DNA of 63,282 bases, filler included, from Octopus bimaculoides (lineage: Eukaryota), in assembly GCF_001194135.2 (NCBI RefSeq). It is 5 parts of 5 records of this genome, joined end to end, with 100 filler letters (N's around TTAATTAATTAA, not from the genome) between each part and the next. Parts side by side here need not be neighbours in the genome. Positions count along the whole stretch, not along the records: positions 42,144 to 62,078 come from NC_068986.1; 4 more parts are not named here. One strand, 5' to 3'. A program made the position numbers and the translations under genes. Under the pieces are notes generated by a model. That model was not told the origin of the DNA. It saw nothing but the letters and a program-made list of their open reading frames with translations, and made no database searches. Shown here one piece after another: positions 1 to 63,282 of this stretch; the stretch's first letter is position 1; each line of letters begins with the position of its first letter.

Positions 1-110
1 TTAAATAAGTACCAGTTACGCACTGGGGTCGATATAATCGACTTAATCCGTTTGTCTGTCCTTGTTTGTCCCCTCTGTGTGTAGCCTCTTGTGGGTAGTA
101 AAGAAATAAC
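1..110 (+). mobile_element. SINE family A, 3' part
   Basis: 'ttaaataagtaccagttacgcactggggtcgat..atcgacttaatccgtttgtctgtccttgtttgtcccctc' recurs at 18060-18170 and 21720-21820 in this window. Confidence 0.8.
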
Positions 111-179
111 ACATATATCAGGCTAAGTAAGAAGCAAGCAACATTTTGAAACATGAAATTCATCACAATATATTTCAAC

Positions 180-1255
180 AAAGCGGAAATTTTATTCATC
201 AAAGTAAGCACCATTATAATGAACATGTTTTTGCCAACGAGATACAAGTTTATATATTCCGGTCAGAAAAAACTCTGGAGTTCTGGAACTGATGAACTCT
301 TTGAATGCACTTTCAGCATTGGTTTGATTTTTGAACTTCCCTTGCAGGAAACCATCAAAGTGCTTGGAAAAGTGGTCGTCAGTAGGAGAAAGGTCTGGGG
401 TATAAGATGGATGGGGTAGAACTTCGTTGCCAAGTTCCCTCAACTTCTGTGGTCGACCATTGTCAAGAAGAATGATTGGCCCTTTTCTGTTGACCAGTCT
501 GGGATGGAGGAGTAGCAGTTATTCATTCATTTTAGCAATTTTATAACAGTATGCTTCTGCAGTAATGGTTTTTCCGGGTTTTAAGAAGTTGTAGCGGATG
601 AGTTCAGCAGTACACGATTAAGAGTTCACCATATCATTCTTTTTGAAGAGCTCAGATTTAAGGAAGGTTTTCGGTGCTTCATTTTGGTCCAACCACTGCG
701 AAGAACGTTTTTTTATTATTGTACAGAATCCGCTTTTCATCACAAGTAACAATATGGTTGTTGAGAAATGGATCGGTCTGGTTACGGAGAAGAAGCAATG
801 AGCAAATTTTATATATGTGCATTTTCTGATTTTCATTTAAATCGTGTGGTACCCATTTGTCGAGATTTTTTGATTTTCTGATCGCATGTAAATGGTTGCC
901 TTCAGTTTTCTGACTAACTTGAAGTTCTTTTGCTAGTTCTCGAGTGGTTTTAGGTGGATCTTTCTCAATGACGGTCTTTAATTAACCGTCAACGATGACA
1001 GATGGGTGTCCACTACGCTCACGATCTTCGCGGCTCAGGTCTTCATTGTGAAATCGTTTAAACTATTTTCGAGTTGACCAATCACTGATCATTTCCTCAC
1101 CAAACGTTCCGTTGATATTGTAAGCAGTTTCAGCTGCTTGTTAGAATATCGCACTTTGACCGTTCCGTTTCAGATGATTGTAACAACGGTGAAAAAAAAT
1201 ATCAATGTTAATTTATTGATGTATTTGGGCAAGTCTATGTCTGTATTATCAGACA
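180..1255 (-). mobile_element. Decayed mariner (D,D34D) transposon, cecropia/Hsmar1-like
   Basis: Minus-strand fragments WVPHDLNENQK, IVTCDEK and LPHPSYTPDLSPTDDHFSKHFDGFLQGK...KLVSRWQKHVHYNGAYFDE* match mariner WVPHEL and YSPDL motifs. Frameshifts are present. The 5' end abuts a LINE. Confidence 0.9.
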
Positions 1256-1284
1256 ATTGCAAAAAAATGTTTAAAAAAATTAAA

Positions 1285-2900
1285 AACTCTGCAAAATTCC
1301 GGTTCAAATCCTTCATGGTCAGAGATGCTCCCTCTCGTCGCTTCTGTACGTATTGTCCCTCGAGCCTCTACTGCGGAAGCTGGCGACGCTGAGGGGCATC
1401 CCATGAGAATTGGGATGCAGGACGAGCGTGTCCGCATACGCGGACGACGTCACCGATATAGTGTCGAGTCACGACCAGATCGAGCTTGTCGGCGAGACAC
1501 TANNNNNNNNNNNNNNNNNNNNNNNNNNNNNNNNNNNNNNNNNNNNNNNNNNNNNNNNNNNNNNNNNNNNNNNNNNNNNNNNNNNNNNNNNNNNNNNNNN
1601 NNNNNNNNNNNNNNNNNNNNNNNNNNNNNNNNNNNNNNNNNNNNNNNNNNNNNNNNNNNNNNNNNNNNNNNNNNNNNNNNNNNNNNNNNNNNNNNNNNNN
1701 NNNNNNNNNNNNNNNNNNNNNNNNNNNNNNNNNNNNNNNNNNNNNNNNNNNNNNNNNNNNNNNNNNNNNNNNNNNNNNNNNNNNNNNNNNNNNNNNNNNN
1801 NNNNNNNNNNNNNNNNNNNNNNNNNNNNNNNNNNNNNNNNNNNNNNNNNNNNNNNNNNNNNNNNNNNNNNNNNNNNNNNNNNNNNNNNNNNNNNNNNNNN
1901 NNNNNNNNNNNNNNNNNNNNNNNNNNNNNNNNNNNNNNNNNNNNNNNNNNNNNNNNNNNNNNNNNNNNNNNNNNNNNNNNNNNNNNNNNNNNNNNNNNNN
2001 NNNNNNNNNNNNNNNNNNNNNNNNNNNNNNNNNNNNNNNNNNNNNNNNNNNNNNNNNNNNNNNNNNNNNNNNNNNNNNNNNNNNNNNNNNNNNNNNNNNN
2101 NNNNNNNNNNNNNNNNNNNNNNNNNNNNNNNNNNNNNNNNNNNNNNNNNNNNNNNNNNNNNNNNNNNNNNNNNNNNNNNNNNNNNNNNNNNNNNNNNNNN
2201 NNNNNNNNNNNNNNNNNNNNNNNNNNNNNATAGGGGATTAGTGGAGGTTAAGTACGACGACGATTTCCTGGCGAACCTGTGCGTCGACGAGGAATACCTG
2301 ACCCGCCTGTTCAAGACGACTTTCGGGCCGAGACCTATGGACAACCTCCAGAGATCCCTGGCCTGGCAGTGCTATCGAGAAGCACTACCCGTTCAAGATT
2401 CGCTTTACAGGCATGGCTCGAGAAACACCAGGTCGACTTGTCTGAGATGCAGTCAGTGCGACGAAACCGTTCTGCACGCACTCGTACAGTGTCCAACCAT
2501 TTCCGACCTGTGGGCTTATGTCGAACGACTGCTATCGCGTGTGGGACGAGTCGGTTTATCAGCCGAGTCTATCGTGAACATTGCTGTACCTACTTCCTTC
2601 AAACGGGAAGAAAGAGCCAATTTCAACGTACTTGTGACTATGACGAAAGAATGTGTATGGTGGACGCGTCTGAAAGGTCTAGAGACAAACAATTTCCTCT
2701 CTGGTTAATATTTCATCAACTTCTTCAAGTATCACTTGAAAAGGAAAGTGAGAGTAGAGAGGGAAGTATTGTCGAGCAAATGTTTCAATAAAAGATGAGT
2801 GAATGTAGAAAGAGCGAGAGATACAGGTATCTTTTGATTCACGTAAAGTGATAAACGATTCTTTCAAACTTTCATTTCATATTTCAAAGAATATTCAAAA
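1285..2900 (+). mobile_element. Tx1/L1-clade LINE ORF2 remnant (RT plus C-terminal CCHC), interrupted by an N gap
   Basis: GQRCSLSSLLYVLSLEPLLRKL...VSAYADDV (RT motifs) before the gap; LAWQCYREALP...CLRCSQCDETVLHALVQC (zinc knuckle) after it. Confidence 0.88.
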
Positions 2901-2987
2901 GTAAGAGAGGCTCTGTTGATCAGCTGATAATCGAGCAACTCTGAGTATTGGAAATGGGAGCCTTTCAGTTATAATGTATTATACACG

Positions 2988-3027
<40 letters not shown>

Positions 3028-4573
3028 NNNNNNNNNNNNNNNNNNNNNNNNNNNNNNNNNNNNNNNNNNNNNNNNNNNNNNNNNNNNNNNNNNNNNNNNN
3101 NNNNNNNNNNNNNNNNNNNNNNNNNNNNNNNNNNNNNNNNNNNNNNNNNNNNNNNNNNNNNNNNNNNNNNNNNNNNNNNNNNNNNNNNNNNNNNNNNNNN
3201 NNNNNNNNNNNNNNNNNNNNNNNNNNNNNNNNNNNNNNNNNNNNNNNNNNNNNNNNNNNNNNNNNNNNNNNNNNNNNNNNNNNNNNNNNNNNNNNNNNNN
3301 NNNNNNNNNNNNNNNNNNNNNNNNNNNNNNNNNNNNNNNNNNNNNNNNNNNNNNNNNNNNNNNNNNNNNNNNNNNNNNNNNNNNNNNNNNNNNNNNNNNN
3401 NNNNNNNNNNNNNNNNNNNNNNNNNNNNNNNNNNNNNNNNNNNNNNNNNNNNNNNNNNNNNNNNNNNNNNNNNNNNNNNNNNNNNNNNNNNNNNNNNNNN
3501 NNNNNNNNNNNNNNNNNNNNNNNNNNNNNNNNNNNNNNNNNNNNNNNNNNNNNNNNNNNNNNNNNNNNNNNNNNNNNNNNNNNNNNNNNNNNNNNNNNNN
3601 NNNNNNNNNNNNNNNNNNNNNNNNNNNNNNNNNNNNNNNNNNNNNNNNNNNNNNNNNNNNNNNNNNNNNNNNNNNNNNNNNNNNNNNNNNNNNNNNNNNN
3701 NNNNNNNNNNNNNNNNNNNNNNNNNNNNNNNNNNNNNNNNNNNNNNNNNNNNNNNNNNNNNNNNNNNNNNNNNNNNNNNNNNNNNNNNNNNNNNNNNNNN
3801 NNNNNNNNNNNNNNNNNNNNNNNNNNNNNNNNNNNNNNNNNNNNNNNNNNNNNNNNNNNNNNNNNNNNNNNNNNNNNNNNNNNNNNNNNNNNNNNNNNNN
3901 NNNNNNNNNNNNNNNNNNNNNNNNNNNNNNNNNNNNNNNNNNNNNNNNNNNNNNNNNNNNNNNNNNNNNNNNNNNNNNNNNNNNNNNNNNNNNNNNNNNN
4001 NNNNNNNNTATATATATATATAATGTCTTGGCGGGTATTAAGAAAGCGTGAAATAGTATTTTAACTCAGTACAATATCTGAAAAAAGAAAAATTAGTGGG
4101 TGACATAATTGAACAACGTGCATTCTAAGTTTTTATTGTTGCTATCGTTGCTTTAGTTGTTTAAGACCATGTCAGTCCAGTCTGCGTAAACCAATAATCA
4201 AGAACAAGACGTTAAGTATAAAGCTACCGTTTTATCGGAAGGCAAATGCTGTCAAATAAATCACACCCTTATTTCAGAATTTATATCCAAAGACGCTGTC
4301 GCTCACAAAGAAATACAATACTTAGAAGAAAAAACATACCCACTTAAGACATCGTTGTTGTCATCATGTATTGAACGCCTGCAGAGTACAGATGATACTA
4401 CAATGAGAATCTTTCGAATTAAGCCTGAGTTCTCCATCTGCCTTGCACTTTTTTCCCACCAACTCTTGGTATTGCATTCTTTGCCTGCATTCTTTGCCTG
4501 CCTCTTGATCTACTGCCTCGTCTCTTCCTACCATGACAATCCTTTCCAGACTTCTGTTTCATCAAATATACTC

Positions 4574-4884
4574 TTCTACTCTAGGCAAAAGACCTGAAAT
4601 TTATCGGTTGGAGACCAGTCGATTAGATCGACTCCAGTATGCAACTGTTACTTAGGTTATCGACCCCGAAAGGATGAAAGGCAAAGTCGACCTCGGCGGA
4701 ATTTGAACTCAGAACTGTAAGACAGACGAAATAGCGCTAAGCATTTCGTCTGGTGTGCTAACGTTTCTACCAGCTTGCCACCTTAATGATTTTTTCTACT
4801 CTAGGCACAAGGCTCGAAATTTTTAGGAAGGAGGCCTGTCGATTAGATCGACCCTAGTACGCAACTGGTACTTAATTTATCGAT
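4574..4884 (-). mobile_element. SINE family A, one full and one partial copy nested in the RTE
   Basis: Reverse complement of the family A consensus: 'gaccccgaaaggatgaaaggcaaagtcgacctcggcggaatttgaactcagaac'. Confidence 0.85.
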
Positions 4885-5195
4885 GCTTCATCAAATATTG
4901 CCATACTAGATGAAAAGGTAAAGTTAATAAGCACATCAATATGGCTATTCGATGTTACTAACGTTTTAGCTTTACTTATCCGTATAGCGACTAACTTTAT
5001 TTGTCAGTATAGTTACTACTCTCATCTCTTAGTGAGATTTTATAAGCTGAACTTTAGCCTTTTCACTGTTCAGGAGTTGTCGCATTTTACCTGCATTTTA
5101 CACATTCATTTGTCTAATGATCCTTGTAAGAGACTCGTAACATTATCCAATATACCCACATTTCGATCGCATTGATTATGTTCTCTTCAAATTTC

Positions 5196-6012
5196 TTCAG
5201 AGCTCATGCTCATTGCCCAGAGCTCATGCTCATTGCCCAGAGCTCATGCTTATTGCTCAGAGCTCATGCTTATTGCTCAGAACTCATGCTTAATGTTCAG
5301 TGCCCATGCTTATTGTTCAGAGCCCATACTTATTGTTCGGTGTTCACTCTTATTGTTTGAGCCCATGCTTATTGTTCAGAACCCAAGCTTATTTTCAGAT
5401 TTCATGCTTGTTGTTCACAGTTCATGCTTATTTTTCAGAGCCCATGTTTATTGTTCGTGTTCATGCTTATAGTTTGAGCCCATTCCTATTGTTCAGAACC
5501 CATGCTTATTGTCTAGCATTCATCCCTATTGTTCAGAGCTCATGCTTATTGTTCAGAGCCCATGCTTATTGTTCAGAGTCCATGCCTATTGTTTGAACCC
5601 ATTCTTATAGTTCAGAGCCAATGCTTATTGTTTGAGCTTATGCCTATTTTTTGAGCCCATGCTTATTGTTCAGAGTCCATGCCTATTGTTTGAACCCATT
5701 CTTATAGTTCAGAGCCAATGATTATTGTTTGAGCTTATGCCTATTGTTTGAGCCCATGCTTATTGTTCAGAGCCAATGCTTATCGTTCAGTCCATACTTA
5801 TTATTTGAGCCCATGATTATTGTTTGAGCCATGATTATTGCTCAGAGCCCATAAATGCCTATAGGCCAAACGAACCCATGCTTGCTGTTTGAGCACATGC
5901 CTATTATTTGAGCTCATACTTATTGTTCAGAGTCCTTGCTTATTGTCCAGAGCTCATGCTTATTGCTCAGAGTCCATGCTTAATGTTTGAGCCATGGTTA
6001 TTGCTCAGAGCC
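5196..6012. repeat. Minisatellite, ~19-21 bp unit (gcYcatgcttattgttcaga), about 40 copies
   Basis: Directly visible tandem degenerate units with no unique spacers. 'cccataaatgcctataggccaaacga' occurs twice (~5849, ~6010). Confidence 0.95.
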
Positions 6013-6552
6013 CATAAATGCCTATAGGCCAAACGAGCACTCACAATAGTCTTCTTCATAATTTAGGACACTTTTGCTGCTCCAGATGTAATTAAGTTTT
6101 TTTATGGTCATTCTTGCCATGGTTAACCTTGTCCTAATTTCTTTCATATATGTGGGTTCGTCAGGCTCCAACATACTTGTAGAATTCAACCGGTTCGAGC
6201 CCCTCACTGCTTTGTTTGATGTTAACGTTTACCCACCCTTTTCCTTCTACCTTGACTTTTATTTTCTTATGGTTGAGATAAAAGATAATGCACATTTGTC
6301 ACATTCTCGACCCAGTCATTTCTTGTAGTTCAGCTTCAAACTTGGCAAGTAGAACGGTATCGTTTGCATACCTTGGATTAGAAATATGCAAGCCATGTAT
6401 CGTAAAGCCATTTTTTACCTGTATAGCTAACCGCATTATCTACACAGTGTAAATGTTGAACAAGCATGGAGAAAGAATATAGCCCTGACAAACTCCTTTC
6501 CCAGTTTTGACCTTTTCTGTGTTGTAATTATTTCAAGCTCTCAGAAAGGCTT

Positions 6553-6722
6553 AGCGGTATTTCGTCTGTTGCTACGTTAAGTTCAAATTCCGACGAGGTC
6601 GACTTTGTCTTTCATTCTTTCGGGTTCGATTAAATAAGTACCAGTTACGCACTGGGGTCGATGTAATTGACTTAATTCCTTCCCTCAAATTTCAGACCTT
6701 GTGTCTACAGTAGGAAGGATTA
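6553..6722 (+). mobile_element. SINE family A fragment
   Basis: 'gcttagcggtatttcgtctg...ttcaaattccgacgaggtcgactttg...cactggggtcgat'. Confidence 0.8.
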
Positions 6723-8454
6723 TTTATTCCAATGCAGGACTCTTGCTGAATGTAAAGCTGCTTGATGAGATACCTAAAGAGATGTTTCGGAATGTCGATA
6801 TGTTGTGACACATGCGGCTATAGTTTTCACTGTCAAAGCCTTTCTGTAGTCGATGTAGTAAAGAAAAGCTGTAAGGTTGTGTGCCCTTGTATATTGTTGT
6901 TTCTAAAATTCTGCGGAAATTGTGTAGATGATCTCTTGTGTCACGTCCACTTCTAAAGCTAGCCTGTTCTTCAGCTATTTCTTTTTCCAGGGACGGCTTC
7001 AAAGGTTCCAGGTTGATGATGAAAAGTACTTTAATTTCATGTGATTTCAGAGTGATTGCCCGATAATTTTCATACGTAAGTAGTCCCCTCTAACCTCTGT
7101 AACTGAGTACATATTCTGCTGCACACTGGTCTGACGGTCACTCATCCTCCCTCCAAGATATATAGATCCATCAATCGAGCTGTTTAAACATTCCTCATCG
7201 TCAAAACCGTTCTTAGTTAATCTTAACTGAGTTCATTCGGTTGCATGCATCTGATACCCTAATCTTTCTCGTCCACATTGTGCCAGTGATATTTCTGAGG
7301 TCATTAAACTGATGATTGAGCAACTGAGTATCTGGCGGGAAATAATTTTGGCTTATAAAACCGATGCGCAGCCAGAGCCCATTGGAAACTGCCTCATCTC
7401 ACCGAGTTGATGATTAAAACAATCACTTTACGAGATGAGGTTTCGAATCCAAACCCACAGCCCTGCATTAAGACAGCCGCAAGACGTCTAAAGCTTCATG
7501 AGAGAAATTCGATCGTCGGAAATCGTGAGAAAGTCTGTCGTTTGTATGAATGTGGACATGTATTTTATTGAGAGCAATCTCTTAAAGAATGCACTCTTGG
7601 TTCCCTATCTCTACAGTTCTTCAAAGCTGCATAAAGATTGTGACTGCATTTAATTCAAATAGAAAAAAACAACTTAAAAAACTGATTAGTCGAAAGGCAT
7701 CTGGCCTCCGATTTTTATTAATGACCATGGATGAAGGTCCTGATGGTCCATTATAGGATGTCTGGCAGAGTCCAAGTACTACGGTATGTTGCGTGTCTCC
7801 ACTCCGCACGCCACTGATGGATCTAGTGGAACGGGTCAATCGTTACAATTAGGCCCCAGCGTTGTCGCAGAAATTACCAGAACTGCTTCAGGGATTCCGT
7901 CTCTCGATTTTTCCTCAGGATTTTTCTACCTTCAGAAGGGTTCCCCCTTCCCTAACGATCTCCATTTGCCCTTCAGACTTGACTGGGAGGTTGACAGGTG
8001 CTGCTACACTGGGGTCAAAGTAGACCCTGGAACAATTTGAGGCTAAGAAGCAATTCAACACTCCACAAAACCCTGGAACACACGAACCGTAGTCTCACAA
8101 CTGGATGAGGTTTAGAGATATAGGCAGGATAACTGGAAGGACGAATGTAAGTAAATGAGATCAATAGAGAGAGTGGAGGGATGGGAAGGATGTTCAATAG
8201 GAACAGGATGAAAGAGAACGCGAAGGCTTAGAAATGCGTGTTGAAGAGGGAGAATGAGCAAGATAAATAACAATATAGAAAATTTAATTTGTATTTCTTT
8301 CAACACACGTATCCACATCAAGAACCTTGCACACGAAATACACATACGAAATATAGAAAAAGTCTATTGCAAACGTCAATGAAAACGCTTAAAATACAAT
8401 GCGATTTAGATAAACAAATTCCGATTTTAATTAGCTGTTGTACATAGTATATCT

Positions 8455-8825
8455 GGAGGCGCAATGGCCAAGTGGTTAGGGCAGCGGACTCGCGGTCATA
8501 GGATCGCGGCTTCGATTCCCAGACCGGGCGTTGTGAGAGGATTTATTGAGCGAAAACACCTAAAAGCTCCACAAGGCTCCGGCAGGGGATGGTGGCGAAT
8601 CCTGCTGTACTCTTTCACCACAGCTTTCCTGTTTCTGTTGTGCCTGTAATTCAAAGGGCCAGCCTTGTCACACTGTGTCACGCTGAATATCCCCGAGAAC
8701 TATGTTAAGGGTACACATGTCTGTGGAGTGCTCAGCTACTTGCACGTTAATTTCACGAGCAGGCTGTTCTGTCAATCGGATCAACTGGAACCCTCAACGT
8801 CGTAAGTGACGGAGTGCCAACAAAA
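8455..8825 (+). mobile_element. tRNA-derived SINE family D
   Basis: Pol III A-box-like TGGCCAAGTGG and B-box-like GCTTCGATTCC, followed by a ~300-bp non-tRNA body. A near-identical copy lies at 54092-54475. Confidence 0.85.
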
Positions 8826-8898
8826 ACAATAGTATATGCATATAACATTCGAACGAACAAAAAGAATCTCTAGTAGCGTTATTCATACACTACAGTTT

Positions 8899-9259
8899 AA
8901 GCCAAGCATTCTCAGCCATTTTTATTTTATCTATGGACTCCTTTGGTTACAATTTTATTCTGGTGCCCCGCCCTTCATAGCCATTCGATGTTTAAAAGCT
9001 AGTTTTATAGAAACTTCTTTCAAAATTCTTGCTTTGTTTTTCACGCATTCCCTTGTGTAGTCGAAACTCTGTAAAATGTTAGAGAAAGAAATCTAGTTGT
9101 TTTTTGCAATACATACCAATACATACATCTAAAGCAAAATGTTTTCAAGGGCCTTTAAAATACTATTGTGGATCTTCAATTTACTGTTTTGCAATGTGAA
9201 CCACCAAAATCTTAAATGGATCCACAGGGATTATACGGACCCCGGTTGAGAACAGCTGG
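8899..9259. mobile_element. Possible hAT-like MITE (related copy ~41790-42035)
   Basis: Right end ggttgagaacagctg resembles hAT-type TIRs (CAGTGGTTCTCAACC). It shares 'catagcc..tcgatgtttaaaa' with the 41.8 kb segment. The left TIR is degenerate. Confidence 0.3.
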
Positions 9260-9382
9260 ACAGTCAGAAAAAATATCATTACTATTTAATTTTGAATTAA
9301 TATTACTTTTTTTAATGTTATTAATGACTATTTAATTTGTATTTAACTAAAAAGAAAAGACTGCTAATATTTTAGCTTACTG

Positions 9383-9850
9383 AGGCGGTGAACTGGAAGA
9401 AACGTTCAATACGCTGGGCGAAATGCTTAGCTGTATTTCGTCTGTCTTTACGTTCTGAGTTCAAATTCCACCGAGGGCGATTTTGCCTTTCATCCTTTCG
9501 GGGTTGATAAATTAACTACCAGTTACGTACAGGGGTCGATCTAATCGACTGGCCCCCTTCCCCAAATTTCGGGCCTTGTGCCTAGAGTAGAAAAGAATAT
9601 TATAATTTAATTATTTGCACAAAGCGGCGAGCTGGCAGAAACGTTAGCACACCGGGCGAAATGCTTAACTGTATTTTGTCTGTCTTTACGTTCTGAGTTC
9701 AGATTCTGGCGAGATCGACTTTGCCTTTCATCCTTTCGGGTTCGATAAATTAAATACCAATTGAGTACTTGGGTCGATCTAATCGACTGGTTCTCCCACC
9801 CACCCCGCAAAAAAATTTCGGGCCTTGTTCCTAAAGAAGAAAAGAATATT
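9383..9850 (+). mobile_element. Two tandem SINE family A copies
   Basis: Heads 'ggcggtgaactggaagaa' (9383) and 'gcggcgagctggcagaa' (9625), each with the full body. Confidence 0.85.
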
Positions 9851-10117
9851 CTCGTTTGCTTTTTACACTTTTCGTTCTTACTCCAGTTTAATTTATTTCT
9901 TTTTCACTCTAATCCCTCAATGAGTAAACCAATATTCTTAGCAACATAAGGACGATTTAAATATTATGCTATAGTTTAGAAATATGTATAATTCAGAGGT
10001 TTAGCAGAGTTCTTTAGATCTACGTGTTCTTCATTATGACGATAGAAAGTGATTTGAGGCAAACTTAACTGTTATTTCTAGGAGATCGAATGACCACATA
10101 GAGGCTTCCAGAGTTAT

Positions 10118-10321
10118 TCTGTTTCAGTCATTTGACTGCGGCGTTGTTGAAGCACCGTCTTTAGTCGAACTAATCGACCACCCAGGAATCATTCTTTGTA
10201 AGCCTAGTACTTATTCTATCGGCCTCTTTTACCAAACCGCTAAGTTACGAGGACAAGGACAGAAACACACCAACATCGGTTGTCAAGCGATGTTCGAGGT
10301 GACAAACACAGATACACACAC

Positions 10322-10356
<35 letters not shown>

Positions 10357-10518
10357 TATATACACGATGGGTTTCTTTCAGTTTCCGTCCATCAAATCCA
10401 CTCACAAGGCTTTGATCAGCTCGAGGCAATAGTAGAAAACACTTGGCCAAGGTGCTACGCAGTGGGACTGAACTCGGAGCCATGTGGCTGGGAAGCAAAG
10501 CTTTATACCACATAGCTA
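10118..10518 (-). mobile_element. SINE family B (central microsatellite)
   Basis: Reverse complement of the 12632-13088 element: 'aaatccactcacaaggctttgatc..ccaaggtgctacgcagtgggactgaac'. Confidence 0.85.
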
Positions 10519-11146
10519 CAAAAAAAAAACTGCAAAGAGAAGCAAATCATATGCACGCGTGCGCGCGTTTCGAGAGAAGGACATGAGAATGAATGACATC
10601 GATGACATGTGAGAAAGGAAGGAGGAATTTTGAAAGTAACAGCAGTCAAACGAAACGAAACGAAACAGTAAAGGATTATAAAGCAACAAAACAAAAAATG
10701 CAAAAAAAAAAAAGGAAAAAAAAAAGCAAGATGAGAAATTAAGAAATAAATGGTAAAAGGAAAGACGATGTAGGCGGAGTGTGTCGAAAGCTATGGAGAG
10801 ATAAACTGACAAAGTTAGTAAAATGTGATACGGTGGCACAATGGGTTGTTTTGTTTGTTTGTTTAAATAACCACTGGTGTTAATTGTCGTATGGTGAAAA
10901 ATATGTCCGTCAATCTATCATAACTTGAACTCCTTTACAATGGGTAGATTATGGTGAAATAGAGTAAGATATGGTGCTCAGTTTAAAGGTGTCAGAAGAC
11001 TGCGCAGGCGTGAATGGACATATGGACGATTGTGTGACACTGTTTCTACATATACATACAAATACACACACGCTCACACACACACGCGCGTGAGCATACA
11101 CACATGCACACATGCGTACAAACATATTTACAAACGTACATATATA

Positions 11147-11366
11147 CGAGAGAGTACTGAGAAGTTCCTGGTTTTAGGTAAAAGAAAATACAGGATGATC
11201 AGTTAATTACGATTTTATTCAACATATTCCTCTTCTCAAATTCACACACTTATCGCAGTAGTCCTTCAGTTTTTCTAAACCCTGTGAAAGAACTCGGAAG
11301 TTTGGACCTCCAGCCAGGTCATTTGAGATATATTCTTAAAGCCAGGAACTTTTAAGCATCACTTCA
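11147..11366. mobile_element. Tc1/mariner-type MITE, copy 1
   Basis: TIRs cgagagagtactgagaagttcctgg and ccaggaacttttaagcatcacttca, flanked by TA. Homologous to 11827-12048. Confidence 0.75.
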
Positions 11367-11826
11367 TATATATATATATATATAATTTAAGAGTTCCAAC
11401 TCTGTCTGTTTTTTTTTTATGTTTTATTTATATTCTTATAAAATTAATGTGGGATATAGAATATGGAATATATAATATAAATAGTAAAATGAAATGAAGT
11501 ATTGAATGTCTTATTGAATATATGAAATATTGAGTATTAAATATAGAGTATTAAATATATAAGGACTAGTATACTTTCCCGCCTCATGGCAGTCATCAAG
11601 GTCTGACAGATGTAAATATATATATGCACGTATATGTATGTATCTATCTATCTCTATCTATCTGTCTATTTGTGTATCTATCTATCTATCTATCTATCTA
11701 TATGTATATATATAAATATATATATGTTTATATATATATATATATAAATATACATGCATGCATACATACATACATACATACATACATACATACATACATA
11801 CATACATACATAAACACACACATATA

Positions 11827-12048
11827 CAGGGGCAGGTATTGAAAAAGTTCCTGACTTTGGGTAAAAGAAAATACTGGAGGATCAGTTAATTATGATTTCA
11901 TTCAAAATATTCCCCTCTCAGATTCATACACTTATTGCTGTGATCCTTCAGTTTTTCTAAGCCCTTTAAAAAAATTCGGAAGCCTGAACCACCAATCAGG
12001 CCTTTCGCGAAACCCTTAAAGCCAGGAACTTTTTAGCACTTCTCCGTG
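11827..12048. mobile_element. Tc1/mariner-type MITE, copy 2
   Basis: TIRs ggtattgaaaaagttcctg and ccaggaactttttagcac. The internal sequence is colinear with copy 1. Confidence 0.75.
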
Positions 12049-12108
12049 TATGTATGTATGTATGTATGTATGTATGTATGTATGTATGTATGTATGTATG
12101 CCAGTAAA

Positions 12109-12237
12109 GGTTTTGGTTGCCAATTCTGTGCAAGACATTGTAGATCTTTGGCTGGGCTAAAAAGTCACATTCGATCACAGCACCGTTAAGATTCGTGCAA
12201 TGACCATATTTGATAACGAGGGGCAGCCATCATCATG
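12109..12237 (+). mobile_element. 3'-terminal RTE LINE fragment with a single C2H2 motif
   Basis: GFGCQFCARHCRSLAGLKSHIRSQHR* (CX2CX12HX4H), then a short UTR 'gataacgagggcagcc' and an (atc)n tail. There is no second finger or TGEKP linker. Confidence 0.55.
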
Positions 12238-12631
12238 TATGTATGTATGTATGTATGTATGTGCGCATTGGAGTATTTGGTGGCTACCTCCTTCAAACGT
12301 AAATCATCAAAGTGCAATCGCATGTATTGATTTACGGATATTTATGCATGTTGCATCTATTTCTTAAAATATATATTTAAGCTTTTTGCAGAATTGGAAC
12401 ACTGTGTTAACAAAGTCTCAAAAAGGTTGTGTTCGAGTCAAGACATTTCCATACTTTCATGACTTATGTGTATGAGCGAATATTTGTATTAAGGTTGATG
12501 TGTATATGTGTGTGCGTGTGTATACACTTGCATTTATGCAATGGCTATTAGTGTCTCTTTTTAACAAACACACACAAATGTGTGTGATTACTTTTTATGA
12601 GTGTGTTTATGTTTTTGTGTGGTAAGAAGCT

Positions 12632-12862
12632 AGGCGCAGGAATGGCTGTGTGGTAAGAAGCTTGCTTCTCAACCACATGGCTCTGGATTCAATCCCACTG
12701 CGTAGCACCTTGGGCAAGTGTCTTCTACTATAGCCTCAGGCCGATCAAAGCCTTGTGAGTGGATTTGGTAGACGGAAATTGAAAGAAGCCTATCGTATAT
12801 ATATATANNNNNNNNNNNNNNNNNNNNNNNNNNNNNNNNNNNNNNNNNNNNNNNNNNNNNNN

Positions 12863-12898
<36 letters not shown>

Positions 12899-13088
12899 TC
12901 CCCCCACTACCGCCGCTTGACAACCGATGTTGGTGTGTTTATGTCTCCTTAACTTAGCAGTTCGGCAAAAAAGACCGATAGAATAAGTACCAAGCGTACA
13001 AAAAAATAAGTCATCGGTGTCGACTTCTTCAACTAGAAGGCGGTGCTACAGCATGGCCGCAGTCAAATGACTGAAACCAGTAAAAGAG
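12632..13088 (+). mobile_element. SINE family B
   Basis: Head 'ggcgcaggaatggctgtgtggtaagaagcttgcttc', central (AT)/(GT) repeat and tail 'gcatggccgcagtcaaatgactgaaac'. Confidence 0.85.
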
Positions 13089-13344
13089 TATATGCAACTA
13101 TGTAAATATGTTCATTTTGGATAAGTCAAGTGGAGACCCTTCGGAATGTTTTACAATTATTCTCTGTTAGAGGAATCCACTGGAATGTAAAGACGCAACT
13201 CGGTTTACATTGTTCTGTTTTGGAAACACCCCAAAATATTTCAGGTGTTTATACAAATGTATTGTATCTACGCAAACATATGCACCTAAGATAACAGGCA
13301 GAAATAGATTATATAGCCTACATCCAAGAGCAGGTAGTTCCGCA

Positions 13345-13550
13345 TTGACTGGTGTTCAACAGAGTGATCCATTGGGCCCTCTCTTATTCACTGTTGACAA
13401 TTCATTGTTGACAATTTCTACCGGCCCACCTATCATCACATCATGTAGGTGCTAGACGTTGAAAGGAGCCGTGATGCTCCGAGTAATGCTGTTCACTCCG
13501 ACAGTGAATAAGAGAGGGCTTAATAGATCACTCTGTTGAACACCAGTCAA
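13345..13550. repeat. 50-bp inverted repeat (47/50 identical), 106-bp spacer
   Basis: 13345-13394 ttgactggtgttcaacagagtgatccattgggccctctcttattcactgt versus the reverse complement of 13501-13550. Confidence 0.95.
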
Positions 13551-14810
13551 AGATGGTACGACCTTAACTGAGGAGACGAGCATGCTCGGAGCCCTATGAT
13601 AGGTAAGGCAACGGGCGGGTAGAGGGAGCACGGCTTAGACAAGCCTGGAGCAAGATGCCATGGCGCAGATACTTGAAATAATTTTTAATGTCAAGTTTGA
13701 CAATGAACTGTTAGGAATCGCTCGATGTCGGCTCAGGAGGACAGTTATTGAAGAACTTTCTAGCTGCATGGGTGGCTTCCTCGTACCTACTGGCTACGCC
13801 TATCCCCAATTGGACTGGGTTGAGTTCCTCACTTAATTTGGGTATGACAGAACTGCAGATGACCTTTGGCTGCGAGCTTCCGGAAAACAATGCCCACAGC
13901 AATGGGGCGTATGTCCTCATCCTTCTTCCTGAGAACGATTAAGCTGGCTAAAAGGAAGAGGAATCGGGTATAAGTGTTCAGGGTGCCGTGAACGAATCTG
14001 TTAACGAATGCCGTTATTGCAGTCAGCAGGTAGCTCCCGGCTTCATCATTAAGGACAAGTCTTTGAGGTGGCCGGCTCGGACATCGTCGACACATCCGGT
14101 GCTACTGGCAGGGAAAGACCTCATAGCATAGAGGATGTCTTTCTCACAGGCCCCGTGTAGCGCGTGAAGAGGTCTGTAGGTAGCTCAGGATGTTTGAGCT
14201 GAATGGCAGCCAGGATCTCTTCAGCAGAATAGAAGACCGTGTCGTCAGAAGCGACTACTCTGACAGCTTCGAAGACATCGCCCTCTATAAGTTTGGCGTT
14301 TACTCGATCTCGTAAACGCTTGAAGCCGGCGTCAGGAGTGAAGCTGTCTCCCGAGGTGTTTTGGGAAGGACGTTTTGTTTACCCTTTTCTTGCCTTTTCT
14401 GCTGTCTTCGGATACTTTCACACACTTCTAGTTTTTCATTTCCCCTTCACTGGACAAACGGGGATAGAGGCGCTTCTTAAGGACCAGTGGAGTGTTCTGG
14501 GGCATCTTTGCCAGTTCTTTATACTGAGGGCAAGGCAATTTCTTACTTTGTTCCCAGAGCTGCGACTTATGATATCCAGGTTGCAACAAACCCCGTAACC
14601 TGTTGTTGTTTTAGCCGCAGCAGCTTCTACAGCGGTTCCGGGCAGGAAGTCCTTAAGCAACCATCCGTAAAGCCGAGCTTTCTGTGGATGCACGAACAGT
14701 CTCATTACCTTTCTCTTTGCACACGCAACAAAGCTCATTTTGTGGCCTTTGTGGAGTAAACAGAGATTCATTCTATGGGCGTTGACAACCCACATTTTTC
14801 TATTGTGCAC
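13440..14810 (-). mobile_element. CRE-like (early-branching RLE) LINE RT remnant
   Basis: AKLIEGDVFEAVRVVASDD..KHP; LASLIVLRKKDEDIRPIAVGIVFRKLAAK; LNPVQLGIGV..YEEATHAARKF; TGVQQSDLLSPLLF..HLHDVMIGG (degenerate YLDD). Confidence 0.75.
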
Positions 14811-16084
14811 ATAATTTGCACTTTCTGTGTTTCATTTCCATATAATTAAGTTCACCTTCATTGGATATTGGTTGTAGTGCTGATGCTGAAGATGATGATG
14901 ATGATGATAATGACGATGAAGATGAGGAGCAGGAAGAAGAGAAGGAGGAAGATTACGGTGGGTGCAGTTCTGCTGGTAGCAGCGATGGTGATGGTGTAAC
15001 GATGATGATGATGATAATGTCGTAGAGGTGGGGGGAAGAGATTCTTACAGTTTGTACGGTTGACCACATTGGTTTTCATAGCAAAACGCCAAGCGTTTTC
15101 ACACACGCCAGCCCACACATATCACACAGACACACACACACGTGTCACACATACACACACACACGTATCCGACATACACACACACACGTATCACACACAC
15201 ACACACACACACACACGCAAATCTCCGACCATTACGGACCCACGATTAATGAGAGGTCATAAGCGCAAACATTAACTAAGCATAACACATACTTTGATGA
15301 TGTCGATCAACCATCTGCTTTTATTTTTATATATTCATCTCTTTATTTCGTGATTTGCTTTATTTCTCCATTTCTATGTTTCATTGTTTTGCTTCACTTT
15401 CTTTTCTCTAACCAAAACCGTTTTCCACCTCTTTTCATCTGTCTTACGAAGGTTTAAACTATAAACTTCATGCATTCTTTTCTTCCACTTTCGGGTTCTC
15501 TCTCTATTTCTATCTCTCTCTATCTCTATCTCTCTTTATCTCTATCTCTCTCTATCTCTATCTCTCTCTCTATTCTTAGTTAATTTCTTTTTCCTTTTTA
15601 TTTTTTTTCAGTCAAGCGAGTGGGTGTGGTGATTTTGACAGTTTACATTCAATAACAAAACGGGATCCCTATCAGTTTGCCGTATTTATTTCGTAGTAAC
15701 TGACTGACATGTCTATTAAGCATACCTGTCTCTGTCTTGTTTTGCTGCCATTTTATTTTTCTTTCTTCATTACTCTCTTAATCTTTCACGCTCTCTCCTC
15801 ATTGCTACCTCTCTTTTCTCCCCCTCTCTCTCTTCAGATGAATGCATGTGTATGTATATATATATAAATATACTTTCCCTTTTTTTTTTTTCATTCTTTT
15901 CTCTGTGGGTAACAGACGAAAACGAAGCTATGAAACTGATACTGAAATTAACACCTTTTACGTTTACATTTTTTTAAAATATAGGACAAAGCTTTTGACT
16001 TTGTATTGTTAGTCTTTTGTAAAAAAAAAATTGTCTTTCTTTCTTGTGTAGCGAAGGAGGTGAGAGGTAACTATCCGTATCCCG

Positions 16085-16245
16085 TATGTGTGGTAAGTAG
16101 CTTGCTTACCAACCAAATTTGGTTCCGGGTTCAGTCCCACTGCGTGGCATCTTGGGTATGTGTCTTCAATTATAGCCTTGGGCCGACCAAAGCCTTGTGA
16201 GTGGATTTGGTAGACAGAAACTGAAAGAAGCCCGTCGTATATATC

Positions 16246-16282
<37 letters not shown>

Positions 16283-16376
16283 ATGTTTGTGTGTTTGTGT
16301 TTGTCTCCCTAGCATTGCTTGACAAGCGATGCTTGTGTGTGTATGTCCCCGTCACCTAGCGGTTCGGCAAAAAGAG
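16085..16376 (+). mobile_element. SINE family B, truncated by a gap
   Basis: 'gtgtggtaagtagcttgcttaccaacca..gttcagtcccactgcgtggcatcttggg..ccttgtgagtggatttggtagac'. Confidence 0.85.
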
Positions 16377-16476
16377 NNNNNNNNNNNNNNNNNNNNNNNN
16401 NNNNNNNNNNNNNNNNNNNNTTAATTAATTAANNNNNNNNNNNNNNNNNNNNNNNNNNNNNNNNNNNNNNNNNNNN

Positions 16477-16524
<48 letters not shown>

Positions 16525-16699
16525 GCACACACAAATACTTTATGTATGGATAGATGTGAGTGTGTGTATATGTAAATAAATATATATGTATGTATGTTTA
16601 TGTCCAACTTTTGTGTTCTGAATTGTCCAATCTATACCGACTGGACAATATATGATTCGCACTACAAGTGTGAATTTGACTATGATTTTATCCTATATG

Positions 16700-17040
16700 A
16701 ACAACTCTGACAAACACGTCTTCTGTCGTCTGCTGAAGTATTCCTTCGTATCTCTAGATTTATTCCAACATATGTAATATTCTCAGTAATTTTGAGGTAC
16801 TTGTATTTTTCATCGGAGATTGACTGACCACTGATATCCAAATTCCTTCTCTGATTAACAAAATTTCCTCAATTATCATATATGAACGTTTATCCCGACC
16901 AAATTCCATTCCTGTATCCGGAACGACTGTTACAAGCAGCTCTAACCTTCTTTTAGCGTCGTAAATATTGCTCCAATATAGCTCCAAGTCATCGACAAAA
17001 AATTTGCAGATGATATAAATTTTCGTCTCCTCTACCAATT
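16700..17040 (-). mobile_element. R4/Dong-like LINE RT fragment
   Basis: FFVDDLELYWSNIYDAKRRLELL..DTGMEFGRDK resembles FVDDLKLY...DIGMEFGxDKC of R4-clade RTs. Confidence 0.6.
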
Positions 17041-17940
17041 ATTTCCTTATCTTTCAATACATCTCGACGCTTCTAAAGCAAACTGTGTTTACTTTCATCG
17101 TAATTTGAATTTAAAGTAGCTTTGATATTTCTTCAACAGCTGACAGAGGAGTCACAGAGGAGTCACTGCCAGGAATCTAGTCAGTCACATTAGCTTGAGG
17201 ACTAGTTATGCTTTCGTGTATTGAATATTAATTCTTAAAATACTAGCCATTTATACAAACCAGGTTATCTTCTTTGGATAAATGCAAAGAAGCGTCTATT
17301 TTTAGAGGATAACCTAACAATAATCTTGTGATAAAAATGAATAGCTAAATAATACGAATTTTTCTAATATACATACACTACTGACATACAGGAAAACCGG
17401 AAAGTTATCGCAGTAGAGGAGTAATCGGAGGAAATTCCAGTGGGCATTTGAATTAAATCAAGACCTATACTAATTCTACAAGAATTCTACATGAAAAGGC
17501 AGAGCAACTGGAATTTAAATTATGTATGTATGCATGTACGTATGCATGTATGTTTGTTCTTTTCTGTTTATAATTATTTGAAATCTTCCTCTGAGGAAAA
17601 AGCTGGTCTCTAACAAGAATGTAAAGCTCCGTCGTTGGAATGTAAACAACGAAAATAAATTCACATTTTAAACTTGAGAAAAGTCTTACATATTTTTACT
17701 GTTCCATTCACATATAGTATGCGCAATGTGCGAATTATCTGGTTGATTTCTTTTTGTGAAAACCCTTGCTTATCCAGATTGTCGCTTAGGCATTTATTCA
17801 CGAAACCAAGAGCACAAATTATAACACTTTCTTCAAGAATCCAGTGGTAACAGGGAAAGAGGCGACAGGGACAGGAATAGGTAGATGTTCAACTTTTCTG
17901 GACACAGGCAGCCATAGCGCAATATTCATTTTCCGCAGAA

Positions 17941-18372
17941 GGCGGCGAACTGGAAGAAGCGTTAGCACGCCGGGCGAAATGCTTAGTGATATTTCGTCTG
18001 CCGTTACGTTCTGAGTTCAAACTCCGCCGAGGTCGACTTTGCCTTTCACCCTTTCGGGGTCGATAAATTAAGTACCAGTTACATACCGGGGTCGATGTAA
18101 TCGACTTAATCCGTTTGTCTGTCCTTGTTTGTCCCCTCAATGTTTAGCCCCTTGTGAGCAATAATGAAATAAGAAATGTTAGCACGCTGGGCGAAATTCT
18201 AAGCGGTATTTCGTCTGTCTTTACGTTCTGAGTTCAAATTCAGCCGAGGTCGACTTTGCCTTTCATCCTTTCGGGGTTAATAAATTAAGTACCAGTTACG
18301 TACTGGGGTCGATGTAATCGACTGGCTCCCGACCCCAAGTTTTCGTGCTTTGTGCTTAGAGTAGAAAAGAAA
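17941..18372 (+). mobile_element. Two tandem SINE family A copies
   Basis: Well-preserved head at 17941 'ggcggcgaactggaagaagcgttagcacgccgggcgaaatgc'; the second copy starts ~18176. Confidence 0.9.
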
Positions 18373-19535
18373 AGACAATTCGTTTTCCACAGACTTAGGA
18401 AAGATGTGGACTTAGTATCCTCCTTGTGTATCAAAGCGGACCTCTTTAGGTGCTGCACTACTCTCCCAAAACTCCATGAGGAAGGACTAGAAAGTAACCC
18501 TAAATTCAGTCTGCCCCACCTGCAGCTTGCAGAACCCCCATTCATCGAGTCAACGAGAGAGTCCAACAAAAACATTCACGTGTGCTTGTTTAAATGCATG
18601 TGTCTTTGCTTAAAGGGATGTGTATTTGTCGTTTGTTCTAGACCCTGGTCAGCCACGATCAAGCAGATCCATAATCAGAGTGTTACAGATGCGGTTTCGG
18701 CATCTTAATATCAAAAAGCATATCGCTATCACTACACTATCCATCAGATTTTCGCATTCTGAAACAACAGAGCATGTATGTGATTAGAAGACACGGCTAT
18801 CACTGCCAGCAGAGAAAGTACCCATGTATTTCTACCTATCTATACAAAATTACAATAGTTGACATTTTCAATGATATTACTCGTATAAATAACGTTATCT
18901 AGCATAATCGTGGTGGAGATGTCCAAATAAAATCGAGTGTCAAACGAAAGATCAAATAAATGCTATCATTATCTTATTTTATCGTTTTACTTTTGTTGCT
19001 GCTGGTGTTGTTGTTGTTGTTGTTGTTGTTGTTTTTCTTATGTTACAAAACATTGGTGAGAAGATTTCCATACTCTAGACATGCAAGAACTCAATAGACC
19101 TACACTAACTGTGAGAATATATATTCGTTCACGTTATTGATCTTCGGCAGTTGAATAACTAATTCATCACAAGCACGAGGCGAAAACCTGCACTCAATAA
19201 CACATAAAACTGAACCACATGTGTGTGCGCGTATGTATATATGTATGTGTACGAAGGTATGCCTATATATATATATATAGGTGAACATGTGGGTGTGTGG
19301 GTGTGTGTGTGTGTGCTTGTTTGTACTTGCACATCTGTTAGAATACGCCATAACCAATCACATGCAATTTACTTCTTCTCTCTTACATCAGATATTTACT
19401 TTACATTCTTTTTCCTGTTTTCTTCTATTTATGTGTGTTCATCCTCTATGAACACTCACGCACACACACACACACACACACACGCACACACAGACATACA
19501 TACATATATGTATACATACACATCTATACATACAC

Positions 19536-19579
<44 letters not shown>

Positions 19580-19675
19580 GGTGGGGTATATGTATATATA
19601 TGCATGTATGTGTATGTGTGTGTTTACTTTATATGATTGGGTTTTTTTGCAACTGTGTTTTCTTTCTCTCTCTCC

Positions 19676-19710
<35 letters not shown>

Positions 19711-20141
19711 CCAGCTTCATTCTCACTCACACAATATATATATATNNNNNNNNNNNNNNNNNNNNNNNNNNNNNNNNNNNNNNNNNNNNNNNNNNNNNNN
19801 NNNNNNNNNNNNNNNNNNNNNNNNNNNNNNNNNNNNNNNNNNNNNNNNNNNNNNNNNNNNNNNNNNNNNNNNNNNNNNNNNNNNNNNNNNNNNNNNNNNN
19901 NNNNNNNNNNNNNNNNNNNNNNNNNNNNNNNNNNNNNNNNNNNNNNNNNNNNNNNNNNNNNNNNNNNNNNNNNNNNNNNNNNNNNNNNNNNNNNNNNNNN
20001 NNNNNNNNNNNNNNNNNNNNNNNNNNNNNNNNNNNNNNNNNNNNNNNNNNNNNNNNNNNNNNNNNNNNNNNNNNNNNNNNNNNNNNNNNNNNNNNNNNNN
20101 NNNNNNNNNNNNNNNNNNNNNNNNNNNNNNNNNNNNNNNNN

Positions 20142-20197
<56 letters not shown>

Positions 20198-21596
20198 CTC
20201 TTATTCCCACTCCTGTCGTTTTCTCACTCTCATTTTACATTTTTTTTTTGCACAAATTCTTCTGTTCTTTGTCTTGATTTTAGAATTTCCCCAGAGATAT
20301 GCAGATAACTTTGTATACAATTGCAGTTCCAGAAAAAGAAGAGTAAAAAAAAAAAAGTAAAGAACCATAAGCAATGTCGTTTTATCAACAACAATTTTTT
20401 TTCTTTCAGTTCTTTACATTTTTTTAAAATTCCTTTATTTGTCCCCATAAAAGGGCATTGATGATTTTTTTTTCTTTCGAATTCTAAATATCTGAATATA
20501 CAGAATGACACTAAGTGTGACAGAGTAACTTCCGTTAGCCTGTGATAATTCCGACCTTAGAGATTGAATCTCAATGCTATGTCAATATCCAGTTAATGTC
20601 GACCGCTCATGTGCACTGAAAAATTGTATGGTCCTGATATGCTTGCTTGAAAACCGAATGAATCAATGTGCAAGCATTTCAAACAAACAGATTAAATAAT
20701 AACTGGCCAAAAACCTGCTTTGCTTTGTCACCATGTAAAAAGAATAAACATACATTTAATTGCTACGTGTCATGCCAACGAAAAAACCTTGTCAGATATT
20801 TATCCTTTGTGTTCAATAAAATTGCATCAATTCGTTCGTTATACTATTATTATACTGTGTTTTGAGGGCGCAGGGTTGTCACGTGTTTGTGTGCATGTTT
20901 TGTAACACCTCCAACAAAGGACCTCTTTACAGGGTTGATTCATCCGCTAGAAAGAGCAAGCAAATTTGCCTCAACCGCTTAATAGCTGAGCGTCACTTCG
21001 ACGCTGATATTTTGCTTCATGTTATATGTATGTATATGAATGTGTGTGCGTGTATATAAATANNNNNNNNNNATATATATATGGTGCTATTGAGTTAGTC
21101 ATGGCCCTGGCTGATAATGCCCGAAACCAATCTAAGTTATACATATATATATATATATTTCTGTGTGTACTTGTGCATGTATAAACATATATATATATAT
21201 ATAAGTCAATATTTGCAAAAGCATGTGCGTGCAGCTTATGTCTGTTACAAATGCATTGCATCTTCTTCGGTTTTCTTTGCTTACATGTGACTTTGTTTTA
21301 TGACGAACAAATGAGCGAGAGGGACAGTGTGTGTTTGTGTGTATATGTGTGTGTGCGTATGTGTTTGTGTGTACGTGTGTATATGTGTGTATATGTGTGC
21401 GTATGTATGTGCATGTGTATGTGTGCATGTGTGTTGTATGTGTATGTGAAACCGAGAGAGAGAGAGAAGGTGAGAGGCTATTAATGTGGTCAATGGCACT
21501 TGCTAGAAATAACAACCAGATTTCCCTCATATCGGGGATCTTACCGTTTAAAGGGAAGGAATGATCCACAGAATGAATAATATAGTCTCACTTTCA

Positions 21597-22000
21597 AGGC
21601 AGCGAGCTGACAGAAACACTAGCACGCCGGGAGAAATGCTTAGCGGTATTTCGTCTGTCTTTATGTTCTGAGTTCAAATTCCGTCGAGTTCGACTTTACC
21701 TTTCATACTTTCGGAGTCGATAAATTAAGTTCCAGTTGCCTACTGGGATCGATCTAATCGACTTAATCCGTTCGTCTGTTCTTGTTTGTTCCCTCTATGT
21801 TTAGCCCCTTGTGGCCAATAACGAAATAGGTATTTCGTCTGTCTTTATGTTCTGAGTTCAAATTCAGCCGAGGACAACATTGCTTTTCATACTTTCGGGG
21901 TCGATAAATTAAGTACCAGTTGCGTACTGGGATCGATCTAATCGGCTGGCCCCCCCTCCTCTAAAATTTCGGGCCTTGCGCCTAGAGTACAAAAGAATGA
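21597..22000 (+). mobile_element. Two tandem SINE family A copies
   Basis: Same architecture as 17941-18372. Confidence 0.85.
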
Positions 22001-22239
22001 AGTATTTGTAAAACGTCCCATTTGCATGCTTTTGCGGGGGCGAGATGGCTGGGCGGTGAAGGAATCACTATTTTAATGACAAAGACCTTAATTTTGCGTA
22101 CTTCATATATTATCCATGTCCTCTTTATACTATTCCATCAGTCACCTGTCCCTCTTCAGGTATTTGTGTGATCTAGTGTCCTCTAAGTAAAACTTTTAAA
22201 GGAAATTATCAAAGAAGGAGAGGTCTTAACATAATGATT

Positions 22240-22672
22240 TCTAATTTAGGCAAAAAGCGAGAGGTTAAGATTGATCGATACCCTCGACCCCAGCACTTCA
22301 TTGGTACTTTATTTCATTAACCCTGAAAGGAGGAAAGCGAAGTTGACCTCGGCGGGATTTGAACTCAGAACGTAAAGACCCGGAAAATAATTTATATAAT
22401 CATTTCTATCATAAGCACAAGGCCTGAAATTTAAAGGGGTTGAGGCTAGCCAATTATATTGACCCCCAGTGCTCAACTGGTACTTTTTTTCATCGATCCC
22501 GAAAGGATAAAAGGCAAAGTCGACCTCGGCGAAATTTGACCGTCCTCTGAACTGAGAAAGGGCGTAATGCAAAATCGACCTCGACGGAATTTGAATTCAG
22601 CTCGTAGAGACAGACAAAATACCTCTAAGCATTCTGTCGGTGTGCTAACCATTTTGTCAGCTCGCCGCCTAA
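22240..22672 (-). mobile_element. Three partial SINE family A copies
   Basis: Repeated 'aaagtcgacctcggcggRatttgaactcag' at ~22340, ~22515 and ~22575. Confidence 0.8.
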
Positions 22673-22829
22673 CAAAGGTTTATTACATGAAATGACATTG
22701 GGCCTTGATGTATCAACTTTAATATTTTCTATTCACAATCAGATTCATATTCCAATAACGATTTTTTAAAAACGTTTGTTCATAACATATAAACATTACA
22801 CCTGGCTTAAATATTTTATTCCTAAAAAA

Positions 22830-23570
22830 TATCACGATGTCGGTTCATCCGGAATTGCAGATAAAAAGCTGTCTAGACGTTTTTTGAAGACTTCTATTCA
22901 TACACCTTGAAGATCCCTGATGTTCTGTGGTAGAACATTAAAAAGTTGTGGTCACATGAATCTCAAGCTATAACAATATTGGGTTCCTCTCCTCGATGGA
23001 GAAGATGGGACCTTTGGTACTGTGCAGTGCCGTCCGGTTCGGAGATTGTTGTAGATTTCGATTCAGAAATTTGAAGCCAGACCCTTCATTATTTTCCACT
23101 AGCACTGTATATCTCTCACGTCTTCTATTCAGGGAGTAGAGTCCCAGTTCCCTAAATCTCTTCTAGTAACCCATGTGTTTTACTGAGACTATCTTTTTTG
23201 TGAAGTGGCGTTGGATCACTTCTATTTCCGCAATTAGTTTTACGCTCTGCAGTGACCACAGTTGGGAGCAGAAGTCCAGACGACTGAGGACAAAGGTTCT
23301 CCAAAGCAGAAGCATTGTGTCTCTGTTGCTGGTCCTGAAGGATCTAAGGATCCAGCCTGCCAGCCGCCTGCATAGTGTTACCATCTGAGCATTGTGCACA
23401 TGGGAATTTGCGTCGATGCTCATATGCATTCCCAGGTCACGCACTCTTCCTCAGACAACAAAAAATCCGAAGAAGGATTGTTCACAAAGTCAGAATAATT
23501 CAATTCCTCATAATTCCTCACCCGACGGCCCTCCATTAAACAAGAGGGAAAACGTCGTACATCTAAGACA
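22830..23570 (-). mobile_element. CR1-clade LINE 3' region
   Basis: RDLGMHMS..WILRSFRT..LLWRTFVLSRLDFCSQLWS..IEVIQRHFTKKI; ELGLYSLNRRRERY; QLFNVLPQNIR; FKKRLDSFLSAIPDEPT. Confidence 0.88.
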
Positions 23571-24335
23571 GTAAAAAGAAAAACGCACGTGTGTTACTCG
23601 CAAAAACCAACAATCCAACTGACAAACGCTATACCGGAAGCCAGCTTCTTACCACACAGCCACACCGGCACCTACATATATANNNNNNNNNNNNNNNNNN
23701 NNNNNNNNNNNNNNNNNNNNNNNNNNNNNNNNNNNNNNNNNNNNNNNNNNNNNNNNNNNNNNNNNNNNNNNNNNNNNNNNNNNNNNNNNNNNNNNNNNNN
23801 NNNNNNNNNNNNNNNNNNNNNNNNNNNNNNNNNNNNNNNNNNNNNNNNNNNNNNNNNNNNNNNNNNNNNNNNNNNNNNNNNNNNNNNNNNNNNNNNNNNN
23901 NNNNNNNNNNNNNNNNNNNNNNNNNNNNNNNNNNNNNNNNNNNNNNNNNNNNNNNNNNNNNNNNNNNNNNNNNNNNNNNNNNNNNNNNNNNNNNNNNNNN
24001 NNNNNNNNNNNNNNNNNNNNNNNNNNNNNNNNNNNNNNNNNNNNNNNNNNNNNNNNNNNNNNNNNNNNNNNNNNNNNNNNNNNNNNNNNNNNNNNNNNNN
24101 NNNNNNNNNNNNNNNNNNNNNNNNNNNNNNNNNNNNNNNNNNNNNNNNNNNNNNNNNNNNNNNNNNNNNNNNNNNNNNNNNNNNNNNNNNNNNNNNNNNN
24201 NNNNNNNNNNNNNNNNNNNNNNNNNNNNNNNNNNNNNNNNNNNNNNNNNNNNNNNNNNNNNNNNNNNNNNNNNNNNNNNNNNNNNNNNNNNNNNNNNNNN
24301 NNNNNNNNNNNNNNNNNNNNNNACATATACATACG

Positions 24336-24381
<46 letters not shown>

Positions 24382-24518
24382 TGTATGTATGTATGTGTGT
24401 ATGTGTATGTATGTATGTATGTATGTATGTATGCATGTATGTATGTATAGAAAGAGATATGAAAGAAATTGTATACACTATTCAGATGCACTACAACATA
24501 CTTCACCTATCTCATATC

Positions 24519-24626
<108 letters not shown>

Positions 24627-24986
24627 GAAGGAATCGATTAATCAATGAATCAACGTATCCTTTCCTTCCTTTTCAGTCCTTGTGTGCTCCACTGTCTTTC
24701 AATCCATATCTATCTCTCTATCTAGCTGTCTATCTACTTATCTTATATGTGCGAGTTTCTGTATCGGTGGCTATATGTGTGTTGTGCATATACATGTACA
24801 ATATGTATATATATATATGTGTGTGTGTGCATACTATGTATATATATAGTGAGTATACATGTGTAAGCACGTATGTATATGCATATAAAATACATATATA
24901 ACATTATATATATAACATATATATACACACATACATATGTGTGAGATGTAACTTTCTTTTCTTTCTCTAATTCTCCTCCTCATCTC

Positions 24987-25019
<33 letters not shown>

Positions 25020-26169
25020 ACTCACTCACTCTCTTACTGTTCTCTCAGTTTCTTCTTTTCTTTTCCCTTTCTCCCTTTCACATAGCCTCTTCTTTTCTTC
25101 CTTCTATTTTCGTTTTGTTTCTTCTTCTTCTTCTCCATTTTCTACCAACGGTTTCACTATTGTCACATGAAAAATACCAGACTGATAGTGTGATTAATTT
25201 CTTTCGAACAATATCGCCCTTAAACATCTCTTTCCTCAACGGTAAACAATACATTTTCATTTCCTCCCTTGCAGTAAGTAAGGTGCTGCCGAGATTGAGA
25301 TAAGATCGCAAGAAGGATGCGAACAAAGAGTAAAGGGGAAAATAAAGAGACACAGCAATAAAAAAAAAACCCCTCCAAAACTAAAATCAGAATCGAAGAC
25401 AAAAAAAAACCAACAAAACAAGGAACCACAAAAAAAAAATCGCAAAGAAATAAATAGTAACAACGCCAACAATAATAATAACGGGAAACAAAATAAAAAT
25501 ATGAAGAAAAAAAAAGAATAAACAAACTCAAACACCAATTACTACAACAACAACAACAATGACAACAATTACTACAACAACAGGCTTAAATCTGATTAGA
25601 ATTCTCCCATTTCTTTTCGTGGTTGTTTTTACTTTTCGTACGTTTTTCATTATTAACCGGATGCTCTTTGGTTGTATAATAGTAACAATATCAAGTGGTG
25701 AATGTTGCAGCGTTGTACCGAATGACCTCAACATCTGAACATACGATTAGCGAAAGCAATATAAATATATACACATATATGTACATATATATACATATAT
25801 ATATATATATATACATGTATATATACATAAAAAACATATATATATATATATTATCATCATCATCATCATCATTATCATCAACCTCATGCTTATCAACNNN
25901 NNNNNNNNNNNNNNNNNNNNNNNNNNNNNNNNNNNNNNNNNTTAATTAATTAANNNNNNNNNNNNNNNNNNNNNNNNNNNNNNNNNNNNNNNNNNNNATA
26001 TATATATATATGTATGTACAGTGGAACAGTCATAGCAGTATATGGAAAAAGTTCACTAAGTGAAGAAATTAAATAAGGAAGGGGTTTTATTGCAGAAAAT
26101 TGAAGTTACATTGCATAACGAGCTGAAGTTTGTACAAGTCACGAGTAGACTGCGAATACACTTACGTGA

Positions 26170-26253
26170 CTTCCACCGTTGTCAAGTGGTGGCGGACACA
26201 GACACACACACAGAGAGACAGACAGGTAGACAGGCATACAGACAGACAGACAG

Positions 26254-26298
<45 letters not shown>

Positions 26299-26387
26299 TA
26301 TATATATATACATATACGATGGGCTTCTTTCGGTTTTCATCAACCAAATCCATTCACAAAAATTTGGTTGGCCAGAAGCTATAGTAG
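26170..26387 (-). mobile_element. SINE family B fragment
   Basis: 'acgatgggcttctttcggttttc..caaatccattcacaa', ending at a gap. Confidence 0.7.
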
Positions 26388-27016
26388 NNNNNNNNNNNNN
26401 NNNNNNNNNNNNNNNNNNNNNNNNNNNNNNNNNNNNNNNNNNNNNNNNNNNNNNNNNNNNNNNNNNNNNNNNNNNNNNNNNNNNNNNNNNNNNNNNNNNN
26501 NNNNNNNNNNNNNNNNNNNNNNNNNNNNNNNNNNNNNNNNNNNNNNNNNNNNNNNNNNNNNNNNNNNNNNNNNNNNNNNNNNNNNNNNNNNNNNNNNNNN
26601 NNNNNNNNNNNNNNNNNNNNNNNNNNNNNNNNNNNNNNNNNNNNNNNNNNNNNNNNNNNNNNNNNNNNNNNNNNNNNNNNNNNNNNNNNNNNNNNNNNNN
26701 NNNNNNNNNNNNNNNNNNNNNNNNNNNNNNNNNNNNNNNNNNNNNNNNNNNNNNNNNNNNNNNNNNNNNNNNNNNNNNNNNNNNNNNNNNNNNNNNNNNN
26801 NNNNNNNNNNNNNNNNNNNNNNNNNNNNNNNNNNNNNNNNNNNNNNNNNNNNNNNNNNNNNNNNNNNNNNNNNNNNNNNNNNNNNNNNNNNNNNNNNNNN
26901 NNNNNNNNNNNNNNNNNNNNNNNNNNNNNNNNNNNNNNNNNNNNNNNNNNNNNNNNNNNNNNNNNNNNNNNNNNNNNNNNNNNNNNNNNNNNNNNNNNNN
27001 NNNNNNNNNNNNNNNN

Positions 27017-27048
<32 letters not shown>

Positions 27049-27883
27049 TACATGTACGAAGATATGTATGTGTGTGTGTTTATATGTTTAAATATGTATA
27101 TATTTATATATATATTATAGACTTGAATGGATATTTGTGGGAAAAACTCTAAAACTCTAATGAGTACAGAATTGTGTACGGAAACGTTGAGTATGGAAAA
27201 TTGGTTGGCAGGCAGGATCCCTAGTAACCTGTGTTGCGGTGTTACACCACAAGCTAATCCTTTGGTGCTTTTATGGCATCCATACTGTCGCCAGCATATG
27301 GATCAAATGTAAGGATTAAGGGTTAACTTCTTCCTTTCCTCACAGTTGCTATGGAGAGCACAACAAAAGTCTTTGGCGCTATTTTTTTTAAGACTATGGC
27401 ATTAGAGAAATGAGGCATAAGAGCACGCTTAACTAGGTTAGTGGAAGTATGAAAAGCAAACCTCACAAAACCATGCTCACTAGCAAACCTGAAACAGTTC
27501 GATATTCTTTTTACTGTAGTTTTATGAAACAAAATGTAAGACCTAATATTTCAAAAGATATAGAACTGGATTAATGGGTGATGCATGTTAAGTACAAATT
27601 ACCTCTAGACATTTTGTTAGATCTCAAACGAAAACACTGATTCCATATGCCTCTGTTTAGCTGTGTTTCAAGAAAAGAGACGAAATATTGGAACAAAAGA
27701 TTTTTCAAAGATTAGGTTTGTTTCATGTTCATCTAATGTTGCATAAGTAGCATTGAGGAAGTATTTAATGGATAAACTGTATTCGTAGAGAGTCGCAGGG
27801 AAATGATAGGTCGAAGTCTGTAACAAATGACAGTATCAAGTCTAGGACATCAATGTCCCTACTTGCTCTGTGTATATATGCAC

Positions 27884-27914
<31 letters not shown>

Positions 27915-28508
27915 TGTATGTATGTATGTATGTATGTATGTATGTATGTGTGTATGTATGTGTATCTATATCTACAAACTATCTATATGTATAACTACAA
28001 ACTCACAAGCATATAAAGAGGGAGGGAAAGCGAGAGAGAGGAAGAGAGTTACTTTCATCTTAGAACATCATTAATCCTGAGGATGACGCACAAATAAATA
28101 TTCTTTCGATAAAACCCGGAATTCAAGAAAATTGTTGAAGAACATGCGTCTTTCTTTCCCTGTCTTGATGCTGTTTCAGTAGTGTTGGTATGACATATGT
28201 CATGAGTTCGACTTGTTATTCTCACGGAGTTCTTCCCCGCTCCGAGTCTGACCATAGCCGATATCATCGAAAGAGAGAGAAAATAAGTTTGAGCGTACAA
28301 ATGCTTGAGCGAGATGAATCTTAAACAATACCGAATTAATGCTTTATCAGTTGAAAAAAGAAATAAAGTAAAGTTGACCTTCTGTGTATTGAGTACAAAG
28401 CGAAAGGAGTCAGAAAAGTAGCATAACGATGTCAAACTGACACGTTAACAGCACTGACAATTCACTGCCGTGTACGGGTAGGCAGACTATAAAATTTTCT
28501 ACACTTAA

Positions 28509-28722
28509 CCCTTTAAAGACGAGTATGGCTTTTTGACACACTGTTAAATTGTGAAGAAAACGGGTGTGATATATAAGTCGTATTGCGTCATAATCTATTT
28601 GATTGATACTCATGTATTGTTTTCTCTTTTTTTCGTCCTGCACGAAAAGACTTGCTACTTATATCCGGCCTTCTTGCTACTTATATACGGCTTTCTTGCT
28701 ACTTATAACCGGCCTTAAAGGG
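28509..28722. mobile_element. piggyBac-type MITE (214 bp)
   Basis: TTAA|CCCTTTAAAGAC ... GGCCTTAAAGGG|TTAA: a TTAA duplication and CCC-ended TIRs, with three subterminal repeats 'cttgctacttatatccggc'. Confidence 0.8.
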
Positions 28723-29569
28723 TTAAAAGTCTAATTTATCAGGCATTTTCATTTCTTACGTAGCGACCAAATGTATTGATATCTAAAGGCAGAATGCGGA
28801 TTTCCTTATGCATTACTTGCGATAATTTTCAATGTCACTAAAATAATACGTTCGGTAAACTTTGCTACTCGTCCTTCTGCGTATGATAAATAATCCTTTC
28901 TACTGTAGGCACAGGGCCTGAGCATTTTGAGCTTTGTTCCTTAGTCTCGACTTAAGCGACTACACCACTTATTCACGATATGTATTTTCAGTCACATGGA
29001 TTTAAACATTCTTACCTAAGACATCTGAGAGTTTAGTTAAGTTCGATAAATAAAGGTCTGTAATTACATTATTGTGACAAGAAGAATACAACGGCTTGAA
29101 CTTTCTTCCTTAATCTCAAGCTACACGTCTACATCACTTTGTCACTAACCAAGGTATTTTCACTTACATGATTTCAAATGCTTTTAACTAAGATATTTCA
29201 GTGCTTAGTTAAATTCCATAAATAAAGATATATTTTACCAGCTTGAGACTTCGGGTAAGCTGACCAAATGGAAATGACATTTATCGCATTAACAACTACA
29301 GCATTGACGTCCACTAAGTTCCAATAAGCCGGTTATTTGCAAACAATGTCGTCGTGGTAGACTCATCGCGTTTATTCTTACTTTGCTTGTAATCGTATTG
29401 ATTTTGTAACATCAGGATAAATTCACAGATGTTTCGAAAGAGTATAAGAAGCGCAAGGATAATGAAATGGTTAAAATCGACATTCTATATATCCAATATT
29501 ATAAATGCCTTTCATGACAATCATAAGAGATGTCACACAGAGCTTACTCAATATCACATATGCTGTGCA

Positions 29570-30552
29570 GGATAAAATGCTTTGTGGTATTCTGCCTAGC
29601 TCATCTTGCTCTGAGTTCAAATCGCACCAAATCCAAATAAGGCTTTATTTAATTCCTAATATTAACTTTAATATAGACACAAAACTCAGGGCAGTGAGCT
29701 TGCAGAATCGTTAGCAAAACGCGAAAATACTTAGCGATATTTCGCCCGCCTTTACGTTCTAAGTTTAAATGCCACCCAGGTTGACTTTGATTATCGTCCT
29801 TCCGGGGTCCATATAACAAGTACCAGTTGAAGTCCTGTAGCAACATTTGAAATCATTATAAAGGCGAAGAGCTGGCAGAATCGTTAGCACGCTGGGAAGA
29901 ATGTTCGATATTTTGACTGTCTTTACATTCTAATTTCAAGTTCGCTGAGGTCGACTTTGCCCTTCACCCTTCCGGGGTAAAAATTAATAAGTACCCGTTG
30001 GACACCGGGTTCGATGAAGTCGAGTCGCCGATTCCCTAAAATTGCTGGCCTTGTGCCAAAATTTGAAACCATAATAGACACAAAGCCCATATACATTAAA
30101 CAAGCGTGTAGTCGATTGTGTCAGGAAAAGTTGTTATTTGGTAGTTATAGTGGTATGGTGATGGTGTACTTTGCTTTCACGAACGGGGGCTCAAAATTAC
30201 ACAGCTAAAAGTCGATTATCGTTCTATGACCATCTATCTTCTTTTTTCTGTTGTCAATAGACTTATGAAGAAGTCTGATGTTGTTGGTTCTGAGTCTTGA
30301 TTAGCTGCACAAGCTCCACGATGGATGACTATTATTATAGTGGACATTAAGGCAGCGAGTTAGCACGCCGTTATCAGGCCGAGCAAAATGCTTAATGGCA
30401 TTTCGTCCGTCTTTACGTTCTGAGTTTAAATTATTCCGCCGAGGTCGAGTTTGCTTCCATCCTCTCCTAGTTGATAAAATAAGTACCAGTTAATCGCCTT
30501 AGCTCCTCCCCAATTCCTACTGGCTTTGTGTCAAACGTTGAAATTATTATTA
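29570..30552 (+). mobile_element. Cluster of about four degenerate SINE family A copies
   Basis: Heads or bodies at ~29570, 29690, 29862 and 30348. Confidence 0.75.
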
Positions 30553-30999
30553 TAGTGGGCATCGATTGTGTTGAGCCAGTCTCACTCCCATATCCTGTAG
30601 TTTTCAGGATGCAGGATTATATGAAGTTACATTCTCTTAGATGAGCAACTAAGCAGCTGAAAGGATTCATCTGCTCCTATCCGCTGGAGTGTCCCTAAGC
30701 GAATATTTTCTGGAAGGAATTTGGTGAAATGCTAATCAATCTAAAGCTGTAAACCTGACAGATGCTACAACTTCAGGTCAGAGTAGATCTTCCAACAATA
30801 GTGGTGAAGATTTTATTCCACACTTCTCAGAACTGTGGTACTCGTGCGCCAAGGACCCATGACCTAGGACATAGGGGTGTCAATACATACAAAATATGAG
30901 ATATCATCGCGTCCCTATATGGAGCAATTGCAGGCATCAGAAGACGCGGTCGCTAGCCGTCTCTGTTTATATGTAACCATGAAGGGTAGCATTAGTATC

Positions 31000-31375
31000 T
31001 GACCTTATCTATTACTTATTTCAGTCAATAGACAGCGGCCATGCTAGGGCATCACCTTCAAGAGTTATTATTTGGATAAATCAATCCCAATACTTATTTG
31101 TTGTTTTTAAACCTGTACTTATTCTATCAGCCTCCTTTGCCTAACCGCTAACATACGTGGACGTAAACACACCAACACCCTTTGTCAAGCCATGTAGGGG
31201 TCAAAGACAGGCACAAAGACTTACACATACACGCCTCATATACATAAATACATATAAGGCTTTATTCGACTCGAGGTTGTAGTAGAATACACTTGCCCAA
31301 GGTGCCACGCAGCGGGACTGAACCCGGAACGACGTGGTTGAGAAGCAAAAATATTACAACACTACCACGCCTGAG
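31000..31375 (-). mobile_element. SINE family B
   Basis: 'cacttgcccaaggtgccacgcagcgggactgaacccggaac' and 'tacttattctatc..ccgctaa'. Confidence 0.8.
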
Positions 31376-31969
31376 TATATCGTTAATTCTTAAAACAAAT
31401 ACAATGAAATTAATTCACAGAATTTTAGACATTTAAAGTGATAGCATCCAAGAAATTACTTTGTTGGAAAGAAAAATCACGTAGCATTTAACGGCATTTG
31501 AAGTATTTACATCTCTGCAAAGTTCCACTACCAAGGAGTAAATTCGTGGCCAATAACCTGGGACGTCCGCAAATGCATCTAAATACATGCAAGCTCTAAA
31601 CTCATTCACACATTCACTAATCTCTGATATAAATTACTCTCGAACATAATAATAAAACTCCTTCATTAGTGACAAGCTTGAATTTTGTGAAGAATTCAAA
31701 CATATCTGAAAGGAACATATGCCCATCGCTAACGGCTTGCACTGGAGGGTACTACCCACTCGCTATTTAATGCTGCACCGTCAGATTTACAGTGATACAA
31801 TCATTTCGAATCTCCACTTTAGCATTACTACAAAGTTGTGCCTACCCAGAATGTTCTGAAGCAACCCCAGGCACCAAGACCTTGCATTGGGCCTGAAGGA
31901 GCATCTATATGCCCACCCACAAATCCATCTATCAATATATCTATCCGTCAAACCAGCCAGCCAGCCAGC

Positions 31970-32015
<46 letters not shown>

Positions 32016-33334
32016 ACCAACCAAACAAATTATATGTATTTACATTTCTCAGCATTGGATTACTATGTGAACTGTTAGCCGAGTCCATAAATGGTGACAG
32101 CTACACGAATCTCTGAATCCGTATTTTATATTATAAATTTATATAGGTACGTATGCATGTCTGTTTATGTGAGTTAGTATATACAGGGAGAATCCATTAA
32201 AATTATATGCACACATGCACGTATATATGTATAGTCTTGTTGNNNNNNNNNNNNNNNNNNNNNNNNNNNNNNNNNNNNNNNNNNNNNNNNNNNNNNNNNN
32301 NNNNNNNNNNNNNNNNNNNNNNNNNNNNNNNNNNNNNNNNNNNNNNNNNNNNNNNNNNNNNNNNNNNNNNNNNNNNNNNNNNNNNNNNNNNNNNNNNNNN
32401 NNNNNNNNNNNNNNTATATATATATATACATACATACATACATACTTATATGTATATATGTATATATATATATATATATGCGTATACGAATATATCTGTT
32501 GGTCTTGTGTTTGCTTTCCAGTCCCTCTCATCACACGCACATGTATATAGCGTATGATATTCTTAATGCCATCGTAAATTTTGTTTCGTTTAGTCAACGA
32601 AAGAGAGATAGAACCGATTGCCTTTTTGCAGGTTCTTATACACCGATGAACCAGAAGAGAAAAAAAATTCTTCTAGTTCAGACAATAATCTTGATATAAA
32701 TTCTTGCAATAGACTGGAATCCGCGAAAGATATGAAAGGACAATGGTAGTACTATCAATCAAGAGCTACGATGAAATTTATGACTAATACAAATAGCTTA
32801 AACTGAGAACCAAAACTTTATGTAAGTCCACTCTCACCCTATTCATAATTAATACACATTCAACGTATAAAGATGTGACCCTTTAAGGATTGTGTCTTAT
32901 GAGTATTAAATATTAACACACTGTGTGTGGGAGAGAAAAGAAAGTGTGTGAATATAACGCTTTTGTAAATAGATTTCCATTTCGTTATTTGACAATCCAA
33001 GTTTAATTAGTCAAGTAGAAGTCATTATTTAAATACTACCTTCATTGAAGCTGCCTAGATATGGACACCATCCAAAATTCTAAAGCACGTCCAACACTAA
33101 ATCTTCTATAGATGAAATCGATAATTCTTCCCTGCCATTTTAATGTATGCAATTCAAACCTTTAGTTACTGAAACATTTTTCCACTCATGTAGAATGAAC
33201 AATAGTTCCTTTCATGGGATTCTATATTCCCTATGATTATAATACATGTGAATGTCGACTCGTGAAATGTAATCTTAATGTAATGAATAATAAGTAAGTT
33301 GGAAAGGCTGGCATAATCATTACCCCGCTGGACA

Positions 33335-33997
33335 AAAATGATCAGCAGTATTCCTGCAAACTTTACGCTCTGAGTTGAAACACCGCTGGGGTCGAATTTA
33401 CCTTTTAATATTTTGAGGTCAATAGAATAAGAAGCAGTTGAAAGCTGGGCTCGATGCCAGCCACTTACCCCTGCCCCCAAGATACTGGTCTTCTCAAAAT
33501 TTGAAATGGATATAGTAAATAACATGTAACCCGGCGAGCTGGCAGAATCGTTATCCCGCGTGAGCAGTATTTCTGCTGATTGTACGCTAAGACTTAAAAT
33601 GTCGCCTGGGTCAGTTTTAACATTTTATTCTTTCGAGGTCGATAAAATGCGTACCAGTGGTGCACTTGGGTCGATCTAATCGACAGACCTCTCCCACGAA
33701 ATTGCTGGCCTTGAACCAAAAGATTAAAACGAATATTGTGAATAGTAAGTAGATTTTAAAAAAAGCAACTCGCCAACAGCTACGACAAATAATCCTAGCC
33801 GTCGACAAACCGGGCGAAATTGTTAGCGCTATTTCGTCTGTCTTTACGTTCTGAGTTCAAATTCCTCCGAGGTTGACTTTGCTTTTCATCCTTTCGGGAT
33901 CGATAAATTAAGTACCAGTTGCGTTTTGTGGGCGATCTAATCGACTGGCCCCTCCCCCGAAATTTCGGGTCTTGCGCCTAGAGTAGAAAAGAATATT
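33335..33997 (+). mobile_element. Three degenerate SINE family A copies
   Basis: Bodies at ~33335, 33530 and 33810. Confidence 0.78.
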
Positions 33998-35036
33998 TCT
34001 AGCCGTAATTACATTTACATGGCAAAGCCGACAGATTGATAGAACTATTAGAGCCTGAGGTAGAATACATAGGGGCACTTATTCCGGATCTTTGCGCCTC
34101 GTGTTCAAATCTCGCCTACAGAAACATTGACTTACAGAAGTTGAGCATTAAAGATTCAGTCAGTTTTGATGGAATGACAGAGTCATTAGGATATCGAATG
34201 AGATGAATTTTCATTTTCTGTTGTTCCAGCGCTTCACGTTTTGAGCTCAAATATGCTTTATATCATCCGCAGCTGCAGGACGAGACACTGCAGTTATTTG
34301 GAAACCAGATTGAAGTAATAGATGTACAAAAATAAGAAAAAAATAAATTTAATAAAATGCAAATCATTTACACAAAGTAGGGATTATAGGTTAGAAAACG
34401 GAAAGGCAAACAGCTTTGTAGAAGCAAAACCTGTTCTCTCCCTGATAGAAAACCTTGCTTCAAAAGTCATCAATTTCTTCCCTCCATAGTATAAAAACTC
34501 ATCAAAATTTCTTAACATTGTATATCTGTGATATTTTCTGAAAATATCACAGATATATACTCTCATCTCTTTCTGCCTCTTTCACCCTCATCTCTCTGTT
34601 CCTTCTATCATTTTATCTTGACTGACCACTAGCCATCTCACATTCTATCTCATTATTTCTTTATTATATATATATCTCTCTCCTTTTTTCTCATTTTTCT
34701 CTCTTCATTTTTTTCCTTTTTTTTCTTCTCTCTTCCTGTTTTTGATTTGACCTTACAAACACATCCCCAACTTTAAAGTCACTTAAAAAAACCAAAAAAA
34801 AAACCCTCCAACAAATAACACCTTTTACAAGACTCTATGCTTGGAATGACCAATTATAATCAACACTGGAACCTACACACAAGGTACAGGAAACTTATAT
34901 ATACACCATTCTGCTCAAATAATGAAACTACGGGTACGATATCCTTACGTATCTCACTTCTGTTTTCCTTCCTCTACTTCACTCTGTATTTCATATCTTC
35001 TCTATAATAACTATTGCTTAACCATTTTCTCGCACC

Positions 35037-35090
35037 GTCTCTGATGAAGGGATATATATATATATAATATCCCGGAAAGAGCTGTAAGGC
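35037..35090 (+). ncRNA. Degenerate minimal type I hammerhead ribozyme (Penelope pLTR-like)
   Basis: GTCT-CTGATGA-aGGGATAT[loop]ATATCCCg-GAAA-g-AGCT-GTA-AGGC. Core boxes, a 7-bp stem II, a palindromic loop III and stem I pairing are present. Two positions (35074, 35079) break the consensus. Confidence 0.6.
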
Positions 35091-35153
35091 CTTCTCTTTA
35101 TAAATGTTCGGAAATCTTTTATAGCCTTGGATTTCTTATCTCGTTCTGTTAAC

Positions 35154-35200
<47 letters not shown>

Positions 35201-35204
35201 TATC

Positions 35205-35410
35205 TTTCTTATTGTCTGTGTTTGTTCCACCACCACCGCTTGACAACCGGTGTTGGTGCGTTTTCGTCCTAGTAACATAATGGTTCAACAACAGAGACCA
35301 ATAAGCTACAATAAATACCAGGCTTTAGAAACTAAGGGCTGCGGTCGGTTCATTGGACTAAAAGTTCTTGACGGTGGTGCTCCAGCTTGGGCGCAGTCTA
35401 AATACTGAGA
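35205..35410 (+). mobile_element. SINE family B 3' half
   Basis: 'ccaccaccgcttgacaaccggtgttggtg..gcggtcggttcattggactaaaag..ggtgctccagc'. Confidence 0.75.
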
Positions 35411-35420
35411 CATATCAAAT

Positions 35421-35500
35421 TGGGCGCATTCTAATTACTAATTACACTGGGCGCATTCTAATTACTAATTACACTGGGCGCACTCTAATTATTGAAAAAA
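35421..35500. repeat. 27-bp tandem repeat, about 3 copies
   Basis: tgggcgcattctaattactaattacac starts at 35421, 35448 and 35475. Related motifs occur at 35388 and 35502. Confidence 0.9.
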
Positions 35501-37840
35501 TTGGGCTCAGTCTAATTACTGAAACATATTAAATTACTGAAACATATTGAAAATAATTTCAAGGAACAATGCCGGAGGTTATGTGTGGTTGGTGATTAAT
35601 CGGGAAAGAGAAGCCTTAAGAAATCCTCTTCCAATCAGAGACCCGTTTTTTTTTCTAACTACACATGTGTACTAGACAACGACACCATTTGTTTTATGGA
35701 ACAGAAGCATGGATTATAAAGTAGGAGCTTGACGCCCGCCATTATGATCATTCAACAAGCTGTTTATGACGACAAAAATATCTCATGGCGCAAAAAAGAT
35801 GAAAGAGGAGATTTATAGCCACATACAACCCATCACTGTTGTTATTAATAAAGAATTCGTTGGCCATTCCTATCATATTGAACAAAAGATTTTATCAAGT
35901 AATTATATTTTGGAGATTTCTGCAGCCTGAAATAGGACAAAACTGCATTAATGTTATTGGCAAATTTAGACTGCAAGAACCCGAGAATCCAATAGCTTGT
36001 AAGGGACAGAGAGCCGTGGTACGGTATTGAGACTACCTCGGTTACTTTCGATCGACGTCTGTGAACTTAACTACTTAAGTGTACCTGCGGTGAACATCTA
36101 TGAACAATAGACCATTAATTCATCTGGATTTGCTTGTACTTGAACACCTATTGTGGTGGATCATTGCTATTACCTCCCTCAGTGTCATCACCTTATCGAA
36201 CTGTATTTATTCTATATAGAAATACTTTAAAATGTTCTGTATATTGAAGACTTGTAAGTTTAATGATTGTTTGTAAAACTCCTGCCAACGAACAGCCATA
36301 CTATATTAAACGACATTTATGAAAATCGTCCATTCATTGTAGCGTTCCCTGCTTTTTAACGTAATTGCAGCATATATTCCTTTATAAAACCGATCACTTT
36401 CTATGCGAATCATTCCATGCTGGAGAAATCTGCTCCTCTGAACAGTGAGTATTGAAAATAATCACAACTCACTAAGTGTATAGTTTTCTATACTTCACTT
36501 TCTTTTGAAAATATAGTTCCGTATTCAATATAGTATATTGAAAGCAAACAGCACACGCTAGCATTATCAAACTAAACATGACAGCAGCCAGTAAGATGCA
36601 TTATGATCATATTCATCTATAATTCCCATAATATAATACTAAATTCTCCTAAAATCCATAAATTTCTTAAAAGCATGAATTATGCATTTATTCTATTCTG
36701 AGAGAATTCAATAAAATCTTATGTTAAATGGTTTTTTTTCTCAGGTTATGGGATGTAAAATTTCTTGAATGCAAGAATAATAATATTAAATATAAATAAA
36801 TTATAAAGATAAATAAAAATAAAATAGAGTATAATAAAGATGTAAAATATAAATTTATGGAAAAATTGTAATGCCTTACTCTTTTGAGGGAGAAATTTCT
36901 CAAAACATCCAGTTAATTTTTTTCCAGCGAAAGAAAATTTATAATGCTTTAGAAAAACTTATAGAAAAAAATACGAAGTTTGAAGAATATATAATTCCAT
37001 GGCAAAGAATATTGAACTATGGGTAATGAAATTGCTCAAGTTTGAAATTAAGTCTTCGATTTTCCATTGGCGGCAAAAACAACAATAAAAATTGGTAAAA
37101 AGGAATGATCAGTGTGTTTTATATTTGTCTAACGTTTATTTTTTCTTTCACATGTTTTTTTTTTCCTGAATAGTTTTATTTCTTTTTATATATTTTTTAT
37201 TTGATATTGTCTACTATTTTTGGACAATAGATATATGACTCAACGGGTAAAATATTTGATAAAGGAACCTTATAGTTACGGCTGCAAGCATAAAGCTTTT
37301 CACAGACACGGATGTGTGTGTGAGTGTGTGCGTATGTTTGTGTATATACGCAAACATATACACATACCAACATATATAATTATGCCCATATACATGCATA
37401 AATATATTATGTATGTTTGTATATAAATATTGACACACCTCTCTGCTCTTTCTCCCTGTTAGTATTTGTATCTCTCGGCCTGTGATCCTCCATATGTCTG
37501 CCTCTCTGTGTAATTCTCAACATATATCACACTTTACTTGTGTGTAAGCATGTATGCATGTGTGTGTGTGTGTGTGTGTGCGTGTGCGAATGTACTATTT
37601 TCATATAAACGTATTCACGTTAGAAATAATATTACTACATATTTTACAGATATCTGTTATGTTTCTAATCTCTTTCTGTCTCCATGCATCCCCCATTTTT
37701 ATGTATGTATACGTACATAAATAAATACGAAAAACTCGCATATACGCAATTATACACACACATAATCATACATACCCTTCATATATCTGTATACACACAT
37801 ATATATACATACATACACACGCACATACACACGCACATAT

Positions 37841-37891
<51 letters not shown>

Positions 37892-38238
37892 AAATTGCAT
37901 ACATATATGAATATATATAAATATGCACACATATATATATGTATATGTATAAAGTTGCATATATATATGCATATATATTCATATATNNNNNNNNNNNNNN
38001 NNNNNNNNNNNNNNNNNNNNNNNNNNNNNNNNNNNNNNNNNNNNNNNNNNNNNNNNNNNNNNNNNNNNNNNNNNNNNNNNNNNNNNNNNNNNNNNNNNNN
38101 NNNNNNNNNNNNNNNNNNNNNNNNNNNNNNNNNNNNNNNNNNNNNNNNNNNNNNNNNNNNNNNNNNNNNNNNNNNNNNNNNNNNNNNNNNNNNNNNNNNN
38201 NNNNNNNNNNNNNNNNNNNNNNNNNNNNNNNNNNNNNN

Positions 38239-38269
<31 letters not shown>

Positions 38270-38380
38270 TGTATATATATAACTATATATGTATATATAT
38301 ATATGCATATATCCTTACATATATCTAGGTACTTACGTATAATTTTCATCATTATACTGCATATTATTATACTCAGCTCA

Positions 38381-38705
38381 CCTGTAATCAAGTTTATGGA
38401 GATATATGACAGCTATTCTGGGACTGACGTCAACTTGTTCTGCTATGTCGGAGGCCTTGTAACGAGGATTATCTTCCACGCTTCTCTTACCAAAGAGAAC
38501 GGTCATGTCAGAGGGCCTTGCTTAATATGGGCGAGGTGATGTGTACACCTTCCCCCTCTGTTGAATTGCACAATTACTCTATAAACTGTAGAAATCGGGA
38601 CGTCAAAGTTTTCTACAATTTTTCGCTATGTCTACCTTCAGAATTACCCACTATACAGCCTCTTGGAAATTCAGACAGTTCCAAGGCTTCTTTTGTATTG
38701 GCACG
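38381..38705 (-). mobile_element. Tc1-like transposase N-terminal (paired-HTH) remnant
   Basis: ELSEFPRGCIVG ... VEDNPRYKASDIAEQVDVSPRIAVIYLHKLDYR on the minus strand, with stops and frameshifts. Confidence 0.75.
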
Positions 38706-39098
38706 ATTAAACAGTCACACATAGAACCTGAAACATAAACATGTCAATTAATAAAAAAAATATAAACCTTTACAAGTTAGAATAAATATAAAAACTGTTG
38801 TATATGATGTCTATTTACTTCTGTCATGGCTCGTTAATTGAAGAACGCTCTATAATAATGGGTGTATAATACAATGAAATGCTCATAATAGAAAGAGCTA
38901 TGTTTGATCATGTCTCATACTAGGCTAAACGGTAACAACTGATTATAATGAAAATAATTCCCTAAAGTCAAACATTCGTGAATCGTGTACTTAATACTCA
39001 AAGAGCACAGAGTGCGATACTGAGATTCTTCGGGAGTATTCACTGCAAACTAATTTGCTGGTCCTCAAGAAGACATAAAATACCATCCGGTGGTAAGA

Positions 39099-39208
39099 CT
39101 CCAACTCAGAAGATTGGGGATAATTTCTGTTGCCCTCTTAATCACCAAAACTCCCAGCTCAGGAGATGGGGATAATTTTTGTTGCCCCCTTAGTCACTGA
39201 AACTCCCA
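39099..39208. repeat. ~52-bp tandem duplication
   Basis: actccaactcagaagattggggataatttctgttgccctcttaatcaccaaa versus actcccagctcaggagatggggataatttttgttgcccccttagtcactgaa. Confidence 0.85.
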
Positions 39209-39671
39209 AGCCTACTCTTGCTCGCAACATGTATTTGATCTGGAATTTTGAAGGTCTCTTTTTACAGGTGAAATTGCAGATGTTTATCCTGTTGCCAAGC
39301 TGTACAAAAGTCTAGCGAATGTTAATCCACAGACATTTGCAGCGTAAGCCACTCAAATCACGCGAAATAGCCTCTCTTCTGTATGGGAGTTAAATAGGTG
39401 AGATTTAAATAGCTGTCTTAACGATATCTAAATAGGTGCCTCAAAGATGCCTCAAGTAGGTGCCTTAAGGATGTCTCAAAATTGCAGGAGATTAGCAGAA
39501 TTATATGTAAATAAACATGAAAATAGTAACGAAAAACATGAATCTTGGGTCTTTAGATTAGGACACGAAGGTCCACTTTCATTAACGCCTGTAGAATCGG
39601 AACATTAAGCTACAGAGATACAGATAGAAAGAGTGAGAGGGGGAGGAAAGAGGGGTTAAAGAGAGAGAGAG

Positions 39672-39746
<75 letters not shown>

Positions 39747-40198
39747 GAAGATAGAAGAGACAGACACGAGAGAAAAAGAGAGGGGAACAAAGACAGATAG
39801 GGAGAGGGAGAGAGAGAGAGAGAAATAGAGAGAAGGGAAAGAGAATAGTGAGGTAAGAAAAGTCCCCGGTGTTTCTTGATAAGGCATGATATGCCCAATC
39901 GCTATTTCACCATAAAATTAAAAGTAGTCAAGAAGTGTACCTGTCAAAAGTAACCATTAATTACAGATCATCAGGGATCGATAATTTCGCCTACAACTAT
40001 TTTTCATTTTTACTGTCTTATACATGATCTAACTGGCAAAGAAGCGATATCAGAATGTGTGTGTGTGTGTGTGTGTATGTGTGCATGTTTTCATGTTTGC
40101 AAGCCTATGCCTGTTTGAGAATGCATAGAGATACATGTATATGCATGTATATACATACATGTGTATATTTATATATGTATGTATATCTATATGTGTAT

Positions 40199-40275
<77 letters not shown>

Positions 40276-40324
40276 TACATATACATGTGTATATTTATAT
40301 ATGTATGTATATCTATATGTGTAT

Positions 40325-40358
<34 letters not shown>

Positions 40359-40496
40359 GCAAATGTACATATATATATACATATTCATAACTCACACAAG
40401 ATTATATAAGGGCAGGATGCCAAGTCGTAAAACGAAGCTTACATGCCTTATGGTGTTATGTAAAGTATACCAAATACTGAGACATCAGAGTAAGCG

Positions 40497-40632
40497 TGAG
40501 AGAGAGAGAGAGTGCTAGGGTGAGAGAGAGAGAGTGCTAGGGTGAGAGAGAGAGAGAGAGTGCTAGGGAGAGAGAGAGAGAGAGAAAGAGTGCTAGGGTG
40601 AGAGAGAGAGAGAGAGTGCTAGGGTGAGAGAG
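40497..40632. repeat. Compound minisatellite [(GA)n-GTGCTAGGGT], about 5 units
   Basis: Direct: 'gagagagagtgctagggtgagagag' repeated with variable GA length. Confidence 0.9.
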
Positions 40633-40660
40633 ATAGAGATAAATAGACTGGGAGAGACAG

Positions 40661-40697
<37 letters not shown>

Positions 40698-41244
40698 GAG
40701 TGCAGAACGAAAGAAAAAGAAGTGAGAATAAGAAAGGTAGGGAGATAAGAATCTATGATGAAACCAAATAGGAGAGCTGCCAGATTACACAAGTGTCGTC
40801 ATTTTGTTCACTCTATGATCGTAGAGAAGATAGAAGAATGGGGAAATTAAGTAATTCATTGCATGTTGAAATTATTGGGCAGCTCGCCTTGTTGTCATTG
40901 TTGACAGATATATTCAAGGTTCAACCGTTTTCCTTATACTTGATGTTTGCATAATTTCATATGATGAAAGAGATTTTTCGTTGTTAGGTGGAGGTGTTGA
41001 TGTGATGTTAAAGTTGCTACCGGTAGTAGCAGCAATGGTGGCATTATCGTTTGTGATGGTGTTCTTGTTGTTGCTGGTGTTGGCGGTGAAGTATATGCGC
41101 CATTAAATTATTCATTTGTTACGTTGATTTTCAACATAGTGGAAATTCTATGATCTAGATATGATATAAGCAGACTCATATGTCATACTCACATGCTCCT
41201 AGACAATTGAATATTTGCGTATGTACATATAAGTACATCTCGAA

Positions 41245-41318
<74 letters not shown>

Positions 41319-42143
41319 AGTGTGTGTGTGTGTGTGTGTGTATAAATATGTGTATGTATATATATATATATGTGTGTGTGTGTATGTTTATATATATATG
41401 TGTACGTTAATATACGTATGTGCATGTATATATATGTGTGTGTATGTATATATATATATATATAGATATATATATATATACAAATACATACTAATGTTTT
41501 ATGTGTATGGGTATATTTATATATGTTTGTCTTCGTGCGTGTGTGTGTGTTTGTAGACAGTAGCGTGATGCAAATATAATTCCCACTTTTGAAAGTTTTA
41601 ATTTTGTTACTACTTGTGAAACAAACTTTTATTTTACTATTTTCTTGTGATATTCCATACTGAGGAAAACATTTCATTCTCGTCTATTGTAGACCTTCGA
41701 AATAAGTATGGAAAATGGCAAACACTAGAACGAGGTCATCGGAAACTACTCAAAATATTAACCAATGAATTCAACAGAAGAGAGTAAACCGGTATTTCTC
41801 AACCATGTTTTGCCTGTGGATCCCTTTCATTACTCCTTTAGTCGGATGGACTCCCATAGCCTCTCGATGTTTAAAAATTCCTATTACATTTTTAGGAAAT
41901 GTATAAAAAGATTGTTAAAATATTTTGTTATTGTAGAAGTATAACCAATTCATTACAGAAAGTTTTACCTAGAAAATCTTATATGGAGCCTGAAAGGCAA
42001 TAGGAAACTCCAAAGGCCTTCTGGATCCAGCTTGATATATATANNNNNNNNNNNNNNNNNNNNNNNNNNNNNNNNNNNNNNNNNNNNTTAATTAATTAAN
42101 NNNNNNNNNNNNNNNNNNNNNNNNNNNNNNNNNNNNNNNNNNN

Positions 42144-42201
42144 GTATTTGTCCCATCTTCGTTGAGCCCTGTGTGGCTAATAAAAGAAATGTATCTATCT
42201 A

Positions 42202-42252
<51 letters not shown>

Positions 42253-42294
42253 GTCTATCTATCTGTCTATCCATTTATCTATCTATCTATCTAT

Positions 42295-42341
<47 letters not shown>

Positions 42342-42600
42342 CCTTCTTTCCTTTCTTCCTTCTTTCCTTTCTCCCCTTCCTTCTTTCTTTGTGTGATTGT
42401 CCCCCACCACTGCATGACAACCGGTGTTGGTGTGTTAATATGCTTGTAACTTAGCAGTTCAGCAAATGAGACTGATAGACTAAATATCCAACTTAACAAG
42501 AAAAAAAAAAGTACTGGGGTCAATCCATTTAACTGGAAAAAAAAAGTTGTTTCATGTGGTGTCTCAGCATGGCTGCAGCGTAATGACTGAAACATTAAAA
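42144..42600 (+). mobile_element. SINE family B 3' part with a (TCTA)n centre
   Basis: 'ccccaccactgcatgacaaccggtgttggtgtg..cagcatggctgcagcgtaatgactgaaac'. Confidence 0.7.
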
Positions 42601-43049
42601 TGTTAAAAAAATAATTGTTAATTATTTTAGAATGATGTAGTAGGGTTGGTGTGAAAAACCAGATCTGGCCTGTTTGAACATAAAACATATAGGATAATTT
42701 GACTGGATATGGCAGGTTTAAATGCTAAAGGGTTAATATACTTAAAAATTTCTTTCCTCCTTCACAATATACATAGTCTTCTTTGCTTTTACTCTTTTCT
42801 TTTATTTCAATATTTTAAACCTTTTTAAGACTTTCTTTCTTTCTTTTTTTTTTTTAAAGATATATTTAAAAATCTCCTTGGGTACATCTTGATCTAATGA
42901 GAACTGTGTTCTATCCCTGTCCTACTATATACATAGCAAATAGATATTTAAGTTTTCATTTAGTACTCTTTTTTTCTCTCCAAATATTTCAGTGTTGTAT
43001 ATAGAAGTATTTTTTTAAAATCATGTCTATAAAACCTGTTCTTTTACAG

Positions 43050-43221
43050 CTTCTGTGCCTTATCAATTGGTTCCCACCTTGTCGTGAATATCAGTGCCAA
43101 TTTATAACGAAAATGCTTAGTGTGTGTGATAAATTTATGCTTAATGCTGAAAGCTTTCTAAATAATGAAGAAACTCATTGTTTGGCTCAAGCCGCTGTTC
43201 CAATTACTAAACTACACCTTG
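43050..43221 (+). CDS. CTBS-like (GH18 di-N-acetylchitobiase family) internal exon A
   Basis: cttttacag|...|gtaagt, 172 nt, phase 0 to 1. LLCLINWFPPCREYQCQFITKMLSVCDKFMLNAESFLNNEETHCLAQAAVPITKLHL(G) aligns with recalled human CTBS VTFDVAWSP..CYNY..ACDFLFVMSYD..ECIAAANAPYNQTLTG. Confidence 0.8.
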
Positions 43222-43479
43222 GTAAGTACGGTACTACAATTAAATTATTTTATTATTTCAAGCTTAATGTTGATGTTTTCTATCTCAAGAAGCTCATTGA
43301 AAAAATTTACATCCTATTTTTGATTTATAATCACTTCATTTTCTCTTTTAAACTTAATGAAGAAGAAATTATATAAGCTTACTTTTCTTTGAAATGAAAT
43401 GTTTTTAACAATATCACTTAGTTGTTATATGAATCATTTGGAAAACTGAAAACTCCATTTCACCATCCTAAGATACTTG

Positions 43480-43722
43480 GATAGTTTTCTAAATTGTATT
43501 TTCTTTGCAGTCACTATGACACATGTTCCTCGTCGATTGTACTCTTTATCATAAAACAGTTGTTTGATTGCAACATGTAGACTGTTTTTGCTTATGGTTG
43601 GGTAGTTTTCTGAATTATATTTTCTTTGGAGTCACTATGACACATGTTCCCTGTTGAATGTACTCTTTATGATAAAAAAAGTTGTTTGATTGCAACATGT
43701 AGACTGTTCTTTGCTCATGATT
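43480..43722. repeat. ~122-bp tandem duplication in the intron
   Basis: 'tagttttct..ttttctttg.agtcactatgacacatgttcc..tgtactctttat..agttgtttgattgcaacatgtagactgtt' occurs twice. Confidence 0.9.
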
Positions 43723-44069
43723 GACAATTGGTACAAACCAATGTTGTAAGATTTGAACTTTTATTGTTATAGTCAGCAGTTACACACAGTAACTTACCAT
43801 GTGGTAACTATGCCTTATGAAAGATCTAAAGAGACATTGTTACTTTCAACCTTGTTTCTTTTATAAACTGTTACTGGTTACCAGTTCAGGTATTTAGTAT
43901 AGTTGAACATTTAACGTAATCACTAGTATTTGTTGTTTGTGTTAGCAAGAGGTGAAAACAGATGTTAGCAAAAGCATGAGAATTCACTCAGACATACATT
44001 GACTAATTTAAGCAGTGTGTAGTAGTTGTTGCTTGCCAAGTATTTTTGATATTATTAATGTAGCCTCAA

Positions 44070-44268
44070 ACATGGTGAGCTAGCAGAATCATTACTGTAC
44101 CAGTTAAATGCTTAGCAATGTTTTGTCTGTCTCTACATGCTGAGTTCAAATTCCACTGAGGTTGACTTTGCTTTAATCCTTTCAAGGACAGGAGTCCTGG
44201 GGTTGATGTAATTGATTTACGCCCACCCCAAAATTGCTGGCCTTGTGCCAAAATTTGAAACCATTATT
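44070..44268 (+). mobile_element. SINE family A
   Basis: 'ggtgagctagcagaatc..gctgagttcaaattccactgaggttgactttg..aaattgctggccttgtgccaaaatttgaaacc'. Confidence 0.78.
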
Positions 44269-45749
44269 AATGTAGCCTCATTTTCTCTCCTCACTTTTAT
44301 AAATTTTTCTCTTTTTTCATTTATTTGTTTTTGGAAATCATTTCACTGTGACTGTCACCTCTGCATAACACATCTGTCTCACTTTTTGTGTATTTTTCCA
44401 AAGTGTAGAAGTTTATGTATCTTGGGGCTGTATTTATGAGTGATGGAAGGCAGGAGACTGAATGGAATGCTAGAATTGCAGGTGTTGGCACAATAACACA
44501 GTGTTACAAAATTTTTATTTTTTTGTCTTTGGTCAGTAAGTGTTATTTTCTATTTGCTTCTATCTAAAAATCAAAGGAAATGACTGTATTCCCTTCAAAC
44601 TTTGGTTTTCTGACCCGAAATTTGAAATTGACCTATTTTTCATTACATTTCTGACAGATTCAGTACCCAATTACTGAAGCAAAAATATCATTATAGCAAA
44701 TTTTCTGCTCAGTACCACAGATTTGTTTGTCAGTTACTTGACCTTAACTAGTTGAGCATTTCTTTGATGGCTGACAATATATGCATCTCCAATCACGAGC
44801 AGGTGTGGAGAGGGGTGCATCGTAGCCATGTGTTGAGAGGGATTCTTTGGGGTTTGAATGAATATTGTAACAAAAGCAAGGTTTGAAGGAAATAGCCATT
44901 TTTCATACATTCTATGGGTAAGCAAATAGGAAATAACAGCTGCTACCCGAGGATAAAAATCATGTTACTCATTGTAATATATGCACTCTCAAAAGAAAAT
45001 TGTTCCTTTTAACTTGGCTCAAGGATAAAGTATAGTCAATTAAATCAATGCCAGTATATTAATAGAATTTATTTTAGCAACTGCAGTCAGATAAAAAGCC
45101 AAGTCAATTCTAGCAGGAATTAATTATTTATGTGAATGGATAAAATTAATAGTAAGTTAAATGCTTTGCAATTTCTACTTTGCAAATTCTCTGACCTGTT
45201 TCTCTGAAAGTATTTTGTTCTGAGTTTAGTAGCTGATCATGTGTGTCATTCCTCTGGGATTGCTGCAATTCATACCAGTTAAATACCAAGTTCAAGTCAA
45301 AATACAGACCTCTCTCTCTTACTAATGCGGAAGTCAGATATCATAATTAAGGATTTTTTTTTTTCTTTCTGTATTCAAAAAATGTTTTTTGTCGTTGATT
45401 TTAAGTGTAGTATTGAACAAAAGAGCTTCTGCATAATCATACAGCATGCTAGAAATGGCAGTCAGATTTCACACAAATCAATATTTACAAACTTTACAAA
45501 TGAAAAGACAAAAATTGTGTTACACTGTGTAAGACACTATCTCCAGCATTCAAGTGTCAGAAGAGAAGAGGTTGGCAAAAAAATTCAAATTTGTTATCTT
45601 CAATTTGGTTTCCATACCTCTTGTTGAGTAATGACCAAAGGAATTGGATTGTGAATACAATTAGCTGAAATGGTGTTCTTCTGAAGGGTCTTTGGAGTAA
45701 CGTTACTCAATGGAATGTGTAGCTTGTTAACTTACTCAATGGAATGATT

Positions 45750-46070
45750 AGGGAGTCTCTCCAGGTTGAGCTGATACTTCCCCACTTTGGGAGGTCACAG
45801 CTCTGGTACTATGGACATGTGATTAGAATGTCACAGGAAAGAATTGAAAGAAGAATCCTTCAAGCCAAGCCAACTGGCAGGAAATCTAGGGGTAGACGAA
45901 CAAGATAGTTGGATAATAGCCATAGTCTCAGTTGGTCATGCTTGGGAATCCAGCCAGAAAATCTAATGATGATTGCTTCTGACAGGACCCTATGGAGGAA
46001 GTACCCGAGGACTCTCTCCCCACGACCATCCCAGGAATAGTGGACAGAGGAGATGGAAGGATACTTGTTC
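45750..46070 (+). mobile_element. RTE LINE 3' fragment
   Basis: RSQLWYYGHVIRMSQERIERRILQAKPTGRKSRGRRTR*LD..LGIQPENLMMIASDRTLWR. Confidence 0.75.
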
Positions 46071-46212
46071 ATGGTCACCTATCATTAGCTAAACATTTTT
46101 AATATTCATTCATTGTTCTTTGTAGTTAGTATAATATCAGTTGTCACACAAGTTATTTCAAGATAATTCTAAGGTAGATATTTAATTATTATTTTTTTTT
46201 TTTTGCTTTCAG

Positions 46213-46319
46213 GTTTTGATGAATATATGGTCAGTGGTGTTTCTCCTCAAAAATTTATTTTGAGTGTACCATGGCATGGCTACATCTATGACTGTGATAT
46301 TTTTAAACCCAAAGGAAAT
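46213..46319 (+). CDS. CTBS-like internal exon B
   Basis: Long polypyrimidine tract tttgctttcag|...|gtaagt, 107 nt, phase 1 to 0. (G)FDEYMVSGVSPQKFILSVPWHGYIYDCDIFKPKGN matches CTBS GYNDYIKMSINPKKLVMGVPWYGYDYTC (GH18 beta-7). Confidence 0.9.
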
Positions 46320-46399
46320 GTAAGTATATTAGTATTTTTCTATCATTTATAATACGTTAAAACATCATTACATGTTATTTATTATATCTGTCACAAGCA

Positions 46400-46570
46400 C
46401 CTACTACACTCTGTAAAGTGGTTGGCGTTAGGAATAACATCGAGCCATAGAAACCAAGCCAAAACAGACTATGGAACCTGGTGCTAACCCTGGCCTTGCC
46501 AGTTCTTGTCTAGCCATCCAACCCATGCCAGTATCGAAAATGGGTGTTAAATGTTGATGCTGATGAGTCA
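46400..46570 (+). mobile_element. SINE/RTE-tail family C (other copies ~51690-51860 +, ~53040-53180 -, ~56290-56548 +)
   Basis: 'gtggttggcgttaggaa..catc.agccatagaaacca.gccaaa..aacccatgccag..tgttaaatg(atg)n' recurs. Confidence 0.75.
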
Positions 46571-46918
46571 ATCTTCTCAGAAATTTATCTCTAGTTGTTC
46601 GATATGTCTACCCTTTAGAACATACGGCATTTATAGTTAAAGGGAGGTAATTCAACATCTGTAATATTTTCCATAAAGGGAAAAAAGTTTAATTTTATAA
46701 ATTCCAATGACTACTATCTTTACTTGATTAAAATAACTATTTTTACAACGATAGTTTCAATACAGATATTTATTTATTCATTTATTTTTATAAATGTTTT
46801 TCATGATAGTTTGAGGCAATAAATTTGACTTATTCCTCATTTTTCCATCTAACATTTGATGTCATTTACAAATTAACTATATTTAAGAATCATAAAAAAT
46901 ACGTTAAAAAAATTATGA

Positions 46919-47211
46919 TTGTGAAATATAACGTATTTTGAATGGCACAACAATGCAAAGTGGACTATAATAACTGTTATAATTTAATTATTCATAGTCT
47001 GATATAATATTTTGGAATATAAAAATTCTTTCTTCAGATATTGCTAGAAATTGATTGATTATAGCAGTGACTCGATTAATTCCTAGCGATATCTGAAGAA
47101 GGAGTTTTTATATTCCGAAATATTATATCAGACTATGAATAATTAAATTATAACAGTTATTATAGTCCACTCTGCATTGTTGTGCCATTCAAGAGACATT
47201 ATATTTCACAA
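46919..47211. repeat. 293-bp foldback: 134-bp arms, 9 mismatches, 25-nt loop
   Basis: 46919-47052 is the reverse complement of 47078-47211, including a 54-bp perfect run (agtggactataataactg...ataatattt). Confidence 0.95.
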
Positions 47212-47328
47212 ATAATACATAATGCTTCAAGCAAACTACAATACTCTAATTAATATGATGATAAATGAAAGTAAAGAAATGAATGAAAAATTTTACGAAT
47301 TAAATCGATATTATTTTTTTTCACTTAG

Positions 47329-47499
47329 GGTTCTCTTTATGACCAATGTTTTATGAGAAAGAAAAATGGGTCACAGACATGTGATTATGAACATTGTCGC
47401 CAAAAAATAAATATGAATAAAATGGCTGAGAATTATATGAAATATGAACGTGACAATACCTGGAATACTGTTTATTTGGCTCCATATTTTAATATTAAG
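47329..47499 (+). CDS. CTBS-like internal exon C
   Basis: ttttttcacttag|...|gtaaaa, 171 nt, phase 0 to 0. GSLYDQCFMRKKNGSQTCDYEHCRQKINMNKMAENYMKYERDNTWNTVYLAPYFNIK; the end matches CTBS WDKDQRAPYYNYK. Exons A+B+C give 450 nt with no stop. Confidence 0.85.
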
Positions 47500-48419
47500 G
47501 TAAAATTCTCTACAGTTACTTTGTTTTTTTTTTTCAAACTAATTAGTTTTTAAGAAGTTGTGTTTTGTATCTATTGACCACCATGGCTTACTATTCACAT
47601 TTCCATACTTCATTAGAGTGACTAGAATTAAAGTAAAATGGTAATTTTTGTCCTTACATTTTCAGCTCAAGTCATTATCACCTATTCCATCTTCTATGAG
47701 TAACATCTTAGACTTTGGACTCATTGAAATTTTTTATGCTTGCATTTTTCACCTCTGTCAATCCTTGGTATTTGCTTTCATAAAAATTCTACAATGATTT
47801 GCAATTATAACATTACATAAGTGTAGACATGGCTTTGTGGTTAAGAAGCTGAACTTCTTAACCACTTGGTTTCAGGGTCATTCCTATTGTGTAGCAGCAT
47901 CCTGGGCAGGCATCTTCCACTATAGCTCCCACACCAGGCTGACTAAAGACTTATGTGTAAATTTGGTGGATGGAAACTGAAAGAAAAACCTATTTAAATA
48001 TGTGTGTGCATGTGTGTGTGTGTCAGATTACCCAACATGTGTCAGCATGGAAAATGCATGTTAAATTATGATGATGACATATGTATATGATATATATGTG
48101 TCCATGCATGTGTGTGTGTTTGTGTGTTTGTTTACATCTGCTGCTTGCTTATTTAAAAGTCATGATATTCTGTTCCTTCCAATACATTGTCCACTCACTT
48201 CATATATTTGAAGCTACATGGAATAAGAAAACCCCTTGCTTGAAAAACAGGCAGGTGTTAGTGATAGGAAGAGTATCCAGCTGTTTTACAGCTGGATACT
48301 CTCAGTAACATATTTTTCTAATCTAGTTGACACAATTCGGCCAGAACATCATTTCAATACCATTGTATAAACCCTCTCTCATTTATCTAATTCAGGTAAA
48401 CACACATCAGAATAGTTGC

Positions 48420-49033
48420 AATGAGGTGAGAGATAGCAACAAGTACAAGTACTTTGGTTAATTTTCAGTGGAAAAGGATGGGTTCACCAGAATTTGGTTC
48501 TCAATCTCCTATTCATCATAGTTGTCCCAGCCATAATAGGAGTTCAATACTGGTTGACCTTGGGAGCTGCTATATAGAGATAATTTCATTATTATGGAAG
48601 ATTTGGTTATAAAATTAGAAAAGAAATTACAGGTGGGGAAGGACCTTAAAGTTAATTTGCAAAGGCCAAAGTTTGAGTAAGCAAGAAAACAGACAGAACT
48701 CTACTGTTTTCAGGAAAATAGCCTGGCTTAATATGTAGAAATGGAGTTGGTAGAAATTCCATATGGTGTACCCAGTGCAAGCTGTAGACACAAGAGGTGT
48801 CTACAGGTTGACATAGAAAGTATGTGGCATATTTGCAGGATCTATAAAGATTAAGAACACGTGGGAAATATTTTCTTGAATGCCCTGGAGTAAACCTAGA
48901 GGTAGTAGATGGTTTTTGTTATGTAGGTAATCTAGCAGTGGAGGGAGATGTTTTGAAAGTATAGTAGCCAGAATAAGATCAGACTGGAGAAAGTTCAGAG
49001 AGCTACCGCCACTACTAATGACAAAAGTTTTAA
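48420..49033 (+). mobile_element. RTE LINE RT/PHD-like remnant
   Basis: VHQNLVLNLLFIIV; G*PWELLYRDN (decayed YADD); ICRNGVGRNSIWCTQCKL; LEVVDGFCYVG..SIVARIRSDWRKFRELPPLL. Confidence 0.8.
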
Positions 49034-49269
49034 ATATGGAGAAAAATCACGATCAACTGGTTAACCAACATGCATGTAAACACCTCTTGTTTTTCATTCC
49101 TGATTCCTGACATTATCTTCCAGTGATAGGAGATAGTCTCCCTTTAAGGGAGGAGTTACTTCCCCTTGACCATGTCCCCTCTTTTTCTTTTAGTACAGGG
49201 TTTTCAACCACAAAAGAAAATTATAATTGTACTGAAGATTCTTTAGGTTCTGATATAAAGACAAGAATC

Positions 49270-50460
49270 TTAACGGATGGCAACCCGTTTTTTTCCATGA
49301 AATCTTTGCAATTTTCTTTCTGCTTATCATTTCTCTCAAAATGGCCATCTTTATGTGAAGTCTTTTGTCTAAAATTTGTTTTGTTGAGTGTACCGCATCC
49401 CTGAGTACAAATTTCTAATATTTTCTTTTATCTGTGACAATTCCAATAAAAATTTTCTGTGAAAAAACATGCTTCTGCCATTTCAACCATTGCCTAAGTT
49501 TCTACAGTTAGAATACTTTTGAAAATTTTTCTAATGCATTTAGATTAAGTAATGGACATATAATTATTGTTGTCACTAGTATCAAAATAATAATATAACC
49601 TCCCAGGTTTTAGATTAGCAAAAAATCAATATATGCCACTATTTATAAACAATCAAGATATCCTAATTTTGGAAACACTATTTCTTTATTTCTGTTAGTT
49701 GTTTCAGTCACTATACTACGGCCATGCTGGGTCACTGCATTGAAGAATTTTAATTGACTCCAGTACTTTTTTTTTTCAGTCTGGTACTTACTCTATTGGT
49801 CTATTTTGTTGTACTGCTAAGTTATGGGGATGTAAACACTGGCTGTCAAATGGTGGTGGGAGACAAAGACACAGATACACACACACAACAAGTTTCTTTC
49901 AGTTTCTGTCTATCAAATCTACTCCCAAGGTTTTGGTCGGCCCAAGGCTATAGTAGAAGGCACTTGCCCAAGGTGCCATGCAGTAGGACTGAACCCCGAA
50001 CCATGTGGTTGTGAAGCAAACTTCTTACCACACAGCAACCCTAAGAATTTTTCCTGTCTTTCTTTATTGTTTTGTTAACTTGCTTAATATACTGTTTTCC
50101 TGTTTTAGAATGTTACTTAACTTACTAACATCACAATTCAAATATGGTCTAGTTTGTGTGGCTACCATCAGTAGCATAATTTTTGTAATCTCAATTGTGG
50201 ATATTGTATCTTCTAAGTTTTTGTTGTTTTCCATTAGAATATATTTAAATTTCTTTGCATATTCATCTTGTCCAAGTTTGATATCCTCACCTTTCTTTTT
50301 TAATATCTTATCCAACATACTGAAACCCTGCTACTTCTTCACTCTCAATTTTAAATAATTTATGGAGCCTGTCAATAACTTGTGTCTGAAAAACTTTTGA
50401 ACACTGAAAAGCAAAAATCATCAACATGAACGAGGAAAATCGTGTAAAAACTTCATAAAC
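49270..50460 (-). mobile_element. Ty1/Copia (GalEa-like) LTR retrotransposon RT-RNase H remnant
   Basis: IFLVHVDDF (50417-50428); FQTQVIDRLHKLFKIESEEVAGFQYVG; LGQDEYAKK; VATQTRPYLNCDVSKLS; RNase H DAVHSTKQILDKRLHIKMAILREMI..ISW. A SINE B is inserted at ~49680-50040. No LTRs were recognised. Confidence 0.75.
49680..50040 (-). mobile_element. SINE family B nested in the Copia
   Basis: 'cacttgcccaaggtgccatgcagtaggactgaacccc..aaacttcttaccacacagc'. Confidence 0.8.
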
Positions 50461-51863
50461 GCAACATCTTTTATTCGAGCAGTTTTAAATAAGTCACAGC
50501 TTTTTCACAGCTGGGATGGCTGAATTACCTTTGTAGTTTTGTTGCAATTTACACTTTATCAAGACTGCTTTTGGTGGTAATTTCTTTAACAAATTATATT
50601 TGATTACACTTACTCCTTTCTGGTAAATGTCATACAAAGGAAATATGGTACTAACCAGGTAAAGTACATTTTAACTGTAGTTTTCTTCTCAACATCATTA
50701 TGCAGTCATTTTCAGTGTTCAGGTACATTTTAGCTCTTTTCGCTGCAGCTCTGTTAAGTAAAAGTGGAAGGCTTGAACACTTGAAAATCATACGATCTAA
50801 TCTTAGTGAGTTTGCTTTTTCATCACCTCCATTTTTTTATTACAATGTGGAACAAAGTAGTGAAGGATGATCTCAAGTGTTATCAACATTTGGACAATCC
50901 TTCTGTGATGCCAGTTATCTTTCCATCTTCCCTCAACTTCATCCTTTTGACAATCATTCTTTATTCTTAACATTGTTTCATATCTGNNNNNNNNNNTGAC
51001 AATCATTCTTTATTCTTAACATTGTTTCATATCTGGCTTTGACCCCCCCCCTTCCTTTGCTACTCATTGTATTCACCTCATTCTATCTCTGACCTCCTAC
51101 ATTCCTGTCACTACATGATTTTCTTTCCTTCTTTCCCAGACTTGTAAACTTTTATCCGTCCACCCCACCCATCATCTCCCTATCTCCCATCCTTACCATA
51201 TCTGCTGCTCTTTTTTCTTTCTGTACTACCACTCTTCACCTCTCCTCCAAACTATTTATATTTTTTATCTTCTCTCTCAACTCATATTTACCATCAACTG
51301 TGCTTCCTCCTTTGTTCACCATTTGCTACATCCACCTCTGCCCCTTCTCAAACCATCTCTCACTCTCCTCCCACAGTCTTGAAAACTTAACCCATTCATC
51401 CTTCCTGATCTCCTGTCGTCACTGTCTCATTTATTGTTGTTATCTTATTTTGTACACTTGAGGGTATGTTTTAACACCTCATCACCACCATCTTCATCTC
51501 TCTTTCTAGTTCCACTCTGATTACTACTATCCATACTTACATAATGTTGAGTAGCTGTAGTATATAATGTTGAGTCCTGTCTTACTTTATAACCCCTCAA
51601 CACCTAACATAAAGCCAAATCCCTTTGTGAAGGGAGCTTTTTGGTCTTGCAGATTATATGGCAACTTCACTAGTGCTTGTGCCACAAGAAAAAAAAATTT
51701 CCCAGTCCACTTTGTAAAGTGGTTGGCATCCAGCTATAGAAACTATGTTACAAAGCAGGCATTGGATCTTGATGCAATCCTTTCATTCATTGAATCCTGT
51801 CAAACCATCAACCCTAAGGGAGATGGATGTTAAATGATGATAATGATGATGATGATGATATAA

Positions 51864-52366
51864 TCTATATAAATAAAAGTGAAATTCTGTCTGTCCGTCT
51901 GGGACCCTTGTATCTCAGTGTACATTTGCTTTACATAGACACATTATACCTTTTTGGAATCAGGATGATCCCGGGATTGAAAATCTGACCTTCATTTGGT
52001 TCTTGAACATCCAGCATTGGGATCTGATGTAGGAGCATTTGGGCTGCTATTTCTAGCAGCTTAGGCAACTGCGAGAGGTTTCAAACGGTTTATAAGAGTT
52101 ACCTCCCTTAGCTGTAATAATAAACGCGACATTCTGTGTTAGAAAACTGATCAAAACATTTTGAATTTAATAGCAAAACTTTGTAACAGTTACCTCCATT
52201 ACCTACTATAATACAATTAACGAAAGTCAAGGACAATCATTCAAAATAGTTAGGCTTCACCTAATGCAGCAGTGCTTTTCCCATGGTCAGCTTTATGTTG
52301 GGTTGTTCCAGAGTTGGAAATGGCAACAATCTCTTTGTACTAACACCAAATGGTAAAACCAAGAAT
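51864..52366 (+). mobile_element. Non-autonomous Helitron: 5' terminus plus PIF1-like helicase C-terminal remnant
   Basis: A|TCTATATAAATAAAAGTGAAATTCTGTCTGTCC start. 52213-52366 encodes TINESQGQSFKIVRLHLMQQCFSHGQLYVG/CSRVGNGNNLFVLTPNGKTKN (helicase motifs V-VI, one frameshift). The 3' end is not established. Confidence 0.8.

Positions 52367-63282: not shown

What the first reader, a model, noticed from the sequence alone, without database searches (positions are those of the whole stretch)
43050..47499. Divergent chitobiase-like gene lacking the GH18 M-x-Y-D active-site motif: a candidate pseudo-enzyme
Seen: three exons with canonical splice sites join without stops into 150 aa, with intron phases 0/1/0/0, matching vertebrate CTBS exons 4-6 as I recall them. 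The structural landmarks W-x-P, C-D, C-x-A-x-A-x-P, K-x-I-L-x-V-P-W-x-G-Y and W-x5-P-Y-F/Y-N-x-K are kept. However, the beta-6 segment aligns CDKFMLNAES to CDFLFVMSYD (M>N, Y>E, D>S). Established: in GH18 enzymes this Tyr positions the N-acetyl group for substrate-assisted catalysis and the Asp binds substrate. Extra cysteines are also present (PPC, EHC). Inference: this is a maintained but neofunctionalised CTBS paralog, possibly a lectin-like, secreted or structural chitin-associated protein, rather than the housekeeping lysosomal enzyme.
Basis: partly seen in the sequence, partly recalled or inferred. Interest (0 to 1): 0.7.

Follow-up and report, generated by a model that had tools for sequence, protein, structure and literature searches.

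The report
Membrane-anchored dead chitobiase paralog of octopus
The three exons are real, expressed exons 4-6 of an Octopus bimaculoides gene whose protein keeps the fold of the lysosomal enzyme chitobiase but has lost its catalytic residues and gained a membrane anchor, and it belongs to an old, conserved and apparently undescribed family of molluscs and a brachiopod.

Summary
Exons 43050-43221, 46213-46319 and 47329-47499 (+ strand) join into 150 aa. Both junctions are seen in RNA. The peptide is identical to residues 178-327 of RefSeq XP_052824816.1, named "di-N-acetylchitobiase" (Octopus bimaculoides, 458 aa).

In the full protein the GH18 catalytic Glu, encoded outside this piece, is Leu. 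The beta-6 M-x-Y-D is N-A-E-S and the beta-7 Tyr is His.

This is not a cephalopod oddity. At least 23 proteins from cephalopods, gastropods and bivalves, plus a divergent Lingula relative, share one architecture:
- a signal peptide;
- a CTBS-like GH18 domain with no catalytic acid (0 of 23) and its own invariant residues (S212, H256, E339, D366);
- a transmembrane helix;
- a conserved acidic cytosolic tail.

Canonical CTBS copies with D-x-E and M-S-Y-D coexist in Argonauta, Haliotis, Babylonia, Pinctada, Potamilus and Lingula. Intron positions are shared with canonical CTBS, and dN/dS is about 0.19.

The protein is membrane-anchored, not secreted. Its ligand is unknown. I found no paper describing the family. 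My verdict is a new variant of a known kind (GH18 pseudo-enzyme), of moderate interest.

The parts
42144..43049 (+). 3' end of intron 3. The upstream exons 1-3, which include the degenerate D-x-x-D-x-D-x-E block, lie outside the piece.
   Evidence: The RNA contig match starts at 43050, at contig position 600. No tblastn hit to upstream protein parts. The region is microsatellite and low-complexity DNA.
43050..43221 (+). Exon 4 of 9 (172 nt, phase 0 to 1), encoding aa 178-235: LLCLINWFPPC...CDKFMLNAESF...CLAQAAVPITKLHL(G).
43125..43157 (+). Codons for C203-F213 (CDKFMLNAESF). This is the beta-6 segment, where canonical CTBS has C-D-F-L-F-V-M-S-Y-D-E. Here it reads N209, A210, E211, S212; Ser212 is invariant in the family.
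43222..46212 (+). Intron 4 (2991 nt, GT..AG). It contains high-copy interspersed repeats and a fragment that looks like a LINE tail.
46213..46319 (+). Exon 5 (107 nt, phase 1 to 0), encoding aa 235-270: GFDEYMVSGVSPQKFILSVPWHGYIYDCDIFKPKGN.
46269..46283 (+). Codons for P254-W-H256-G-Y258. The beta-7 motif is PWHGY in the family (His in 22 of 23) and PWYGY in canonical CTBS (Tyr in 112 of 115).
46320..47328 (+). Intron 5 (1009 nt, GT..AG). It contains a 140-nt inverted repeat.
47329..47499 (+). Exon 6 (171 nt, phase 0 to 0), encoding aa 271-327: GSLYDQCFMRKKNGSQTCDYEHCRQK...WNTVYLAPYFNIK. In the AlphaFold2 model this stretch is mainly beta strands with one short and one longer helix; by GH18 homology (my inference, not tested) it would be the alpha+beta insertion.
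47500..62078 (+). 5' part of intron 6, at least 14.6 kb. Exons 7-9 (the end of the barrel, then the TM helix and tail) lie beyond the piece.
   Evidence: No tblastn hit to C-terminal parts of P0001/P0002. No spliced contig piece up to 53200. The homologous intron in Argonauta is 12 kb. ORFs here are only low-complexity, and there are no Rfam hits.

Best explanation
What it is. The window holds exons 4-6 of a 9-exon Octopus bimaculoides gene (RefSeq XP_052824816.1, auto-named 'di-N-acetylchitobiase'). It encodes a type I membrane glycoprotein made of:
- a signal peptide;
- an N-terminal C-x-C motif;
- a complete GH18 (beta/alpha)8 domain descended from di-N-acetylchitobiase (CTBS);
- one transmembrane helix (about residues 406-438);
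- a 28-residue cytosolic tail with a basic stretch, then P-F-x-K-D, then Y-x-[DE]3, ending in Leu.

Shown. The GH18 machinery for substrate-assisted hydrolysis is gone. The catalytic Glu is Leu143, the beta-6 M-S-Y-D is N-A-E-S, and the beta-7 Tyr is His256. The pocket face of the barrel carries family-specific invariant polar residues instead (S212, H256, E339, D366). The gene is an ancient paralog of canonical CTBS with shared intron positions. It is under purifying selection and expressed in every RNA run examined.

Inferred. The ectodomain no longer hydrolyses chitobiose. It works as a binding module facing the lumen of the secretory or endo-lysosomal system, or the cell surface. The ligand is probably a glycan or glycoconjugate but is unknown. 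The conserved tail couples the protein to cytosolic sorting or signalling machinery. In short, it would be a membrane receptor or cargo-binding protein built from a dead chitobiase.
For: - Gene structure and expression.
- Identity to XP_052824816.1.
- Homology to CTBS over the whole domain: hhalign probability 100%, E = 3e-51, 339 columns including the C-P-C motif.
- Pfam GH18 above threshold for the full-length relatives.
- AlphaFold2 model: pLDDT 79, pTM 0.73, with an alternating strand/helix pattern and a C-terminal helix at 406-438. All 50 best Foldseek PDB matches are GH18.
- Loss of catalytic and -1 subsite residues, and gain of family invariants.
- Hydrophobic C-terminal segment and tail motif in all full-length members.
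- Family monophyly 200 of 200, with canonical copies of the same species placed elsewhere.
- Shared intron phases with canonical CTBS.
- dN/dS 0.19 over a gap-free 450 nt against Argonauta.
- Exon 6 (window 47329-47499) present in 19 or more RNA runs from several studies, with consistent spliced contigs of about 2.0-2.1 kb.
Against: - No biochemical data exist. Absence of activity is inferred from residues alone.
- The invariant Ser/His/Glu/Asp set on the pocket face could support a different chemistry rather than mere binding.
- The residues that classical chi-lectins keep for sugar binding (beta-6 Tyr-Asp, from my own knowledge of CHI3L1) are replaced here, so glycan binding is not assured.
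- The catalytic-block residues are encoded outside the piece and rest on the RefSeq model. They are corroborated by orthologs from other species and by the RNA contig length.
- Topology and tail function are predictions.
- I could not test whether a canonical CTBS exists in O. bimaculoides itself.
Confidence: 0.62

Rival explanations
1. It is still an enzyme. The re-lined pocket (S212, H256, E339, D366, plus the retained D136 and D141) would form a new active site for a different glycosidic or non-glycosidic reaction, carried out at the membrane.
For: These four residues are invariant in 23 of 23 or 22 of 23 family members and differ from canonical CTBS. In the sequence alignment they fall in or next to the conserved beta-6, beta-7, W-Y-D-D and beta-8 motifs that carry active-site residues in canonical GH18 enzymes; their 3D position was not checked. 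The Asp next to the lost Glu is kept in 18 of 23. Strong purifying selection.
Against: All known GH18 hydrolases and transglycosylases need the D-x-E glutamate, which is established family knowledge; 0 of 23 have any acid there. The Tyr and Asp that position the N-acetyl group are also gone.
Confidence: 0.12
2. It is the ordinary lysosomal di-N-acetylchitobiase of octopus, as the RefSeq name says.
For: It is clearly homologous to CTBS over the whole domain. It has the same intron positions. It is expressed in every RNA run examined. A canonical copy in O. bimaculoides itself was not demonstrated here.
Against: The catalytic Glu is Leu, and the beta-6 and beta-7 active-site residues are replaced. 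There is an extra TM helix and tail encoded by its own exon. A canonical CTBS (P0167: DGINFDFE, IMSYD, PWYGY) exists on another contig in the octopod Argonauta, alongside the ortholog of this gene. The gene falls in a separate clade, 200 of 200.
Confidence: 0.03
3. It is a decaying or functionless gene copy, either a pseudogene or transcriptional noise.
For: The classical active site is lost. The protein branch is long. There is only 88% amino-acid identity between Octopus species.
Against: Open frames and identical exon lengths in Octopus and Argonauta with no indels over 450 nt, and dN/dS 0.19. Twenty-three invariant columns across three molluscan classes. Correct splicing and good depth in all RNA runs examined.
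Confidence: 0.02
4. It is a secreted or shed chitin-matrix or structural protein. The TM segment would serve only as a transient anchor before ectodomain shedding into chitinous structures such as radula, beak or shell.
For: A limpet study reports 'di-N-acetylchitobiase' transcripts enriched in the radula formative zone, though it is unknown which paralog (PMC9263180). GH18 pseudo-enzymes are often secreted, which is established knowledge.
Against: The cytosolic tail is strongly conserved (P-F-x-K-D, Y-x-[DE]3, C-terminal Leu), which argues for a function of the membrane-bound form. Expression is seen in all runs examined rather than in a few. Octopods have no mineralised shell.
Confidence: 0.15

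Closest known systems
Canonical di-N-acetylchitobiase (CTBS, GH18; lysosomal reducing-end exo-hexosaminidase)
   Same: Homologous over the entire domain, including the N-terminal C-P-C motif (hhalign E = 3e-51). The first six intron positions and phases are the same. Most disulfide cysteines and the W-x-P, C-x-A-x-A-x-P, PW-x-GY and Q-x-W motifs are shared.
   Different: No catalytic Glu. The beta-6 M-S-Y-D and the beta-7 Tyr are replaced, and W-Y-D-D becomes W-F-E-D. About 80-90 extra C-terminal residues carry a TM helix and an acidic tail, with two extra exons. It forms a separate clade that coexists with canonical CTBS in the same genomes.
Chi-lectins / chitinase-like proteins (CHI3L1/YKL-40, CHI3L2, Ym1, insect IDGFs)
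   Same: GH18 barrel with the catalytic Glu replaced by a hydrophobic residue (Leu in YKL-40, from my own knowledge). They are maintained as non-enzymatic proteins. Ym1 and CHI3L-type structures are among the Foldseek matches.
   Different: Chi-lectins derive from the chitinase branch, are soluble and secreted, and keep the beta-6 Tyr-Asp and the aromatic cleft that bind chito-oligosaccharides (my own knowledge). This family derives from the CTBS branch, is membrane-anchored, and has replaced those residues.
CHID1 / SI-CLP (stabilin-1-interacting chitinase-like protein)
   Same: A GH18-fold protein of the endo-lysosomal and secretory route without chitinase activity. PDB 3bxw is a structural match (rank 29).
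   Different: CHID1 is soluble and is sorted by binding a receptor (stabilin-1). It shares no specific sequence relationship, TM helix or tail with this family.
Elasmobranch 'di-N-acetylchitobiase-like' paralogs (Scyliorhinus, Heterodontus)
   Same: CTBS-derived copies in which the catalytic Glu is replaced, here by Trp, Met or Gln.
   Different: These are an independent vertebrate event. They are soluble-length proteins (about 370-390 aa) without the TM helix and tail. I did not examine them further.

Membership tests
Glycoside hydrolase family 18 (fold / superfamily) | (beta/alpha)8 barrel of GH18 type with an alpha+beta insertion | tested here: met
   Pfam PF00704 scores 31.8-42.7 bits (cut-off 29.6) for six of the seven scanned relatives of the transmembrane (TM) type, among them the O. 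sinensis ortholog P0001, plus Lingula P0020; Haliotis P0009 is below threshold at 27.8 bits. The O. bimaculoides protein P0063 itself was not scanned. The 150-aa window peptide alone gives no GH18 hit. The AlphaFold2 model has pLDDT 79, and all 50 top Foldseek PDB matches are GH18, with target-normalised TM-score (TMt) up to 0.72.
Glycoside hydrolase family 18 (active enzymes) | D-x-x-D-x-D-x-E motif with the catalytic glutamate on beta-4 | tested here: not met
   Octopus has T-D-I-Y-L-L-D-M-L, with Leu143 at the Glu position. It is 0 of 23 in the family against 108 of 115 in canonical CTBS. These residues are encoded outside the piece and are taken from the RefSeq protein and its orthologs.
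Glycoside hydrolase family 18 (active enzymes) | beta-6 (M/F)-x-Y-D: the Tyr and Asp that orient the substrate N-acetyl group | tested here: not met
   The window encodes N209-A210-E211-S212. No aromatic residue is found at this column in 23 of 23 members. Three alignment methods all fail to restore Y-D.
Canonical di-N-acetylchitobiase (CTBS) orthologs | Orthology: groups with CTBS of other animals, and is the copy retaining D-G-x-N-x-D-x-E and M-S-Y-D | tested here: not met
   It is a separate long-branch clade (200 of 200). Canonical copies of Argonauta, Haliotis, Babylonia, Pinctada, Potamilus and Lingula group elsewhere.
Canonical di-N-acetylchitobiase (CTBS) orthologs | Common descent with CTBS: full-length homology, N-terminal C-P-C, shared introns | tested here: met
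   hhalign probability 100%, E = 3e-51. Exon 4 is 172 nt in both, and phases 0/0/1/0/1/0/0 are shared.
Canonical di-N-acetylchitobiase (CTBS) orthologs | Soluble lysosomal protein of about 360-390 aa without a membrane anchor | tested here: not met
   The protein is 458 aa. Its C-terminal hydrophobic window has a Kyte-Doolittle score above 2, and the model has a helix at 406-438 followed by a basic then acidic tail.
Chi-lectins / chitinase-like proteins | GH18 fold lacking the catalytic acid but binding chitin oligomers or glycans | not testable with these tools
   Loss of the acid is shown. Ligand binding cannot be computed here. The sugar-contacting beta-6 and beta-7 residues are replaced, so binding cannot be assumed.
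Chi-lectins / chitinase-like proteins | Descent from the chitinase (not CTBS) branch; secreted and soluble | tested here: not met
   The best homology is to CTBS, and a TM anchor is present.
Lophotrochozoan membrane-anchored CTBS-like clade (unnamed; defined here) | Signal peptide, C-x-C, acid-less CTBS-like GH18 domain with S212, H256, E339 and D366, TM helix, and a P-F-x-K-D ... Y-x-[DE]3 ... L tail | tested here: met
   The window peptide is identical to aa 178-327 of P0063, which has all these features. S212 and H256 are encoded in the window itself.

The most novel reading that the evidence does not exclude
An ancient, lophotrochozoan-wide type I membrane receptor built from a dead lysosomal chitobiase. 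Its re-lined pocket (invariant Ser212, His256, Glu339, Asp366) would recognise a specific glycan or chitin-derived ligand. Its conserved acidic tail would route it, and its cargo, between the secretory pathway, the cell surface and lysosomes. That would make it a previously unrecognised glycan-sensing or cargo-sorting system in molluscs and brachiopods. A bolder variant is that the new polar constellation is a novel catalytic site.
Probability: 0.3. Interest if true: 0.62.

Novelty: new variant of a known kind. Interest (0 to 1): 0.45.

Why it matters
- GH18 pseudo-enzymes such as YKL-40, Ym1 and the IDGFs are important signalling and immune molecules. All well-known ones are soluble and derive from chitinases.
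- This is a conserved family that instead derives from the N-glycan-degrading chitobiase. It is membrane-anchored with a conserved cytosolic tail, and it has replaced even the sugar-positioning residues.
- Genome annotation pipelines name these genes 'di-N-acetylchitobiase(-like)', so surveys of molluscan GH18 repertoires may count them as enzymes.
- Recognising the family corrects those annotations.
- It also gives a tractable case of enzyme-to-receptor conversion, with canonical and derived paralogs side by side in the same genomes.
- It points to an unknown ligand and trafficking function in lophotrochozoans.

Tried and rejected
- Pfam, PDB and the word-indexed protein search with the 150-aa peptide alone found nothing useful. 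Only the exhaustive phmmer search worked.
- tblastn with human CTBS recalled from memory found only exon 5 at E = 2e-6.
- I searched for exons 7-9 inside the piece by tblastn and by RNA contigs up to 53200. None were found.
- The profile search of the word-indexed database with the family alignment returned only 5 proteins. I therefore could not map the taxonomic breadth beyond named members.
- Supplementary tables of the molluscan GH paper were not held.
- The first NJ bootstrap with Biopython timed out and I redid it with my own code.
- Close-species DNA runs (about 2% divergent) gave only 5 exon differences, 2 synonymous and 3 conservative. That is too few for a rate test.
- Rfam found nothing in the piece.
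- Rejected readings: pseudogene, ordinary lysosomal enzyme and cephalopod-specific novelty (see the rival explanations).

Full report

Yes. Reading the piece and joining 43050-43221, 46213-46319 and 47329-47499 gives a 450-nt open frame of 150 codons. The other two frames are full of stops, and all boundaries are AG|exon|GT.

Public RNA runs of the same species show exactly these junctions. These are three contig sets and one raw-read run. The reads skip 2991 nt and 1009 nt with GT..AG ends, supported by 28 and 49 raw split reads in X24 and by single contigs of 2110 nt and 2031 nt that carry all three exons contiguously. Exon 6 (window 47329-47499) is present with all sampled words in 19 RNA-type runs from several studies. 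The gene is therefore transcribed and correctly spliced.

The exhaustive phmmer search gives E = 8e-90 to an Octopus sinensis protein and 1e-16 to 4e-28 to a series of proteins of about 450 aa.

**2. Identity of the gene**

A cluster look-up shows that the O. sinensis hit shares a 90% cluster with XP_052824816.1, 'di-N-acetylchitobiase [Octopus bimaculoides]', 458 aa. The window peptide is an exact substring of it, residues 178-327. The window is therefore O. bimaculoides.

The piece contains only these three exons:
- No upstream or downstream coding parts are found by tblastn.
- No further spliced contig pieces are found up to 53200.
- The rest of the piece shows only low-complexity ORFs and no Rfam hits.

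In the Argonauta hians ortholog (P0080, 66% identity) the gene has 9 coding exons of 144/151/215/172/107/171/91/150/155 nt. Exons 4-6 have the same lengths and phases as the window's exons. A 12-kb intron follows exon 6, which explains why exon 7 is beyond the piece. The last exon encodes just the transmembrane helix and tail.

**3. Relationship to chitobiase**

The 62 phmmer hits fall into two classes.
- Class A has about 450 aa, an N-terminal hydrophobic signal, a strongly hydrophobic segment about 40 residues from the C-terminus, and an acidic tail ending in Leu. It has no D-x-E and no M-x-Y-D.
- Class B has about 365 aa with (I/F)-D-(I/F)-E and M-(S/A)-Y-D. These are ordinary CTBS of vertebrates, hemichordates, sponges and protists.

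A profile-profile comparison of the two classes gives probability 100%, E = 3e-51 over 339 columns, starting at the N-terminal C-P-C motif. Class A is therefore CTBS-derived over its whole luminal domain.

The Argonauta canonical CTBS gene has exons 123/145/212/172/98/168/192 with phases 0/0/1/0/1/0/0. The first six intron positions are shared with the class A gene. The two are genomic paralogs, not retrocopies.

**4. Active-site audit**

I aligned 139 sequences: 23 class A, the Lingula relative and 115 canonical.

| Position | Canonical CTBS | Class A | Octopus |
|---|---|---|---|
| Catalytic Glu (beta-4) | E in 108 of 115 | L13, M4, V3, T2, I1; no acid | L143 |
| Asp two residues before the catalytic Glu | D in 110 of 115 | D in 18 of 23 | D141 |
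| beta-6 M-S-Y-D | M112, S79, Y112, D110 | (N/S)-(P/A)-(D/E)-S, with Ser in 23 of 23 | N209-A210-E211-S212 |
| beta-7 PWYGY | Y in 112 of 115 | H in 22 of 23 | H256 |
| W-Y-D-D | D in 115 of 115 | E in 23 of 23 | E339 |
| Residue four after the beta-8 Trp | variable (L, A, C, F, I) | D in 23 of 23 | D366 |
| C180 | 0 of 115 | 23 of 23 | C180 |
| H388 (in the C-terminal extension) | no counterpart | 23 of 23 | H388 |

A 24-sequence MAFFT alignment and hhalign shift it by one to three residues, but none puts a Tyr-Asp back.

Established GH18 knowledge is that the D-x-E glutamate is the general acid, and that the beta-6 Tyr and Asp and the beta-7 Tyr hold the -1 GlcNAc and its N-acetyl group for substrate-assisted catalysis. 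On that basis GH18-type hydrolysis is very unlikely. The pattern is not random decay but replacement by a new invariant polar set, which argues for a retained, altered pocket function.

The catalytic-block residues lie in exon 3, outside the piece. They are taken from the RefSeq model. The RNA contig has 599 nt upstream of exon 4, enough for 177 codons plus a 5' UTR.

**5. Fold and topology**

- Pfam GH18 is matched just above threshold, mostly over the C-terminal half. PDB sequence searches likewise see only the C-terminal part. There is no solved CTBS structure.
- An AlphaFold2 model of the octopus protein with the 18-sequence family alignment has mean pLDDT 79 and pTM 0.73. It shows an alternating strand/helix pattern, an N-terminal signal helix, and a long helix at 406-438 followed by a disordered tail.
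- The 50 best Foldseek PDB matches are all GH18 proteins. They include SleL, bacterial, fungal and insect chitinases, Ym1, SPC-40 and SI-CLP.
- Five N-x-S/T sequons lie in the ectodomain.
- The basic cluster directly after the helix (RRTHKRNRR) fits a cytosolic tail, by the positive-inside rule (inference).
- The tail motif is conserved across the family: basic stretch, P-F-x-(K/R)-D, acidic run, (Y/F)-x-[DE]3, then C-terminal Leu. It resembles Tyr/di-acidic export signals and acidic-cluster sorting signals. That resemblance is from memory and is a lead only.

**6. Age, distribution and selection**

Named class A members come from:
- Octopus bimaculoides, O. sinensis, O. vulgaris and Argonauta (cephalopods);
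- Haliotis rubra, H. asinina and Babylonia (gastropods);
- Pinctada, Potamilus and Sinanodonta (bivalves).

Lingula anatina has a more divergent TM-bearing relative with D in place of the Glu. Canonical CTBS copies exist in Argonauta, Haliotis rubra, Babylonia, Pinctada, Potamilus and Lingula as well.

In an NJ tree of 359 columns with 200 bootstraps, class A is monophyletic (200 of 200), and so is class A plus the Lingula protein (200 of 200). It sits on a long branch. Its attachment point among canonical sequences is not reliable because of long-branch effects. The duplication therefore predates the split of the three molluscan classes sampled and probably the mollusc-brachiopod split.

Between Octopus and Argonauta the 450 nt align without indels. 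This gives dN = 0.20, dS = 1.06 and dN/dS = 0.19. dS is near saturation, so the ratio is approximate. Closely related species differ at 5 exon sites, 2 synonymous and 3 conservative, against about 2% in introns. That is too few for a test.

**7. Literature**

Searches for di-N-acetylchitobiase in molluscs, CTBS/GH18 pseudoenzymes, and inactive or transmembrane chitobiase found no description of this family.

A survey of molluscan GH families treats 'group A' GH18 as di-N-acetylchitobiase with an L-D-G-x-N-x-D-x-E centre and wide expression (PMC7560691). That is the canonical paralog. Other papers use 'DIAC' as a marker without distinguishing paralogs (PMC9263180, PMC10396302).

**8. Verdict**

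The finding is real and the pseudo-enzyme interpretation is supported and extended. The gene encodes a membrane-anchored, catalytically disabled CTBS-derived GH18 protein of an old lophotrochozoan family that databases mislabel as the enzyme.

How it works is inferred, not shown. The most likely reading is a luminal or extracellular binding module coupled to a sorting or signalling tail. The alternatives are a new catalytic site, or shedding into chitinous matrices.

It is a new variant of a known kind (GH18 pseudo-enzymes). It is of moderate interest to specialists and does not resolve a long-standing question by itself.

Noticed in passing
window 46919-47058 and 47072-47211 (intron 5): A 140-nt inverted repeat, 92% complementary, with a 13-nt spacer. 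It is a long hairpin-forming, MITE-like palindromic element. Some RNA contigs join 47005 to 47160 with unrelated inserted letters.
   Followed up: partly
window 44027-44348 (also 44510-44992 and 46281-46602): Very high-copy interspersed repeats. Contig word depth is 10^4-10^6 in RNA and DNA runs of this and related species. Thousands of reads break at 44171, 44231 and 44269 and continue into (TTA)n-like tails, so this looks SINE-like. No tRNA or Rfam match at gathering threshold.
   Followed up: partly
window 45740-46040 (+ strand, intron 4): The translation resembles the C-terminal tail of a LINE/RTE ORF2 (...GHVIRM...GRKSRGRRTR.LD...DRTLWR...), interrupted by stops. It is probably a dead retrotransposon fragment. 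This rests on visual reading only.
   Followed up: no
window 42190-42340; 57640-58000; 59370-60050: A (CTAT)n/(CTGT)n microsatellite lies at the start of the piece. Downstream there are CT-rich and (TA/CA)-rich low-complexity tracts, and a run of N (assembly gap) near 59.6-59.9 kb.
   Followed up: no
proteins P0195, P0203, P0207, P0211, P0214, P0219, P0220 (Scyliorhinus, Heterodontus); also P0032, P0036, P0053, P0056: Shark and ray 'di-N-acetylchitobiase-like' paralogs carry Trp, Met or Gln at the catalytic Glu column. Several copies lie on one Heterodontus contig. This looks like an independent expansion of CTBS-derived pseudo-enzymes in elasmobranchs.
   Followed up: partly
proteins P0017 and P0164 (Babylonia areolata): The TM-type and the canonical CTBS of Babylonia are reported on contigs of the same length (45,605,898 bp), so they are probably on the same chromosome. 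In Argonauta they are on different contigs.
   Followed up: no
The cause is unknown; it is possibly simple-sequence content shared with human reads. RNA evidence for this part of intron 6 is therefore missing.
   Followed up: no
proteins P0103, P0104, P0105 (Elysia chlorotica, Plakobranchus ocellatus): Sacoglossan sea slugs have 700-790-aa proteins that score as the best matches to the canonical CTBS profile (bits 604-685). This suggests tandem double-CTBS domains or fused gene models.
   Followed up: no
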